Origin: an uncultured bacterium
GTDB lineage: Bacteria > Krumholzibacteriota > Krumholzibacteriia > LZORAL124-64-63
DNA length: 64,000 nt
Reading direction: 5' to 3'
Assembly (NCBI GenBank): GCA_963727525.1
Contig: CAVSGO010000007.1
Location: forward strand, 224,001-288,000
Below the pieces are notes generated by a model. That model was given only the letters and a program-made list of their open reading frames with translations, made no database searches and was not told the origin of the DNA. Positions 1 to 64,000 of the stretch are shown in pieces; position 1 is the first letter of the stretch; the number at the start of each line of letters is the position of its first letter. The translations under genes were made by a program, and so were the position numbers.

Positions 1-2
1 GC

Positions 3-848
3 GGACATTTCGTGCCCCTGGGCGAGGTGGCGCACCTGCGTTATGTGCGGGGCCCGCAGGTGATCAAGAGCGAGGACACGTTCCTCGTGGGCTATGTGAT
101 CTTCGACAAGCAGCCGGACGTGGCGGAGGTCGATGTCGTGGAGCAGGCGCGCGACTTCCTCGCGGCGAAGCGCGCCGCCGGCACACTGGTACTGCCCGCC
201 GGCGTGAACTACGTCTTCGCCGGCAGCTTCGAGAACCAGGTGCGCAGCCAGAAGACCCTCGCGGTGGTCATGCCGCTGGCGTTGCTGCTCATCCTGCTGG
301 TGCTGTACTTGCAGTTCAAGTCGGCCGGCACCACGATCATGGTCTTCGGCGGCATCTTCCTGGCCTGGGCCGGTGGGTTCTGGCTGATCTGGCTGTACAA
401 CCAACCGTGGTTCCTGCACGCCACGGTCTTCGGCGTGAACCTGCGCGACCTCTTCCAGATCCACACGATCAACCTGAGCGTGGCCGTGTGGGTGGGCTTC
501 ATCGCCCTGTTTGGCGTGGCCTCGGACGACGGCGTGGTGATGGCCACATACCTCGACCAGAGCTTCGCCGCGCGCCGTCCCGACACCTGCGCCGACGTGC
601 GCAGCGCCGTGATCGCCGGCGCGACGCGTCGCCTGCGGCCGGCGCTCATGACCTCGGCCACGACGATCCTGGCCCTGCTGCCCGTGCTCACCCTCACCGG
701 CCGCGGCGCCGACATCATGGTACCCATGGCCATCCCAAGTTTCGGCGGCATGTCCATGGCCCTGCTCACGCTCTTCATCGTGCCGACACTGTACTGTTGG
801 CGCGAGGAGCGCCGTCTGGCGAGCGGTGGTGCGGCTGCTGGAGCATGA
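3..848 (+). CDS. Heavy-metal efflux RND transporter (CusA/CzcA family), C-terminal part; 5' end outside window
   Basis: RND C-terminal TM repeat: GPQVIKSEDTFLVGYV, GFIALFGVASDDGVVM, RLRPALMT, MAIPSFGGM; frame open from the window edge. Confidence 0.9.
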   Translation, partial: GHFVPLGEVAHLRYVRGPQVIKSEDTFLVGYVIFDKQPDVAEVDVVEQARDFLAAKRAAGTLVLPAGVNYVFAGSFENQVRSQKTLAVVMPLALLLILLVLYLQFKSAGTTIMVFGGIFLAWAGGFWLIWLYNQPWFLHATVFGVNLRDLFQIHTINLSVAVWVGFIALFGVASDDGVVMATYLDQSFAARRPDTCADVRSAVIAGATRRLRPALMTSATTILALLPVLTLTGRGADIMVPMAIPSFGGMSMALLTLFIVPTLYCWREERRLASGGAAAGA

Positions 849-978
849 TGGCCGCGATTCTCCTCGGAGTGCGACGCCGGGGCAAGGCGGTCCGGACCTT
901 GACAGGTCCGGGCCCCGGCCTATCTATTGCCAGGAGTCGCCTTCCTCAATGGCCCGATTTGCCCCACAGGACCGTGAG

Positions 979-2286
979 ATGTTCCGAACGCTCGCCATCG
1001 TCATCGCCGCCGCGCTCGTGAGCGGCCTGCTTCCCGGGTGCGCGCACGACACGCCGCCGCATGAGCGTCCCAACGTGGTGCTCATCGTGATGGATACGGT
1101 GCGCGCCGATCACCTGCCGTTCTACGGCTATGCGCGCAACACGGCACCGTTCCTGGCGACGCTCGCGAGCCGGGGGACGGTGTGCGTCGGCACGCAGTCG
1201 ACATCGTCGTGGACGGCGCCGGCCACGGCGTCGTTGCTCACGTCGCTGCATCCGTTGCAGCATGCCGTCACTTCGGGCATCCTGGCCCAGCAGGAGCGCC
1301 AGCGTATCGATCCCCACATCACCCTGACACGCCTGCCCGAGGCCGTGGAGACCGCCGCCGAGGTCTTCCAGGAGCAAGGCTACGAGACCTGCGGGATCAC
1401 GGACAATCTGAATATCTGCGAGGGCATGGGCTTCGCCCAGGGCTTCACCACCTTCGAGAACTCGTGCGACGACGGTTCGAGCGCGGTGAACGCGCGCGTG
1501 AAGAAGTGGGCCGGGGAGCGCGACGGGGCGCGGCCGTACTTCCTCTACATCCACTACATGGATCCGCACCGACCGTACGTCGGCCATGCGCCGTGGTACA
1601 AACCCCAGAGCAATGAGCGCGAGGACTACATCGCCCGCTACGACAGCGAGATCAACCAGGTCGACCGCGCGATCCGTGGGCTCTACGAGCGCCTCGGCTG
1701 GGATCACGACACCATCGTCGTCGTCACGGCCGACCATGGCGAGGAGTTCCTCGATCATGGGGGCTGGGAGCACGCGCGTACGCTGTATCACGAGGTCACC
1801 ACGGTGCCGCTGCTGATCTTCTCTCCCGACGGGGGCGTGCAGGCGCGGCGCATCACGCAGCCCACGAGCCTGCTGGACGTGCTGCCCACGTTGCGCGAAG
1901 CGGCGGGTTTGCCGCGTGGCGTGGGGGATCTCGGCGTGTCGTTGCTGGGGGCGGCACGCGGCGAGGACGATCTGCGGTCCGACCGTACACTCTGCCTCGA
2001 TCTGCAGTGCCCGGATCGTTTCGGCGCGAGCCGGCGCAAGGCCGTGATTCGCGAGCACGAGAAGTTGATCATCACGCGGCCTGATACGCTCGAGCTGTAC
2101 GACCTGGCCACCGACCCGGCCGAGACCGTCTCCGTGGCGGCCCTGCACCCCGAGGTCGTGGCCGACCTCGTTTCGCGGCTGCAGGCATTCGAGCGCGACT
2201 GTCCGAAATACGCCAGCGACGTGGTGGCGGACACGCTCGACGCGGCCACCGTGCAGCAGCTCAAGTCGCTCGGTTACGTGCGCTGA
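979..2286 (+). CDS. Sulfatase-like hydrolase, probable lipoprotein
   Basis: PNVVLIVMDTVRADHL, SWTAPATASLLT, HYMDPH, TADHGEEF, ELYDL..DP.E, QLKSLGY; N-terminal LLPGC lipobox; start moved to ATG 979. Confidence 0.85.
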   Translation: MFRTLAIVIAAALVSGLLPGCAHDTPPHERPNVVLIVMDTVRADHLPFYGYARNTAPFLATLASRGTVCVGTQSTSSWTAPATASLLTSLHPLQHAVTSGILAQQERQRIDPHITLTRLPEAVETAAEVFQEQGYETCGITDNLNICEGMGFAQGFTTFENSCDDGSSAVNARVKKWAGERDGARPYFLYIHYMDPHRPYVGHAPWYKPQSNEREDYIARYDSEINQVDRAIRGLYERLGWDHDTIVVVTADHGEEFLDHGGWEHARTLYHEVTTVPLLIFSPDGGVQARRITQPTSLLDVLPTLREAAGLPRGVGDLGVSLLGAARGEDDLRSDRTLCLDLQCPDRFGASRRKAVIREHEKLIITRPDTLELYDLATDPAETVSVAALHPEVVADLVSRLQAFERDCPKYASDVVADTLDAATVQQLKSLGYVR

Positions 2287-2301
2287 TCGCCGTGCGCCAC
2301 G

Positions 2302-3147
2302 TCAGCGTGGCAAGCCCGCGAGAAAGGCCACGAAGTGCGAGGCAACGCGCCGCGCACCCTGGTCGTTGAGATGCCCGCCGTCCGACGAGATGGCCGGATC
2401 GAGGCAGGCCACGTCGTGACCGTCGACCCGGCAGACCGCGCCGCCCGACTCGATCGCAGCCAGGTCGAACAGCCGTCCTGAATCGCCGTAGCGTGCGCGC
2501 AGGATGTCGTTGAAGATCTGTCGACGCTCGTTCTCCGCGTAGCCGAGCGGCACCTTGCCGAGCAGCCGCTTGAGCGCGGCCCGGGGCCCCGCCTGCACGG
2601 TCGTCAGCGGCGACGTGACAGCCGCGAAGGTGGTGGACGGGAAGCGACGCGCAAGGTCGTCGAGCGTATCGCAGTAGACGGCGGCCGTCTCCCGCGGGTC
2701 GCGAGTCGTGGGAAAATCCACGTAGCACAGTTTCATGAGCGCCACGTCGATCCCAGCCTGTGCATTCTCGGCGACGACGCCGGCGAAATCAGCGCATTTC
2801 TCGAGCGGATTGCCGTTACGCCCGACCGCGAAGTGCGTGATACCCGGCGCGCCCGCCGGCGTGCGCGACTCGATGACGGGCACGTCGGCACCGGCGTCGG
2901 CGGCCAGGGCAGCCATTCCGGCCAGGATGTTGCGCCCGACGGACTGGTGCCCGAAGACGATGCGCCGGGATGCGACCGCCTGCCACTGGGCTGCGGTGAC
3001 CTGTTCCTCCGTGGTCATGGCGTTCTCCTGCTGCTGCGCGTCGCCGCAGGCCGCGATCGCGCCGATGATGGCGAGTGTCGCGACCAGGACCAGGTGGATC
3101 CGGGTGTCGGGCTTGCGGTGAGTACGGATCTTGCGAGGACCGGTCAT
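2302..3147 (-). CDS. Lipoprotein with SGNH/GDSL-like hydrolase fold
   Basis: Signal plus IAAC lipobox; FGHQSVG, MKLCYVD, DGGHLN motifs; ATG overlaps the stop of the upstream VOC gene (ATGA at 3144-3147). Confidence 0.7.
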   Translation of the reverse strand: MTGPRKIRTHRKPDTRIHLVLVATLAIIGAIAACGDAQQQENAMTTEEQVTAAQWQAVASRRIVFGHQSVGRNILAGMAALAADAGADVPVIESRTPAGAPGITHFAVGRNGNPLEKCADFAGVVAENAQAGIDVALMKLCYVDFPTTRDPRETAAVYCDTLDDLARRFPSTTFAAVTSPLTTVQAGPRAALKRLLGKVPLGYAENERRQIFNDILRARYGDSGRLFDLAAIESGGAVCRVDGHDVACLDPAISSDGGHLNDQGARRVASHFVAFLAGLPR

Positions 3148-3959
3148 GGGGCCTCCTCGGGATCCCCGCCCGTCGACGGTTGCGGCACGGCCTGGAACAC
3201 GGCGAACTCGGCATACTGCGGGTCGGCGAGGACGGCATAGCGACCGAAGCCGGGAATGTCGGTTGGCGGGCAGTACACGATGGCCTCGAGGTTCTCCGCC
3301 CGGGCGATGGACGTATTGATGTCGGCCACCGCGACGTACGGCAGCCAGTGCGCCGGGGTCTGGGCGGTGGCGCCCTCGGGGATCGATAGCATGCCGCATT
3401 CCATCCGGTCGCCCCGCAGGAAGATCCAGTACCGGCCCAGTCCCGGCATCTCGCTGACCTCGGTCCGCCAGTCGAAGAGGGCCTCGTAGAACGGGACACA
3501 CGCTTCCGGGTCGTCGGTGAGCAATTCGTGCCAGCAGAAGTAACCCGGTGGAATGGGCCGGGGCGATTCGGGTGCGAGGGGGCGAGTGCTCTCGAACGGG
3601 AGGATCACCGCGCCGCGCGGGTCCTTGACCACGGCGAATCGACCGATGTCCGGGATCCGCGTGGGACCGACGACGACCTGGCCGCCTGTGCGCGGCGCCG
3701 CGGCGATCGCCGCGTCGAGATCGTTCACCGTGACGTAGGCCATCCAGTGGGCGGCCGATCCGGCGGGCTTCGGCGCAACGAGTCCGCCTTGCAACACGGT
3801 GCCGACGCCGAACATCGGATAGGTGCCGAAATCGCCGAGATCCTGCTCGCGCCAGTTCCAGCCGCAGATGTCCCGGTAGAAACGCTGCGAGGCGAGCCGA
3901 TCGCGGGTGGCGAGTTCGAGCCAGTAGAATCGACCCTGAGAGGGCAGAGGTGGCGACAC
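3144..3959 (-). CDS. VOC/glyoxalase family protein (two domains)
   Basis: Duplicated FxWxELxT.D...FY..xGW / HWxxYVxVxD / GRFAVxxDP motifs. Confidence 0.9.
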   Translation of the reverse strand: MSPPLPSQGRFYWLELATRDRLASQRFYRDICGWNWREQDLGDFGTYPMFGVGTVLQGGLVAPKPAGSAAHWMAYVTVNDLDAAIAAAPRTGGQVVVGPTRIPDIGRFAVVKDPRGAVILPFESTRPLAPESPRPIPPGYFCWHELLTDDPEACVPFYEALFDWRTEVSEMPGLGRYWIFLRGDRMECGMLSIPEGATAQTPAHWLPYVAVADINTSIARAENLEAIVYCPPTDIPGFGRYAVLADPQYAEFAVFQAVPQPSTGGDPEEAP

Positions 3960-4064
3960 GGTGTTCCTCCAGACGGAGTCGCGTGACGCCAGCCGACGCC
4001 ACGTGTCGAACGATCACCGGAAAATCTAGTCGAGACGGGCCGGGATTGCGAATCCGGACCGTGC

Positions 4065-4092
4065 TTGACGCGGGCCGCCCTGACCCTACTCT
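4065..4092 (+). promoter_or_regulatory. Putative sigma70 promoter for xth
   Basis: TTGACG-16nt-TACTCT upstream of a GGAGG RBS and the TTG start at 4118. Confidence 0.45.
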
Positions 4093-4117
4093 GGCCGGAT
4101 GACCTGGGAGGTCCATC

Positions 4118-4870
4118 TTGCATCTCGTATCCTGGAACGTCAACGGCCTGCGGGCCTGCCTGCGCAAGGGCGGCGGCGAGTTCCTCGGGCAATGCGGCGC
4201 CGACGTGATCTGCTTGCAGGAGACACGCGCGCTGTCGGAGCAGGTCGCACTCGAATTACCGGGCTACCAGGCGCACTGGAATCCGGCCACGAAGCCCGGA
4301 TATTCGGGCGTCCTCACCCTCACCCACGACAAGCCGCTCGCCGTCACGCGAGGCCTGGGCCAGCGCGACCTCGACGGCGAGGGGCGTGTGGTGACCATCG
4401 AACTCCCCGAGATCTTCGTGGTGAACGTCTACACGCCGAACGCGCAGCGCGAGCTGGCGCGCCTCGACTATCGCACCCACACCTGGGACCCCGCTTTTCT
4501 CGCTCATTGCCGCAAGCTCGACCGGCGCAAGCCGGTCGTCTTCTGCGGTGACCTCAACGTCTCGCATCGCGAGATCGACCTCGCGAATCCCCGGGCGAAC
4601 CGGCGCAACGCCGGATTCACCGACGAGGAACGGGCCGGGTTCGACGCCATCCTAGGTGGCGGATTCCTCGACAGCTTTCGCGAATTCGAGCCCGGGGGCG
4701 GGCACTACACGTGGTGGAGCAACCGTCCCGGTGTGCGGGCGCGGAACGTGGGCTGGCGGATCGACTACGTCCTCGTGTCGCGCAAACTACGGCCGCGCCT
4801 CGTGGCCGCGAAGATCCATCCCGAGATCATGGGCTCCGATCACTGTCCGGTGTCCGTCACGCTGAGCTGA
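4118..4870 (+). CDS. xth: Exodeoxyribonuclease III (AP endonuclease)
   Basis: SWNVNGLRA, ICLQET, GYSGV, CGDLNVSH, YTWWS, GWRIDY, GSDHCPV. Confidence 0.95.
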   Translation: MHLVSWNVNGLRACLRKGGGEFLGQCGADVICLQETRALSEQVALELPGYQAHWNPATKPGYSGVLTLTHDKPLAVTRGLGQRDLDGEGRVVTIELPEIFVVNVYTPNAQRELARLDYRTHTWDPAFLAHCRKLDRRKPVVFCGDLNVSHREIDLANPRANRRNAGFTDEERAGFDAILGGGFLDSFREFEPGGGHYTWWSNRPGVRARNVGWRIDYVLVSRKLRPRLVAAKIHPEIMGSDHCPVSVTLS

Positions 4871-4908
4871 ACTTGACCCCGGCGTCGGGGCAGGGCAGAT
4901 TGAGGGCC

Positions 4909-6780
4909 GTGAGTACTTATCTACGCATGCTCCGCTGGATCCGGCCGTACCTGCCGCAGGTGGTGGCGTCGATCGCCTTCACGGTGTTCTTCTCGGTGCT
5001 ATCGGTCGTGAGCATCGGGATGCTGCAGCCTTTCCTGAAGACCATCTTCGCCACGCCGCAGACCGAGGCGGCGTTGACGGCGCCCTCGCCGCTGGACGTG
5101 ACCGGCGGCCTGGCTCGCCTGCCCGCCCTCGCGCGCGTGAAGTCGAAGGTCGAACGACTGCGCGCGAAGGTCGACGCGTCCTTGCTGAAAGGTAGCAAGA
5201 CCGACGCCCTCTGGCGCATCGTCTGGGTGTTCTTCTTTCTCTATCTGGCCAAGAACATCGCCGGTTACGCCAGCAACCTGCTCATGACCTACATCGGTCA
5301 GCGCGTCATCAAGGACATGCGCGATGCTCTCTTCGACCGCTACACACGCTTGCCGCTCGGCTTCTACCACCGACACCGCGCGGGCGAGCTGATCAGCCGG
5401 GCCACGAACGACGTGCAGATCGCGCAGATGTGCATCAACGTGAGCTTCACGAACCTGGTGCGCGATCCTGTGCTGATCGTCGCCAACCTCGGGATCTGTC
5501 TGGTCATCAGCTGGCACATGACGCTCGTGGCGCTCATCGTGCTGCCGGTATCGATGACCGTGATCGTGCAGATCGGCAAGCGATTGCGCCGCTACAGCCA
5601 TCGCCAGCAGGAGCGGCTGGCCAGCCTGACGAGCGTGCTGCAGGAGGCGGTGTACGGCATCCGCGTGGTCAAGGCTTTCGCAATGGAAGGGTTCGAGAAG
5701 CGCAAATTCCTGCATGAGAGCGAGAGCCTGTTCCGCCAGCTCTACAAGATCGCGCGCATGCAGCGGCTCAGTTCCCCACTGTCGGAGCAGCTCGCGGTCA
5801 TGGTGGGGGCGTTCATTCTCTGGTATGGCGGCAACCAGGTGCTGGCCTCGGGGCAGCTCTCGCCCGATCTGTTCATCACGTTTCTGGCGTTCCTGTTCCT
5901 GACGATGCAGCCGATCAAGGAGCTGAGCCAGGTCAACAACGCGATCCAGGAGGGGATGGCCGCGGCGGAACGCATCTTCGTCGTGCTCGACCAGCCGCCC
6001 GAGATCGGACCGGAGGATCCCCGGCCAGCGTTGTCGGCGGTGGCCGGCAGCGTGGAGTTCCAGCACGTGACGTTCGGCTACGATCCGCAAACCCCGGTGT
6101 TGCGCGACATTTGCCTCGGTGTGCAGCCCGGTCAGATCGTGGCCCTGGTGGGCGGCAGCGGAGCGGGCAAGTCGACGCTGGTCGACCTCATCCCGCGCTT
6201 CTACGATCCCCAGCAGGGGCGCATCCTCGTCGACGGACACGACATCCGCGACGTCTCGCTGGCCTCGCTACGCCGTGCGATGGGCATCGTGACGCAGGAA
6301 GTGATCCTGTTCAACGATACGGTGCGTGCCAACATCGCCTACGGGCTGGATTCCATCGACCAGGCCGCCATCGAGGCCGCGGCCCGCGCGGCCAATGCCC
6401 AGGAGTTCATTTCGCAGATGCCCCAGGGCTATGACACGCCCATCGGCGATCGCGGCACGAAACTCTCCGGCGGCCAGCGTCAGCGCATCTCCATCGCGCG
6501 CGCCATCCTCAAGAACCCGCCCATCCTGATCCTGGACGAGGCGACGAGCGCCCTGGACACCGAGAGCGAGAAGCTCGTCCAGGAAGCCATCGATCGGCTC
6601 GTCAGGGACCGTACCACCATCGTCATCGCGCACCGCCTCTCCACGATCCAGAACGCCGACCGGATCTTCGCGCTGAAGGACGGGCGCCTCGTCGAGTCCG
6701 GCACCCACGCCGAACTGCTCGCACGAGGCGGCGTCTACGCGGAGCTGCACAACCTGCAGTTTCGACGCCAGGAGCACTAG
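4909..6780 (+). CDS. ABC exporter, fused TMD+NBD (MsbA-like lipid flippase)
   Basis: N-terminal TM domain; Walker A GGSGAGKST, LSGGQRQ, ILDEATSALD; start moved to GTG 4909. Confidence 0.9.
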   Translation: MSTYLRMLRWIRPYLPQVVASIAFTVFFSVLSVVSIGMLQPFLKTIFATPQTEAALTAPSPLDVTGGLARLPALARVKSKVERLRAKVDASLLKGSKTDALWRIVWVFFFLYLAKNIAGYASNLLMTYIGQRVIKDMRDALFDRYTRLPLGFYHRHRAGELISRATNDVQIAQMCINVSFTNLVRDPVLIVANLGICLVISWHMTLVALIVLPVSMTVIVQIGKRLRRYSHRQQERLASLTSVLQEAVYGIRVVKAFAMEGFEKRKFLHESESLFRQLYKIARMQRLSSPLSEQLAVMVGAFILWYGGNQVLASGQLSPDLFITFLAFLFLTMQPIKELSQVNNAIQEGMAAAERIFVVLDQPPEIGPEDPRPALSAVAGSVEFQHVTFGYDPQTPVLRDICLGVQPGQIVALVGGSGAGKSTLVDLIPRFYDPQQGRILVDGHDIRDVSLASLRRAMGIVTQEVILFNDTVRANIAYGLDSIDQAAIEAAARAANAQEFISQMPQGYDTPIGDRGTKLSGGQRQRISIARAILKNPPILILDEATSALDTESEKLVQEAIDRLVRDRTTIVIAHRLSTIQNADRIFALKDGRLVESGTHAELLARGGVYAELHNLQFRRQEH

Positions 6781-6782
6781 GC

Positions 6783-7937
6783 GTGGTCGTCGCGGATACG
6801 GCCTGTCCCGGGCGCCTGCTCGTGACCAACACGAGCCGCAGCTGGGGCGGCAACGAGTACTGGGCGGTTCAGCTGGCCGCCGGCCTCGCGCGGCGCGGCC
6901 ACGATGTGCTGTTCGTGTGGGGATATTCCGTGGTCGGCGAGCGCGTGCAAGCCGCCGGACTGGCCGGACGGAACGTGCGGCTGCGCGGCGACGGCGACGT
7001 GCTCGGTATGGCGGCGCTGGCCGGCGCCATGAGCCGCTTCCGCCCCGACGCGGTGCTGCTGACGAAATGGCGGGAGTACCTTCTGGGAGGCCTCGCCGCG
7101 CGCGCGCGGCCGGGCCGGCGTCCCCGCGTGGTCACGAACATCAGCCTGGCGCAGTCGTCGCGGCCGGATGCCAAGCGCCGCCTCATCATGGGCCTGGCCG
7201 ACCGGATCCTGGTCAACGCCGACGAGGTGCGCGACAGCCTCGTCGCGACCGGCTGGGTCGCGGCGGACAAGATCACCGTCGTCGTCAACGGCCTGGATGT
7301 CGCGTCACGACGTCCGCGCTGGCATCCCGACGCGCTGGCGGCCGGGCAGGCGCTGCGGCGCGCCCTCGGCATCCCCGCGGGAGCCCCGCTGCTCGTGAAC
7401 GTGGCCAACCTCACGCCGCAGAAGGACCAGGCCACACTCTTGCGCGCGGCGGCGCGTCTGCGCGCCCGCTGGCCTCAGCTTCGGGTGCTCATCCTGGGCG
7501 AGGGCATGCTGCGCGGGGAGCTGACGGCGCTCGTGACGCGCCTCGCCCTGACCGACTGCGTGCTCATGCCCGGCTTCGTGTCCGACGTATGGCCTGCCCT
7601 CGCGGCGGCGGATCTCTGCGTCCTGTCCTCGAATAACGAGGGGATGCCCTGGTCGCTGATCGAGGCCGATACCGCGGGACTGCCGGCGGTGGCGACGGAC
7701 GTACCCGGCGCACGGACGTGCGTCGAGGACGGGCAGAGCGGCTGCATCGTGCCGGTAGGCGATGACGCGGCCGTGGCGGACGCCGTCGCTGTGCTCCTCG
7801 CCGATGCACCCCGCCGCGAGGCCATGGGGCATGCCGCCCGGCGGCTCGCCGAAGCCAGGTTCACCGAGGCCCGCATGCTCGACGAGACCGCGCGCGTGCT
7901 CTTCGGCCCGATCGCCCCCGAAAACCAGGCTCAATAA
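6783..7937 (+). CDS. Glycosyltransferase family 4 (GT-B)
   Basis: WGGNE, VANLTPQKDQ, SNNEGMPWSLIEA, VATDVPG; 2 nt after the ABC gene. Confidence 0.9.
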   Translation: MVVADTACPGRLLVTNTSRSWGGNEYWAVQLAAGLARRGHDVLFVWGYSVVGERVQAAGLAGRNVRLRGDGDVLGMAALAGAMSRFRPDAVLLTKWREYLLGGLAARARPGRRPRVVTNISLAQSSRPDAKRRLIMGLADRILVNADEVRDSLVATGWVAADKITVVVNGLDVASRRPRWHPDALAAGQALRRALGIPAGAPLLVNVANLTPQKDQATLLRAAARLRARWPQLRVLILGEGMLRGELTALVTRLALTDCVLMPGFVSDVWPALAAADLCVLSSNNEGMPWSLIEADTAGLPAVATDVPGARTCVEDGQSGCIVPVGDDAAVADAVAVLLADAPRREAMGHAARRLAEARFTEARMLDETARVLFGPIAPENQAQ

Positions 7938-8059
7938 GATCCCTATCGTGCCGATAGGAGCGGAGAACCGATCGGTCCTGCGGGACCGGGGTCCCGCGAC
8001 CCCTGGACGCCACGTCCCGGGTCTCCGTATCCTGGGTCTCTTCGCCCAGCGAGGTTGCC

Positions 8060-10978
8060 ATGCCGACCTGTGAACAGCTGCTATTCGGCAACCGACCCGA
8101 CGCCGAGCCAGGCCGCGATGTCCTGGGATGTTCACCGGGCATGGAGACCGAGTGTGCCCGCGAGGTCGTGCATCTGTGCGAGGGCTGGGGCGCAGGGCCT
8201 CCCGAGGGTTTGCGGCGCGCCGTGCTGATGTCGGCGCCGTTGAAAGCGCACCTGTCGGGTCTGCCGGGCCGACTCTTCGCCGTCGTCCGCATCGCGTGCG
8301 GTTTGCGGCCGCTCTACCACGCGTTCGTGATGACGGAGGGGGCGTTCGCGGAATTTGCACGCAATCCGTACGCCGTCGCAAGCACGGGCGTGTTCATGGA
8401 TTCCTTCAAGCCGGGGCCCCTGCTCAGCCGCGTCGTCATCGAACCGCCGCAGCCCTGCAGTCTGCCGACACCTGTCCCTGGCGACGTCGGTTTCGTCGAC
8501 GAGGGGCTGCGCACGGCGATCGCCAACCAGCAGCTCCACCTGCCGCTGGAGTTTCCGACCGAGGAGAGCGATCGCTACCTGTCGCTCCTGATCGCCGCGC
8601 TGCCGAAGCTCATGCGCCGCGACCTGCGCTTCGTCTCCTGGGCGCCGGTGGGACGCAACACGTATACGCTGGCCGCCACCCAGCTCGAGGCCGCGCTCTT
8701 TCGTGGCTGGAAACCGTATCTGATGTCGAGCGCCGTGGGAACGCTGCACGAATCTGCGCAGCGCTATGTCGACAACGTGCGGCTTCGCCTCGGCGACGGC
8801 GATTTCGTGGCGCTGCTGGACGGAGCCGATCGCGCCGTCATCGAGCTCGGCGTGAAGCCGGAGAATCCGGCGCTCAAGGCCAAGAACACATTCGCGGCCA
8901 TGGCCATCGCCGACGCGCGCCCGAAGGACGGCCCGCGGCCGAGGCAGCGTGGACGCCTGCTGCCGCCGACCACGCGTCCGGTCTCGGAGGCCATGCCGTC
9001 GGCCCGCCGCCCGGGACCACGACCGGCCGCGCGTTACCGGCCGCCGCGGCGGGCCTCGCTCTCCTGGACGCGTCGAGCCCTCGCGGGTCTACTCGTTCTC
9101 GGCATCGTCGGCACCGGCGGCTACCAGCTCTGGTGCTACGGCCTGTGGGGGCGCCTGCCCGGCGTCCGCATCAGCGCGAGCGTGAGTCTGCACACGAATC
9201 CCAGCAATGGCGTCCTCGACGTGGGGCGGATGCACGACGACGCGTTGCGCCAGTGGGGCGGGGCCGCGCTCGGTGACCATGACCCCGGCGATCACGTGCT
9301 CCGTTTCTCTCAGGAAGCCGTGCAGCAAGCCCAGCTACTCCTCGACGCGCAGGGCGAGGCCTATGTCGAGCAGGTCGGTGCCACGCTGGCCAGCGGCGGT
9401 CGCGGCGACATCCACGCCGCCGGCGAGGCGCTGCCCGCCGGCAAGCTCGTGACCAAGGGCACGGCGCTCACCCGCGAGCTGCGCCGGCTCGCTCTCGCAA
9501 GGGTGTCCCTGCTCGACGGTGCGCACTGGCGCGACCTGTCTCGCCTCGACGCGCGCGACCTGGCCGCGCGCTACGATTCGGTGGCCCACGCGCGGGCCGG
9601 CGGCCAGCCGGACGCCTTCTGGACCTCCGTGGACGACCGGCTCCACGGCGTCGACCGTGCGTGCCGGCACGTGGCGGCGCTGGATCGTGTCCAGACATTG
9701 CTCGCGGAATCCCACTGGCGTGACCGCTGGCCCGACGATGTGGAACAGGCCTCTCGCAACCTCGCGACCGCCCAGGGCGCCGGAGCGCGAGCCTGGCTGG
9801 AGGCTGCCCATGCGCTCGTGGGCACCAAGCGTGCCGAACGGAGCATCGGCGTCGCCGAGGCTGCCCTGTCCGTCGACGATCCCACGGTCGTCTGGCATGG
9901 CGGACCGATCGCCGTCCTCTTACCCGAACTGCGCCGTGCCCTGGGCGGATTCCCGGACGGCGGGCCGCCGCCCCTGTTGCGCGATACGACCCGCTTCTAC
10001 GACGATCTGGCCGCCGGATGGGATGCGCTCGACACGGCGGCTCCCGATCAACTGGCCGCGACGATCCGCACGCTTCGCCAGAATCCCGTGCTCGCATACG
10101 ATCCGCAGACCTATGACGATCACGTGGCGCGACTCGGTGTGGCGATGGTCGCCAGCTTGCGCACCCGCGGGATGCCGGTCGAATCCATGCCCGAGTCGCT
10201 GTTTCCTCAGGGTCAGCGGCAGGAAACCGTGTTTTTCCTCGCGGCGGTCGCTGAGGGACGGCGTAGCGACGGCTGGCGCGACCTGGCTCAGCAGTGTCAG
10301 GTCCCCTTCTTCGTCCGCTGGGCCGAGGGGCTTTCCCAGCGCGCGGCGGCCACGCGCCAGGCCCGCGACGACGCCTTCGATGCGGGCTACCAGCAGCTCC
10401 AGGATGCGTACGGAGCGCTGACGACCACGGTACTGAGCGGCAGCGATCCCTTGCCGGCCGCGCACGCTCTCGCGCAGCGAGCGGCCGACCTCCTGCGCGA
10501 CACGCCGGGCGGTTTCAGCGACGATCCGCTCCACCGCGAACGCTGGTTGCGCGTGCAGTTGCTCCACAGCACGTTGACGACGCCCCTGCCCCTGGATCTG
10601 GCGACCGTCACAGTACGCCGCGATCAGGCGGCATCGAGCGCGCCGGATTCGGTCGTCGTCGAGATCACGATGCCGGGCTGCGTGCCGCTCACCTCCGCGC
10701 CATGCGTGCTTGGGCCGTCGGCGCCGGCCGGAACCGGTTGGGTCGGAACCGCGCAAGCGCCCTGGCGTCTGCGGCCTGCACCCGGCGACCGGATCCAGCT
10801 CCGTGTGCTGAGCGCGGCCGACGGTGCCGAGGTCTGCCATGTCGCATACGCGCCCTGGCTCGACGAAGGCAGCGAGAAGGATCTGCAGCGCCCGCGTAGC
10901 GTCTCCGGAGGCAGCGTGGCCATACGACTCGAGACGGACTACTGGGCGTCGCTCCTGGACCTCGATCTCTCGAACTGA
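8060..10978 (+). CDS. Large hypothetical bitopic membrane protein (972 aa); N-terminus possibly GAP1-N-like
   Basis: Long ORF with GAGG RBS; globular N-terminal region, Pro/Arg-rich linker, one hydrophobic helix (ALAGLLVLGIVGTGGY), long helical C-terminal region. Confidence 0.7.
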   Translation: MPTCEQLLFGNRPDAEPGRDVLGCSPGMETECAREVVHLCEGWGAGPPEGLRRAVLMSAPLKAHLSGLPGRLFAVVRIACGLRPLYHAFVMTEGAFAEFARNPYAVASTGVFMDSFKPGPLLSRVVIEPPQPCSLPTPVPGDVGFVDEGLRTAIANQQLHLPLEFPTEESDRYLSLLIAALPKLMRRDLRFVSWAPVGRNTYTLAATQLEAALFRGWKPYLMSSAVGTLHESAQRYVDNVRLRLGDGDFVALLDGADRAVIELGVKPENPALKAKNTFAAMAIADARPKDGPRPRQRGRLLPPTTRPVSEAMPSARRPGPRPAARYRPPRRASLSWTRRALAGLLVLGIVGTGGYQLWCYGLWGRLPGVRISASVSLHTNPSNGVLDVGRMHDDALRQWGGAALGDHDPGDHVLRFSQEAVQQAQLLLDAQGEAYVEQVGATLASGGRGDIHAAGEALPAGKLVTKGTALTRELRRLALARVSLLDGAHWRDLSRLDARDLAARYDSVAHARAGGQPDAFWTSVDDRLHGVDRACRHVAALDRVQTLLAESHWRDRWPDDVEQASRNLATAQGAGARAWLEAAHALVGTKRAERSIGVAEAALSVDDPTVVWHGGPIAVLLPELRRALGGFPDGGPPPLLRDTTRFYDDLAAGWDALDTAAPDQLAATIRTLRQNPVLAYDPQTYDDHVARLGVAMVASLRTRGMPVESMPESLFPQGQRQETVFFLAAVAEGRRSDGWRDLAQQCQVPFFVRWAEGLSQRAAATRQARDDAFDAGYQQLQDAYGALTTTVLSGSDPLPAAHALAQRAADLLRDTPGGFSDDPLHRERWLRVQLLHSTLTTPLPLDLATVTVRRDQAASSAPDSVVVEITMPGCVPLTSAPCVLGPSAPAGTGWVGTAQAPWRLRPAPGDRIQLRVLSAADGAEVCHVAYAPWLDEGSEKDLQRPRSVSGGSVAIRLETDYWASLLDLDLSN

Positions 10979-11057
10979 ACATCAGCGTTCACGCAACCTA
11001 TCCCGTGGTGCGGCGTACGATCCCGGATCGACGTCACTTGCACCAGGGAGGCCCAGC

Positions 11058-11642
11058 ATGTCCAGGACGCTGACAACCAGGACGCTCAAAACCAGCGCGC
11101 TCACTGCCGCCGTCCTCTTCGTCGTCATCGTTGGTCCAATGGGCCGACCCGCGTCCGCCGCCACCGACGACCAGCTCGTGGTCATCACCGACGACGGCCA
11201 GCCGACGACCGTCACCGTGCACGATGGCACGTTGACCGTCGTCACCGGCACGGGCGATGACGCCACCGTCCACGAGGTGGACCTGACGGGTCTCGGCGAG
11301 CTGGTGGGCGAGGCGGTGACGCAGGCGCTGGCCGGGCTCGACGGGGCGTTCGCCGGCCTCGCCGATATGGACGTCGACATCCACGTCCGGCCCGAACATC
11401 AGCTCGTGCTGGATATCGACGGCGGCACGACGGTGATCGATCTGGGCGAGGTCATGGCCCAGGTCGACGATGCCCTGGCCGCCGTGCGGTCCGAGGTCGC
11501 CTGCATCGGCGAGCAGCAGCGGGAACACGACGGCGCTGCATCGCTCCACCGCGAGTCGCGGCGGCTGCGGCGCCAGATCGCCGAGCTCGAGGAGCAGATC
11601 CAGGAGACGAAGGAAGAACTGGCGGCCCAGGATCGCCGCTAG
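11058..11642 (+). CDS. Secreted hypothetical protein with C-terminal coiled coil
   Basis: GGAGG RBS, signal peptide ending PASA, heptad tail RRLRRQIAELEEQIQETKEEL. Confidence 0.7.
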   Translation: MSRTLTTRTLKTSALTAAVLFVVIVGPMGRPASAATDDQLVVITDDGQPTTVTVHDGTLTVVTGTGDDATVHEVDLTGLGELVGEAVTQALAGLDGAFAGLADMDVDIHVRPEHQLVLDIDGGTTVIDLGEVMAQVDDALAAVRSEVACIGEQQREHDGAASLHRESRRLRRQIAELEEQIQETKEELAAQDRR

Positions 11643-11689
11643 AACGTGACGATCGCCAGGGCCAGACCATCGCGAGAACGCGAGCATTG

Positions 11690-12448
11690 CTAGCGGTCGC
11701 CGGAAACGAGCTTCCCCTGTGCGGTGTCCGGGTGCCCGGCTTCCCCCTTGGCCGGCGGCACCGCCAGGGGGAGTTCGAGCAGTTGCAGTGGGTGCGTGAT
11801 GTGCCAGTCGGCCTCCGCCAGTTCGTCGGCTCCACCGAATCCGTAGAGGCAACCCACCGTCCGAGCCCCCATGGCCTGCCCGGCCTCGATGTCGTGGATC
11901 CGGTCGCCCACCACCACGGCTCGTTCGAAACCGCGCGCCAGGTGCTTCACCATGCCCCGCTTGTGCCGCGCCACGCGGGACCGCACCGCGTGCTCCAGAG
12001 ACAGCGCCCGGTCGAAGTAGCGGCCGAGGCGATGCACGTCGACGACCGCGCGGAAGTAAGGCTCGCATGCGTTGCTGAACAGAGCCATCCGGTGCCCGCG
12101 CTCGTGCAGGGTCGCGAGCATCTCCTCGGCACCCTCGTACAGGACGGTCTCGCCGTGCTGCAGAGCCGCGACCTCGGCGCGGGTGGATCGCACCTCGAAC
12201 TCTCCCGCGAAGACGTCGTGCAGGTCGGACGGCACGGTCTCGGGGTCGAAAGCCATGCGGAAGAACGTGGAAGAGGGAAGACCCATGGACAGGCTGATGC
12301 GGTCGCGATCGGGTTCGCACGCAGGCAGCAGGAAATGCCGGTAGGCTTCCTGCAAGCCCGTGATCACGGCGTCGATGACCGCCTGGCGACCATCCATCAG
12401 GGTTCCGTCGGTGTCGAAGACGAGGGTGAGGTCGGCGGCTGCGGTCAT
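11690..12448 (-). CDS. HAD-superfamily hydrolase
   Basis: Motif I VFDTDGTL, motif II FSN, motif IV VGDRIHDIEAG, GCLYGFG. Confidence 0.9.
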   Translation of the reverse strand: MTAAADLTLVFDTDGTLMDGRQAVIDAVITGLQEAYRHFLLPACEPDRDRISLSMGLPSSTFFRMAFDPETVPSDLHDVFAGEFEVRSTRAEVAALQHGETVLYEGAEEMLATLHERGHRMALFSNACEPYFRAVVDVHRLGRYFDRALSLEHAVRSRVARHKRGMVKHLARGFERAVVVGDRIHDIEAGQAMGARTVGCLYGFGGADELAEADWHITHPLQLLELPLAVPPAKGEAGHPDTAQGKLVSGDR

Positions 12449-12451
12449 GCG

Positions 12452-12682
12452 TCAACTCCCGGCAATGAGATCGAGTCGATCGAAGATCTCCGCGTCCTCG
12501 GGGAACCGGCCACATTTCTTCTTCGAGAAGATCAGCGTGCCGTCCACCAGGACCTCGAAGACACCTCCACTGGATGGGATCATTTCGCTCTCGACGCCGT
12601 AGCGCTCCTTGAGGCGTGCTGCCAGACCGGCAGCGGTGGGTTCGTAATTTCAGACCTGACAGTATTCGATCGCGATGTGCAT
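12452..12682 (-). CDS. Rdx (SelW/SelT/SelH) family selenoprotein, CxxU, 76 aa; UGA at 12650-12652 read as Sec
   Basis: MHIAIEYCQV-U-NYEPTAAGLAARLKERYGVESEMIPSSGGVFEVLVDGTLIFSKKKCGRFPEDAEIFDRLDLIAGS*; family motifs IEYC..U, GG.FEV.VDG..IFSK, GRFP continue past the UGA; GGAGGTGA RBS; SECIS downstream. Confidence 0.9.
12618..12634 (-). promoter_or_regulatory. Bacterial SECIS hairpin
   Basis: GCUGCC-GGUCU-GGCAGC (perfect 6-bp stem) starting 15 nt after the UGA; GGUCU also sits at the apex of the E. coli fdhF SECIS. Confidence 0.8.
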
Positions 12683-12699
12683 GCCATCACCTCCCGATT

Positions 12700-13872
12700 T
12701 CAGAACTGCAGGAGCGGCTTTGGCCACGCCGCCAGCGTCTCCTCGAACCCGGCCGGCGTGAAGTCGTCGATATGCACCACGGGCGCCTCGCCACCGCCGA
12801 GGATGACGTCGAGGATGCGGTCGTGGATGCCGTTGCCGCGGTCCTCGAGCAGGTTGCGCGTGATGTACCAGTCGGCGAACAGACGCCGTCCGATGACGGA
12901 TCGCAACGTCAGACCGTTGACGATGACGCGGTCGAAGGCCTGGATCCTGAAGCTGCCCTGCTTCAATCCGAACAGGATAACGTCGCCGCCACGGCGCGTC
13001 GACTGGATGGCATTGTTCACGCTCGTATTGTATCCGGCCATCTCCAGGCTGATGTCGGCGCCGCCGCCGCCAAACGCGGCACGCACGTCGTTCACCAGTT
13101 CCCGATCGGCGGTCCAGCCGTTCTTCGCCACCCGCGTCGGATCCAGCGGAATGACATCGTCCGCGCCGAGGCGCCGTGCCATCTCGATGTTGTGCGGCGA
13201 CGGCTCGATACCGATCACGCGCGTGGCGCCGAGTGCGCGCGCGACCATGATCGCGAACAGGCCGATCGTGCCGCAGCCGAATATGGCCACTGATTGACCG
13301 CGCATGTCGGCCACCTGACAGGCGTGCACTGCATTGCCGAAGGGCTCCTGGACGGCGGCCACCTCGAGCTTGATCTTGCGCGCATCGGTGGGCCACAGGG
13401 TCTGCGCCGGCAACTTGATGTACTCCGCGAAGCATCCGTCCTGACCGATGCCGATGATGATGTCATTGGCGCAGATGTGCGTCTGCCCGATGCGGCACTG
13501 GTAGCACACGTTGCAGATGATGTGCGATTCGGTCGTGACGATGTCCTTGGGTCGATATCCGTAACGGGCGGCGGCCCGTGGACCGACCTCGACGATCTCA
13601 CCCACCATCTCGTGCCCGATGGTCCGCACCGTGCGCTGCTCGCGCTTGAGGCTCTCGAAGATCATTCCCTTGAACGCGACACGGTTCCAGATGCCACGGT
13701 CGCTGCCGCAGAACCCGGAGTAGATGACCTTCACGATCACCTTGTCGGCGTCGCCGGGATCGGCGGAGTCGAGAACCGGGCGCGAAATTTCCCGACGCTC
13801 GAATCCGCGGGTGGTATCCCACGGCATGGAGGACTTGTCGTAGACCAGGGCCTTCATCGTTGCGGGCTGCAC
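12700..13872 (-). CDS. tdh: Zinc-dependent MDR dehydrogenase, L-threonine 3-dehydrogenase-like
   Basis: GFCGSD, GHEMVG, TTESHIICNVCYQC..GQTHIC, QEPFGNAVH, IFGCGTIGL. Confidence 0.75.
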   Translation of the reverse strand: MQPATMKALVYDKSSMPWDTTRGFERREISRPVLDSADPGDADKVIVKVIYSGFCGSDRGIWNRVAFKGMIFESLKREQRTVRTIGHEMVGEIVEVGPRAAARYGYRPKDIVTTESHIICNVCYQCRIGQTHICANDIIIGIGQDGCFAEYIKLPAQTLWPTDARKIKLEVAAVQEPFGNAVHACQVADMRGQSVAIFGCGTIGLFAIMVARALGATRVIGIEPSPHNIEMARRLGADDVIPLDPTRVAKNGWTADRELVNDVRAAFGGGGADISLEMAGYNTSVNNAIQSTRRGGDVILFGLKQGSFRIQAFDRVIVNGLTLRSVIGRRLFADWYITRNLLEDRGNGIHDRILDVILGGGEAPVVHIDDFTPAGFEETLAAWPKPLLQF

Positions 13873-13972
13873 GCACGAAACCTCCGGTTAGGCACCGCCT
13901 GGGCAGGGACGGGGAAATCGTCCGGGTCCTTTATGGAGCAGCGCCAAGGTAGAAGGTTCACCCCGCGGAGGC

Positions 13973-14005
13973 AATAACAACGGCGACCGGGGGGACCGGT
14001 CGCCG
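13973..14005 (-). terminator. Intrinsic terminator after parA-like gene
   Basis: CGGCGACCGG/CCGGTCGCCG 10-bp stem (13981-14005) followed on the minus strand by TTGTTATT. Confidence 0.65.
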
Positions 14006-14035
14006 ATATCCTCGCGCGCGGCGGGCCGCGTCCAA

Positions 14036-15238
14036 CTAGTTGAAACGACTATTGGTCCAGCCCTCGTCCCAGTCGCCATCCTTTTCTCCCCGCTCCTCCT
14101 CCGCCAGCAGATCGTCGAGCGAGAGCATGTCCGGCCCGGAGAACTCGTCGGGCATGGGGACCACGGGCTGCCGGAGCGCGCCGCTGGCGCGGAGTTCGCC
14201 GAGCAGGCGGTCGAGGCCGCCGCCACCGAGCGCGCCGCCGGTCGGAGTCACGGCGCGGACGGTTCCGTCCAGTGAGGAGAGTGCCGTGGCGCGCGGGAGC
14301 GCGTCGCGTTCGTCGGGGAGTTCCGGGGTATCGGGCACGGTGTCCGGCGTCGGGACACATTCTTTCTCGCAGTAGCGCATGACGACCTCGTCGGCGAGGT
14401 CGAAGTAGGCACGGCTGCCGGCCGATCGACGGTCGTAGATCACCGCCGGCTTGCCACGCAGCGCCATCTCGCTGAGGCGGGTGGTGCGGGGCACGGCGGC
14501 GGCGAACATCACGGGTCCGAATTCCGACGCCACCCGGGCCGAAACGTGGCGACTCATCCGTGTGCGGTCATTGACCATCGTCAGGAAGATGCCCTCGATC
14601 TCCAGGGGGCGCTCGTCATTCTCGTCGAAGGTGGCGCTGGGACTGAAGACCCGGTCCCGGAACGCATCCACCGAGCCGATGAGGGGACCGACCGAATCGC
14701 GGCAGAGTTCCTCCGCCTGCACCGGCACGAGGTAGCTGTCCGACGCGAGCAGAGCGGCGCGTGTCGGCTGGGATAGCCCCGGCGGACAGTCGATGAGGAT
14801 CGTGTCGTAAAGATTACGCGCACGATCGATCTGGGCGACGAAGTGGTCGGCCTTCTCGTGCATCGCGGCGATGAAACGCTCCTCCTCCTCGAGGCAGGAG
14901 ATGCGCGGCGACACGAAAAACAGATTCTTGAGCGTCGATGTGTGGGCGAGGTGTGTCAACGGCACGTTCCGGTCGAACATGCTGAGGAGACCGTCGTCGA
15001 GATCGCTGACAGCGTAGCCGAGCGAGCGGCTGACGCCGCACTGCGGATCCACGCCGACGATCAGGACGGTGTGGCCCGAGAGCGCGAGGGCGGCACCGAG
15101 GTTCACCGTCGACGTCGTCTTGCCGACGCCACCCTTGCGGCTGACGAGACTGATCACGCGGGCAGAGACGGTGTTCCAAGGTGTGCGGCGCTTCGGGGCG
15201 CCGGTAGATGTCGGTGTGGCGTGGCTGTCGTGCTCCAT
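14036..15238 (-). CDS. ParA/Soj family ATPase with about 100-aa acidic C-terminal extension
   Basis: Deviant Walker A KGGVGKTT, VDPQ, LIDCPPGL, PVQAE, LTMVN.RT. Confidence 0.9.
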   Translation of the reverse strand: MEHDSHATPTSTGAPKRRTPWNTVSARVISLVSRKGGVGKTTSTVNLGAALALSGHTVLIVGVDPQCGVSRSLGYAVSDLDDGLLSMFDRNVPLTHLAHTSTLKNLFFVSPRISCLEEEERFIAAMHEKADHFVAQIDRARNLYDTILIDCPPGLSQPTRAALLASDSYLVPVQAEELCRDSVGPLIGSVDAFRDRVFSPSATFDENDERPLEIEGIFLTMVNDRTRMSRHVSARVASEFGPVMFAAAVPRTTRLSEMALRGKPAVIYDRRSAGSRAYFDLADEVVMRYCEKECVPTPDTVPDTPELPDERDALPRATALSSLDGTVRAVTPTGGALGGGGLDRLLGELRASGALRQPVVPMPDEFSGPDMLSLDDLLAEEERGEKDGDWDEGWTNSRFN

Positions 15239-15354
15239 CGATGCATCTCCTTGCCAGAGATGAAAGCTGACCCAAAGGAACGAACCGGAACTGCAAAATA
15301 TCCGATCCGACCCCCATTAGACAAGTCTATTTCCGGGAAGGCGCCCCCCGCTGT

Positions 15355-16017
15355 TCAGGCGAGGAGTTCCTGGAGGTCGGCAACGAGCCTCGCGGCGCCG
15401 TCGAAAACCTCGGTGATCGTGCTTGCGACCATGTAGGCTGGCGTGGTGACCATGAGGTTCGGGCGGTCGATCACCGTGTCGGTGACGGCGCAGTCCTGGT
15501 GTCGGGCGCCCATGGCGACGATGGCGGCTGCCGTGTCCCGATCGTTGCCGATGGTGACCGTCGGGTGGGCGGTGGCGCCGAAGACGCGTGCCAGGATCAC
15601 GGGAGCGATGCACATCGCCGCGATGGGCTTGCGCGTATCGTACGTGGATCGCAGGAGCGCGGCCACCGGCGGGTGCACGGCACACGCGGCGCCGCGGACG
15701 GCGAAATCGCAGAGGTTCTTGGCTGCGCCGTAACCGCCTGGAAGCAGGACGGCATCGATGGCATCGACCCGGACCTCGGCGAGGTCGCGGATCTTGCCGC
15801 GCGCGATGCGGGCCGATTCCGCGAGCACGTCGCGGCTCTGGTTGCCGATCGGCTGGCCGGTGGCATGATCGATCACGTGCCGCTGGGGCATACGCGGCGC
15901 GCAGATTACCGGATCGAGACCTGCACGGGTGAGGGCCAGCAGAGCTGCGCAGGCTTCTTGAATCTCCGTGCCGTCCATGACGCCGCAGCCGCTGAGGATC
16001 ACCGCGACCTTCTTCAT
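15355..16017 (-). CDS. elbB: Glyoxalase ElbB / ES1-like (DJ-1/PfpI superfamily)
   Basis: MKKVAVILSGCGVMDGTEIQE, RDVLAESARIARG, PGGYGAAKNLCDFA, MCIAP, TTPAYM; start moved to 16017. Confidence 0.9.
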   Translation of the reverse strand: MKKVAVILSGCGVMDGTEIQEACAALLALTRAGLDPVICAPRMPQRHVIDHATGQPIGNQSRDVLAESARIARGKIRDLAEVRVDAIDAVLLPGGYGAAKNLCDFAVRGAACAVHPPVAALLRSTYDTRKPIAAMCIAPVILARVFGATAHPTVTIGNDRDTAAAIVAMGARHQDCAVTDTVIDRPNLMVTTPAYMVASTITEVFDGAARLVADLQELLA

Positions 16018-16143
16018 AGTGTATCCTTTCTGCCAGCGTGGGCCGACCGCGAGGTCGAGCTCGATGTCCCCCTCGGCCATGAAGCGCCACCGGACGGGTG
16101 CTGTCAACCCCGTGGCGCCGCGTAGCCCGGACAGAGCCGGCGG

Positions 16144-16194
16144 CCGACCTGGGATGGGTGCCGACCTGGGGTGGGTGACGACTTGGAGTTTGTG
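16144..16194. repeat. Three tandem degenerate 17-bp units in a divergent intergenic region
   Basis: CCGACCTGGGATGGGTG / CCGACCTGGGGTGGGTG / ACGACTTGGAGTTTGTG. Confidence 0.6.
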
Positions 16195-16273
16195 CGGGAG
16201 GGATCGGCGCATAACTTTGACCGCATGCCAGGTCGGACCCCGGCCGTAGCCCCTCAACCAGGAGACGCGCAGC

Positions 16274-16750
16274 ATGACCGGCAAGATCGCCATCGGCGGG
16301 ATCACGAGAACAGACAATCTCGTACTCGTTCGCGTGCTCGGGGCCCCACTGGGCCGCCCATTCGTGGGGCGGGTCCTCACGGCGCTCGGCCATGCCGGTA
16401 TCAACGTGCTATGCGTGGCCTCGTTCGTCGACACCGGGAAGCGCGCCAACCTGTGCCTGGCCATCACCCACGGTGACCTCGATCAGGCGTTGGGACTGTT
16501 GCAGGATATCCGCGACGAAGTGGGGGCCGAACGCGTCGAGACGCAGCGCGGCTGCAGCGCGATCTCGGTGTATGGGCCGCAGTTCAGCAGCAGTCCGGCC
16601 ATCGGCGGTCGCATCTTCGATGCCACCGCGGGCGCCGGCGTGAGCGTGCACATGATCAGCTCGTCGTTCACGACGATCGCGTTTCTGGTGGATATGGAGT
16701 GTGCCGACGCGGCCGTCGCCCAACTACGGGAGACATTCCTCGTTCCCTGA
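16274..16750 (+). CDS. Stand-alone tandem ACT-domain protein (aspartokinase beta-subunit-like)
   Basis: AGGAG RBS; two ACT repeats (ALGHAGINV; ISVYGPQF...GVSVHMISSS..TIAFLV). Confidence 0.8.
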   Translation: MTGKIAIGGITRTDNLVLVRVLGAPLGRPFVGRVLTALGHAGINVLCVASFVDTGKRANLCLAITHGDLDQALGLLQDIRDEVGAERVETQRGCSAISVYGPQFSSSPAIGGRIFDATAGAGVSVHMISSSFTTIAFLVDMECADAAVAQLRETFLVP

Positions 16751-16901
16751 CTTGGACCTGGACGGTCGTTGATGCGGCCGGAAGTGCCCATTCCGGACCC
16801 ATTCCCCATTGTGCCGACGCCACGTTGCGTCAGCCCATGCCAACGGTTCACCATCGGCATCCGCGTCTCCACCCGCCGGTCGCCGATCTCCCGAGCACAA
16901 C

Positions 16902-18572
16902 CTAGTAGGCGAACCCGGAGCCGCCGATGAATTCGCGCAGCAGCGACGTTGGCGGCACCTCCCGCGCATCGATCGGCAGCAACGTGGCAAGCAGGTCGAT
17001 GAGGCCGCGTGCCGTCCCGTAGTTGGGATCGTCGATGCCCACCGCGGCCAGTCGCGGTTCTGCCCAGAGTTTGAGCACCGCCAGTTCGTACGCGAGGCCA
17101 GAATTGAAGAAGATGTCGGCCTGGTCCTGGAACGGGAAGATGTGCTTTTCCTCGCCAACGCGGACGCGAGGCCAGCGCGCCAGGGTGTCGCTGGCCGTGT
17201 AGCCGCGGAATTGCGCGTCACGTACGATGCGGCGGAACAGGCGCGTACGCGAGGTGCGGATGTAGCTGGTGTTGTCGACGTTCATGTGGCACAGCGCGGA
17301 AACGTACACGAGCAGCTTGTTGCGCATGTCCACTGCCTCGCTCAGGCGTGGATTGAGTGCGTGGATGCCCTCGACGATGAGCGGCTGACCGCGCTCGAGC
17401 ATCACGGTGCTTTTGCGCACCGTGCTCGTGCCCGTGTGGAAGTCGTACTCCGGCAGGTGCACGGGCTCGCCGGCCAGCAGGGCATGCAGGTGCTCGTTGA
17501 AGAGGTCGAGGCGCAAGGCGTTCAGGGCCTCGAAATCGTAGTCGCCGTCGGAGGTCCGGGGGGTGTGTTCGCGATCGACGAAGTAGTCGTCGAGGCTCAG
17601 GGCGAACGGGCGCAGCCCGAGCACGCGCATCTGCAGCGACAGGCGCTTGGCGAAGGTGGTCTTGCCGCTGCTCGATGGGCCGGCCACCAGCACGAGGCGG
17701 CCGTCCGCCGGCAGGTCGGCCACCTGCTGGGCGGCTTCCACGAAGACCCGGGCGTGGCGAGCCTCGCTGATCTGGATGAGGTCGCCGGTGTTGCCCTGGA
17801 CGATGTAGCGGTTGAGGTGCCCGACGTCCTGGAGACCGATGGCGTCGAGCCAGTCGGCGTATTCGCGCATGGTGGCGAGCAGCTTGGGCTGCCGCGTCGG
17901 CTCGAGCAGTTTCTCCGGATTGCCCGGCGGCCCCACCTGGAGGATGAAGCCCGGAGTCTCAGGTACCAGCCGGAAGGCGCGAACGAAGCCGGTGGAGGGT
18001 AGCTGGCGTCCGTAGAACAGGTGAGACACGCCCTCGATGCGGTAGAGCTGGAGGGAGTCGCGCCGCAGGTACTGAGCGAGCTGGGTCTCCGCGGGCTTGC
18101 CCTGGGCTCGGGCCAGCTTGATGAGCGTGCGCAGGCCGTAGGTGTGGGGGATGATGGGCAGATCCGCCGCCGCGATCTCCCGCATGCGGACATCGAGGGC
18201 CGTGATGTCCTCTGGCGTGAGGGCGTCCCGGCCGCGCAGGCGGCAGTGGACGCCGCGTCCATAGCTGAACTCGGTGCGCAGTTCGGCTTGGGGGAAGAGC
18301 TGCTCGACGGCGGCCTGGAGGAGGAAGATCACGGCCCGCTGGATGGTCGGCTGGACCCGACGGTCGCGTAGGTGGTATAGGCGCACCTCCTCGCCGCCCA
18401 TGAGAGGCTCGTGGAGGTCGGTGCGGCGGCCGTTGACCGAGGCCATGGCCACCGGATTCTCGGCCCTGGCGTCGGCTTCGCCCGTAGACCGCAGGATCTG
18501 CAGGAGTGTGACGCCGGGTTCGATCTCGCGTTTCTTGCCGTCGATCTCGATGGCTGCGGTCACGATGGCCAT
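16902..18572 (-). CDS. Nucleoside/uridine kinase with N-terminal TGS/ThrRS-like domains
   Basis: AGPSSSGKTTF, SLDDYF, IVEGIHALNP, RRIVRD..FRG, SLLREFIGGS. Confidence 0.85.
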   Translation of the reverse strand: MAIVTAAIEIDGKKREIEPGVTLLQILRSTGEADARAENPVAMASVNGRRTDLHEPLMGGEEVRLYHLRDRRVQPTIQRAVIFLLQAAVEQLFPQAELRTEFSYGRGVHCRLRGRDALTPEDITALDVRMREIAAADLPIIPHTYGLRTLIKLARAQGKPAETQLAQYLRRDSLQLYRIEGVSHLFYGRQLPSTGFVRAFRLVPETPGFILQVGPPGNPEKLLEPTRQPKLLATMREYADWLDAIGLQDVGHLNRYIVQGNTGDLIQISEARHARVFVEAAQQVADLPADGRLVLVAGPSSSGKTTFAKRLSLQMRVLGLRPFALSLDDYFVDREHTPRTSDGDYDFEALNALRLDLFNEHLHALLAGEPVHLPEYDFHTGTSTVRKSTVMLERGQPLIVEGIHALNPRLSEAVDMRNKLLVYVSALCHMNVDNTSYIRTSRTRLFRRIVRDAQFRGYTASDTLARWPRVRVGEEKHIFPFQDQADIFFNSGLAYELAVLKLWAEPRLAAVGIDDPNYGTARGLIDLLATLLPIDAREVPPTSLLREFIGGSGFAY

Positions 18573-18614
18573 ACGGGCAACTCCCCGCGCCGCGGCCTCC
18601 CGCGGCGCCGTCTA

Positions 18615-18929
18615 CTACTGCGGCTTGTCAGGCGCGGCCGTCTTGCTATCATTGGCAGCGGGAGGGCTGGCAGGCTTGTCGCCGGCCGCTGCGTCGGTCT
18701 TGTTGAGTTCGGGCGTCGCTGACCCGGATTTCGCCGGTCCCGCGGCCTGGCTGCGGGAATCGTTGACGTAGAAGCCGCTGCCCTTGAAGACGATCCCCAT
18801 GCCGCCGCTGATGAGGCGGCGCACCTTCCCGCGGCAACGCGGGCAGCGCTGGCGCGGCGGGGCGCTCATCGGGGCCTCTTCCTCGAAGGTGTGGTTGCAC
18901 TTGGTGCACTCATATTCGTAAGTCGGCAC
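18615..18929 (-). CDS. FmdB family zinc-ribbon protein
   Basis: MPTYEYECTKC...CPRC...FKGSGFYVND. Confidence 0.9.
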   Translation of the reverse strand: MPTYEYECTKCNHTFEEEAPMSAPPRQRCPRCRGKVRRLISGGMGIVFKGSGFYVNDSRSQAAGPAKSGSATPELNKTDAAAGDKPASPPAANDSKTAAPDKPQ

Positions 18930-19118
18930 GCTGATTCACCTCGGCAGACGACGGCAAGAACCGTTGACGACTCGACAAGCGGAATCCGGATGCTCCCGAT
19001 CCGGGCCGCAACCGGACGGCCGGACAATATCGCCTCCAGTGCCGGAAGGCGCCAGAATTAGGGGATCCAGCCAATGGGATCCGCGGCGCCGGGATGTCAA
19101 ACGAAGGAAGGTCACGAG

Positions 19119-20120
19119 ATGAGAATCGCCATCAATGGATTCGGTCGCATCGGCCGCGCGGTCTACCGCATCCTGCATGAGCGCCAGGATGTCGAGGTCG
19201 TGGCCGTCAACGATCTCTTCGACCCGGCCGCCCTCGTCCACATGCTGCGGTACGATTCGGTGATGGGCCGCTTCGGCCGCCCGGCGACACTCGACGGCGA
19301 TACCCTGAAGACTGACCGATTCGCGACGAAGATCATGGCGCAGAAAGACCCGAAGGCGTTGCCGTGGAAGGAGCTGAAGGTCGATTTCGTGGTGGAGTCG
19401 ACCGGTGTATTTCGCAAGCGCGAGCAGTGCTTGATGCACGTGGAAGCCGGGGCTCGCAAGGTGCTGCTCACGGTACCGTCCAAGGACGAGATCGATGCCA
19501 CCATCGTCCTCGGCGTGAACAACAGTGAACTCAAGCCCGAGCATCGCGTCGTCTCCAACGCATCGTGCACGACGAACTGCCTGGCGCCGCTGGCCTACGT
19601 CATCGACAAGGAGTTCGGAATCGAACGCGGCCTGATGACCACGACCCACGCCTACACCAACGACCAGCGCCTCGTCGACATGCCGCACAGCGATCTGCGC
19701 CGCGCCCGCGCCGCCGCGATGAGCATCATCCCGACGACGACCGGCGCGGCCCGCGCCGTGGGCAAGGTGCTCCCGCAACTGAGCGGCAAGCTCGACGGTA
19801 TGGCCATGCGCGTGCCCACGATCGACGGTTCGGTGGTCGATCTGGTGGCCATCCTCAAGAAATCGGCCACGGCCGAGGAGATCAACGCGGCGGTGAAGGC
19901 GGCCGCCGCCACGCCGCAGCTCAAGGGCATCCTCGAGTACTGCGAGGATCCGATCGTATCCGTGGACGTGGTCGGCAACCCGCACAGCAGCGTCTTCGAT
20001 GCGCTCAGTACCACCGTGATCACCGGCAACATGGTCAAGCTCATCAGCTGGTACGACAACGAGTGGGGCTACAGCAACCGCGTCTGCGATCTGCTCCAGT
20101 TCATGCACAAGGTCGGTTGA
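19119..20120 (+). CDS. gap: Type I glyceraldehyde-3-phosphate dehydrogenase
   Basis: INGFGRIGR, SNASCTTNCLAP, IIPTTTGAA, SWYDNEWGYSNR. Confidence 0.97.
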   Translation: MRIAINGFGRIGRAVYRILHERQDVEVVAVNDLFDPAALVHMLRYDSVMGRFGRPATLDGDTLKTDRFATKIMAQKDPKALPWKELKVDFVVESTGVFRKREQCLMHVEAGARKVLLTVPSKDEIDATIVLGVNNSELKPEHRVVSNASCTTNCLAPLAYVIDKEFGIERGLMTTTHAYTNDQRLVDMPHSDLRRARAAAMSIIPTTTGAARAVGKVLPQLSGKLDGMAMRVPTIDGSVVDLVAILKKSATAEEINAAVKAAAATPQLKGILEYCEDPIVSVDVVGNPHSSVFDALSTTVITGNMVKLISWYDNEWGYSNRVCDLLQFMHKVG

Positions 20121-20145
20121 TCCGGAATCGCCCGTATCCGGTCGT

Positions 20146-20175
20146 GCGGCGCGGGGCCTCGGCCTCGCGCCGTTT
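20146..20175 (+). terminator. Terminator hairpin after gap
   Basis: GCGGCGCGGGGCC/GGCCTCGCGCCGT stem (with G-U pairs) followed by a short T run. Confidence 0.55.
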
Positions 20176-20245
20176 GCATTCCCGGCCTAAACGGAGTAGA
20201 ATCAACGGACATTTCACGCCCCGTCCGTTGCCAAGGAGCCATGCG

Positions 20246-22252
20246 ATGCGTCGCGTCTGTCTGTCCATTCTCATCGTGCTCGCCTTCGCGTTCGCCGCCT
20301 CGGCCCAGGTCATCCCCTACGCGCTTCCGCCAGACGCGAGCCCGGTGCCGCCGCGGCGGGCAGAAGATCTGTGGCGGTTCAACGAGGCAATGCTGAAGGG
20401 CCGCTTCGTCGAGAAGATGCTCACCACCGACGCCGGCGCCACGCCCAACATGGATCTCTACGACGCCACCTGGTACGGCCTCGACCTCATGGTCGACCCG
20501 ACGGCCCACCAGGTCAGCGGCACGGTGACGATGCGGGTCACCGTCACGGGCGCCTCGCTCGCCACCCTCGACCTGCACCTGGCCGCGGGCATGACCGTCG
20601 ATGGGATCGCGACGGGGGCCACGCCTCTTTCCTTCACGCGGGTGGGCGAGGTGGTCACCGCCACGCTCGATCGCGCCTACACCCAGGGCGAGGACGTCAG
20701 TCTCGCAGTCACCTATCACGGCAATCCCGCGGGCGACGCTTTCGGCTGGAGTTCCATCAGCGGGCAGACCCTGGTCTGGACATTGAGCGAGCCCTACGGC
20801 GCGCGCACCTGGTGGCCGTGCAAGGATCTCAATGCCGACAAGGCCGACTCGGCCGACGTCACCATCACCGTGCCGCAGAACCTCATCGTGGCCAGCAACG
20901 GCCGCCTCGTCTCGCAGACGACGAACGGCGGCTGGGCCACGTATCACTGGCACGAGCAGTACCGCATTTCGACCTATCTGATCTCATTCGCCGCACACCC
21001 CTACGTGGTCTTCTCCGAGTATTACCACTACTCGCCCACGGACTCGATGGAGGTGCGTAATTTCGTGTCGCCATCTTACGAGTCGCAGGCGCGAACCGGA
21101 TACGCGGCGGTTCCGCAGATGATCGGCGTGTTCGCCGGCGCCTATGGCGAGTACCCGTTCATTGCCGAGAAGTATGGCCATGCGCACTTCACGTGGGGCG
21201 GCGGCATGGAACACCAGACATGCTCGAGCATGTCCTATGGCTATTACGCCGACACCTTCATAGCCCACGAGCTGTCGCACCAGTGGTGGGGCGATATGGT
21301 CACCTGCGCCGATTTCCATCACATCTGGTTGAACGAGGGATTCGCGACCTGGAGCGAGGCCTACTGGCGGGAGCAGCACGAAGGCGAGGCCGCGTATCGC
21401 GACGAGATGGCGGCCGCCGAGTATTACGGCGCCGGCACGGTCATCGTCGAGGACCCGGGCGACTTCAACGGCATCTTCGACTACAACCTATCGTACCTCA
21501 AGGCGAGCTGGGTGGTACACATGCTGCGCGGCGTGCTCGGCGACGACGACTTCTTCGCCGGCCTCGCGCTCTATCGCCAGCAGCACGAGTATGACGTGGC
21601 TACCACCGAGGATCTCCAGGCGGCGCTGGAGGCCGTCTCGGGACGCGACCTCGGTGCATTCTTTCAGCAGTGGATCTATGGCGAGTACTTTCCACAGTAT
21701 GCCTACTCATACGCGGTGACGCCGCAGGGCGGACAGTACCTCGTACAGGTGCGGATCGAGCAGACGCAGACCAATGCCGGTGTCTTCGTCATGCCCATCG
21801 ATCTGAAATTCACGACTTTCAACGGCGCGGTTCGCCGTCGCGTGGAGAACGACCAGCGCGTGCAATATTACAGCTTCTTGCTGAATGCGAACGTGCAGGG
21901 CGCCGCCTTCGATCCCGACCACTGGATCCTCGCGCAGGTCACGCAGGTGGCGCCCACGGCTGTCGGACCCCCCGACCTCGCGGCGAATCTGAGCGCTTAT
22001 CCGAATCCGTTCAATCCCGCCACGAACCTTCGCTTCACGGTGCCTACGGCAGGGCCGGTGCAGCTGGCGATCTACGATGTGCGCGGGCACCATGTGCGCA
22101 CCCTGTTGCACGAGGAACACCCGGCTGGTGCGGGCACTATTCGCTGGGACGGCGCCGATGACGCCGGCCGCGCCCTCGCCTCCGGCACGTACTATGCGCG
22201 ACTCGTGGCTGGAGCGAGCCGGTCGGTCACCAGCCTCGTTCTCGTGCGCTGA
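20246..22252 (+). CDS. Secreted M1 aminopeptidase with C-terminal FlgD-Ig/T9SS-CTD-like domain
   Basis: Signal peptide; GGMEHQT, AHELSHQWWGD...WLNEGFA; C-terminal PNPFNP...YDVRG..VRTL...WDG..ASGTY. Confidence 0.92.
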   Translation: MRRVCLSILIVLAFAFAASAQVIPYALPPDASPVPPRRAEDLWRFNEAMLKGRFVEKMLTTDAGATPNMDLYDATWYGLDLMVDPTAHQVSGTVTMRVTVTGASLATLDLHLAAGMTVDGIATGATPLSFTRVGEVVTATLDRAYTQGEDVSLAVTYHGNPAGDAFGWSSISGQTLVWTLSEPYGARTWWPCKDLNADKADSADVTITVPQNLIVASNGRLVSQTTNGGWATYHWHEQYRISTYLISFAAHPYVVFSEYYHYSPTDSMEVRNFVSPSYESQARTGYAAVPQMIGVFAGAYGEYPFIAEKYGHAHFTWGGGMEHQTCSSMSYGYYADTFIAHELSHQWWGDMVTCADFHHIWLNEGFATWSEAYWREQHEGEAAYRDEMAAAEYYGAGTVIVEDPGDFNGIFDYNLSYLKASWVVHMLRGVLGDDDFFAGLALYRQQHEYDVATTEDLQAALEAVSGRDLGAFFQQWIYGEYFPQYAYSYAVTPQGGQYLVQVRIEQTQTNAGVFVMPIDLKFTTFNGAVRRRVENDQRVQYYSFLLNANVQGAAFDPDHWILAQVTQVAPTAVGPPDLAANLSAYPNPFNPATNLRFTVPTAGPVQLAIYDVRGHHVRTLLHEEHPAGAGTIRWDGADDAGRALASGTYYARLVAGASRSVTSLVLVR

Positions 22253-22308
22253 CCGACAGGCAACGGGAGCAATCGGTAGACGGACACAATCGGCACACGG
22301 AGGCCCCC

Positions 22309-23301
22309 ATGGATGCTCGCCATCGTCTCGATGAGATCTCCCGCGGGTACCAGGACGCGATTGTCCTGATCACCGCGAATCACCTCGGCGTGCTGGCGGC
22401 TCTGGCTGGCGGGCCCCGGACGCCGTCCGCTCTGGCAACCGAGTTGCAGCTCGATGGTCGTGCGCTGGCAGTGGTGTTGCACGGCCTGGCCGCGATCGGC
22501 GTACTCGACCGCCGCGAGGACGGGCATTTCCAGCTGAACGCGGCCTTCGCGCCCCTGCTGACGCCGGGGAATCCCCAGACGATCACCAGCATGCTGAGCC
22601 ACCACTACCACCTGCTCGCGCGCTGGGTCCAGCTACCGGACGTGCTGCGCTCGGGCCGGCCGGCCGACGTCGGCGAGCATTCGCCTGGTGCGTTGCGGGC
22701 GTTCATCTGTGGGATGCGCGACGTCTCGCGCCGTTCCAGCCGCGAGGTCGCCGATACGGTGCCGGAAATTGGCGCGTGCAGTCGCCTGCTCGACCTGGGC
22801 GGTGGCCCGGGCACCAGCGCCCTCACATTCTGCGACCGCTGGGAGTCGTTGCATGCCGTGGTCTTCGATCTGCCCGAAGTCGTACCCATCGCGCGCGAGG
22901 AAATCGCGGCGGCGAACCTTGCCGATCGCGTGACGACTCTCGCCGGCGACTACCTCGAGGATCCCCTGATCGCCGACGGCGAACCGCTCTACGATGCGGT
23001 CTATCTGTCCAACATCATCCACAGCCTCGATGATGCGCAGACGCACGCGCTGCTCGCGCGGGCCGTGGCGGCGCTCGCGCCCGGCGGATTGCTCGTGGTG
23101 AAGGACTTCTTCCTGTCCGAGTCGCGTACCGCGCCGGCCCAGGCGGCGCGATTCGCCGTCAACATGCTGGTGAACACGCCGGGCGGAAAGTCCTACACCT
23201 GGACGGAGGTGGAGACCATGCTCGCGGATCTGGGCGTCGCGGAACCCAGCCGGCGCCCGGTGGCGATCGCCAGCGGCTTGCTGGTGGCTCGGCGGTCCTG
23301 A
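22309..23301 (+). CDS. SAM-dependent O-methyltransferase (class II, with dimerisation domain)
   Basis: LLDLGGGPG, VFDLPEV, AGDY, LSNIIH, N-terminal wHTH-like dimerisation region. Confidence 0.9.
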   Translation: MDARHRLDEISRGYQDAIVLITANHLGVLAALAGGPRTPSALATELQLDGRALAVVLHGLAAIGVLDRREDGHFQLNAAFAPLLTPGNPQTITSMLSHHYHLLARWVQLPDVLRSGRPADVGEHSPGALRAFICGMRDVSRRSSREVADTVPEIGACSRLLDLGGGPGTSALTFCDRWESLHAVVFDLPEVVPIAREEIAAANLADRVTTLAGDYLEDPLIADGEPLYDAVYLSNIIHSLDDAQTHALLARAVAALAPGGLLVVKDFFLSESRTAPAQAARFAVNMLVNTPGGKSYTWTEVETMLADLGVAEPSRRPVAIASGLLVARRS

Positions 23302-23382
23302 CGTCCGCGAGACGATTCATCAACTCCGGCGCGGATCGGCCGATCATTCCTGGAGGGACCACCGTTCCGGGAGCTGATCCGC

Positions 23383-26300
23383 ATGCTGCGTCACGCCTTC
23401 GTCGCCGCCGTGCTTCTGGCCCTCGTCTGGGGGCTGGCGTTACCCGTGCTCCGCGAGCCCGCGCCGCCGGATGCGTTGGTGCCGACGCCCGTGACGCGGT
23501 CGGCAACCATCACGCGGATCGCGACCACGGGTACCACCTCGCCGCGCCAGGCGCCCGCGGTCGGCACCCTCGCGGCGAGCGGACGCCACGGCTGGCCCGC
23601 GGTGCTGGCCCACGCTACGCGCCCCGGTGTCCGCCGCGCGGCCCGGCCGACGTGGCATGACGTCGCGGCGCGGGTCGTTCCGCCCGGCGATGCCCTCGGA
23701 CGGTTGCGAGATGCCCCACACCTGCGCCTGCGCGCCGCGCGGCCGGCGATGGAGGATACGCTGGCGGATACCGTCCGCGATCGCTCCCTGCCCTGGGCGG
23801 CCGACCGCCTGCTCGCCGATCCCACCCACATGAACGACGAGCACCTCGCTCTGGCGGCGAATCCGGCCACCGGCCACCTCTTCGCGGTGTGGGAGGCCTA
23901 CGACCTCGGCGGCACCGACCGCGACATCCACATCGCGCGCAGCACCGACGGCGGCCAGGTCTGGCAGACCTGGGAGATGCCGTCCTTCAGTCTCGACGAG
24001 GCCATGCCCGACCTCGCCGTCGACGCGAGCGGATATCTGCATGTGGTCTGGGTCCGCGACGACGGCGTGATCCTGCGCGCCCGCTCGGCCGGTCCGGAGG
24101 ACTGTCAGAACTGGTCCTGGGTGCAGGGCTTCACGGTGGGCGAACCGGTGTACACGCCTTCCATCGCCGTGTCCGGTGGCGGCGACTTCGCGAAGGTTTT
24201 CATCGCCTGCACCTGGGTCACCATCAACTACGACTGGTACCAGTACGAGGGCACGCTGTTGTGGCTGTACTCCACCAACGGCGGCGCCACCGTCAGCTAC
24301 AACTACCTGCAGCCTGACGGCTTCGAGGATCTGTGGCCCGACGTCGCCTTCACCGGCACGCGCGTGATCATGCTCAATGGCGAGGCCGATCCGTACAGTG
24401 GCCGCGTGCGCATTCTCGCGGCTGGCGACGCCATGAGCGGCACGTTCGGCGACTTCGTCGACCTCAGCGCCACCACCCCCATGAGTTGTGGCTTTCCCGG
24501 CGTCGCCTGCGATGGCGACGGGGTCTACATGACCTACCAGCTCGACTGGGACGACGGCCTCGGCAACGTTGACGGCGACATCATGTACGCCTTCTCCTGG
24601 GACGGGCTCGCCACCGTCTACGGGCCCTACGAGATGATGGCGACCACCAGTGAGAGCGTGGGACCGGCGATCTATGCGCGCGACGGCATGGTGGGCTGCC
24701 TGTGGCTGGAGGCGCCGCCGGGTGGCGACGAGTTCGACCTCGCCGCGCGGCAGGCCGGTAGCGACGGCCATCCCGACGCCTGGGGCGACATGGAGATCGT
24801 CACCGACCAGCCGCGCGTGGAGCCGCGATTCCGCTCGGTCGCCGGCGCAGTGGGGCCGCTCGGCCTGAACGCCGCCTGGGTCGACCGGCGCGACTTCCCC
24901 ACGCAGGGGCTGAACATCTACGCGAGCGACCGCGGCCTGGCGGCGGACCTCGGGCCGTTCGCGCCCGACGGCTGGGCGTCGCCCCTCGTCATCTCGATGG
25001 TGCCGGGGGCCAGGGAGGACGGGATCGTCGCCGCCGGCCAGACCGCCTACGTGAGTTTCGGTCTGGCGAATCTCGGGCTCGCAGATGCCACGGCGACCGT
25101 CCAGGCGCAGCTGCGAATCGATGGCGACGTCGTCGGCACCTGGCAGATCGATGGCGGGCTCGCCGTGTCCACCTACGCGACCGTCGAGGACTGGTCGGTC
25201 GTGCTGCCCTCCGGGGCGCACACCCTCACGTTGTGGATCGATCCCGCCGACCTCGTGCCCGAGTCCGACGAGACGGATAACCTGCTCGACAAGGATATCT
25301 GGGTGATGACGGGGGCGGCCCAGCTCACGCTGTCGCCGACCCAACTGCGCTTCGACGTGACGCGGGAGCCTCCATGCCCCTTGCTGCTTCGCGACGCACC
25401 GGCACGGGCTGACCGGGTGGAGTCGCGGCTGGCCGCTGCTGTCGCGCGGGCCGTGCCCGGAGCGGCGCTGCGGGTCGTCATCACGCCCGCAACCCGTGTC
25501 GACATCCCCGCGCTCGTAGCGTCGCTCCAGGCACTGCCACCCGCAACGCGCCGCGAGGAAGCGGTCGGGGCGCTCCAGCTGCGGGCCGATGCTTTCGCGG
25601 CCACGCTCGTAGCGCGCGCCGGCGGCGGACGTGGCACGGCGGACCTGCACAACTGGCGCCCGCTGTGGCTCTCGGGCGAGGTGTGCGTCACCGCCACGCC
25701 GGCGGGGGTGGCCCAGCTCGCATCGTGGTCCGAGGTGGGGGCACTCTGGCTCGACGACCAGCTCAGCCAGCCGTTCTTCACACCCGGCCCGCGCAGCGAC
25801 GAACCGACCCGAACGCGGTGGTTCCAGAGTCTCGTGGGAGCCGACGCCGCCTGGGCCCAGGGCTTCGACGGCACCGGCATCCTCGTCGGTCACACCGACA
25901 GCGGCTGTGCCTACGACCATCCTGATCTCGCGGGCCATCTCTGGGACGGCGGCACCGCGTACCCGCATCACGGTTGGGACTGCCTGGACGAGGATGACGA
26001 TCCTTACGATGGCGACACCCAGTACTGGCACGGCACTCACACCGCCGGCCTCGTGGTCGGCTCGCTCACGGGTACGGCTCCCGGCGCGCGCCTCGTCGTC
26101 ACGCGCTGCGTGCCCGGATACTACGACGATCTCGTCGAGGCGCTCCAGTTCTGCCTCGACCACGGTTGCCGGCTCATCACCACGAGCGCGGGGTGGACCC
26201 AGCCCGGCGCGGCCCTCAAGGCCGCCAATCGAGCCAACGCCGAGGTTCTGCTCGCCCTCGGCATCCCCTGGTTCGTGGCGGCGGGCAACGGAGACAATCA

Positions 26301-27336
26301 GGGCGGCCACGTGGCCATCCCCGAGGACATCTCCTCGCCTGGCGACGGGCCCGAGCCGTGGTTCGGCGACGCCGGTCACGCAGCGGTACTCGCCGTCGGC
26401 GCCGTGACTCAGGCGCGCGTCGTGTGGAGTAGCAGCAGCCGCGGCCCCACGGCGTGGGGGGCGAACGATCAGGACTATGCCGATTATCCGTACCCGCCCG
26501 GGCTCGGGAAACCCGACCTCGCCGCGCCTGGCGCGAGCATCACCTCGACGATCGGCGGCGGCGGCTACGCCACCTATAGCGGCACCAGCATGGCCACGCC
26601 GCTGGCCGCCGGCTGCGCTGCCATCCTGCTTCAGGCCAACCCATATCTCACGCCGGCCGAGGTGGCGCAGGCGCTCGAGACGACGGCGAGCGATCTCGGC
26701 ACCAGCGGCCGCGACAACGACACGGGCGCCGGGCTCATCCAGGTGGCGACGGCCCTCACCATGTTGCCCGATTGCGATGCCCAGGCCGTCACGGTCACGA
26801 ATCGCGGCAATATCCCGCTGATCATCGACACGATCAGCTGGTCGGCCCCGTGGCTCGTCCTCGGTCCCACGAGCGGCGTCGTGCAGCCCGGCGACTCGCT
26901 CCGGGTGGTCGCCAGCGTCGATGCCGCCGGACTCGAGGACGGTCTCCACGCGACGAACGTCCGACTGTTCTCGAACGACCCGGCTTCGCCGGCCGACCTG
27001 CCCGTGACCCTGGCGTTCGGAAACGTCGTCGGTGTATCCGACACGGCGACGGCGATGACGCGCGCGGCCATCACCTGCCGGCCGAATCCGTTCAATCCCC
27101 GCACGACGGTGAACTTCGCGATGGTCCGGGCGGGAACCGCGAGGCTGGCCGTCTACGACCTGCGGGGCCGGCGCGTGCGCGTCCTCGTGCACGGCGAGGT
27201 GGCGGACGGCCTCCACAGCGTGGAGTGGGACGGGTGCGACGCGGAGGGCCGCGCCTGCGCCAGCGGCGTCTACGTGATGCGACTGGAGAGCGCACAGGCT
27301 GTGCTAGCCGTCGGCAAGGCCGTGCTCGTACGCTAG
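23383..27336 (+). CDS. Secreted multidomain S8 (subtilisin-like) peptidase: BNR/Asp-box region, CARDB-like Ig, prodomain, S8, Ig, FlgD/CTD
   Basis: Catalytic D (HTDSG), H (WHGTHTAG), N (AAGN), S (SGTSMATP); Asp boxes STDGGQVW and STNGGAT; DPADLVPESDETDN; PNPFNP C-terminal domain. Confidence 0.88.
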   Translation: MLRHAFVAAVLLALVWGLALPVLREPAPPDALVPTPVTRSATITRIATTGTTSPRQAPAVGTLAASGRHGWPAVLAHATRPGVRRAARPTWHDVAARVVPPGDALGRLRDAPHLRLRAARPAMEDTLADTVRDRSLPWAADRLLADPTHMNDEHLALAANPATGHLFAVWEAYDLGGTDRDIHIARSTDGGQVWQTWEMPSFSLDEAMPDLAVDASGYLHVVWVRDDGVILRARSAGPEDCQNWSWVQGFTVGEPVYTPSIAVSGGGDFAKVFIACTWVTINYDWYQYEGTLLWLYSTNGGATVSYNYLQPDGFEDLWPDVAFTGTRVIMLNGEADPYSGRVRILAAGDAMSGTFGDFVDLSATTPMSCGFPGVACDGDGVYMTYQLDWDDGLGNVDGDIMYAFSWDGLATVYGPYEMMATTSESVGPAIYARDGMVGCLWLEAPPGGDEFDLAARQAGSDGHPDAWGDMEIVTDQPRVEPRFRSVAGAVGPLGLNAAWVDRRDFPTQGLNIYASDRGLAADLGPFAPDGWASPLVISMVPGAREDGIVAAGQTAYVSFGLANLGLADATATVQAQLRIDGDVVGTWQIDGGLAVSTYATVEDWSVVLPSGAHTLTLWIDPADLVPESDETDNLLDKDIWVMTGAAQLTLSPTQLRFDVTREPPCPLLLRDAPARADRVESRLAAAVARAVPGAALRVVITPATRVDIPALVASLQALPPATRREEAVGALQLRADAFAATLVARAGGGRGTADLHNWRPLWLSGEVCVTATPAGVAQLASWSEVGALWLDDQLSQPFFTPGPRSDEPTRTRWFQSLVGADAAWAQGFDGTGILVGHTDSGCAYDHPDLAGHLWDGGTAYPHHGWDCLDEDDDPYDGDTQYWHGTHTAGLVVGSLTGTAPGARLVVTRCVPGYYDDLVEALQFCLDHGCRLITTSAGWTQPGAALKAANRANAEVLLALGIPWFVAAGNGDNQGGHVAIPEDISSPGDGPEPWFGDAGHAAVLAVGAVTQARVVWSSSSRGPTAWGANDQDYADYPYPPGLGKPDLAAPGASITSTIGGGGYATYSGTSMATPLAAGCAAILLQANPYLTPAEVAQALETTASDLGTSGRDNDTGAGLIQVATALTMLPDCDAQAVTVTNRGNIPLIIDTISWSAPWLVLGPTSGVVQPGDSLRVVASVDAAGLEDGLHATNVRLFSNDPASPADLPVTLAFGNVVGVSDTATAMTRAAITCRPNPFNPRTTVNFAMVRAGTARLAVYDLRGRRVRVLVHGEVADGLHSVEWDGCDAEGRACASGVYVMRLESAQAVLAVGKAVLVR

Positions 27337-27451
27337 GTGCGAGATCGACGACCTCCCATTCACGATGTTTCGTCCCTGGCGTATACACGCGTGGCCCCAC
27401 GTGCGCCGGATGAGCGAGTTCTGCCCTGCCTGGTGCTGCCCAGCCTGGAGA

Positions 27452-27480
27452 TTGAATCGGTGGTCCCGCTCTGCTAGAGT
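27452..27480 (+). promoter_or_regulatory. Putative sigma70 promoter
   Basis: TTGAAT-17nt-TAGAGT with an extended TG, upstream of the GGAGG RBS of the 27523 gene. Confidence 0.5.
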
Positions 27481-27522
27481 GAAACAGGGGGTGTTCCTTG
27501 ACGCCGAACGCCGGAGGCGCGC

Positions 27523-28131
27523 ATGGATTGGCTCCGCTTCCTCGCCCGTCGCAAGGATCCGGGTGCCCGAGCGGAAGGTGAGCGGCGCCGGCTCGCGTCC
27601 ATGCTCGCGCGACCGGACAGGCGCCTGCGCGATCTCGAGCGCCAGCTCGAGGCGACCCTGGCCGCCTGTGGTCCCTTACCCTCAGGTCGGCTGCGCGAGA
27701 TTCATGACGATGCCTCCCTCGGCCTGGCGGTGGTCTACCTGCACTATGCCCGGCAGTTCTGCGCACTGGAGGTCGACGAGATCGTCGCCCCCAGCTGGAC
27801 CGGTTTCGCCACCAAGGCGCGGGCATATGCCCAGCAGGTGCTGGCCGCCGACCTCGGCACCATGGTGGACGCCGTGGCCACGCTCGCCGACGAGGCGCGG
27901 GCCGTCACGCCGGACGATGCCAGCGCACGCGGTCGACTCCAGTGTCTTCGGCGCGCGCAGGCGCCCGAGAGTGCGCTCGTGAGCGATCTCGCGCCGGTGC
28001 GCGGCGGCTGGACGCTGGCGGAGATGTATGCACAACGCGAACTCGGACAACGCCGGGTACGGGACGTCCTTGCCTTCCTCGACGTGTTGCCCGGAGCCGA
28101 CACCTGGCGCCGGCGTCTCGCGGATTCATGA
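27523..28131 (+). CDS. Hypothetical alpha-helical protein
   Basis: GGAGG RBS and promoter-like elements; no recognised motif. Confidence 0.65.
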   Translation: MDWLRFLARRKDPGARAEGERRRLASMLARPDRRLRDLERQLEATLAACGPLPSGRLREIHDDASLGLAVVYLHYARQFCALEVDEIVAPSWTGFATKARAYAQQVLAADLGTMVDAVATLADEARAVTPDDASARGRLQCLRRAQAPESALVSDLAPVRGGWTLAEMYAQRELGQRRVRDVLAFLDVLPGADTWRRRLADS

Positions 28132-28234
28132 GCGGCGAGTTTCCCTGTCTACCAAGCTGTATCCGTGTATCCTGTCGCGCGACCGGCGCCGTTGGCGCAC
28201 GGTGGGCCGACGGCAATCACGTCGCGAGGACATC

Positions 28235-28413
28235 ATGAAGAATCGACGCAACATCCGGCTGATCCTGGCGATGGCGGCGCTCGTGCTGGCTGTCGCCTAT
28301 TCCCGCTGGCATCACGAGGTTCCGCCGGCACCGTGACGCGCGTGCTCGACGATGACGAGGAGGGCTCGCGCCACCAGCGCTTCATCGTGTTCCGCGGCGA
28401 GCGCTACGAGTGA
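28235..28413 (+). pseudogene. Internally deleted, frameshifted DUF3465-like gene remnant
   Basis: Signal-like MKNRRNIRLILAMAALVLAVAY in one frame; GTVTRVLDDDEEGSRHQRFI (DUF3465-type motif) joined directly to FRGERYE* in another frame. Confidence 0.6.
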
Positions 28414-28441
28414 CGATCCCGGACAACGAGCGAGGGTGAGC

Positions 28442-30877
28442 ATGGACTACGAGAAACTGGGCGTGTTCTATCTCGGGCGGCGCTTCGATGGTGCTCTCGG
28501 CAGCGTGACCGACGAGCCCATCCTGTACGACGCGAAGGATCTCACGACGCACGCCGTATGTGTCGGTATGACGGGCAGTGGCAAGACCGGTCTCGGGGTG
28601 GCCCTCCTGGAGGAGGCGGCCATCGACGGCATTCCCGCCATCGTCATCGATCCCAAGGGCGATCTCGGCAACCTGCTGCTCACCTTTCCCGACCTCGCCG
28701 CGCAGGACTTCCTCCCCTGGGTCGATCCTGCCGAGGCTGCGCGCAAGGGGCGCACGCCCGAGGAGCAAGCGCGCTGGACTGCGGATCTCTGGCGCACGGG
28801 GCTGGCCCAGTGGAACGAGTCGCCCGAGCGTATCGCGCGCTTCGCCGGTTCCTGCGAGCGCGTGATCTACACGCCGGGCAGCCAGGCCGGCCGTCCGGTC
28901 ACGGTGCTGCGGTCATTCGCCGCGCCATCGCCGGCGGTGCTGGCCGATGGCGAGGCCATGCGCGAACGCGTGCAGGCGGCGACGTCGGGCATCCTGGCCC
29001 TGCTCGGCCTCGCGGCCGATCCGCTACGTAGTCGCGAACACATCCTGGTGTCCACCCTGCTCGATACGGCCTGGCGCCAGGGCCGCAGCCTCGACATCGC
29101 CACGCTGATCCGCGAGATCCAGAACCCGCCGGTGCAGCGCGTGGGCGTGCTCGACCTGGAGTCGTTCTATCCTGCAAACGATCGTTTCGAGCTGGCGATG
29201 CGGTTGAACAACCTGCTCGCCGCACCGGGCTTCGCCGCGTGGATGGAAGGCGAGACCCTCGATATCGGCAAGCTGCTCTACGGCGAGGGCGGTAAGCCAC
29301 GCCTGGCGATCTTCTCGATCGCCCACTTGACCGACAGCGAGCGCATGTTCTTCGTGACGATCCTGCTGAACGAGATACTGGCCTGGGTGCGCGCGCAACC
29401 GGGGTCGTCGTCGCTGCGGGCGCTGCTGTACATGGACGAGATCTTCGGGTTCTTTCCTCCCACGGCGAACCCACCGTCCAAGATGCCCATGCTCACGCTG
29501 CTCAAGCAGGCTCGCGCCTGCGGGTTGGGCGTGGTGCTGGCCACGCAGAATCCGGTGGACCTGGACTACAAGGGCCTGGCCAACGCCGGCACCTGGTTCC
29601 TCGGGCGGCTGCAGACCGAACGCGACAAGGCACGGGTGCTCGAGGGGCTCGAGGGCGCCTCGGCGGCCTCGGGCGCGGCCTTCGATCGCGGCGCCATGGA
29701 GCGTACCCTGGCGGGGCTCGGCAACCGCGTGTTCCTGATGAACAACGTGCATGACGATGCGCCGGTGCTTTTCCAGACCCGCTGGGTGCTGTCGTATCTC
29801 GCCGGTCCGCTGACGCGCCCGCAGATCCAGAGCCTCGGCGGGGCGGCGGAAGCCACGTCTCCTGCGGCGCCAGCCCCGGCCGCCGCGGCGACCATGGCCA
29901 CCATTCCCGCGCCTCCGGCCGTGTCGGCGTCGACGCGGCCGGTCTTGCCGCCGGAGGTCACGGAGCGATTCGTGTCGGCGCGCGGCGCGGTGGAGGCGAA
30001 TGCCACGCTCAGCTACCGGCCGGCGTTGCTCGGCACCGGAACGTTGCACTACGTCAACGCGAAGCTCGGCGTGGACGAGTGGACCAAGCTCACCCTGCTG
30101 GCGCCCCTGGCCGACATGGACGCGGTGTCGCCGTGGGAGGGGGCGCAGTCGCTGGCTTCACCGCCACCGCTCGCCGACCGGCCCGATCCGGGGGCGGCGT
30201 TCGCCCCGCTCCCTGCCGAGGCGGCGCAGCCGCGCAGCTACGGCAAGTGGGAGAGCATGCTGAAGACGCAACTCTACCAGGACCGACCGCTCGCACTCTG
30301 GCGCTGCGCGCCGCTCAAGCTGGTGTCGCAGCCGGGGGAGAGCGAGTCGGAGTTCCGGGCGCGGATCCGCGATGCCGGGCGTGTATCGCGCGACCTCGCC
30401 GTGGCGAAGCTGCGCGCGAAGCTGGCACCGAAACTGCAGCGCCTGCAGGACGGGCTCGCCCGTGCCCAGGAGCGCGTGGACCGGGAGACCTCGCAGCTCG
30501 CCCACCAGCGCACGCAGACGGCCATCGCCATCGGGTCGACGGTGCTGGGAGCGCTCTTCGGCCGCAAGTTGCAGAGCACCCGCACGGTGAGCGGCGCCTC
30601 CTCGAGCATGCGGGCCGCCAGCCGGGCCCGGCACGAGGAGGGCGACGTGAAGCTGGCGCGCGACAAGCTGGCCGCACTGCAGCGGGAACTGATCGAGCTC
30701 GAGGCCGACTGCCGGCGCCAGCTCAAGGCCGTGCGCACCGGCGAGGACGGCCCCGACCTGGAAGCCGACGCGGTGAGCGTGGCGCCGCGCAAGACCGACC
30801 TCACGGTCGACCAGCTCCTGCTCGTCTGGATACCCTGGCGCGTCGGCGCCGACGGGGTCGCCGAGCCTCGTTTCTAG
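28442..30877 (+). CDS. HerA/FtsK-superfamily P-loop ATPase (DUF87/DUF853-like) with C-terminal coiled coil
   Basis: THAVCVGMTGSGKT, IDPKGD, LYMDE, KQARACG, LATQNPVDLDYK, GRLQTERD. Confidence 0.85.
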   Translation: MDYEKLGVFYLGRRFDGALGSVTDEPILYDAKDLTTHAVCVGMTGSGKTGLGVALLEEAAIDGIPAIVIDPKGDLGNLLLTFPDLAAQDFLPWVDPAEAARKGRTPEEQARWTADLWRTGLAQWNESPERIARFAGSCERVIYTPGSQAGRPVTVLRSFAAPSPAVLADGEAMRERVQAATSGILALLGLAADPLRSREHILVSTLLDTAWRQGRSLDIATLIREIQNPPVQRVGVLDLESFYPANDRFELAMRLNNLLAAPGFAAWMEGETLDIGKLLYGEGGKPRLAIFSIAHLTDSERMFFVTILLNEILAWVRAQPGSSSLRALLYMDEIFGFFPPTANPPSKMPMLTLLKQARACGLGVVLATQNPVDLDYKGLANAGTWFLGRLQTERDKARVLEGLEGASAASGAAFDRGAMERTLAGLGNRVFLMNNVHDDAPVLFQTRWVLSYLAGPLTRPQIQSLGGAAEATSPAAPAPAAAATMATIPAPPAVSASTRPVLPPEVTERFVSARGAVEANATLSYRPALLGTGTLHYVNAKLGVDEWTKLTLLAPLADMDAVSPWEGAQSLASPPPLADRPDPGAAFAPLPAEAAQPRSYGKWESMLKTQLYQDRPLALWRCAPLKLVSQPGESESEFRARIRDAGRVSRDLAVAKLRAKLAPKLQRLQDGLARAQERVDRETSQLAHQRTQTAIAIGSTVLGALFGRKLQSTRTVSGASSSMRAASRARHEEGDVKLARDKLAALQRELIELEADCRRQLKAVRTGEDGPDLEADAVSVAPRKTDLTVDQLLLVWIPWRVGADGVAEPRF

Positions 30878-30931
30878 CGGGCGCCTTCCACAGTGGAAAT
30901 CCCGGTCGGCGGATGGGATACTCCGCCGTCT

Positions 30932-31858
30932 ATGAACCTGGTGACCATCGTCCTGCCGGTTTTCCTGGTGATCGCGCTCGGCTATGCCCTGCGCCGTCTG
31001 CGTTTCGTCGCGCCCGCGACCGACACCGCGCTCTCGCGCCTCGTCTTCTACGTGGCCGCGCCGGCTCTGCTGCTGCGCAGCACGGCCCGCACGCCGCTGC
31101 AAGCGCTCACGGCCTTGCCCACCCTCGCCGTGCTCGCGGCCGTGAGCGTGGCGATGGCGGTGGGCACGTACCTGGTCGCAGCGCACGCCAGGCCCGCGCG
31201 CCGCGGCGTGATTGCCCAGGGCGCGCACCGTAGCAACATGGTCTTCCTCGGCCTGCCGGTGGTGGCCAACGCCCACGGCGAGGCCGGTCTCGCCGTGGCG
31301 GCCGTCGTCATCGGATTCATGGTGATGTTCTACAATCTGCTCGCGGTGCTGGTGCTCACGGTGCCGCACCAGGGGTTGAGCGCGCGGTCCGTGGCCGTGT
31401 GGCGGGACACGCTCGTCAAGATGGGGGCCAATCCGCTGGTGCTGGGGTGCGCGGGCGGGCTGTTTCTCTCGGTCAGCGGACTTGCGCTGCCGCCCACCGT
31501 CGACCGGTTCCTCGAGATGGTCGGGCGCATCGCACTGCCTCTGGCCCTGATCTCCGTGGGCGTGGGGCTCGACTTCGGGCAATTGCGCGCGGAGCTGGCG
31601 GTGACGTCGGCGGTGGGCGTGCTCAAGCTCATCGTCTATCCCGCGGCGGTGTGGCTGGGCCTGCGCGCCGTGGGGCTGCAGGGGCTGGCGGTGGACGTGC
31701 CCGTGCTACTGATGGCAGCACCGACGGCGGTCACGAGTTACATCATGGCGCGCGAGATGAATGGCGACGAGCATCTCGCCGGCGCCATCGTCATCGGCAC
31801 GACGGTCGCGTCGCTGGTGTCCTACATGGGCTGGCTGCTCGTACTGCGCGCCGTCTGA
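30932..31858 (+). CDS. AEC (auxin efflux carrier) family transporter
   Basis: About 10 TM helices; LPVFLVIALGY, RSNMVFLGLP, NPLV, LKLIVYP, PTAVTSYIMA. Confidence 0.9.
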   Translation: MNLVTIVLPVFLVIALGYALRRLRFVAPATDTALSRLVFYVAAPALLLRSTARTPLQALTALPTLAVLAAVSVAMAVGTYLVAAHARPARRGVIAQGAHRSNMVFLGLPVVANAHGEAGLAVAAVVIGFMVMFYNLLAVLVLTVPHQGLSARSVAVWRDTLVKMGANPLVLGCAGGLFLSVSGLALPPTVDRFLEMVGRIALPLALISVGVGLDFGQLRAELAVTSAVGVLKLIVYPAAVWLGLRAVGLQGLAVDVPVLLMAAPTAVTSYIMAREMNGDEHLAGAIVIGTTVASLVSYMGWLLVLRAV

Positions 31859-31870
31859 GACTGGAGAAGG

Positions 31871-32740
31871 GTGCTTTACCTCTGGGCTGCATCACTGCTT
31901 TGGGCCTTCTCGTTCGGCCTGATCAAGACCCGGCTCGCCGGAGTCGATCCGCTGCTGGTGGCGACGGTGCGTCTGGCGCTGGCTGCCCTCGTCTTCCTGC
32001 CGTGGACCTGGCGACGCGCGCCTCGCCGGCGGGTCCGGTACCAGGCGCTGGGCTGCGGCGCCGTGCAATTCGGACTCATGTACGCCCTCTATATTACATC
32101 GTACCAGTACCTGCCGGCCTACGGCGTGGCACTCTGGACGGTGACCACACCCCTCTTCGTGGTGTTTCTCGCCGACGCGCGCCGCCGACGTCTGGCGCGG
32201 CGGCACGCGGCGGCGGCATTGCTCGCCGTCGCGGGTGCGGCCGTCGTGCTCGTGCACGGTTCGCCGGTCGCCGCGTGGCCAGGGGTCCTCCTGGTGCAGG
32301 GCGCCAATCTCTGCTTTGCCGGCGGCCAGCTCGCCTATCCGCGCCTCGCGGTCGAGGGCACCGATGGACGGCTCGCCGGCGAGGTCGGGCTGCTCGGCTG
32401 GATGTATCTGGGCGGTGCCGCATTCGCGGCGGCGGGTTTCATCATGCTTGGCGCGTCGGACGCGCCTACCATCGACGGCGGCGCCGCATTCGCCCTGATC
32501 TACCTCGGTCTCGTGCCCACGGCCGTGGGATTCGCGCTCTGGAACCGAGGTGCGGCGCGGTCGAACCCCGGTATATTGGCCGTATCCAACAATCTCAAGG
32601 TGCCGCTCGCCGTGCTGGTCGCGTGGGTGGTATTCGGCGAGCAAGCGCAGTACCTGCGAATGCTGCTGGGCCTGGCGTTGCTTGCCGCGGCAACGTTACT
32701 CGCCACCGGGACTCGCCGTGCGTCGGCCGCAGGGCGCTGA
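31871..32740 (+). CDS. DMT/EamA family transporter
   Basis: LLWAFSFGLIK, duplicated 5-TM repeat, YLGLVPTAVGFALWNRG. Confidence 0.88.
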   Translation: MLYLWAASLLWAFSFGLIKTRLAGVDPLLVATVRLALAALVFLPWTWRRAPRRRVRYQALGCGAVQFGLMYALYITSYQYLPAYGVALWTVTTPLFVVFLADARRRRLARRHAAAALLAVAGAAVVLVHGSPVAAWPGVLLVQGANLCFAGGQLAYPRLAVEGTDGRLAGEVGLLGWMYLGGAAFAAAGFIMLGASDAPTIDGGAAFALIYLGLVPTAVGFALWNRGAARSNPGILAVSNNLKVPLAVLVAWVVFGEQAQYLRMLLGLALLAAATLLATGTRRASAAGR

Positions 32741-32763
32741 CGCGCGATCGCAAAGGAGAGAGC

Positions 32764-34341
<1,578 letters not shown>

Positions 34342-34363
34342 CCTGGATTCGGGGACGTCGAAC

Positions 34364-34400
34364 ATGCCAGCGGGGCTCCCGTCGGGAGCCCCGCTGGCAT
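34364..34400. terminator. Perfect 17-bp hairpin between convergent genes (likely bidirectional terminator)
   Basis: ATGCCAGCGGGGCTCCC-gtc-GGGAGCCCCGCTGGCAT. Confidence 0.75.
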
Positions 34401-34422
34401 CAAGGACCGCGTGGTTCGGCGC

Positions 34423-35094
34423 CTACTCGAAAAGTGCCTTCACCGTGCTCCAGGTGCTGGGCTCGGTCGCTACGGGGCCGGTATCGCTCCCCGAGCCGAT
34501 CGTGCCGATGGCGAAGACTCCGGCAGGCGCGTTCGCGTCCTGGATGAAGTGCACCTCGATCCGATCGATGTTGTGAGGGTTGACGCTGGGGAACGCGGTC
34601 CAGGGGATGTAGTAGTCGCCCGTCGCTGTCAGCTGTGCGGACGCCGTATCCGAGGCGCCATCGGTGGTGAGCGTGATTTCCGCCGTGATGAACTGCCCGG
34701 GATTTCCGTCGGTGGAGCCCGAGTATCCCTCGATCACGAAGCCGGTCAGGGAGGAATTGCCCGCAAATTCCTCGTTCATGTCCACCGTGGCGCCGTAGAT
34801 CAGGGTGACCTCGCCGGTCTCGCCGGCGCCCGCTGCGTACTCGAGGCTGCCGCCGCTCGACGTGATGCCGCTCACTGTCGGTGAATCGGCGGTGCCGGTA
34901 TTCTTGACGAGCGTGACCCGGCGCTGACCGCCGATGACGGCCGCGGAGTAGTCCTGGGTGACCGTGACCGGTGGCAAGGTGGTGCCTAGGCCGAGGGTGA
35001 ACGCCATGCTCTGGAAATTGTCCGCGACCCTTGCGAAGGCCTGGCCGGTGATTGCGAGCGCCACGACGAGTAGCAGGGCTGTGACCTTGTTCAT
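34423..35094 (-). CDS. Secreted beta-rich protein with C-terminal TEPSTWSTVKALFE motif
   Basis: AGGAG RBS; signal peptide MNKVTALLLVVALAITGQAFA; T/G/S-rich body; amphipathic C-terminal tail. Confidence 0.85.
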   Translation of the reverse strand: MNKVTALLLVVALAITGQAFARVADNFQSMAFTLGLGTTLPPVTVTQDYSAAVIGGQRRVTLVKNTGTADSPTVSGITSSGGSLEYAAGAGETGEVTLIYGATVDMNEEFAGNSSLTGFVIEGYSGSTDGNPGQFITAEITLTTDGASDTASAQLTATGDYYIPWTAFPSVNPHNIDRIEVHFIQDANAPAGVFAIGTIGSGSDTGPVATEPSTWSTVKALFE

Positions 35095-35172
35095 GTTGAC
35101 TCCTCTCGAACGGAGCGCGTTCGCTCAGGGCGAGGGTGGGGGTTTTCTTGACCTACCTGCAGCGGGTCCCGC

Positions 35173-35202
35173 ATTATATCAGCACATGGCCGCCGGTTTC
35201 AA
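35173..35202 (-). promoter_or_regulatory. Putative strong sigma70 promoter for the 34423-35094 gene
   Basis: Minus strand TTGAAA-18nt-TATAAT with an extended TG. Confidence 0.55.
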
Positions 35203-35273
35203 GCGTCATTGCGTGAAAATTTGATGGTCGATGCTGGACGTGCGTCGCGTCCCGTGGTTCCCAGGAGCTGCCG

Positions 35274-35954
35274 TTGCCACTCGCGATCTTGCATGAGGAC
35301 AATCATCTCCTGGGCGTGCTCAAGCCGGCCGGCCTGCTGTCGCAGGGCGACCACACCGGGGACCCGTCCGTCGTGGATGTCGCGAAGGTGTATCTGAAGG
35401 AACGCTACGCCAAGCCCGGCAACGTCTTTCTCGGACTCGTGCATCGCCTCGACCGGCCGGTCTCCGGAGTGATGGTCCTGGCGCGTACGAGCAAGGCCGC
35501 CTCGCGGCTGGCGGCGCAATTCCGCGACGGCACCGTGGACAAGCGCTACCTCGCCATCGTCCGCGGGCGGCTGCCGCTGCCGCGGGGCGAGCTAGCGGCC
35601 CACCTGGCGGCCACGGGTGACACACACGGCGTGACCCGGGCAGCCCGCAGCGGATTTCCCGGCTCGCGCCCCGCTTTGCTGCGCTACCGGGTCCTCGATC
35701 AGGCGCGCGACGTCACCCTCATCGAGATCGAGTTGCTCACGGGCCGGCGCCACCAGATCCGGGCGCAGTTCGCGCTCGAGGGATGTCCGGTACGCGGCGA
35801 CGTGAAGTACGGCGCGGCCGCGACAGCCGACGGTCAGCTCGCGCTCCACGCCCAGCGGCTGGAGTTCGCGCATCCGGTGGGGGGAAAGCCAGTGGTGCTG
35901 CAGGCGCCACCGCCATGGTGCTGGCCGCCGGCGGACACCACGGCGGAGCTTTAA
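35274..35954 (+). CDS. RluA family pseudouridine synthase
   Basis: EDNHLL..KPAG, VHRLDRPVSG, TGRRHQIR, GDVKYG, LHA. Confidence 0.92.
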   Translation: MPLAILHEDNHLLGVLKPAGLLSQGDHTGDPSVVDVAKVYLKERYAKPGNVFLGLVHRLDRPVSGVMVLARTSKAASRLAAQFRDGTVDKRYLAIVRGRLPLPRGELAAHLAATGDTHGVTRAARSGFPGSRPALLRYRVLDQARDVTLIEIELLTGRRHQIRAQFALEGCPVRGDVKYGAAATADGQLALHAQRLEFAHPVGGKPVVLQAPPPWCWPPADTTAEL

Positions 35955-36019
35955 CTTCGCGCGCCGAGCGCCTATCTTGAACCGGTTCCAGCGGCAAGGA
36001 CTCCAACCTGGACACGCCC

Positions 36020-37165
36020 ATGCCCGATCTCGACGTCACGATCATCGGCGGCGGCATCGTCGGCTGCGCCGTCGCGGCCGCGACGGCGTCGCGCGGCCTG
36101 ACCACCGTACTGCTCGAGCGCGAGGGTGCTCTCGCCCGTGGCACCACCAGCCGCAACAGCGAGGTGGCCCATGGCGGTATGTACTATCCCACGGGCTCGG
36201 CCAAGGCGCGTCTTTGCGTGCGCGGCCGCCGATTGCTCAGGGAGTTCTGCATGACCCACGGGGTGCGTTACCGTGAGTGCGGCAAGCTCATCGTGGCTGT
36301 GGCGCCGGCGGAGATCCCCGAGCTCGAACGCCTCTTCGCGCTGGGCACGGCGAACGACGTGGAGGATCTTGCCTTGCTCGATCGCGCCGAGGTGGCGAGC
36401 CTCGAGCCCGAGATCCGCGCGGTGGCGGCGCTCTACTCGCCACGCACGGCCGTTCTCGACGCCGAGGGTGCCACCCGTGCTTACGGCCGGGCGGCTCGCG
36501 ACTCCGGCGCCGAGATCATGACGGGTAGCGAGGTCGTGGGCCTGAAGCCGACGCGTGCTGGCTGGCGCGTCGAGGTGCAACCGCCGGTCGGGTCGGACCG
36601 GCAGGGCTGGGTGCACACGAGCCGCTGGGTCGTCAATGCCGCCGGCCTGTACGCCGACCGCGTGGCCGCTCTGGCGGGAATCGACGTCGATGTCCGGGGC
36701 TGGCGACTGCGCTGGGTGAAGGGCAACTACATCGGCATCTCGCCGCGTCACGATGGGCGCGTACGCCGCCTCGTGTATCCGGTGCCTCCGCGCGACGGCT
36801 CGAGTCTCGGCATCCACCTCTGCATCGACGTGGCCGGCCAGATGCGCCTGGGGCCGGACGTGGAGCCGCTGCCGCCACAGACGCGGGAAGACTACCGCGT
36901 CGATCCGCTGCGCCAGGAGGCGTTCTTCGCCTCCGCCAGCACCTTCCTGCCGTTCCTGCAGCGCGAGGATCTCTCGCCGGCCATGTGCGGCCTGCGCCCG
37001 CGTTTCGCCGTGGCCGGTGCGGGCGGGTTCCGCGACTTCGTCATCCGGCACGAGTCGGACGACCGGCAAGGGCTGGTCAATCTCCTGGGCATCGAGTCGC
37101 CGGGCCTCACCGCGGCCGCGGCAATCGCCGAGGAGATCGGCGACGCTCTGATCTCGAGCCGTTGA
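36020..37165 (+). CDS. FAD-dependent oxidoreductase (L-2-hydroxyglutarate dehydrogenase-like)
   Basis: IIGGGIVG, TSRNSEVAHGGMYY, VNAAGLYAD, KGNY, GIESPGLT. Confidence 0.88.
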   Translation: MPDLDVTIIGGGIVGCAVAAATASRGLTTVLLEREGALARGTTSRNSEVAHGGMYYPTGSAKARLCVRGRRLLREFCMTHGVRYRECGKLIVAVAPAEIPELERLFALGTANDVEDLALLDRAEVASLEPEIRAVAALYSPRTAVLDAEGATRAYGRAARDSGAEIMTGSEVVGLKPTRAGWRVEVQPPVGSDRQGWVHTSRWVVNAAGLYADRVAALAGIDVDVRGWRLRWVKGNYIGISPRHDGRVRRLVYPVPPRDGSSLGIHLCIDVAGQMRLGPDVEPLPPQTREDYRVDPLRQEAFFASASTFLPFLQREDLSPAMCGLRPRFAVAGAGGFRDFVIRHESDDRQGLVNLLGIESPGLTAAAAIAEEIGDALISSR

Positions 37166-37188
37166 ACTCTCGACGAGGAGACCCCGCC

Positions 37189-37572
37189 GTGAAGGAGTAC
37201 CAGAAGATCACCCTGCTGCCGCGCGACACCAATGGCCGCGGCACCATCTTCGGCGGCGTCATCATGAGCGCCATCGACCTCGCCGGCGCGGTATGCGCGC
37301 GCGATCACTTCGCCAATCGAGACTTCGTGACCGTCTTCGTGCATGAGATGGAATTCCACGCGCCGGTCTACGTGGGCGACCTGCTCACGCTGCGCGGCGA
37401 GCTCGTGCGCGCGGGACGCACGTCCGTGACGGTGAAGATCGTGGCCGAGGCCGAACGGTACGACACGGCCGAGACCGTCACCGTGACGGAGGGCTTGCTG
37501 GTCTACGTCGCGGTCGACGAGCGCGGGCAGAAGACGCCCCTGCGGCCACGGGAGCCGCGACCGTGTGGATAG
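37189..37572 (+). CDS. Acyl-CoA thioesterase (hotdog fold, YciA-like)
   Basis: LPRDTNGRGTIFGG, IDLAG, FHAPVYVGD, GRTSV; GAGGAG RBS and GTG start. Confidence 0.9.
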   Translation: MKEYQKITLLPRDTNGRGTIFGGVIMSAIDLAGAVCARDHFANRDFVTVFVHEMEFHAPVYVGDLLTLRGELVRAGRTSVTVKIVAEAERYDTAETVTVTEGLLVYVAVDERGQKTPLRPREPRPCG

Positions 37573-38339
37573 CCCTGGTCATCGCTCTCCTGCTCGTGGT
37601 TGCCTGGCCCACCGGGCGCCCCCGGCGGCGGGGCCGTCCGGTCCTGCGCGACACCGGCCCGCAATGGCGAAGCATGTATGGTCGGCGCGCGCTGCTGCGC
37701 TACGGCATCGGTCTCGGCGTGGCGGCGGTGCTCGCCTACAGCGGTGCCGACGAGGCTTTCGATCGGTGGCATACGCGGGCCCTCGACGTGCGCGAGGGCC
37801 GTGGTGGCAACGCGCAGCCGCCCAGCCCGAGCGACCGCGTCGCCGCCGCGGTGAAGCCGGCCGGCGAACGTTGGTGGTTCCTGGTTTGGCTGCTCACGGC
37901 CGTGGCCGACTGGCGCTGGCGCTCCACCGCATTCACGCGCTGGGGGCGCGCCAACTTCGAGGCGCTCTGCGTCGGATTGCCGCTGCTGTGGGCCACGCAG
38001 TACGGGCTGGGGGCGAACCGACCCAGCAGCCGCGGCGGCAGTCCGCGCTGGCGGCCGTTCCAGAACGCGAACTCGGCGAGTGGCCACGCCATGCTCGGCG
38101 CCGTACCGTGGTGGACGCTGGCGCAGCGGCTGCCCGACACCGTGACACGGTCGCTGACGCGGGGGCTCGGCTTGGTGACCGGCTGGTCGCGGCTGAACGA
38201 TCGCAAGCATTACCTCTCCCAGGTGCTGTTGGGCTGGCTGATCGCGGCGAACGCCGTCGCGGCGGTGTCGCAGGAAGGCGAGGAGCGCGATGACAGGTGT
38301 CGATCTGCCTCTGGAGAGTCCAGGCTTCCGCATCCGTGA
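37563..38339 (+). CDS. PAP2-like membrane phosphatase
   Basis: NRP...SASGHA...GWSRLNDRKHYLSQV resemble the PAP2 C1/C2/C3 motifs. Confidence 0.7.
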   Translation: MWIALVIALLLVVAWPTGRPRRRGRPVLRDTGPQWRSMYGRRALLRYGIGLGVAAVLAYSGADEAFDRWHTRALDVREGRGGNAQPPSPSDRVAAAVKPAGERWWFLVWLLTAVADWRWRSTAFTRWGRANFEALCVGLPLLWATQYGLGANRPSSRGGSPRWRPFQNANSASGHAMLGAVPWWTLAQRLPDTVTRSLTRGLGLVTGWSRLNDRKHYLSQVLLGWLIAANAVAAVSQEGEERDDRCRSASGESRLPHP

Positions 38340-38844
38340 GTACCGCGAGGACGACGCCGAGAACATCGTCAGGCTGGGCGGCAACTACCAGATCTGGCGC
38401 CATCTGGGCGATGCCTTCCCGTTTCCCTACACGCACGAGAAAGCGCTCGCGTGGCTCCACGAGGTCGCGGCCCAAGATCCCACCACGTGCTTCGCCATCG
38501 CCGATCCCGAGAACCGACTCTGTGGCGGTGTCGGCGTGATGCTGAAATCCGAACCCAACTACGCGCACGATGGCGAGATCGGCTACTGGCTCGGTCGCCA
38601 GTACTGGAACCAGGGCATCGCGACGGCCGCCGTGCGCGCCTTTACGGCCTGGGTACGCGCCGCCTACGGATTGCAGCGCGTCTCGGCCCGGGTCTTCGCG
38701 ACCAATACTGCGTCCGCACGGGTGCTGCAGAAGTGCGGCTTCCGGCTCGAGGGAACGCTGCGCCAGGGTGTACGCAAGGAGGATCGATACCTCGACCTGC
38801 TGGTCTTCGGGCACCTGCCCGGCGACGGTCACTCGGACACCTGA
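38290..38844 (+). CDS. GNAT N-acetyltransferase (RimJ/RimL family)
   Basis: FPFPYT, EIGYWLGRQYWNQGIAT, NTASARVLQKCGFRLEG. Confidence 0.92.
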   Translation: MTGVDLPLESPGFRIREYREDDAENIVRLGGNYQIWRHLGDAFPFPYTHEKALAWLHEVAAQDPTTCFAIADPENRLCGGVGVMLKSEPNYAHDGEIGYWLGRQYWNQGIATAAVRAFTAWVRAAYGLQRVSARVFATNTASARVLQKCGFRLEGTLRQGVRKEDRYLDLLVFGHLPGDGHSDT

Positions 38845-38863
38845 CCCTCTGGCCCGAAACACA

Positions 38864-38891
38864 GCGGGCGTAGCCTCGCGGCTACGCCCGC
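38864..38891. terminator. Hairpin between convergent GNAT and citrate synthase genes
   Basis: GCGGGCGTAGCC-tcgc-GGCTACGCCCGC, perfect 12-bp stem. Confidence 0.7.
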
Positions 38892-38923
38892 ACGCGGACG
38901 TGGGAGTGGATGGGATCAGCCGG

Positions 38924-40201
38924 TCAGGCGCCGACCTGCTGCTTCACCCATTCGACGGTGACGGTCTTCGGCCGCTCGATCGGAGCCATCATGGCGCGGT
39001 TCCATACGAGCTGCGCACACATGCCCATGGCACGCGACACCGAGAACATGACCGTATAATATGGGAACTCCGTCATGCCGTAATGATACAGCACGGCGCC
39101 GCTGCCCGCGTCGACGTTCGGCCACGGGTTCTTCGCCTTGCCCTGCGCGGTGAGCACCTTCGGCACGACGTTGAATACGAGGTCGACCATCTGCACCAGC
39201 GGATCGTCCGGGAAATGCTTCAGCCCGAACGCGCGCAACGCGGTGAAGCGCGGGTCGGTGACGCGCAGCACGGCATGGCCGTAGCCCGGGATCACGCGGC
39301 CGGCATTGAGCGTATCCCACGCCACTTTCTCGAGCTGCTCGGCCGTGGGTACACCGCCGAACTGCTTCATCATCTCGAGCACCCAGCCCAGGCATTCCTG
39401 GTTGGCCAGGCCGTGCAACGGACCGGCCAGGCCATTCAGGCCAGCGGAGATCGAGTAATATGCATCGCTCAGCGCCGAACTTACAAGGTTGGTCGTGTGC
39501 GCCGACACGTTGCCGCCTTCATGGTCGCAGTGCAACACGAGATACAGACGCACGGCGTCGGCCGCTTCCTTGTGCTTCTTCGTCAGGCCCAGCATATGCG
39601 CGAAGTTCTCGGCGTAGCTGAGGCCCTTCTTCGGGGCGATGCGCGGCCCTTTCTTGAAGCGCATGCGATACACGCCCGCCGCGATCGTGGCGATGCGCGC
39701 CTGGATCGTGAGGCAGTCCTCGAGCATCGGCTGCCACATCTCGGTCTTCGGTACGCCCTTGTTGTAGGCTTTCACGAACTCGCTCTCACGCTGCATGCAC
39801 AGGATGGCGGTGTCGAGCATCGTCATCGGATGCGAGTTCGCCGGCATCGCTTCGAGCACTTTCCATATATAGGCCGGCACGCGTGCGCGTGACGCGAATT
39901 CCTCTTGCAGCGCCTTGCGGTCCTTCGCGTTCGGCAGCTCGCCCGTGCAGAGCAGGTAGAAGATGTCTTCCGGCGTCTTCGCCGTGAGTTCGGCCAGCGG
40001 GATCCCGCGGATGATGAGCCCCTTCTCCGGAGGCACGACGCTCGTGTCGCAGATCATGCCCTTGACGCCACGCATGCCACCGAAGGCCTGGCCCACGGTC
40101 ACCTCACTGATGACCTTGTCGCCGTGCGCCTTCACCAGCGCGCCGACGTCTTCGCGCCAGACCGGAATCTTTTTCGCCAGAGCGTTCTGCAGCTTCGCCA
40201 T
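38924..40201 (-). CDS. gltA: Citrate (Si)-synthase, eukaryotic/Geobacter-type
   Basis: GGMRGVKG, DHEGGNVSAHT, GLAGPLHGLANQE, PGYGHAVLR.TDPR, NPWPNVDA, IERPK. Confidence 0.93.
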   Translation of the reverse strand: MAKLQNALAKKIPVWREDVGALVKAHGDKVISEVTVGQAFGGMRGVKGMICDTSVVPPEKGLIIRGIPLAELTAKTPEDIFYLLCTGELPNAKDRKALQEEFASRARVPAYIWKVLEAMPANSHPMTMLDTAILCMQRESEFVKAYNKGVPKTEMWQPMLEDCLTIQARIATIAAGVYRMRFKKGPRIAPKKGLSYAENFAHMLGLTKKHKEAADAVRLYLVLHCDHEGGNVSAHTTNLVSSALSDAYYSISAGLNGLAGPLHGLANQECLGWVLEMMKQFGGVPTAEQLEKVAWDTLNAGRVIPGYGHAVLRVTDPRFTALRAFGLKHFPDDPLVQMVDLVFNVVPKVLTAQGKAKNPWPNVDAGSGAVLYHYGMTEFPYYTVMFSVSRAMGMCAQLVWNRAMMAPIERPKTVTVEWVKQQVGA

Positions 40202-40411
40202 GATACACGTCCTCCCACGTCTACCCCGAGCCCGGGGCCGGATCGCAGCTCCCCGTTGAACCGCGATGCGGACATCCTACTCTCCTGGAAGGTGAAGTCA
40301 ACCACGAGCGGCGGCCCGGTGCGATTTGCTTTCGTTCTGGAAACCAACCGACTTTCCACCTACCTTTGAGTGCGAGAATCTGGCCGCGATCCCGTGCGTG
40401 AGGAGGATGGG

Positions 40412-40942
40412 ATGACCGATCAATTGAAGAAGTGCCTCGTGATCTTCGACCAGGCGATCAAATTCGAGGAAACGGGTATGGCTTTCTTCGAGGAACGCGC
40501 CGCCAAGGCGGAGAGCGCGCTCGAGCGCAACCTGTTCCACGCCCTGGCCAAGGACGAGCTTGGCCACAAGAAATACCTGCTGCAACTGCGTGACGAACTC
40601 CTGCGTGAGAACGATCTGGAGGCCATGAGCCCCGTATCCGGGCAGCATGCGACGGCCCGTGAGATCTTCGAGAGCGCCATGTCCGGCGCGCAGGATCCGT
40701 ACGAGTACGAGAGCGATCAGCTCCGGATCCTCGACGGGGCCATGGACGTCGAGCGCAAGGGCTACACGCTGTACATCAATGCGGTGAACAGCGTCGAGTC
40801 GCCGCGCGCCAAGGCCGTTTTCCAGCACCTGGCGGGCGAGGAGCAGAAGCACTACAACCTGCTCAAGAACACGTACGACTACATGGCCGACCCCGAGGCC
40901 TGGCACGGGTTCGACGAGAGCCCGATGCTCGACGGCGGCTAG
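40412..40942 (+). CDS. Ferritin-like/rubrerythrin family di-iron protein
   Basis: Two repeats A..xE..G..xY/F...F..LA.xE..H; AGGAGG RBS. Confidence 0.88.
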   Translation: MTDQLKKCLVIFDQAIKFEETGMAFFEERAAKAESALERNLFHALAKDELGHKKYLLQLRDELLRENDLEAMSPVSGQHATAREIFESAMSGAQDPYEYESDQLRILDGAMDVERKGYTLYINAVNSVESPRAKAVFQHLAGEEQKHYNLLKNTYDYMADPEAWHGFDESPMLDGG

Positions 40943-40966
40943 TCGCATCGTCATGGCGCGACGTTC

Positions 40967-41000
40967 GGCGGCTGCCCTCGCGGGCGGCCGCCTTGTTTCT
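40967..41000 (+). terminator. Intrinsic terminator
   Basis: GGCGGCTGCCC-tcgc-GGGCGGCCGCC followed by TTGTTTCT. Confidence 0.75.
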
Positions 41001-41027
41001 GATTTCTGCCATTCATGAGGGGGAACC

Positions 41028-42071
41028 GTGCCGCTCTCCGCGCCCGAACGCTCGCGCTACTTCGCCGACACGATCGCCATGGCACCCATGGCGCAGGGGG
41101 GCAACCTGCCCTATCGGCGCCTGTGCCGCGAATTCGGCGCCGACCTCACCTGCAGCGAGATGGTGATCGCCGACAAGCTCGTCAAGGGTGGTGAGGGGCC
41201 GCTGCTGCGCCACCACCCGAGCGAGGAGACCTTCGGTGTGCAGCTCTGCGGCATGCGTCCCTCCGTCGTCGCCGAGGCGGCTCGCATCGCGGTGGACCGT
41301 GGCGCGCGCTTCATCGACCTGAACTTCGGCTGTCCGATCGACCTCGTCGTGCGCCGTGGCGCGGGTTCAGCGCTCATGAAGAAGCCGCGCAAGCTGGCCG
41401 AGGTGGTGGCCGCCGTGCGGGAGGCGGTGGAGGTGCCGCTGTCGGCGAAGATCCGCACGGGCTACACGGAGGAGCGTCAGAACGCAGTCGAGGTGGCCCT
41501 GGCCGCCCAGGATGCGGGGGCCGACGCGCTGGCGATCCACGGCCGCACGCGGCAGCAGCGTTACAAGCGAAGCGCGAACTGGAACGTCATTGCCGACGTG
41601 GCCGGGGCGCTCACCATTCCCGTGCTCGGCAACGGCGACCTGCTCACGCCGTGGGACCTCGACCGCCGCCGCGGCGAGACGCCGGTGCGCGGATTCATGA
41701 TCGCGCGCGGTTGCCTCATCAAGCCGTGGGTCTTTCGCGAGCTGCGTAGCGGCGAGGCCTGGGTGCCCACGGTTGCCGAGCGCTGGGCCGTGATGCGACG
41801 CTACCTCGACTACGCGCTCGAGTACTTCGGCGACGACGACAAGGGGCAGCAGCGCGCCCACCGTTTCCTGATCTGGCATCTCCATTTCTGGCCACGCTGG
41901 CGGCCATACACCGAGGCCGACTATCAGGCGCACCTGCCCGAATCGCTCATCCAGCGCCGTGACGACGAGGTTGTCGGCGATCCCGACCTGGTACTGCTCG
42001 CAAGCGACGACGAGGCCGATCACGAGCGCATCTGGCGACGCCTCCTTGACAGCGATTACCCGGGAGCCTAG
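41028..42071 (+). CDS. tRNA-dihydrouridine synthase (Dus3-like)
   Basis: APM..GNLPYRR, FGVQL, IDLNFGCP, KIRTG, IHGRTRQQRY, GNGD, MIARG. Confidence 0.9.
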   Translation: MPLSAPERSRYFADTIAMAPMAQGGNLPYRRLCREFGADLTCSEMVIADKLVKGGEGPLLRHHPSEETFGVQLCGMRPSVVAEAARIAVDRGARFIDLNFGCPIDLVVRRGAGSALMKKPRKLAEVVAAVREAVEVPLSAKIRTGYTEERQNAVEVALAAQDAGADALAIHGRTRQQRYKRSANWNVIADVAGALTIPVLGNGDLLTPWDLDRRRGETPVRGFMIARGCLIKPWVFRELRSGEAWVPTVAERWAVMRRYLDYALEYFGDDDKGQQRAHRFLIWHLHFWPRWRPYTEADYQAHLPESLIQRRDDEVVGDPDLVLLASDDEADHERIWRRLLDSDYPGA

Positions 42072-42074
42072 AGT
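42046..42074 (+). promoter_or_regulatory. Sigma70 promoter for the B12 riboswitch/btu operon, embedded in the dus 3' end
   Basis: TTGACA-17nt-TAGAGT. Confidence 0.65.
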
Positions 42075-42079
42075 GCGCG

Positions 42080-42240
42080 GGTAGTCGACGGCCTGTCGAC
42101 CAGCGGAAGTCCGGTGAGAATCCGGCGCGGCCCCGCCACTGTGAGCGGCGACGAAACCTGCACGACAGCCACTGGATGCCCGCGGGGCATCCGGGAAGGC
42201 GCAGGCGGTAGGACGACCCGCAAGCCAGGAAACCGGTTCC
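42080..42240 (+). ncRNA. Cobalamin (B12) riboswitch
   Basis: GGAA-GTCCGGTGAGAATCCGGCGCGGCCCCGCCACTGT...GCCACTGG...GGGAAGGC...AGCCAGGAAACC conserved elements; located upstream of a TonB receptor. Confidence 0.92.
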
Positions 42241-42249
42241 AGGCCCTGT

Positions 42250-42275
42250 CCGTCACCTTCGCGGGCGAGGTACGG
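42250..42275 (+). promoter_or_regulatory. RBS-sequestering hairpin (riboswitch expression platform)
   Basis: CCGTCACCTTCGC pairs with GCGAGGTACGG, burying GAGGT just before ATG 42277. Confidence 0.55.
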
Positions 42276-42276
42276 C

Positions 42277-44424
42277 ATGGTGGATCCCACTCGCGTGGGT
42301 TCCGGTCACTGGTGCAGTGGCCCATTCCTTCGCCATCGTGGCTCTCGATCTCCACGACCCTTCCTCTGGTTCGCGGTTCTGAGCGTCGTGCTCCGCGTCC
42401 TTGCGTCGCCCGCAGCCGCCAGGCCGGCAGTGACCGCCGCGGCGCCGGCCGACGGGGACGCCGCGGCGGCCGTGCTCGACACGGTCGTCGTGTCGGCGCC
42501 GGCGGTGCGGTCACCCGGGCTCTTCCCGAGCGCGCCGGGTGTGGCCACGGTGGTGCCGCTGGAGGACGCCACCGGCGGTGCCGACCTCGCCGAGCTGCTG
42601 GCCGGCGCGGCCGGCCTGCAGATGCGCCGCTTCGGCGGCCTCGGCGCTTATGCGCTTCCGTCGGTCCGCGGCTCGAGCGCAGCCCAGGTGGAGGTGCTCA
42701 TCGACGGGCTGCCCCTGGGCGACGCCCAGACCGGCGTCGTCGATCTCAGCGCGCTGCCGCTGGAACGCTTCGACCGCGCGGAGATCCACCGCGGCCTCGT
42801 GCCGGCCGGATTCGGCGGCGTTGGCGCAGCGGGTGCGATCGACCTGCGCACTCGCGACATCCCCGGCGGCCGCCTCGACGTGCGTCTCTTCGGCGGCAGC
42901 TTCGGCGACCGCGGTGCCCGGGCCACCGTCGCCGGAGCCACGTCCGGTGGCGGGCTGCGCGGCATGCTGCTGCTGCACGGCCGAGCCACGGACAATCGCT
43001 TCCGCTACCTCGACCATCACCAGACGTTCCTGACAACGGCCGACGACACCATCCGGGACCGTGTCAACGCCGAGCGACAGGAGGCCGGTTTCTATGGCCT
43101 AGGCGAGCTTGACGGCGGCACTGGGACCCTGCGCGCCTCGGCCGGCTTCTTCCGCCAGGACGCGGGGCGTCCGGGCCCTCTCGGTTTTCCGAGCCCGCAC
43201 GCCGGCCTGCGCCGTGACCGCTGGGACGGTCGCCTCACCGCGGCCACGCCGCGGCGTGACGTCACCCTTGATCTCGCCGCGAGTCGCCGCCGCGAGACGC
43301 TCGCCGACGGCGACGGTGAGGTTGGCTGGGACCCGCCGGGCGACACGCAAGCGACCAGCGACGAGGTCACCGCGCGTGCCATGTGGGCGCCCGTCTGGTT
43401 GCTCAGCGATCTGGTGCATGACCTGCCCGACCTGCTGCTCTCGCTCACTGCGGGCGGCGACTGGCGGCAGCAGGAGTACCGCGCAACGCAGCCCGACCGT
43501 ACCCTGCCACGGCGCGAGCGTACCACGACGTCGGCCTTCGCCTCCCTCGCCATCGACATGCCGCACCCCCGCCTGCGCGTCACGCCGGGCTGGCGCTGGC
43601 AGCGGGCGCGCGACGACTTCCCGCCCGTGCCCGATCTGCCCTGGCTGCCCGAGGGGCCGGCCGAGGCACACGTGAGCGAGGCCACCTCGCCGAGTCTGGG
43701 CCTCACCTGGCAAGCCGTGCCCGGCGCGTTGACGCTGGATGCGCACTGGCACGAGACGGTGCGTCAGCCCACCTGGGTGGAACTGTTCGGCGAGCCGGGC
43801 GGCCTCGAGGGCAACCGCGAACTCCAGCCCGAAGCGATCACCGGACGCGACGTGGGCGTCACCATGAGCGATCGGGATGCCGGCACGGCGTTACGCGTGA
43901 CGGTGTTCTCGCAGACCACCGAGCGCACGATCACCTGGCTGCAGAGCAGCCTCTACACGGTGAAGCCCGTGAACATCGGGCGCGCGCAGACGCGCGGGGT
44001 GGAGGTGGAGGCGCGCGGGCGGTTCCTCGAGGGCCTTGCCCTCACCGCCAACGTCACCGCACAGCGCGCCCGCGATCGTGGCCCCGACCCGGCGTACCGC
44101 GGCAAGGCCCTGCCCTACCTGCCGTCGCTGGAGCTGTTCGCCACCATCAGCCTCGATCGCGACACGGGCTGGGTTCCGACGGTCACCGTGCAGGCGTCGA
44201 GCAGCAATCCGCGCGATCGCTACAACCAGCCCGAGCAGCGGGCGCCTGCACGCAGCCTCGTGCATCTGGCGCTGGCCCGCACCTGGCGTGGCGGCGTCTG
44301 GGGCGCCGGGCGCGTCGCCACGCTCACCGGCGAGATCATGAACGTCACGGACAACACCGTCACCGATGTCGAGGGCTACCCGCTGCCCGGGCGCAGTGTC
44401 CGCGTCTCGCTCGCGTGGCGCTGA
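42277..44424 (+). CDS. TonB-dependent receptor, BtuB-like
   Basis: TonB box DTVVVSA; plug SVRGS..QVEVLIDG, IHRG; GN.ELQPE, NIGRAQTRGVE, GYPLPGR...LAWR; B12 riboswitch upstream. Confidence 0.88.
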   Translation: MVDPTRVGSGHWCSGPFLRHRGSRSPRPFLWFAVLSVVLRVLASPAAARPAVTAAAPADGDAAAAVLDTVVVSAPAVRSPGLFPSAPGVATVVPLEDATGGADLAELLAGAAGLQMRRFGGLGAYALPSVRGSSAAQVEVLIDGLPLGDAQTGVVDLSALPLERFDRAEIHRGLVPAGFGGVGAAGAIDLRTRDIPGGRLDVRLFGGSFGDRGARATVAGATSGGGLRGMLLLHGRATDNRFRYLDHHQTFLTTADDTIRDRVNAERQEAGFYGLGELDGGTGTLRASAGFFRQDAGRPGPLGFPSPHAGLRRDRWDGRLTAATPRRDVTLDLAASRRRETLADGDGEVGWDPPGDTQATSDEVTARAMWAPVWLLSDLVHDLPDLLLSLTAGGDWRQQEYRATQPDRTLPRRERTTTSAFASLAIDMPHPRLRVTPGWRWQRARDDFPPVPDLPWLPEGPAEAHVSEATSPSLGLTWQAVPGALTLDAHWHETVRQPTWVELFGEPGGLEGNRELQPEAITGRDVGVTMSDRDAGTALRVTVFSQTTERTITWLQSSLYTVKPVNIGRAQTRGVEVEARGRFLEGLALTANVTAQRARDRGPDPAYRGKALPYLPSLELFATISLDRDTGWVPTVTVQASSSNPRDRYNQPEQRAPARSLVHLALARTWRGGVWGAGRVATLTGEIMNVTDNTVTDVEGYPLPGRSVRVSLAWR

Positions 44425-44441
44425 CCCGCAAGGAGCTGCCG

Positions 44442-45803
44442 ATGCGATACCTCCTCGTTCCCTGTGCGCTCTTCCTGGCCTCGGCCGTTTCCGCGTCCGC
44501 GTGGACGGAGGGCGCGATCATCACCTCCGACTACAGCGGCAGCGGCGCCGTGAGCACCTTCCTGCGCGACGACCCATGGACCGTCAGCCCGGATCGCGCG
44601 ACGGTTTATCGCGACGCCGTGGCGCACTGGCACGACGGCCTGCTCTACGTCGTCAATCGCGCGGGGGCGGACAACATCCAGGTGCTCGATCCGGCGGCCG
44701 GCTATCAGACCGTGCGGCAGTACAGCCTGGGCACGAACCGGGGCTTGCACGACATCGCCTTCGATACCGAGGGCGAGGCCTACGTGGCGTGCTACGACAC
44801 CGCCGAGCTGCTGCGGATCGATCCGGTCAGCGGGCAGATTCTCGACGTGATCTCCACGGCCGCATGGGCCGATGCCGATGGTCGTCCCGAGACGGGCCAG
44901 CTCCTGGCTGTCGGCGACCGGCTGTTCATCACCTGCGAGCGCCTCGACCGCGGCCACTACTACCAACCCGTCGGCGACAGCTACCTGCTGGTTTGGGACA
45001 TGGCTGCCGAGGCGTGGGAGGGCAGCATCCTGCTCGCGGGGACCGATCCCTATGCCCGGCCTTTCTACGATGGCCAGTATCTCCACGTCGCCTGCATCGG
45101 TGTGTATGGCGTGCTCGACGCGGGGGTCGACGTCGTCGATCCGGTGTCGCTCACGTCCCTCGGATTCGAGATCACGGACGCGCTCGCCGGCGGTGACGTC
45201 CTGGACATCGAGCCGGGGCCGGGCGGCTGGCGCGAGGTCATCGTCAGCGACACGGCGCTGCAGACGAGCGTACGGCGCTACCGAGCGGGCGAAGGCGCGG
45301 CGGCGGTGATCCTGCCCACGAGCGCCTACGACTACGCCGACCTCGCGTTCGACGGCGACTTCCAGCTCTATGTCGCCGACCATTCGGCGTCGGCGCCCGG
45401 CCTGCGGGTCTTCGATGCCGTCAGCGGCGCGGAGCTGACATCGGCGCCCCTCGCCACCGGCTTGCCGCCCGTGTCGATCGTTCTGCCCGAGGGCGCGGTG
45501 GTCGCGGCGCCCGACCTGCCGTCGCCGCACCTGCAACTCGCGGCGCCGTGGCCGAATCCGGCCAACCCTGCCACGCAGGTGGCCTGGACGGCCTCGGCCG
45601 GACAGGCGGTGACGCTGCGCGTGCTCGATCTGCGGGGCCACGAGTTGCAGCGCGTGGCGCGCGTCACCGACGACAGGGGCCACGGGACTTGGCGCTTCGA
45701 CGGTCTCGACGACTGCGGGCGCCGCGTCGCCTCGGGAACTTACCGTCTGGTGGTCGAGGGTGCCGGAGGCTTCGCCGCGCGCAGCTTCAGCCTCGTGCGC
45801 TGA
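44442..45803 (+). CDS. Secreted YncE/BtuG-like beta-propeller with C-terminal FlgD/CTD-like domain
   Basis: AAGGAG RBS; signal peptide; blades LYVVNR..ADNIQVLDP, AYVACY, LFITCERLD, LYVAD; C-terminal PNPANP...ASGTY. Confidence 0.8.
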   Translation: MRYLLVPCALFLASAVSASAWTEGAIITSDYSGSGAVSTFLRDDPWTVSPDRATVYRDAVAHWHDGLLYVVNRAGADNIQVLDPAAGYQTVRQYSLGTNRGLHDIAFDTEGEAYVACYDTAELLRIDPVSGQILDVISTAAWADADGRPETGQLLAVGDRLFITCERLDRGHYYQPVGDSYLLVWDMAAEAWEGSILLAGTDPYARPFYDGQYLHVACIGVYGVLDAGVDVVDPVSLTSLGFEITDALAGGDVLDIEPGPGGWREVIVSDTALQTSVRRYRAGEGAAAVILPTSAYDYADLAFDGDFQLYVADHSASAPGLRVFDAVSGAELTSAPLATGLPPVSIVLPEGAVVAAPDLPSPHLQLAAPWPNPANPATQVAWTASAGQAVTLRVLDLRGHELQRVARVTDDRGHGTWRFDGLDDCGRRVASGTYRLVVEGAGGFAARSFSLVR

Positions 45804-45894
45804 TCCCCGTCCGCACCCTCCACGCTTGCGATCCGCCCCCGAATGGTGGACATTCGAGGGCGCTGACGATGTCCCTACCGGGGAGAAACGAGCC

Positions 45895-46497
45895 ATGACC
45901 CGCATCTACACCCGCACCGGCGACGGTGGCGAGACCGGCCTCTTCGGCGGTGGCCGCACGGCCAAGAGCGACCCGCGGGTCGATCTCTACGGCGAGGTGG
46001 ACGAGCTGAACAGCGCCCTGGGCGTGGTCCGCGCCCACCTGGAGCCCCAGCTCGCGGCGCAGCCGGCCCTCGCCGCTCTCGATGCCGACCTCCTCGCGTT
46101 CCAGAGCGATCTCTTCGAACTCGGCGCCCTGCTCGCGGATCCCGAGCGCTGCCGGCGGCTGCGCGATGCCGCGCCCACCGAGCTGGGCATCGACGGCCCG
46201 GCCCTCGAGCCCGTGATCGACCGGCTGGAGGACGGGCTGCCCCCGCTACGCGCCTTCATCCTGCCGGGGGGCGACGCCGCGGCGGCGGCCCTCCACCTGG
46301 CGCGCACGATCTGCCGCCGTGTGGAACGCAAGGCCGTGGCGGCCGTGCACGCGCAACTCGAGGTGCCGGACGGCGTGATCGTCTATCTCAATCGCCTGAG
46401 CGACCTCCTGTTCGTCGCGGCGCGCCGCGTCAATCACGAGCGCGGCCGTGACGACGTCATCTGGCCCGGTCGTCGTCAGGATCCTGACCCGAGGTGA
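45895..46497 (+). CDS. Cob(I)alamin adenosyltransferase, PduO type
   Basis: RIYTRTGDGGET, YGEVDELNS, FILPGG, LHLARTICRRVER, YLNRLSDLLF. Confidence 0.93.
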   Translation: MTRIYTRTGDGGETGLFGGGRTAKSDPRVDLYGEVDELNSALGVVRAHLEPQLAAQPALAALDADLLAFQSDLFELGALLADPERCRRLRDAAPTELGIDGPALEPVIDRLEDGLPPLRAFILPGGDAAAAALHLARTICRRVERKAVAAVHAQLEVPDGVIVYLNRLSDLLFVAARRVNHERGRDDVIWPGRRQDPDPR

Positions 46498-46500
46498 TCC

Positions 46501-47160
46501 GTGGTCCCGCGCCTGCTGCGCCGCTTCGAGAAAATCGCCCCCGCCGACGCGAATAACGGGTCGGCCGCCGGGTTACCACCCCCGTTCGTCGATGCCGCCG
46601 CGGCCACGGCCGCGGACGGCGATCCGGATCAGGGCGACATCGTCCGTTTTCTGGATGGAGATCCGCGGGGGTTCGAGGCGCTCATGGAGCGGTACCGACG
46701 GCAGGCATACGGCATCGCCCTGGGGCTGTGCGGCAACCATGACGACGCCATGGACGCGGTGCAGAAAGCGTTCATCCGCATCCATCGCTCGCTCGGCCGG
46801 TTCCGGCTCGGGGCGCCGTTCTTCCCGTGGCTCTACCGGATCGTGCGCAACGCGGCGCTCAACCAGCGCCGCGACGAGAAGCGCCACCGCGGCGAGATGC
46901 CCCTGGAGTGGGTCACGCGCCCGGCGGACGATCCGAACCCGCTGGAGGCAGCCGTGGCCGATGACCTGGCGGTCCGCCTCTGGGCCGGTATCCAGGGACT
47001 GTCGCCCGAGCTACGCGAGGTGTTCATGCTCTACCATTTCCAGGGCTTGAAGTATCGCGAGATCGCCGCTGCCGTGGACATCCCGATCGGCACCGTGATG
47101 TCGCGCTTGCACGCCGCGCGGCGCCAGCTCCGCGCCGGCATCGGCGAGGTGGGGGACTGA
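46501..47160 (+). CDS. ECF sigma factor
   Basis: Region 2 DAMDAVQKAF..F.PWLYRIVRN; region 4 GLKYREIA..IPIGTVMSRLHAAR. Confidence 0.92.
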   Translation: MVPRLLRRFEKIAPADANNGSAAGLPPPFVDAAAATAADGDPDQGDIVRFLDGDPRGFEALMERYRRQAYGIALGLCGNHDDAMDAVQKAFIRIHRSLGRFRLGAPFFPWLYRIVRNAALNQRRDEKRHRGEMPLEWVTRPADDPNPLEAAVADDLAVRLWAGIQGLSPELREVFMLYHFQGLKYREIAAAVDIPIGTVMSRLHAARRQLRAGIGEVGD

Positions 47161-47624
47161 TGCGCGCTCCTCATGAATACCAACCTGAGCGCGACGCGCC
47201 CCTGCTCTCCGCGTACGTCGACGGCGAACTCGACGCCGCCGACGCGGCACTGGTCGAGGGCTGGGTCGCGGCGCATGACGAGGTGCGGCGCGAGGTGGAT
47301 CGCCTGCGCGCCTTCGTCACCTTGACGAGCCGCCTTCGCCTGCGCGACGCGCCACCCGAGGCATGGGAGGTGTTCTGGCGTCGCTCCTACAATCGCGGCG
47401 AGCGCCGGCTCGGCTGGATCCTGTTCATCGTGGGCGTGGCCGTCGTCGGCGGCTGGGCGTTCGGCAACGCCGTGGCCAGCGTGCTGCACCGCGTCCACCT
47501 GCCGACCGTCGTGAAGATCGGCACGGGCGCCGTGGGCGCGGGGCTGCTCATCCTCATGGTTTCCGTGCTGCGCGAGAGCTGGTACGCGCGCAACCACTCA
47601 CGGTACAAGGACGTCATTCGCTGA
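47160..47624 (+). CDS. Membrane-anchored anti-sigma factor
   Basis: LLSAYVDGELD anti-sigma domain start, two TM helices, overlaps the sigma gene stop. Confidence 0.8.
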   Translation: MRAPHEYQPERDAPLLSAYVDGELDAADAALVEGWVAAHDEVRREVDRLRAFVTLTSRLRLRDAPPEAWEVFWRRSYNRGERRLGWILFIVGVAVVGGWAFGNAVASVLHRVHLPTVVKIGTGAVGAGLLILMVSVLRESWYARNHSRYKDVIR

Positions 47625-47635
47625 CGGAGGCGGAC

Positions 47636-47968
47636 ATGCTACTGACCACCATCGAATCCATCCCGGGCAAGCGAGTCGTCAAGGTCATCGGCATGGTGAA
47701 GGGCAACACCGTGCGCTGCCGCGACATTGGACACGACTTCATGGCCGGGCTGAAGAACATCGTCGGCGGCGAGGTGAGCGACTATACGAAGATGATCGCC
47801 GAGAGCCGCGAGGAGGCGCTGGACCGCATGACGGCGCAGGCGGCGGCGAACGGCGCCAACGCCATCGTGTGCGTGCGATTTGCGACGAGCGAGATCATGA
47901 CACATGCCTCGGAGCTGCTGGCATACGGGACGGCGGTCATCGTCGAGGACGATCTCCCACCGCGCTGA
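47636..47968 (+). CDS. YbjQ (UPF0145) family protein
   Basis: GLKNIVGGE..YTKMIAESREEA, GANAIV, AYGTAV; GGAGG RBS. Confidence 0.9.
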   Translation: MLLTTIESIPGKRVVKVIGMVKGNTVRCRDIGHDFMAGLKNIVGGEVSDYTKMIAESREEALDRMTAQAAANGANAIVCVRFATSEIMTHASELLAYGTAVIVEDDLPPR

Positions 47969-47986
47969 GGATCCGGACGGAGAAAA

Positions 47987-48020
47987 TGAAAGAGCGCCGC
48001 TCACGAGCGGCGCTCTTCAA
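47987..48020. terminator. Bidirectional terminator hairpin
   Basis: AAGAGCGCCGCTC/GAGCGGCGCTCTT inverted repeat between convergent genes. Confidence 0.75.
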
Positions 48021-48052
48021 GTCGCAGCGACCAGGGGACGCCGGCTGCTTTC

Positions 48053-48226
48053 CTACTCCATCACGATGGCGGTCTCGGGGCAGACGTCGACGCACGCCTC
48101 GCAATCGGTGCACTCGTCGGCATTCACGAACGCCTTCCCATCCACCAGGCTGATGCACTCGACGGGACAGGTCTCGATGCAGTCCTCGCACGCTGTGCAC
48201 TTCTCGGGGTTGACTATGGCGGCCAT
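48053..48226 (-). CDS. 2[4Fe-4S] ferredoxin, 57 aa (absent from the ORF track)
   Basis: MAAIVNPEKCTACEDCIETCPVECISLVDGKAFVNADECTDCEACVDVCPETAIVME*; two CxxCxxCxxxCP motifs; GAGGAGG RBS. Confidence 0.95.
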   Translation of the reverse strand: MAAIVNPEKCTACEDCIETCPVECISLVDGKAFVNADECTDCEACVDVCPETAIVME

Positions 48227-48366
48227 TGACTTTCCTCCTCGGCACGGTCATTCCGCAGCCGCACGTCGCGGCCATCTTGCGGCAATAATGGGCAGGCCGG
48301 GCAGCCAAGTCAAATCCGCTCCGGTTGCCTTCAGGAGGCAAAAACGTTGACATGGAAGGGTAGGTT

Positions 48367-48840
48367 TCAGGCGCTCCCGCGTCGCAACAGACGCCCCAGC
48401 GCGAAGCGATCCGAAGCGGCCAGCAACGGCACCAGGGCCGCGGCGAGCAGGATCGCGTCGCGGACGAGTAACGAGACGCCCACCTCGTGCCCGCCCTCGG
48501 TGTGGAAGCAGCCGCAGGAGATATCGAGACCGCGCGCCAGGGCCACGGCGATGGCCACCATGAACACGACGAGCAGAATCACCGCGAGCAGGGCGGCGCC
48601 GCGGCGGGCGACACCGAAGACGAGGGCGAGGCCCAGCACGCACTCCACCATCGGCATGAGCAACGCGAAGGGATGCAGCAGGACGAGGGGGACCATGTGG
48701 TAGTTGTGGATCGCCGTCGCGAAGGCCGCGGGATGCGTGAGCTTGTCGAGGCACGCGTAGAGGAACACGCCACCCACGCCGAGCCGGCAGACGAGCGCCA
48801 GGAGATCGCGCCCCAGCGCGGGTGACGAGGCAGTGGTCAC
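48367..48840 (-). CDS. MauE/DoxX family membrane protein
   Basis: RLGVGGVFLYACLDKLTHP..F, RGLDISCGCF, 4 TM helices. Confidence 0.88.
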   Translation of the reverse strand: MTTASSPALGRDLLALVCRLGVGGVFLYACLDKLTHPAAFATAIHNYHMVPLVLLHPFALLMPMVECVLGLALVFGVARRGAALLAVILLVVFMVAIAVALARGLDISCGCFHTEGGHEVGVSLLVRDAILLAAALVPLLAASDRFALGRLLRRGSA

Positions 48841-49328
48841 GGTGTGTCGCCTCCCATCAGCGGCCCGCCCTCGCGACGCCAGGCCGGCAAGCCGCCGTCG
48901 AGGATCCTGAGGTTCGTGTAGCCGCGTTCGAGGAATCGCGAGGCCGCCGCCGACGCGAGTTGCATCGTGCCGTCGTCGTAGAGAACCAGGGTGTCCTCGG
49001 GATAGATGAAATCGAGCACGGCGGCGAGATCGTCGTCGAACGTGCTGGCGCAGACCGTGAAGGCGCCAGGGATCGTCGACCTGGGATCGTCGGGCCGCGT
49101 GTCGACGAAGAGATCGGTGCCCGCGTCGAAGAGCCCGCGCGCCTCGGCCGCGCTCACCACGGGCGCGGGCAACTTCAGCTCGTAGACCTCGGCCTGGGCG
49201 CGTAGCGGCAGGCGATCAGGGCGCACCAGGGTGACCACCGCGACCAGGACCACGGCGATGCCCACCAGAGCGAGAGCCTGGCGGGTGGCCGTGGCCCATA
49301 TGGCGTGCGGATGGGGACGGGTGGTCAC
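48837..49328 (-). CDS. Membrane-anchored rhodanese-like domain protein
   Basis: N-terminal TM; FVDTRP, IPGA, LDGGLPAW..EGGP; overlaps the MauE start. Confidence 0.8.
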   Translation of the reverse strand: MTTRPHPHAIWATATRQALALVGIAVVLVAVVTLVRPDRLPLRAQAEVYELKLPAPVVSAAEARGLFDAGTDLFVDTRPDDPRSTIPGAFTVCASTFDDDLAAVLDFIYPEDTLVLYDDGTMQLASAAASRFLERGYTNLRILDGGLPAWRREGGPLMGGDTP

Positions 49329-49337
49329 CTGCGGCCT

Positions 49338-50348
49338 CTACAATCGCACCATGTAGCTCACGTGGACCGTGAGTACCGGTGACGACGGCAGATCCGTGTG
49401 GATCGTCAGCTCGCCCTTCATGCGGCCGTGATTGGCCTGCAACGTCGCGTCGTCCTCGGGCAGAGCGTTGCCCTCGATCACGGCCTGCCACTCGGTACCC
49501 GGAATGGAGTTCTTCACGGACGCCTTGAGTCCGGGGATGTCGATCTCCGCGCCGGTCAGGTTGAAGTGCGTGCCCTTGTCATAGGCCCCCACGCGAATCT
49601 GCGAACGCAGCGGTTGCCCGGCCTGAACGTAGTTGAAGTTCACGCGATCGCGGCCAAGGATGAGATCCTGGATCACCATGGCGCCGACCTCGAGCGTCAC
49701 GGTCGGCTCGTCCGCGAGGTTCGTGCCGAGGATCAGCGTGGTGCGCTTGCGCCCCGGCGGCGTGTCGGCGCGCAGCGTGAAATTCACCTTGCTGCGCTGC
49801 TTGTCGCCGTCGACGCCGTTCTTGATGTCCACGTCGACGAAGTCCGGCTTGTCCTTCACCGACATCTTCAGGGCCGGGACGTCCTCCGTCCAGAACGTCC
49901 ATTCCTTCGTGCTGGTGTTGCCCGACTTGGTGACCTCGAAGCCGAGCGAGCGGCCGGGAGGATCGTTGTAAAGCGGCACCTTCACGTCGGCGGTGATCAT
50001 CACGTCGACGTCGCCGAGCTTGGGGTCGTCGGAGAAGATGTTGATGAACTTGGTTTGCGGTCCCTGGAAACTCTTGCTGTTGAAATCGACGGCGATCGTG
50101 GTCGATTCCCCAGGGCCGAGCGTGTCCTTCGCCAGCTCGGCTACGGTGCAGCCGCACGTCGTCTCGACGTTGCGGATATTCAAAGGCGCGTCGCCTTCGT
50201 TGGCGATGGTCAGGGTCGCCTGTTTGGCCTCGTTCTGCTTCATGTCTCCAAAGTCGATATGCAATGGTTCCACCCGGATGACCGGAGCGGCGATGGCGGC
50301 TGCGGCCGTCGTGAGCGAGATGACCAGGGCGATGCTGAGGCTGCGCAT
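49338..50348 (-). CDS. Secreted DUF1573 (Ig-like repeat) protein
   Basis: Signal peptide; IDFGD, N.GDAPL.I..VETTCGCT, KFINIFSDDP. Confidence 0.85.
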   Translation of the reverse strand: MRSLSIALVISLTTAAAAIAAPVIRVEPLHIDFGDMKQNEAKQATLTIANEGDAPLNIRNVETTCGCTVAELAKDTLGPGESTTIAVDFNSKSFQGPQTKFINIFSDDPKLGDVDVMITADVKVPLYNDPPGRSLGFEVTKSGNTSTKEWTFWTEDVPALKMSVKDKPDFVDVDIKNGVDGDKQRSKVNFTLRADTPPGRKRTTLILGTNLADEPTVTLEVGAMVIQDLILGRDRVNFNYVQAGQPLRSQIRVGAYDKGTHFNLTGAEIDIPGLKASVKNSIPGTEWQAVIEGNALPEDDATLQANHGRMKGELTIHTDLPSSPVLTVHVSYMVRL

Positions 50349-50530
50349 GGGTCCCTTCCTCGTGTAGGGCGGTGTGGCAGGTCGCGAGATCCGGGCATGA
50401 ACGTGACCCGTTCGCGAAAGTTCCCCGCCGCCGGTCCCGGCCTCGCGCCGGGGCCCCCCACAATTTTGGCACTTTCCCGTTTCGCGGCAAGCCCTTACGC
50501 TGGAGGCACGTGAACAGGGAGGTGAGCGGG

Positions 50531-51547
50531 ATGCATGGCGACAAGCGCCTGAGCACGCTGACCCGCGGGGCCGGGCTGCTGACGCTCGTCCTTGCCGGCG
50601 GGACGATAGGCTTCATGGTGCTGGAGCGCTACACGCTCCTCGACGCCCTCTACATGACGGTGATCACGATCAGCACGGTCGGATTCGGCGAGGTCCGGCC
50701 GCTCGATCGCAGCGGGCACCTCTTCGTCATCCTCCTCATCATCACCGGGCTGGCCGTGGTCGGCTACACCCTGACCTCGCTGGGCCAGGCGATCGTGGAA
50801 GGCTCCGTCCAGCGCATGTTCTGGAGGCGACGCATGATGCGCGAGATCGAATCGATGCGCGATCACTACATCGTATGCGGCCACGGACGCATGGGGCGCG
50901 TCGTCTGCCGCGAATTGAAGGAGGAGAAGGTCCCGTTCCTGGTCATCGAGCGCGACGCCGACGCGGCCGCGCTCCTGCATGATCGCGGCTATCGCGTGGT
51001 GCAGGGCGATGCCACCGAGGACGAGGTGCTCGCCCGTGCCCGCGTTGACCACGCTCGCGCCCTGGTCTCTGTCGTCTCGCGCGATGTGGACAACCTCTAC
51101 ATCACGCTGTCGGCGCGAGAGATGTGCCGCCAGGATAATGCCGGGCTGTACATCCTCGCCCGGGCGAGCGATGCGCGCGACCGCCGTAAGCTCCAGCACG
51201 CCGGCGCCAACCGCGTGATCTCGGCCGACGAGATCGGGGCCATGCGCATCGTCCAGGCGTTGCTGCGGCCCACGGTCTTCGATTTCATGGAGGTGACGAC
51301 CACCAGCAGCCATCTCGAACTCATGTTCGAGGAGATGACCGTCGGCCCGGCCAATCACCTCGCTGGCAGCAAGTTGCGCGATTCCAGCATCCGGCAGAAC
51401 TATGACGTGATCATCATCGCCGCCAAGAAGGCCGACGGCACCATGGTCTTCAATCCGGGTTCCGAGTACATGCTCGAGGCGGGCGACGTGCTGATCACCC
51501 TGGGCAACAAGGACCAGCTCGGCCGCCTGCGCCGCGCCCTCGCCTGA
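50531..51547 (+). CDS. Potassium channel protein (2TM pore plus RCK/TrkA-N and TrkA-C)
   Basis: Filter TVGFGE, HYIVCGHGRMG, GDAT, FNPG. Confidence 0.92.
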   Translation: MHGDKRLSTLTRGAGLLTLVLAGGTIGFMVLERYTLLDALYMTVITISTVGFGEVRPLDRSGHLFVILLIITGLAVVGYTLTSLGQAIVEGSVQRMFWRRRMMREIESMRDHYIVCGHGRMGRVVCRELKEEKVPFLVIERDADAAALLHDRGYRVVQGDATEDEVLARARVDHARALVSVVSRDVDNLYITLSAREMCRQDNAGLYILARASDARDRRKLQHAGANRVISADEIGAMRIVQALLRPTVFDFMEVTTTSSHLELMFEEMTVGPANHLAGSKLRDSSIRQNYDVIIIAAKKADGTMVFNPGSEYMLEAGDVLITLGNKDQLGRLRRALA

Positions 51548-51609
51548 GGGCGAGCCACCGGATCGCGATCGCACCGGTGGCGGTGTCGCCGGACCGCGTT
51601 AATTTGCTC

Positions 51610-51634
51610 AAAGTTGATCAAGGTGGTCAAGTAT
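51610..51634 (+). promoter_or_regulatory. Putative Rrf2-family (IscR/CymR-like) operator upstream of cysK
   Basis: AAAGTTGATC-AAGGT-GGTCAAGTAT, an imperfect inverted repeat resembling the 25-bp IscR type-1 box; overlaps a TATACT -10-like hexamer. Confidence 0.5.
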
Positions 51635-51653
51635 ACTGTCCAGGAGAGGGCCC

Positions 51654-52625
51654 ATGGCAAGTCGCAAGCCGGCAAACGCAAAGACCCGGACCGGGGAATC
51701 CATTCATGACAGCGTGCTGGAACTGGTGGGCGAGACCCCGCTGGTACGCCTGGCGCGCCTGAACACGACCGATGCGGACGTGGTTCTGAAACTCGAATAC
51801 TACAATCCGATGTCCAGCGTGAAGGATCGGATCGCGCTGTCGATGATCGAGGCCGCGGAGCGCGATGGTTCGCTGCAACCCGGCGGCGAGATCATCGAAC
51901 CGACGAGCGGCAACACCGGCATCGGTCTCGCCTTCGTCGCGGCCGCGCGCGGCTATCGCATCACGCTCACCATGCCCGAGAGCATGTCGCGCGAGCGCCG
52001 CGCGATCCTGCGCGCGCTGGGGGCTGAACTGGTGCTCACCCCGGCGGAGAAGGGCATGGGTGGCGCGATCGCCGAGGCCAGTGCGTTGCAGGAGGCGCGG
52101 CCGGGATCGTTCATGCCGCAGCAGTTCGCCAATCCCGCCAACCCGGATGCGCACTACCGCACGACCGCCGAGGAGATCTGGCGCGACACCGGTGGCCACG
52201 TGGACGTGCTCGTGGCCGGGGTCGGCACCGGCGGCACTATCACAGGAGCCGGTCGTCGACTCAAGGAGCTGAACCCGCAGCTGCGGTGCGTGGCCGTGGA
52301 GCCCTCCGCATCGCCCGTGCTGTCGGGCGGCAAGTCGGGGCCGCACAAGATTCAGGGCATCGGTGCCGGATTCGTGCCCGAGATCCTGGACGTGGACGTC
52401 ATCGACGAGATCGTCACCGTCGACGACTCCCAGGCACTCGCGATGGCGCGGGAGGCCGCGCGGCGCGAGGGGCTGTTCATCGGCATCAGCAGCGGGGCGG
52501 CCTTGCATGCGGCGCTCGGCCTCGCGGCGCGGCCGGAGTTCGCGAAGAAACGCATCGTCACCATCATCCCGAGCTTCGGCGAGCGGTACCTGTCGTCGGT
52601 CCTCTACGCCGATCTCATGGACTAG
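51654..52625 (+). CDS. cysK: Cysteine synthase A
   Basis: [50 protein letters not shown]. Confidence 0.96.
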
Positions 52626-52684
52626 GCCACGTCGCACCTGGGCGCGTTCCAGGCGCCGGGTCCTCCGGCCGGAAGGGTGGGCGC

Positions 52685-53617
52685 ATGACCGAGCAGGAAC
52701 GCAGCCGGCGGATCCGTGAGCTGGCCGGCCGGCTGGCGGCCACGTATCGCGATATGGGGCAGATCAACCGCATCGGCGAGGAGAACCTGCCGTCTCGCGA
52801 CATGATCGTGCAGCTCGTGGAACGCCTGCTCACGCTCGTCTTCCCGGGGTATTTCGGCGAACGCGTCCCGCGCGACACGGATCTCGAGCTTTTTGCCGCC
52901 AGCATCCTCGATCGGCTGGCCGTCGATCTGGCCGAGGTGATCGAGCAGACGCTTCTATTCTGCTGCCGGCACCCGTGCTCGTGCTCCCAGCTCTGGGCAC
53001 CGGGCGCCGACGGCGACCTCGCGCACGATATCGCCATGGTCTCGCGCCGCCTCTCCCTCGACTATCTCGACCAGCTTCCGGATGTGCGCATCGCCCTGCG
53101 GCAAGATGTGCAGGCGGCCTACGAGGGCGATCCGGCGGCTGTGAACACGGACGAGATCATCCTCTGCTATCCCGGCACCTTCGCCATCGCGGTCTATCGC
53201 CTCGCGCACGCGCTGCACCGGCTCGGCGTACCCCTGGCGCCGCGTATCATGACGGAGTGGGCGCATCATCGTACGGGCGTGGACATCCATCCCGGCGCGC
53301 GCATTGCGCCGGCCTTCTTCATCGACCACGGCACGGGCGTGGTCATCGGCGAGACCACCGAGATCGGCGAGCGGGTCAAGCTGTACCAGGGTGTCACCCT
53401 GGGGGCGCGCAGCTTCCCGAGGCTGCCCGACGGCACCCTCGTCAAGGGCGGCAAGCGCCACCCCACGGTGGAGGACGATGTCACGATCTACGCGAACGCC
53501 ACCATTCTCGGCGGCGAGACGGTGATCGGCCGCGGCGCCGTCATCGGGGGCGGCGCCTGGATCACCAGCAGCGTGCCTCCCGGCACGACCGTGCTCAAGA
53601 ACACGATCCACGCGTGA
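52685..53617 (+). CDS. cysE: Serine O-acetyltransferase
   Basis: GDPAA, YPG, TGVDIHPGA, FIDHGTGVVIGET, YQGVTLG, KRHPT; next to cysK. Confidence 0.92.
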   Translation: MTEQERSRRIRELAGRLAATYRDMGQINRIGEENLPSRDMIVQLVERLLTLVFPGYFGERVPRDTDLELFAASILDRLAVDLAEVIEQTLLFCCRHPCSCSQLWAPGADGDLAHDIAMVSRRLSLDYLDQLPDVRIALRQDVQAAYEGDPAAVNTDEIILCYPGTFAIAVYRLAHALHRLGVPLAPRIMTEWAHHRTGVDIHPGARIAPAFFIDHGTGVVIGETTEIGERVKLYQGVTLGARSFPRLPDGTLVKGGKRHPTVEDDVTIYANATILGGETVIGRGAVIGGGAWITSSVPPGTTVLKNTIHA

Positions 53618-53719
53618 CGGTTGGCCCCGCATTGAGGGTTCGCTCAGGGTGTGGTATCCTGTCGGACAGGTCGGCCAGGGGAACCGACCATGAGCCCTTC
53701 AGCCGCGAGGTTCTGCTGC

Positions 53720-55774
53720 ATGCATCCACGTCGTGACTTCCGTCAGGCGCCGCTGGTCGGTGCGTTGATGCTCCTCGTCCTGATGGCGCCGGCCACGGCC
53801 GCGCACGCCTGGCCCGATCACGATCCCAAAGCTCCACCGCCGGACGCGCCGGCCACGCGGGATGCCTGGGAACATAAGATGCTGCCCGCCGGCAATCCCG
53901 AGCATGGCGACGCCGTGGTCACGAGCGACCGCTACGACGTGCGGCGCTACGATCTCGACCTTCGCATCAGTCCCGAGGACACGACCGTCGCCGGCGTGGT
54001 CACGATGATCTTCACCAGCAAGGTGGCCGGGCTCGCGTCGTGCGTGCTCGACTTCGCCAATCGTGGGCTCGATGTCGACGGCGTCAGCGACGGCTCCGGC
54101 GCGCGGCCTTTCGTGCACCAGGGCGACTCGCTCAGCGTCAGCCTGCGCGCACCGCTGGCTGCGGGCGACGTCGACTCGCTGCGCATCGCCTACAGCGGAC
54201 GGCCCGGGAGCCCCGCCGCCGACCGCGGACTCTTCTGGCGCGAGCACTTCCACTGGATTCCGTCCGAGGAGCAGACCGTCGACGGCGGCCGCGCGATCGC
54301 GAACATGAGCGAACCTTCCTATGCGCGTTACTGGTGGCCATGCAAGGATCGGCCCGATGACAAGGCCGACACCGTCCGGGTGGCCGTGACGGTACCCGAC
54401 ACGCTGGAAGTGGCGAGCAACGGGCGGCGCATGGGCGTAACGCCGGCCGAACCCGGCTGGCGCACGACGACCTGGCTCTCCACCTATCCGATCGCGACGT
54501 ACCTCGTGAGCGTGGCGGTGAGCAACTACGCCTACTGGGAAGACGCGTGCACCACGGCGCTCACCACCGACCTGCCGCTCGTGAGCTACGTCTTCCAGCA
54601 ACACCTGGCGAACTCACATGTCGAATTCGCTCCTCTTTGCGACATGATCGACGCCTGCGAGAGCTGGTTCGGCGCGTATCCGTTTGCGCGGGAGAAGTAC
54701 GGTCATGCCGAATTCGTCTGGGGCGGTGCCATGGAACATCAGACCTGTACGAGTCTGGGCGCCGCTTACCTCAACGGGTCGGGCGAATCGAATGCCGAGG
54801 GCGTCATCGTCCACGAACTCGGTCACCAGTGGTTCGGCGATTCCCTCACTCCCGACACCTGGGCCGACATCTGGCTGAATGAGGGCTTCGCCACGTACGC
54901 GGAGGCGCTATGGGCGAGCCGCCAGGATCCTGCTTCGGGCTATCAGGACTACATGAGCGGGATCCGCGATTTCTATGACTGGGTTGGTGACAGCCAGGTG
55001 TACGATCCCGTGCCCGTGTTCCCGGGTTGGGTGATCTACCGCAAGGGCGCCTGGATCCTGCACATGGTGCGCGGTCGCCTCGGCGACGACGCGTTCTTCG
55101 CCATGCTGGAAGACTGGGCCACGGGCGGGGGCCGGCCGTACCACACGGTCACCACCGAGGAATTCATCGACCACGCCAGCTCCTACGCCGGGGAGGATCT
55201 CCACGGGTTTTTCGATCCCTACCTGAAGACGACCGCGTTGCCGCAGGTACGCCTGGCCACGACGATCGCGGACGGACCACGCGGCGCGCAGACACGCCTG
55301 CACGTGGAACTGCAGCAGGTGCAGATGCCGCTTTTCGACAACGTGTATCCCATCCGGGTGGCCACGGCGGCCGGCGATACCACGCTGCGCGTGCGCCTCG
55401 CCGCCGCCAGCGCCGCCACGGTCGTCGACGTCGCCGCGGCCGTGCAGACGGTGACGCTGGATCCCGAGCACTGGGTGCTCTGGCAGAGCACCCGCAGTGG
55501 TCTGCCCCTGCTGGCCGTGCATCCCAATCCCAGCGCCGCGGACGTCACGATCACCTACCGTACGGCGCAGGCACAGGACGTCACATTGAACGTGTACGAC
55601 GTGCGCGGGCGGCTGGTGCGTTCCCTGAATCGGGGCATCATGGCGCCGGGCGAGCATCAGGACACCTGGGATGGGTACGACGACACCAGCCGGCGCGTCG
55701 CGAGCGGCGTCTACTGGATCACGGTGGAGATCGATGGCCGTCGCCAGGTCGGGCGCGTCACGATCGTGCGTTGA
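53720..55774 (+). CDS. Secreted M1 aminopeptidase with C-terminal FlgD/CTD-like domain
   Basis: GAMEHQT, VHELGHQWFGD...WLNEGFA, YRKGA; C-terminal PNP...YDVRGRLVR...WDG..ASGVY; start uncertain (53651-53768). Confidence 0.9.
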   Translation: MHPRRDFRQAPLVGALMLLVLMAPATAAHAWPDHDPKAPPPDAPATRDAWEHKMLPAGNPEHGDAVVTSDRYDVRRYDLDLRISPEDTTVAGVVTMIFTSKVAGLASCVLDFANRGLDVDGVSDGSGARPFVHQGDSLSVSLRAPLAAGDVDSLRIAYSGRPGSPAADRGLFWREHFHWIPSEEQTVDGGRAIANMSEPSYARYWWPCKDRPDDKADTVRVAVTVPDTLEVASNGRRMGVTPAEPGWRTTTWLSTYPIATYLVSVAVSNYAYWEDACTTALTTDLPLVSYVFQQHLANSHVEFAPLCDMIDACESWFGAYPFAREKYGHAEFVWGGAMEHQTCTSLGAAYLNGSGESNAEGVIVHELGHQWFGDSLTPDTWADIWLNEGFATYAEALWASRQDPASGYQDYMSGIRDFYDWVGDSQVYDPVPVFPGWVIYRKGAWILHMVRGRLGDDAFFAMLEDWATGGGRPYHTVTTEEFIDHASSYAGEDLHGFFDPYLKTTALPQVRLATTIADGPRGAQTRLHVELQQVQMPLFDNVYPIRVATAAGDTTLRVRLAAASAATVVDVAAAVQTVTLDPEHWVLWQSTRSGLPLLAVHPNPSAADVTITYRTAQAQDVTLNVYDVRGRLVRSLNRGIMAPGEHQDTWDGYDDTSRRVASGVYWITVEIDGRRQVGRVTIVR

Positions 55775-55784
55775 GGCGCGGTCG

Positions 55785-57245
55785 TCAGGGCGCGTCGGCC
55801 ACGGCCCAGGACGTGCGGAAGGCCAGGCGCACGAGATCCGCATAGAGGGCGCCATCGAGCGTGACCGGTCGGTCGGCGGGCTGGTGCAGGTACGTGTAGC
55901 TATTCGTCGTCACCCAGTACAGCGTGCGCACGCCGAGATCGGCGAATGGTTGCGCGTCGGCGCCGCCCGATTTCCAGGTAGCCTTCACCATGCGGCGCGC
56001 ATGGGAGGCATCGAGTTCGCGTGCCAGACGCCAGAGTTCCGGCGCGCCGTCGCCGCCTCCCACCTTGATGCTGTCGCCATGGGCCACGCAATCCAGATTG
56101 AACATCGCTGTCGTGTGATCGAGCGCCACGAAGGGGTGCGCGGCGTGGAAGCGTGAACCCTCGAGGCCCGATTCCTCGCTCGCGAAGAGCACGAACACGA
56201 CGGTGCGCGCCGGCGGGCGGTCGGCCCGCGCGAAGGCCGCGGACAGGGCAAGCACGGCGGAGGCGCCCGAGGCATTGTCGTTGGCGCCGGGGAAGGTGAC
56301 GTCGGGCGACTGCCGGCCCACGTGATCGAGGTGGCCACCGATGACGAGGGCCTCGTCGCGGCGTATCGGGTCGCTGCCCGGTAACACGGCGACCACGTTC
56401 CAGGTGGGGTGTTGCGTTTCGTAGCGGGCCTGTACCGCCAGGTCGACGGATGCCGGGAGCGCGAAGGACTGTGGGCGGTGGTCGGCGTCGATCCGACGGC
56501 GCAGCCGGCGCGCGTCGCCGGCGCCGCCGAGCAACCGGTCGGCGACGGTCTCGCCAATCTCCAGGTGCGGGAAGTCCGGGTGGTGATCGCCGTCGCCGTG
56601 CAGCACGCTGCCGATGGGCACGGGCGGCGGCGCGTCGGCTGCACTCGGGGCGTCGACCCAGAGCAGGGCGACCGCGCCGTGCGCGATGGCGGTGGCCGCT
56701 CTGGCGCGGGGCGTGGCGCTCTGTGCGGACCATCCTGCGTCGTCCAGCGTCCAGTCGGGATTCCGCTTGAAACACAGGGCCACCTTGCCGCGGATATCGA
56801 CGCCGGCATAGTCGTCGAAACCGCGGTCGGCCTCGCTCAGCCCGTAGCCCACGAAGACCACCGGGGCTGCCACCGCGCCGCTGCCCGTGAATCCACGGCA
56901 GGTGAAATCGGGGCCGAGTGCGCAGGTCGTCCACGCACCGTCGTGGCAACGTACGCTCAGACGCGGCGTGCCCACGATCGCGTTGTACTCGATGGTGAGG
57001 GTTTGCAAGTATCCGTCGTCGCCCCCGGGTTGCAGACCGAGCGCAGCGAATCGATCGGCCGCCCAGCGCGCGGCGGCCAGGTAACCGTCCGATCCCGACA
57101 GGCGCCCGCCGTATTGCGGACCGGCGAGGTGCGTCACATCGGCCAGCAGTCCGTCGGCGGTGATGGCCGCGACGCCGGCATCCGGCGCCTGCGCGTGCGC
57201 GAGGTTCGCGACCATGAACAGCGTCAGGATGAGCCAGCAGCGCAT
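55785..57245 (-). CDS. Secreted M28 peptidase with PA domain
   Basis: Signal peptide; VFVGYG..DDY, GGHLDH, PGANDNASG, SEESGL, NLDC, YLHQPAD. Confidence 0.9.
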   Translation of the reverse strand: MRCWLILTLFMVANLAHAQAPDAGVAAITADGLLADVTHLAGPQYGGRLSGSDGYLAAARWAADRFAALGLQPGGDDGYLQTLTIEYNAIVGTPRLSVRCHDGAWTTCALGPDFTCRGFTGSGAVAAPVVFVGYGLSEADRGFDDYAGVDIRGKVALCFKRNPDWTLDDAGWSAQSATPRARAATAIAHGAVALLWVDAPSAADAPPPVPIGSVLHGDGDHHPDFPHLEIGETVADRLLGGAGDARRLRRRIDADHRPQSFALPASVDLAVQARYETQHPTWNVVAVLPGSDPIRRDEALVIGGHLDHVGRQSPDVTFPGANDNASGASAVLALSAAFARADRPPARTVVFVLFASEESGLEGSRFHAAHPFVALDHTTAMFNLDCVAHGDSIKVGGGDGAPELWRLARELDASHARRMVKATWKSGGADAQPFADLGVRTLYWVTTNSYTYLHQPADRPVTLDGALYADLVRLAFRTSWAVADAP

Positions 57246-57252
57246 CGCGTCT

Positions 57253-58641
57253 CTACTTCCAGTGCTCGGAGATGAAGGCATCCACCTCGGGGATGCCGCC
57301 CTGCATCACGAGATATCCGTTGTGGGGCTCGCGGTCGGTGATCTCACCACACACCGGCGTGAGCATGAGGCGCTCGACCTCGGCGTGGTCCTGGCTCTGG
57401 GCCAGGGCCCAGCCCAGCTTCACGTAGGCCACCTCGGGCAACATGTTGGCTGCGGGCACCACGCCCTTCTCCATGAGCTCGCGCCCGGTCTCGTAGACGT
57501 ACATCTGTACGTAGCCCCAGAGCGTCTGCACGGTCATGTAGACGTGCAGGCCCGCGTCACGCGCGCGCTCGAGCGCAGGGTACAGCGGTTTGTTCACGTG
57601 ACCGAGGCCGGTACCCGCGATGATGATGCCGCGATAGCCATTCGCGATCAGGGAGTCGATGATGTCGGGCTTCATGTTGGGATAGTAGTAGACGATGGCC
57701 ACGCGGTCGTCGAAAACGGCCTTCAGATCGACGTGGGTATCGTCGCGGCGATGGTGGTAGTCCTGGCGGAAGGGCGTCACGCCGTCGGCGTCGACCTTGC
57801 CGAGGGGCACGTCGCTCAGCGTGCGGAAGGTGGAACGATACGACGAGTGCATCTTGCGCACGCGGGTGCCCCGATGCAGCAGGCCGTACTGGTCGCTGGT
57901 GGGGCCGAACATGCACACCATGACCTCGGCGATGTCGCTCGTGGCCGCCGTGCGCGTGGCGTTGATCAGGTTGATCGCGGCGTCGGAGCTGGGCCGGTCG
58001 CTCGAGCGCTGGCTGCCCACCATCACGACCGGCACCGGCAGGTCCTGGAGCATGAACGTGAGCGCGGCGGCGGTGTGATGCATGGTATCGGTGCCATGGC
58101 CCACCACGATGCCGGCCACGCCCTTCTCGATCTCGCGGGCGATGGCCTCGGCCGTACCCATCCACTGCTCGGGCCCCATGTTCTCGCTGAAGACGCCGTA
58201 CAGTTTCTCGGTCTCCAGGTTGCAGACGTCCGCCAGCTCGGGCACCGAGCCGTACAACTCGCCGGGACTGAAGGCCGGAATCACGGCGCCGGTGCGGTAG
58301 TCGAGGCGGCTGGCGATGGTGCCGCCCGTGCCCAGGAGCTTCACACGTGGTTTCACCGGATCGTAGGGGAAGGCTTTTTCCGGGATCTGGTAATGAGCTT
58401 CCTTGCGACCATGCACCGTGATGCGCTGCACCGTATCGTGGCGCACGCCGATGTTGTAGCCGGTGTCGAGCTTCAAGACGATGTGATCAGCGTCGGCTGT
58501 CTCGCTGCGGGGCAGGATCAGACCGGTGAAGTCGCCTCGCGTCGTGTGCAGGGTGGCCAGGCTCCAGACCTTGGCGTCCTGCGACTCCAGCAGGTCGCGC
58601 GTGGGGCAGCGGTATCCGCGGTATGCGTCGTTCGTGCTCAC
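57253..58641 (-). CDS. gatD: Glu-tRNA(Gln) amidotransferase subunit D (archaeal-type)
   Basis: GatD N-terminal domain (GLILPRSE...IVLKLDTGYNIGV) plus asparaginase-I-like core GTGGTIASRLDYRTGAV, HGTDT, GSQRSSDRPSSD, KMHSS, MLPEVAYVKL. Confidence 0.92.
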   Translation of the reverse strand: MSTNDAYRGYRCPTRDLLESQDAKVWSLATLHTTRGDFTGLILPRSETADADHIVLKLDTGYNIGVRHDTVQRITVHGRKEAHYQIPEKAFPYDPVKPRVKLLGTGGTIASRLDYRTGAVIPAFSPGELYGSVPELADVCNLETEKLYGVFSENMGPEQWMGTAEAIAREIEKGVAGIVVGHGTDTMHHTAAALTFMLQDLPVPVVMVGSQRSSDRPSSDAAINLINATRTAATSDIAEVMVCMFGPTSDQYGLLHRGTRVRKMHSSYRSTFRTLSDVPLGKVDADGVTPFRQDYHHRRDDTHVDLKAVFDDRVAIVYYYPNMKPDIIDSLIANGYRGIIIAGTGLGHVNKPLYPALERARDAGLHVYMTVQTLWGYVQMYVYETGRELMEKGVVPAANMLPEVAYVKLGWALAQSQDHAEVERLMLTPVCGEITDREPHNGYLVMQGGIPEVDAFISEHWK

Positions 58642-60545
58642 GCGAGCGCCTCCTTCACCCAGGTGCTGACGGTATGGCCGGCCACGCGGCCGCGCAGGCG
58701 CGGCATGACGTGTCCCATCGCGAAGTTCAGGTGGGCGCCGGTGTCGCGCGGACCCGGCGGGAGAGTCTGCAGCGCAGCCGCCACGCCGGCGCGCGCCTCC
58801 GCCTCCGCCAGTGGCGCCAGGGGTTCATCGTCGGCATTGTACACGCCCTCGGGCAGCACGTCACCGCGGACGAGCCGTGCGACGACGCGACGCCACCAGT
58901 CGCCCGCCGCGCGCAGGCTGGGCGGGCGCGGGCAGGAGCGATCGAGAAGCAGCGAGGCCAGGCCGGTGGGCGTGAGCCGGCTGTCGTCGGGCAACGTGGC
59001 CACGAGGTCGAGGAAGAGGTCGTAGGCGAGATGCCGGCTCAGGCGCTCGGCGAGGTCAGGTCCCACGCCGAGGTCCTGCAGGCGCTCCTGCCGTTCCCAC
59101 GGCCGCTCGGGCAGCCTGGCGAACACGCGGTCGAGACGTTCGTCGTCGATGCGGATGGGTGGCAGATCGGTGTCGGGATACATGCGGTCGGCGCCGGGCA
59201 GGATACGCTCGAAACCGTTGGTACCGTCGTCGAGGGCCTGGCGCGTCTCGCCCGGCACACCGGTCACCGCGTCGCGGGCGCGGATCACGATCTCGCGCGC
59301 GGCCGTCTCGGCGTCGTGCCGGCGTCCCCAGACCACGAGGATGGGCGTGGCCGTGTCCACCTGGCAGGCCTTGGTGACCTTGTCCCACTCGCCGCTGCTG
59401 AACGTGGGGGCATCCTGGGAGGAGCAGGCCAGGTTCGGCAGGTCGTCGATGCAGGCGATCACGCGGATACGATCGCTGAATTCCTTGAGGAACGACGTGC
59501 GCGGCTGGGTCTGGCACGACATGAGGCCCGCGAAGCCCGGCAAGGGCACGGCAAGTACGGTGGCGCCCTTGTCCACCGCCTGGCGCACGTTCCGGAACTC
59601 CGTGCTGCGCACCGTGGTCGTCACGTCGACGGCTTTGTCCGCGATGCCCTCGGCGGTCACGCCGCGCAGCGCCAGCTCCTTCTGGATCGCCACCAGCGTG
59701 GTCTGGCGCAGACCCTCGTTGTGTACGAGACGGGGGATGTGGCGCAGGCTCGGCACGCCCTTGATCTCGATGCGCGTGCCGCCGGTCACCGACACGTTGA
59801 CGTCCTGGCGCGCGGCACCCGGTCCCGTGCGCACCAAACCGCTGACGCGCGCGAGCCAGCGCAGGATCTGTCCCACTTCCATCACCTCGTGGGGCGTCGT
59901 CATGTCCGGATCGGTGACAGTCTCGATGAGCGGCATGCCGAGGCGATCGGTACGGTAGGTGCGCAGGTGACCGCGGTCGCTCACCTCGCGGCAGCTATCC
60001 TCCTCGATCGAGATCTGACGGATGCGTACGGTGCGCCCCCGGTACGGGATGGCGCCGTCGGTGCCCAGGATCGCGGTGCGCTGGAAGCCGGTGGGGATGC
60101 TGCCGTCGAGGTACTGCTTCCGTGTGATGTGCACCTCGCTCACGATGTTGCAGCCGAGCAGACGCGCGACCGCGAAGGCGCGGTCGAGAGCCTCGGCATC
60201 GATCTCGAAGGGCGGTGCATCGTCCATCTCGTAGGTGCACACCGTCTCGTTGTTGAGCAGGTAGACGATGTCCTTGCGCGTCTTGAACTCCATGAGCGCG
60301 GTGCCGTCGTACTCGCCCATCTCCGAGAGCGTGGGCCGCATATGCCGTAGCACCTCGGCGTGGTGCTCATCGCTGTAGCGGCCGGCCGGGCAGCGGCAGA
60401 ACAGCTTGCGCCGGGTGAGCAACTGCTGGTGTATCTCGAGGCCGGACATCAGGCCGAGGGCGGCGTATCCCTCGCGGTCCAGCTCTCCGAAGAGCGGCAG
60501 GGGCCGCTGCAGCCAGGGATGGGTCAGGGCACGATGGTGGTCCAT
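58638..60545 (-). CDS. gatE: Glu-tRNA(Gln) amidotransferase subunit E (archaeal-type)
   Basis: GLEIHQQL..KLFCRCP, RPTLSEMGE.D..A..E, DGSIPTGFQRT, IEEDSCR, DRLGMPLIE, RQDVNVSV, IEIKGV, AspRS-like insertion, PGADRMYPDTDLP; alternative start GTG 60572. Confidence 0.92.
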   Translation of the reverse strand: MDHHRALTHPWLQRPLPLFGELDREGYAALGLMSGLEIHQQLLTRRKLFCRCPAGRYSDEHHAEVLRHMRPTLSEMGEYDGTALMEFKTRKDIVYLLNNETVCTYEMDDAPPFEIDAEALDRAFAVARLLGCNIVSEVHITRKQYLDGSIPTGFQRTAILGTDGAIPYRGRTVRIRQISIEEDSCREVSDRGHLRTYRTDRLGMPLIETVTDPDMTTPHEVMEVGQILRWLARVSGLVRTGPGAARQDVNVSVTGGTRIEIKGVPSLRHIPRLVHNEGLRQTTLVAIQKELALRGVTAEGIADKAVDVTTTVRSTEFRNVRQAVDKGATVLAVPLPGFAGLMSCQTQPRTSFLKEFSDRIRVIACIDDLPNLACSSQDAPTFSSGEWDKVTKACQVDTATPILVVWGRRHDAETAAREIVIRARDAVTGVPGETRQALDDGTNGFERILPGADRMYPDTDLPPIRIDDERLDRVFARLPERPWERQERLQDLGVGPDLAERLSRHLAYDLFLDLVATLPDDSRLTPTGLASLLLDRSCPRPPSLRAAGDWWRRVVARLVRGDVLPEGVYNADDEPLAPLAEAEARAGVAAALQTLPPGPRDTGAHLNFAMGHVMPRLRGRVAGHTVSTWVKEALA

Positions 60546-60688
60546 GGACACCGCCGAGAGGCTAGGGGACACGAGATCGTGGGAGCCGGAACTTGCGGAC
60601 CAAATATAGATTGCAACGGTTTAGCGTCCAGGAAAAGCCGTGGGTAGGGCGCACCGTCGCCAAATTCCGCGTTTTTACTTTCATTTTT

Positions 60689-60706
60689 CTGTGAAAAGTG
60701 TAACAA
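60689..60706 (+). promoter_or_regulatory. Putative Rex operator
   Basis: CTGTGAA-AAGT-GTAACAA versus consensus TTGTGAA-n4-TTCACAA (3 mismatches), in the AT-rich region upstream of rex. Confidence 0.6.
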
Positions 60707-60767
60707 TGCGAGCCACATTGTAGGCAATGCTGTCCATTTCTCGAAGATGCTGCGCGGAGGTGATGGT

Positions 60768-61454
60768 GTGAGGCGAGTGCGACGCGGCTGCGACGTTCCC
60801 GAGGCGACCATCGGCCGGCTGCCCCTCTACCTGGAGAAGCTCAAGCTCTTGCAGGCCATCGGTGTGGAGGACGTCTCATCGCGCCAGCTCGCCGAGTCGC
60901 TCGACATCAAGGCGAGCCAGCTCCGCCATGATTTCCACTACTTCGGCGGCTTCAGTCGCCCCGGGCGGCCGTACCAGGTCAACAAGCTCGTCCCGGCGCT
61001 CGAGCAGATCATCGGCATCGATATCCCCGTGCCCACCGCCATCGTCGGCGCCGGCCACCTGGGCCAGGCCCTCGCGAATTACGCCAACCTCGATCTGCAG
61101 GGATTCCCCGTCCGGGGCATCTTCGACACCAATCCCAAGCTCGTCGGACTCGAGATCCGCGGCATGCCGATCCGCGATCTCGACGAGATGGAGACGGTGT
61201 GTCTGCAGGAGAAGATCAAGATCGGCGTCGTCACGGTGCCAGCCAGCGTCGCCCAGGCGACGGCCGATCGGCTCGTGGCCTGCGGCGTCATCGGCCTGTT
61301 CAACTTCGCGCCCACCGACCTGCGAGTCCCCCCCTACGTGGCGCTGCGCAACGAGCGCATCACCGTGGGGATCATGGCGCTGAGCTTCAAGGTGAAATGC
61401 CTGGCGCAGGCGCGCGCCGAGAGCGGCGAGGCTGTGAGCGACAGCGAGGCCTGA
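60768..61454 (+). CDS. rex: Redox-sensing transcriptional repressor Rex
   Basis: VPEATIGRLPLY, SSRQLA, QLRHDFHYFG wHTH; VGAGHLGQALANY Rossmann fold; NFAP; GGAGGTGA RBS before GTG 60768. Confidence 0.93.
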   Translation: MRRVRRGCDVPEATIGRLPLYLEKLKLLQAIGVEDVSSRQLAESLDIKASQLRHDFHYFGGFSRPGRPYQVNKLVPALEQIIGIDIPVPTAIVGAGHLGQALANYANLDLQGFPVRGIFDTNPKLVGLEIRGMPIRDLDEMETVCLQEKIKIGVVTVPASVAQATADRLVACGVIGLFNFAPTDLRVPPYVALRNERITVGIMALSFKVKCLAQARAESGEAVSDSEA

Positions 61455-61476
61455 TCGGCGTCACCGTCCGCGTACC

Positions 61477-62235
61477 CTAGCGGTGCACTGCGATCGCGTC
61501 CGCCAGCTCGGGGGAGTGAGACGTGGCGTAGAGCTGCGCTTGCTGCCGGCTCGCGAAGAACCCCACCCAGACCCGGTACACGATCGCCCCGTCGCTGGTG
61601 CTGGCCGCGCGCACGTGCATCGGATATCCGAGCGTCGTGAAACGGTCGCGCAAGGACAGGGCATTGGCCTCGCTGCTGAATGACCCCAGCTGCAGCGCGT
61701 AAGGGCCATCGGAACGCGGTGTGATGGGCACCGCGTCCTTGAGCTCCGCCGAACCTGTCGGCGTCCCTAAAGACGACTGGGCCGCGGGGCGGGGTTCCGT
61801 GGACGCTTTCCCATGGGGTTTGGCGGCCGGTTGCGAGGGCGACGCTGCCGTTTCCGACGGCTTGCCCGCGGGCTTCTCCGCCACGATCGGGGTCGCGGCC
61901 TTGTCGATGTCCACGTTGCCAGAATGCGGCCGGGCGTGCACGGCGCCCGCGGAATCGCGAGCCGTCACCACAGTGAGCTGCTCGCCGATCCCGGTGGGCA
62001 CGCCGCCGCCTCGGGGCCAGAACAGGAAGGCCGCCACGGCGAGGACGAGGATGAGGGCTACCAGTAAGGGGCGCGCGACGCGGCCGCCGCCGTCGTCCGG
62101 GGCATAGCGCAGTCGGGGGCGCCGGGCTCGGGGCGGGGACGGTCGGTCATTCCTGTCCCGGTTTCCTTGGTCCCGGTTGCCTTGGTCCTTGTCGCCTCGT
62201 TCTCCGACATCCTTGTTCCTGGCGGATCGAGCCAT
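61477..62235 (-). CDS. SPOR-domain membrane protein
   Basis: Charged N-terminal tail, one TM helix, P/A/S/T linker, YALQLGSF..EANA...YRVWVGFF..QAQ. Confidence 0.85.
   Translation of the reverse strand: MARSARNKDVGERGDKDQGNRDQGNRDRNDRPSPPRARRPRLRYAPDDGGGRVARPLLVALILVLAVAAFLFWPRGGGVPTGIGEQLTVVTARDSAGAVHARPHSGNVDIDKAATPIVAEKPAGKPSETAASPSQPAAKPHGKASTEPRPAAQSSLGTPTGSAELKDAVPITPRSDGPYALQLGSFSSEANALSLRDRFTTLGYPMHVRAASTSDGAIVYRVWVGFFASRQQAQLYATSHSPELADAIAVHR
62144..62188. repeat. Three tandem 15-bp coding repeats (DQGNR-like) in the SPOR gene N-terminus
   Basis: CGGTCATTCCTGTCC / CGGTTTCCTTGGTCC / CGGTTGCCTTGGTCC. Confidence 0.7.
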
Positions 62236-62307
62236 CCTGTCTCTCCTTGGTTGGCGGGGCCGGCACCCGAGATGCTCACCGGAGATTATCACTGCAGGAG
62301 CGCGATC

Positions 62308-63018
62308 ATGGCAACCGACAACCGTGGCACCGTGTCTCCCGCTGCCATCATTTTCGACCTCGATGGCACCCTCATTGACTCTGGATCGGACATCGCCCAC
62401 GCGGCGAACGCGGCGCGGGAGGCCGTCGGTCTGCCGCCGCTGGCGACGGAGACGGTCGTGGGCTACGTGGGTGATGGCGTGGAGATGCTGCTGAGGCGCA
62501 TGCTTGCGCACGGGCGCGGCGGGGAGCGCCCCGGGGCCGCTGTCGACGCCGACCGGCTCACGGCAGCTCTCGCCGCGTTCCAGGCTCATTACGCGCTCCA
62601 CTGTCTCGACCACACCCGTGGCTATCCGGGCGTCGAGGCCATGCTCCACGCGTGTGTCGGTCGGTCTCTGAGTGTGGCGACCAACAAGCCACGCGCCTTC
62701 AGTCTCCAGATCCTGTCGGGGCTCGGCCTGGAGCGCCATTTTGCTCGCGTCGTGGGGGGAGACGACGCGCCGGCCCGCAAACCCGACCCGCGTCATCTGA
62801 TGGCCTGCCTGGCGGGGCTCGACGTGGATCCTGCGCAGGTGGCGGTGGTGGGCGACAGCCCGAATGACGTGCGTGCCGCGCATGCGCTGGGAGCGGTGGC
62901 AGTGGCCGTCACGTATGGCCTCACGAGTGCCGAGCGGTTACGGGCGAGCGGGCCCGACCTCGTCGTCGCCCGCGTCTGCGACCTGCCCGCCGCCCTCGGC
63001 CTCGGCCGCCGCGGCTGA
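62308..63018 (+). CDS. HAD hydrolase, phosphoglycolate phosphatase-like
   Basis: IFDLDGTLIDS, VGDG, ATNKP, RKPDP, VGDSPND, VTYG; AGGAG RBS. Confidence 0.9.
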   Translation: MATDNRGTVSPAAIIFDLDGTLIDSGSDIAHAANAAREAVGLPPLATETVVGYVGDGVEMLLRRMLAHGRGGERPGAAVDADRLTAALAAFQAHYALHCLDHTRGYPGVEAMLHACVGRSLSVATNKPRAFSLQILSGLGLERHFARVVGGDDAPARKPDPRHLMACLAGLDVDPAQVAVVGDSPNDVRAAHALGAVAVAVTYGLTSAERLRASGPDLVVARVCDLPAALGLGRRG

Positions 63019-64000
63019 CGGCGGCGCGAGCTGCTCCAGTGTCGCCTCCTGCCGGTAGCCGGCCATCCTGGCGGCGTCGCATAGGCACCGGGCGGCGTCG
63101 GCGGCGTCCTTATCGTCACCGTCGGCGCGTAGCGCGGCCGTGTCGCGCACGAGCACCACGAGCGCCTCGAAACGCTCCCTGCTGAAGTACCACACGCCGT
63201 CGAAGCGGTTGCTCTGCAGGTAGGCCTGCGCGTCGGGATCGAGGAAGAGCTTGCGTGTGGTCTCCGCAAGGGAAGGCGCCGCGTCGAGCAGGTCGCCGTG
63301 GCGGCCGAGCAGCACCGCGAGTGGCCCCGCGGCCTCGCGCAGGGCGGTGTTGGACAGGGAGCCGGCGATCCCGGGCATGGCGCGGTCGAGGAGGAGCACG
63401 AGGTCGTCGGCCTCGAGGCGCTGGATCGCGTCCGCGGTCCCGGAGGTGTCGAGCACTTCGGTCAGCCAGCGGAGTTGCAGCGCCAGGTAGGCCAGGACGC
63501 GCGCGTCGGCCGCCCGGATGGCCGTCGCCTGCGTGGCCGCCGTGGCGGGCTTCTTCGCGGCGACCTCACCAGTATCCGAGGGTTCGCCCAGAGGTGCGAG
63601 CGCTGCCATGATGCGTGTCTCGTCGGGAACGGCAGCGGCCGAGGATGAGCCGGACACGGCGGCCGCAGCCACCAGCGTCTCCCGCAGCAGCCGGGACAGA
63701 GCAGCACTGTCGTCGTCGCGGCCGCTGCGCAGCCGTGCGAGAGCGGAGGGCGCATTCGCCTCCGCGAATGGACCGAGGACCGGGGCCAGGATCAGCTCGC
63801 GCCGCGCGCGGCGCAGGCTGGGCACGGGGCGTCCGTCCAGCCGGCCGTGCAGCTCTCGCCAGAGACCGTCCGTATCATCGAGTTCGCGGAATTCGAGGAA
63901 GACGTGCACCTCGTACCCGCGGAGCTGGGCGAACATGCCCTCCCGCGCCAACTCCTCGCCAGAGCGCAGGTACTCCTGGCCTCCCACGCCATCACGGAAG
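62938..64000 (-). CDS. C-terminal part of a large protein, probably alpha-amylase (GH13) family; 5' end outside window
   Basis: EYLRSG.EL...G....L.GYE.HVFL.FRE and L..NRFDGVWYFSRE resemble C-terminal regions of large GH13 proteins; catalytic domain not visible; 3' end overlaps the convergent HAD gene. Confidence 0.55.
   Translation of the reverse strand, partial: FRDGVGGQEYLRSGEELAREGMFAQLRGYEVHVFLEFRELDDTDGLWRELHGRLDGRPVPSLRRARRELILAPVLGPFAEANAPSALARLRSGRDDDSAALSRLLRETLVAAAAVSGSSSAAAVPDETRIMAALAPLGEPSDTGEVAAKKPATAATQATAIRAADARVLAYLALQLRWLTEVLDTSGTADAIQRLEADDLVLLLDRAMPGIAGSLSNTALREAAGPLAVLLGRHGDLLDAAPSLAETTRKLFLDPDAQAYLQSNRFDGVWYFSRERFEALVVLVRDTAALRADGDDKDAADAARCLCDAARMAGYRQEATLEQLAPPSAAAAEAEGGGQVADAGDDEVGPARP

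Follow-up and report, generated by a model that had tools for sequence, protein, structure and literature searches.

An intact bacterial GatDE operon in a Krumholzibacteriota genome that also encodes GlnRS and AsnRS

We analyzed a 64,000-nt stretch of the genome of an uncultured member of Krumholzibacteriota (hereafter the window) and found that it carries an intact GatDE operon which is an ordinary member of a large, already-annotated bacterial branch. GatE was detected in 122 of the 151 Krumholzibacteriota genomes that make up our phylum sample as well as in many other bacterial phyla, and relatives are encoded by no fewer than 596 stretches from species-representative genomes of bacteria. 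NCBI and JGI records already name these relatives GatE; the rarity implied by a first-pass annotation of this DNA was set too high. The size of this branch overturns both the statement, found in passages of PMC2811023 and PMC9499178, that GatDE is restricted to archaea, and the inference of genome surveys, as worded in a passage of PMC3927822, that the absence of GatCAB alone signifies a "defunct indirect pathway". Our search of paper texts returned none on bacterial GatDE, including that of Ignavibacteria. The branch raises two testable questions: how a GatE recognizes a U1-A72 tRNA, and what maintains an amidotransferase in cells that already have GlnRS and AsnRS.

Both minus-strand open reading frames exist and are intact as first described, including their GTGA coupling (Table 1), where the minus strand reads GCG TGA with the GTG of gatD overlapping the gatE stop. 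An identical GatE protein on record (P0003) has 635 aa, which makes the ATG the likelier start of gatE than the GTG further upstream. As read from these coordinates, the two genes are encoded together as a coupled operon and their products are predicted to form a subunit complex; among 80 loci drawn from many phyla, gatD immediately follows gatE in 74. Within the spacer that separates gatE from the divergent rex, an inverted repeat agrees with the Rex-operator consensus at 11 of 14 positions, and similar palindromes are present in the rex-gatE spacers of relatives.

Table 1. Features of the gatE-gatD operon and the adjoining spacer (window coordinates)
Feature	Position	Strand	Remarks
gatE	58638..60572	-	longest ORF from GTG 60572, 644 aa; likelier start ATG 60545, 635 aa
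gatD	57253..58641	-	462 aa from GTG; GatD N-terminal domain and asparaginase-type amidase core
gatE TGA stop / gatD GTG start overlap, GTGA	58638..58641	-	read from sequence
AAGGAGG Shine-Dalgarno for gatD	58649..58655	-	within gatE 3' end, 7 nt ahead of GTG; read from sequence
Spacer between gatE and divergent rex	60573..60746		two sigma-70-like sites on minus strand
Sigma-70-like sites	60744-60717 and 60630-60603	-	consensus matches only
Rex-operator-like inverted repeat CTGTGAAAAGTGTAACAA	60689..60706		operon membership tentative

The operon sits in a bacterial chromosome, and contamination and recent import can both be set aside, because its gene order (SPOR-Rex-gatE-gatD, then M28/M1/hexapeptide/PALP) is found again in independently assembled genomes of relatives, by synteny with which we judged contig integrity, and because GatE is so frequent in the phylum. 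This agrees with the first-pass view that contamination or very recent transfer was unlikely. The bacterial neighbors listed there are present (Rex, the SPOR protein and the M28 and M1 peptidases), the M1 peptidase having a T9SS sorting tail, and base composition does resemble the rest of the window (G+C of 0.688-0.693 for the gatED region vs. 0.638-0.726 across the window).

Profile searches assign both subunits to the GatDE family. GatE passes the curated NCBI GatE equivalog cut-offs, with 479 bits against a cut-off of 456 on NF003107 and 408.7 bits against 319.55 on TIGR00134, and falls far short of the GatB ones (61-139 bits across GatB models, the best being 139 against a cut-off of 338). 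The Pfam GatB_N profile, only 277 positions long, is stretched over GatE residues 43-480, and the AlphaFold model of GatE (pLDDT 90.1), whose best structure matches are the GatE chains 1zq1_C and 2d6f, also matches AspRS structures from rank 18 onward (E ~1e-4; 1.1e-4 for 1efw_A), after GatE and GatB chains; the long central AspRS-like insertion proposed from the sequence is thus real. A total of 60 alignment columns are invariant among 32 bacterial and archaeal GatE sequences, including the GLEIH, EED, RQDxNxS, IKGV and RMYPxTD blocks, which we take to be catalytic. The tRNA-binding parts of Krumholzibacteria GatE have diverged, since precomputed Pfam records hold neither GAD nor GatB_Yqey for these proteins, unlike archaeal GatE; our own Pfam search likewise found no GAD in GatE at E <= 0.001. 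For the YqeY-like tail, HMM matches end at profile position 503 of 630, alignment with archaeal tails is weak (residues 612-641), and the AlphaFold model predicts helices through residue 634 (pLDDT 70-90); GatE tails are not resolved in crystal structures, according to a passage of PMC2811023.

GatD reaches 512 bits against a cut-off of 324 on TIGR02153 and contains the Pfam domains GatD_N (46.6 bits, cut-off 25.7), Asparaginase and Asparaginase_C. It also passes TIGR00519, the model of the type I asparaginase subfamily (374.7 vs. 260.5 bits, residues 98-435), because its catalytic core is of the asparaginase type, while remaining below the cut-offs of the two asparaginase equivalog models and of the type II subfamily model. 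The GTGGT and HGTDT motifs are both kept in the translation, as had been noted, and the protein can be aligned with archaeal GatD from end to end, through these two blocks and RKMH.

Compared with the archaeal GatDE of Methanothermobacter thermautotrophicus (2D6F) and Pyrococcus abyssi (1ZQ1), the operon has the same two-subunit arrangement and domain set, comprising the N-terminal domain and asparaginase core in GatD and the cradle, AspRS-like insertion, helical part and a putative tail in GatE, with sequence scores against the 2D6F and 1ZQ1 proteins of 322 and 306 bits (GatE) and 407 and 391 bits (GatD). It differs in its bacterial host, in the presence of GlnRS and in the U1-A72 pair of tRNA(Gln), and GatE itself is 34-38% identical to archaeal GatE in the structural matches and belongs to a separate, strongly supported clade with bacterial sequences. 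Cradle and helical domains, along with the same chemistry, are shared with GatB of bacterial GatCAB, and both enzymes face U1-A72 tRNAs in bacteria; GatB, however, is without the AspRS-like insertion, and the amidase partner here is the asparaginase-like GatD rather than GatA. GatD resembles type I L-asparaginase (AnsA) over the residues that fit the type I model, but differs from AnsA in carrying GatD_N, in scoring higher on the equivalog models for GatD and in the translational coupling of its gene to gatE.

In a quick IQ-TREE analysis of GatE, 34 rows formed the bacterial-type clade (support 100), whose neighbor was an Asgard-labelled clade of 11 rows; the union of the two had a support of 96. 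Holding all other GatE rows together was not rejected by the AU test (lnL difference 0.63, p = 0.482), so we make no claim on the GatDE donor; the tree would accommodate transfer from an Asgard-like donor as well as descent as an ancient sister branch.

This genome encodes GlnRS (722.9 bits), AsnRS, AsnA and AsnB, together with one GluRS and one AspRS, and a search of it found neither GatB nor GatA, so that GatCAB is absent. Because GlnRS, AsnRS, AsnA and AsnB are all present, GatDE is dispensable in this genome by gene content, and given GlnRS it cannot be the main Gln-tRNA route. The first-pass claim of a complete GatDE-type operon in a bacterium therefore stands as far as the operon is concerned, whereas the accompanying proposal of dependence on an archaeal-type pathway to Gln-tRNA finds no support in gene content, since the direct route exists. 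An altered, archaeal-like tRNA(Gln) had also been suggested; the first pair is U1-A72 in all 22 tRNA(Gln) genes examined (the two in this genome plus 20 in relatives), with the archaeal A1-U72 pair in none of them, so a GatDE that acts on tRNA(Gln) here would need a specificity unlike that of its archaeal counterpart. The archaeal paradigm of an A1-U72 tRNA(Gln) substrate and of GatDE as the sole Gln-tRNA route in cells without GlnRS is accordingly departed from on both counts.

The locus offers a clean setting, a near-complete genome with GlnRS and AsnRS and without GatCAB, and this is where its value lies.

We additionally compared gene content across the phylum sample and a second lineage, the class of genome G154. 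GatE is present in 100/108 GlnRS-positive phylum genomes vs. 22/43 others (GlnRS thus in 100/122 GatE-positive genomes) and in 12/32 vs. 1/29 in the second lineage, counts that are not corrected for shared ancestry. Among GlnRS-positive phylum genomes without GatB, 45/46 keep GatDE. The GatE-positive phylum genomes that lack both GatB and GlnRS number 4, all less than 90% complete, and 0/13 GatE-positive genomes of the second lineage lack both, so in neither lineage does any genome convincingly have GatDE as its only Gln-tRNA route. The absence of GatB is confined to GlnRS-positive genomes, except for the 4 incomplete ones and another 4 (3 and 1) in which we found none of the three genes, which argues that GatDE by itself may be unable to keep Gln-tRNA supplied. 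One Rhodothermaceae MAG (G157) was considered as a GatDE-only bacterium, being without GatB and GlnRS, but it is probably incomplete because even the GluRS cross-match seen in other genomes is missing.

The reading that we favor, and to which we give about an even chance, is that GatDE functions as a Glu-tRNA(Gln) amidotransferase, has adapted to the tRNA(Gln) of bacteria and serves as an auxiliary or clean-up route. In archaeal GatDE, GatD releases ammonia and GatE phosphorylates and amidates Glu-tRNA(Gln). By analogy, the enzyme studied here, which belongs to the bacterial branch and was presumably inherited vertically, is predicted to convert Glu-tRNA(Gln) to Gln-tRNA(Gln) in an ATP-dependent manner, with GatD freeing ammonia from glutamine or asparagine and GatE phosphorylating the glutamate on mischarged Glu-tRNA(Gln) before amidating it. 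The mischarged tRNA would arise from an incompletely discriminating GluRS and would most likely be cleared by GatDE, which in bacteria would have to accept U1-A72 rather than archaeal A1-U72 tRNA(Gln). The GluRS of this genome has an Arg aligned with Arg358 of Thermus thermophilus GluRS, a residue tied to discrimination; this marker is not decisive, as the non-discriminating GluRS of Mycobacterium tuberculosis shares the Arg in the same alignment.

Several lines of evidence argue for this auxiliary amidotransferase: GatDE or GatCAB is retained in 147/151 phylum genomes despite AsnRS in 144 and GlnRS in 108, and the curated cut-offs, invariant blocks, fold, operon coupling, purifying selection and linkage to GlnRS, which adjoins gatED in 2/80 loci, point the same way. 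Against it stand its dispensability by gene content, the lack of A1-U72, the fact that it is never convincingly the sole route, the GluRS Arg (not a decisive marker), the diverged tRNA-binding parts and a 95% complete relative (G011) that has GlnRS and neither amidotransferase. What the analysis shows directly is the family to which the pair belongs, its intact frames, its conservation, its fold and its gene context; from these we infer the substrate and the physiological role. Amidation of Glu-tRNA(Gln) is, in a passage of PMC2811023, the sole activity common to GatDE and GatCAB.

A changed tRNA substrate such as Asp-tRNA(Asn), with GatDE replacing a lost GatCAB, seems unlikely to us. It would fit the 38/60 same-family relatives (39/61 with G000) that keep GatE without GatB, the tRNA(Asn) of this genome, which is also U1-A72, and the location of the greatest divergence, in the tRNA-reading tail and AspRS-like insertion of GatE; AspRS even lies directly upstream of gatE in one of the 80 loci (L041). 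However, AsnRS in 144/151 genomes plus AsnA and AsnB here mean that tRNA-dependent Asn formation is not needed, the AspRS-like insertion is kept in the AlphaFold model, and archaeal GatDE is specific for Glu-tRNA(Gln) according to a passage of PMC2811023.

We regard as similarly improbable a role outside routine translation, whether another task with or alongside GlnRS, possibly conditional redox-controlled Gln-tRNA supply or amidation of a non-tRNA substrate, or a GatD that acts mainly as an asparaginase/glutaminase. Such a role would agree with the higher frequency of GatE in GlnRS-positive genomes of both lineages, subject to the shared-ancestry caveat on those counts, and with the 11/80 loci in which rex is divergent from gatE with a Rex-box-like palindrome in between. 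Yet gatE and gatD stay coupled, the GatE blocks common to tRNA-dependent GatB are invariant, and across phyla no third gene is conserved beside gatED, the largest flanking cluster being Rex (10/80 loci). That the pair is a decaying remnant of an old transfer and no longer has a function, as redundancy by gene content might suggest, is very hard to credit when intact frames above cut-off occur in 115/151 genomes (with an internal stop in one, G044, among the matches listed), rough dN/dS values of 0.04-0.32 in 9 pairwise comparisons indicate purifying selection, and GatD is 67-88% identical across phyla.

A broader and rather speculative idea, which we would sooner doubt than accept, is that the bacterial (possibly Asgard-related) GatDE branch is not a spare archaeal pathway but is tied to GlnRS-containing cells, being enriched with GlnRS, never alone, and reading a U1-A72 tRNA or a new substrate; Rex may switch GatDE in this family, and GlnRS and GatDE may share related donors.

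We also looked at the tRNA genes themselves. None of the 80 loci has a tRNA-Gln gene beside gatED, the lone tRNA call lying inside gatE and probably being false. Under the identity rules of E. coli GlnRS, we considered split charging, in which tRNA(Gln)(CUG) would depend on GluRS plus GatDE while GlnRS charged tRNA(Gln)(UUG); in this genome the former has A73 and C3-G70, adjoins tRNA-Glu and lies 2 kb from gltX, and the latter has G73 and G3-C70. This candidate is weakened because G011, with GlnRS and no amidotransferase, has the same tRNA(Gln)(CUG), and because all 15 same-family CUG genes carry A73/C3-G70 regardless of GatB status.

The intact gatE and gatD with a GTGA overlap that the first-pass annotation described were confirmed by long open reading frames, profile scores and reading of the sequence. 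In the profile comparison, GatE passes two curated GatE models, NF003107 (479 bits, cut-off 456) and TIGR00134 (408.7 bits, cut-off 319.55), and falls far under the cut-off of every GatB model. GatD passes TIGR02153 (512 bits, cut-off 324), matches GatD_N, Asparaginase and Asparaginase_C in Pfam, and contains GTGGT and HGTDT in its translation. Because an identical GatE protein on record has 635 aa, the ATG at 60545 is the likelier gatE start. The window thus holds a real, correctly identified GatDE operon.

Features in and around gatED (window positions)
Feature	Position	Strand	Basis or remark
M1 peptidase	53651-55774		bears FlgD_ig and Por_Secre_tail (T9SS sorting) domains
gatD ORF	57253..58641	minus	long ORF, profile scores
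gatE ORF	58638..60572	minus	long ORF, profile scores
GTGA at gatE/gatD junction	58641-58638	minus	read from sequence
AAGGAGG	58655-58649	minus	7 nt 5' of gatD GTG
Rex-operator-like inverted repeat	60689-60706		between divergent rex and gatE; 11/14 positions of consensus

An AlphaFold model of GatE, built from a 32-row alignment (pLDDT 90.1, pTM 0.85), had GatE of 1ZQ1 as its top structural match (E = 6e-52, TM 0.81 on target), followed by GatE of 2D6F and then GatB chains. AspRS structures were matched from rank 18; these matches reflect the AspRS-like insertion already proposed for this protein. Across bacterial and archaeal GatE, 60 alignment columns are invariant, and rough dN/dS values are 0.04-0.32, with dN inflated by the use of stop-to-stop frames; this sequence conservation points to retained chemistry. 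The most diverged parts are those reading tRNA: GatE models match the window protein just up to profile position 503 of 630, and database entries for Krumholzibacteria GatE proteins list no precomputed GAD or GatB_Yqey hits, unlike the entries for archaeal ones. Across phyla, GatD is far better conserved than GatE (67-88% vs. 47-78% identity to the window proteins in 80 related loci, L021-L100).

The host assembly (4.66 Mb, 8 contigs, 96.7% complete) places gatED among genes for Rex, a SPOR protein and two peptidases, one M28 and one M1; the latter has a Por secretion tail, and its T9SS-type domains fit an FCB-group host. The order SPOR-Rex-gatE-gatD-M28 recurs in another assembly (L021), with similar orders in L023, L024, L026, L027 and L031, each from other assemblies; rex is divergent from gatE in 11/80 related loci. 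Given these bacterial neighbours, the recurring order and unremarkable G+C, a chimera or recent import is unlikely, as had been judged initially. The public sequencing runs identified contain just 6-7% of the words sampled. The closest named GatE relatives are Candidatus Krumholzibacteria/Krumholzibacteriota MAGs (68-78% identity).

Relatives are encoded by 596/598 candidate stretches in a species-representative genome collection, and the best 80 of the 596 all come from records whose titles name bacteria or a bacterial taxon (among them Krumholzibacteriota, Ignavibacteria, Melioribacteraceae, Kapabacteria, Bacteroidota, Rhodothermaceae, Phycisphaerae and Aminicenantes), a few such titles probably being unreliable; gatD directly follows gatE in 74 of the 80. 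Within the Krumholzibacteriota sample, GatE scores above cut-off in 115/151 genomes, and 7 more contig-end fragments at E <= 1e-30 bring this to 122/151; it is found in 13/61 genomes of the class of G154, an Ignavibacteria genome (the second lineage). NCBI and JGI already label such bacterial proteins GatE. In a term search of the literature, "bacterial GatDE" gave no match though "GatDE" itself occurs, and PMC2811023 states that GatDE occurs exclusively in archaea. The window operon is a typical representative of a large GatDE branch in bacteria, annotated in databases and undiscussed in the literature searched. GlnRS adjoins gatED in L040 and L038; in L041, gatE is immediately preceded by a co-directional AspRS gene, and gatD was not found in that locus. 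Frames interrupted by TGA in two relatives may be pseudogenes or sequencing errors: the GatE match of one has a single internal TGA (G044:C21:35615-37447), and in the other an additional GlnRS-like frame contains two of these codons in frame (G134:C35:70920-71993).

With FastTree (116 of 150 cluster representatives, namely those of 560-720 aa, 22 labelled loci, the window GatE and 4 GatB), we recovered one bacterial-type GatE clade (58 rows, support 100). A quick IQ-TREE run (LG+C20 PMSF) on 74 hand-picked rows (33 bacterial-type, 24 labelled archaeal, 13 unlabelled, 4 GatB) returned the same clade (34 rows, support 100) with an Asgard-labelled clade of 11 rows as sister (union support 96); many tree rows carry no label. 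An AU test did not reject a tree grouping all other GatE rows together (p = 0.482), and the tree therefore fits both transfer from an Asgard-like donor and an ancient sister branch. One GatE labelled "Thermoplasmata archaeon" (P0393, recorded on a contig of 5.16 Mb) is nested in this clade among bacterial-type rows; either it is mislabelled or the clade also includes archaea.

A search for alternative charging genes, as suggested at first pass, found GlnRS (722.9 bits) and AsnRS (634 bits) in the host genome, along with one GluRS, one bacterial-type AspRS, AsnB and AsnA. In the same profile search GatB and GatA were not found, the sole matches being a GatE cross-match and a 176-bit amidase, respectively. 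According to PMC2811023, archaeal GatDE recognises its tRNA by the first base pair and the D-loop; PMC9499178 gives this pair as A1-U72. Among the 50 tRNA genes of the host, tRNA(Gln)(CUG), tRNA(Gln)(UUG) and tRNA(Asn) have U1-A72, as do 20 more tRNA(Gln)(CUG) from relatives of all gene-content classes; the altered tRNA(Gln) suggested earlier is thus contradicted at position 1:72 by 22/22 tRNA(Gln) genes. The tRNA-Gln(CUG) has A73 and C3-G70 in 15/15 same-family copies examined, and tRNA-Gln(UUG), read in the host only, has G73 and G3-C70. Adjacent tRNA-Gln(CUG) and tRNA-Glu(CUC) genes (host contig C7:179391-179584) lie ~2 kb downstream of the sole GluRS gene (C7:175699-177162). ARAGORN calls a tRNA-SeC at C7:1642602-1642699, as well as an 88-nt tRNA-Phe (C3:428695-428782) and a 93-nt tRNA-Ala (C6:195227-195319) whose unusual length may mean false calls or insertions.

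Genomes by gene content (phylum: 151 genomes, thresholds set by us at E <= 1e-30 for GatE and E <= 1e-60 for GatB and GlnRS; second lineage: 61 genomes, counted without completeness figures)
GatE	GatB	GlnRS	Phylum	Second lineage	Remark
+	+	+	55	9	
+	+	-	18	1	
+	-	+	45	3	type of the host genome
+	-	-	4	0	phylum genomes all 75-89% complete
-	+	+	7	18	
-	+	-	18	27	
-	-	+	1	2	phylum genome is G011
-	-	-	3	1	

These raw counts over related, non-independent genomes show three patterns. First, GatDE or GatCAB is kept almost always, even beside GlnRS and AsnRS (the latter in 144/151 phylum genomes), which favours a shared essential activity; the activity common to both is amidation of Glu-tRNA(Gln). 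Second, GatB is absent only where GlnRS is present, the exceptions being the 4 incomplete GatE-positive genomes and the 4 (3+1) with no hit for any of the three, so in no genome does GatDE convincingly stand as the only route. Third, GatE is commoner with GlnRS than without it, both in the phylum (100/108 vs. 22/43) and in the second lineage (12/32 vs. 1/29). The second and third patterns argue for GatDE as an auxiliary rather than a stand-alone route, and also leave room for a different GatDE role linked to GlnRS.

Finally, the inverted repeat between rex and gatE was scored against a Rex operator consensus; in a plus-strand scan of the whole 64-kb window, only two sites reached this score. 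The predicted site may place gatED under redox control, or it may serve solely in autoregulation of rex. Comparable TGTTA-N8-TnACA palindromes are held by the rex-gatE spacers of relatives.
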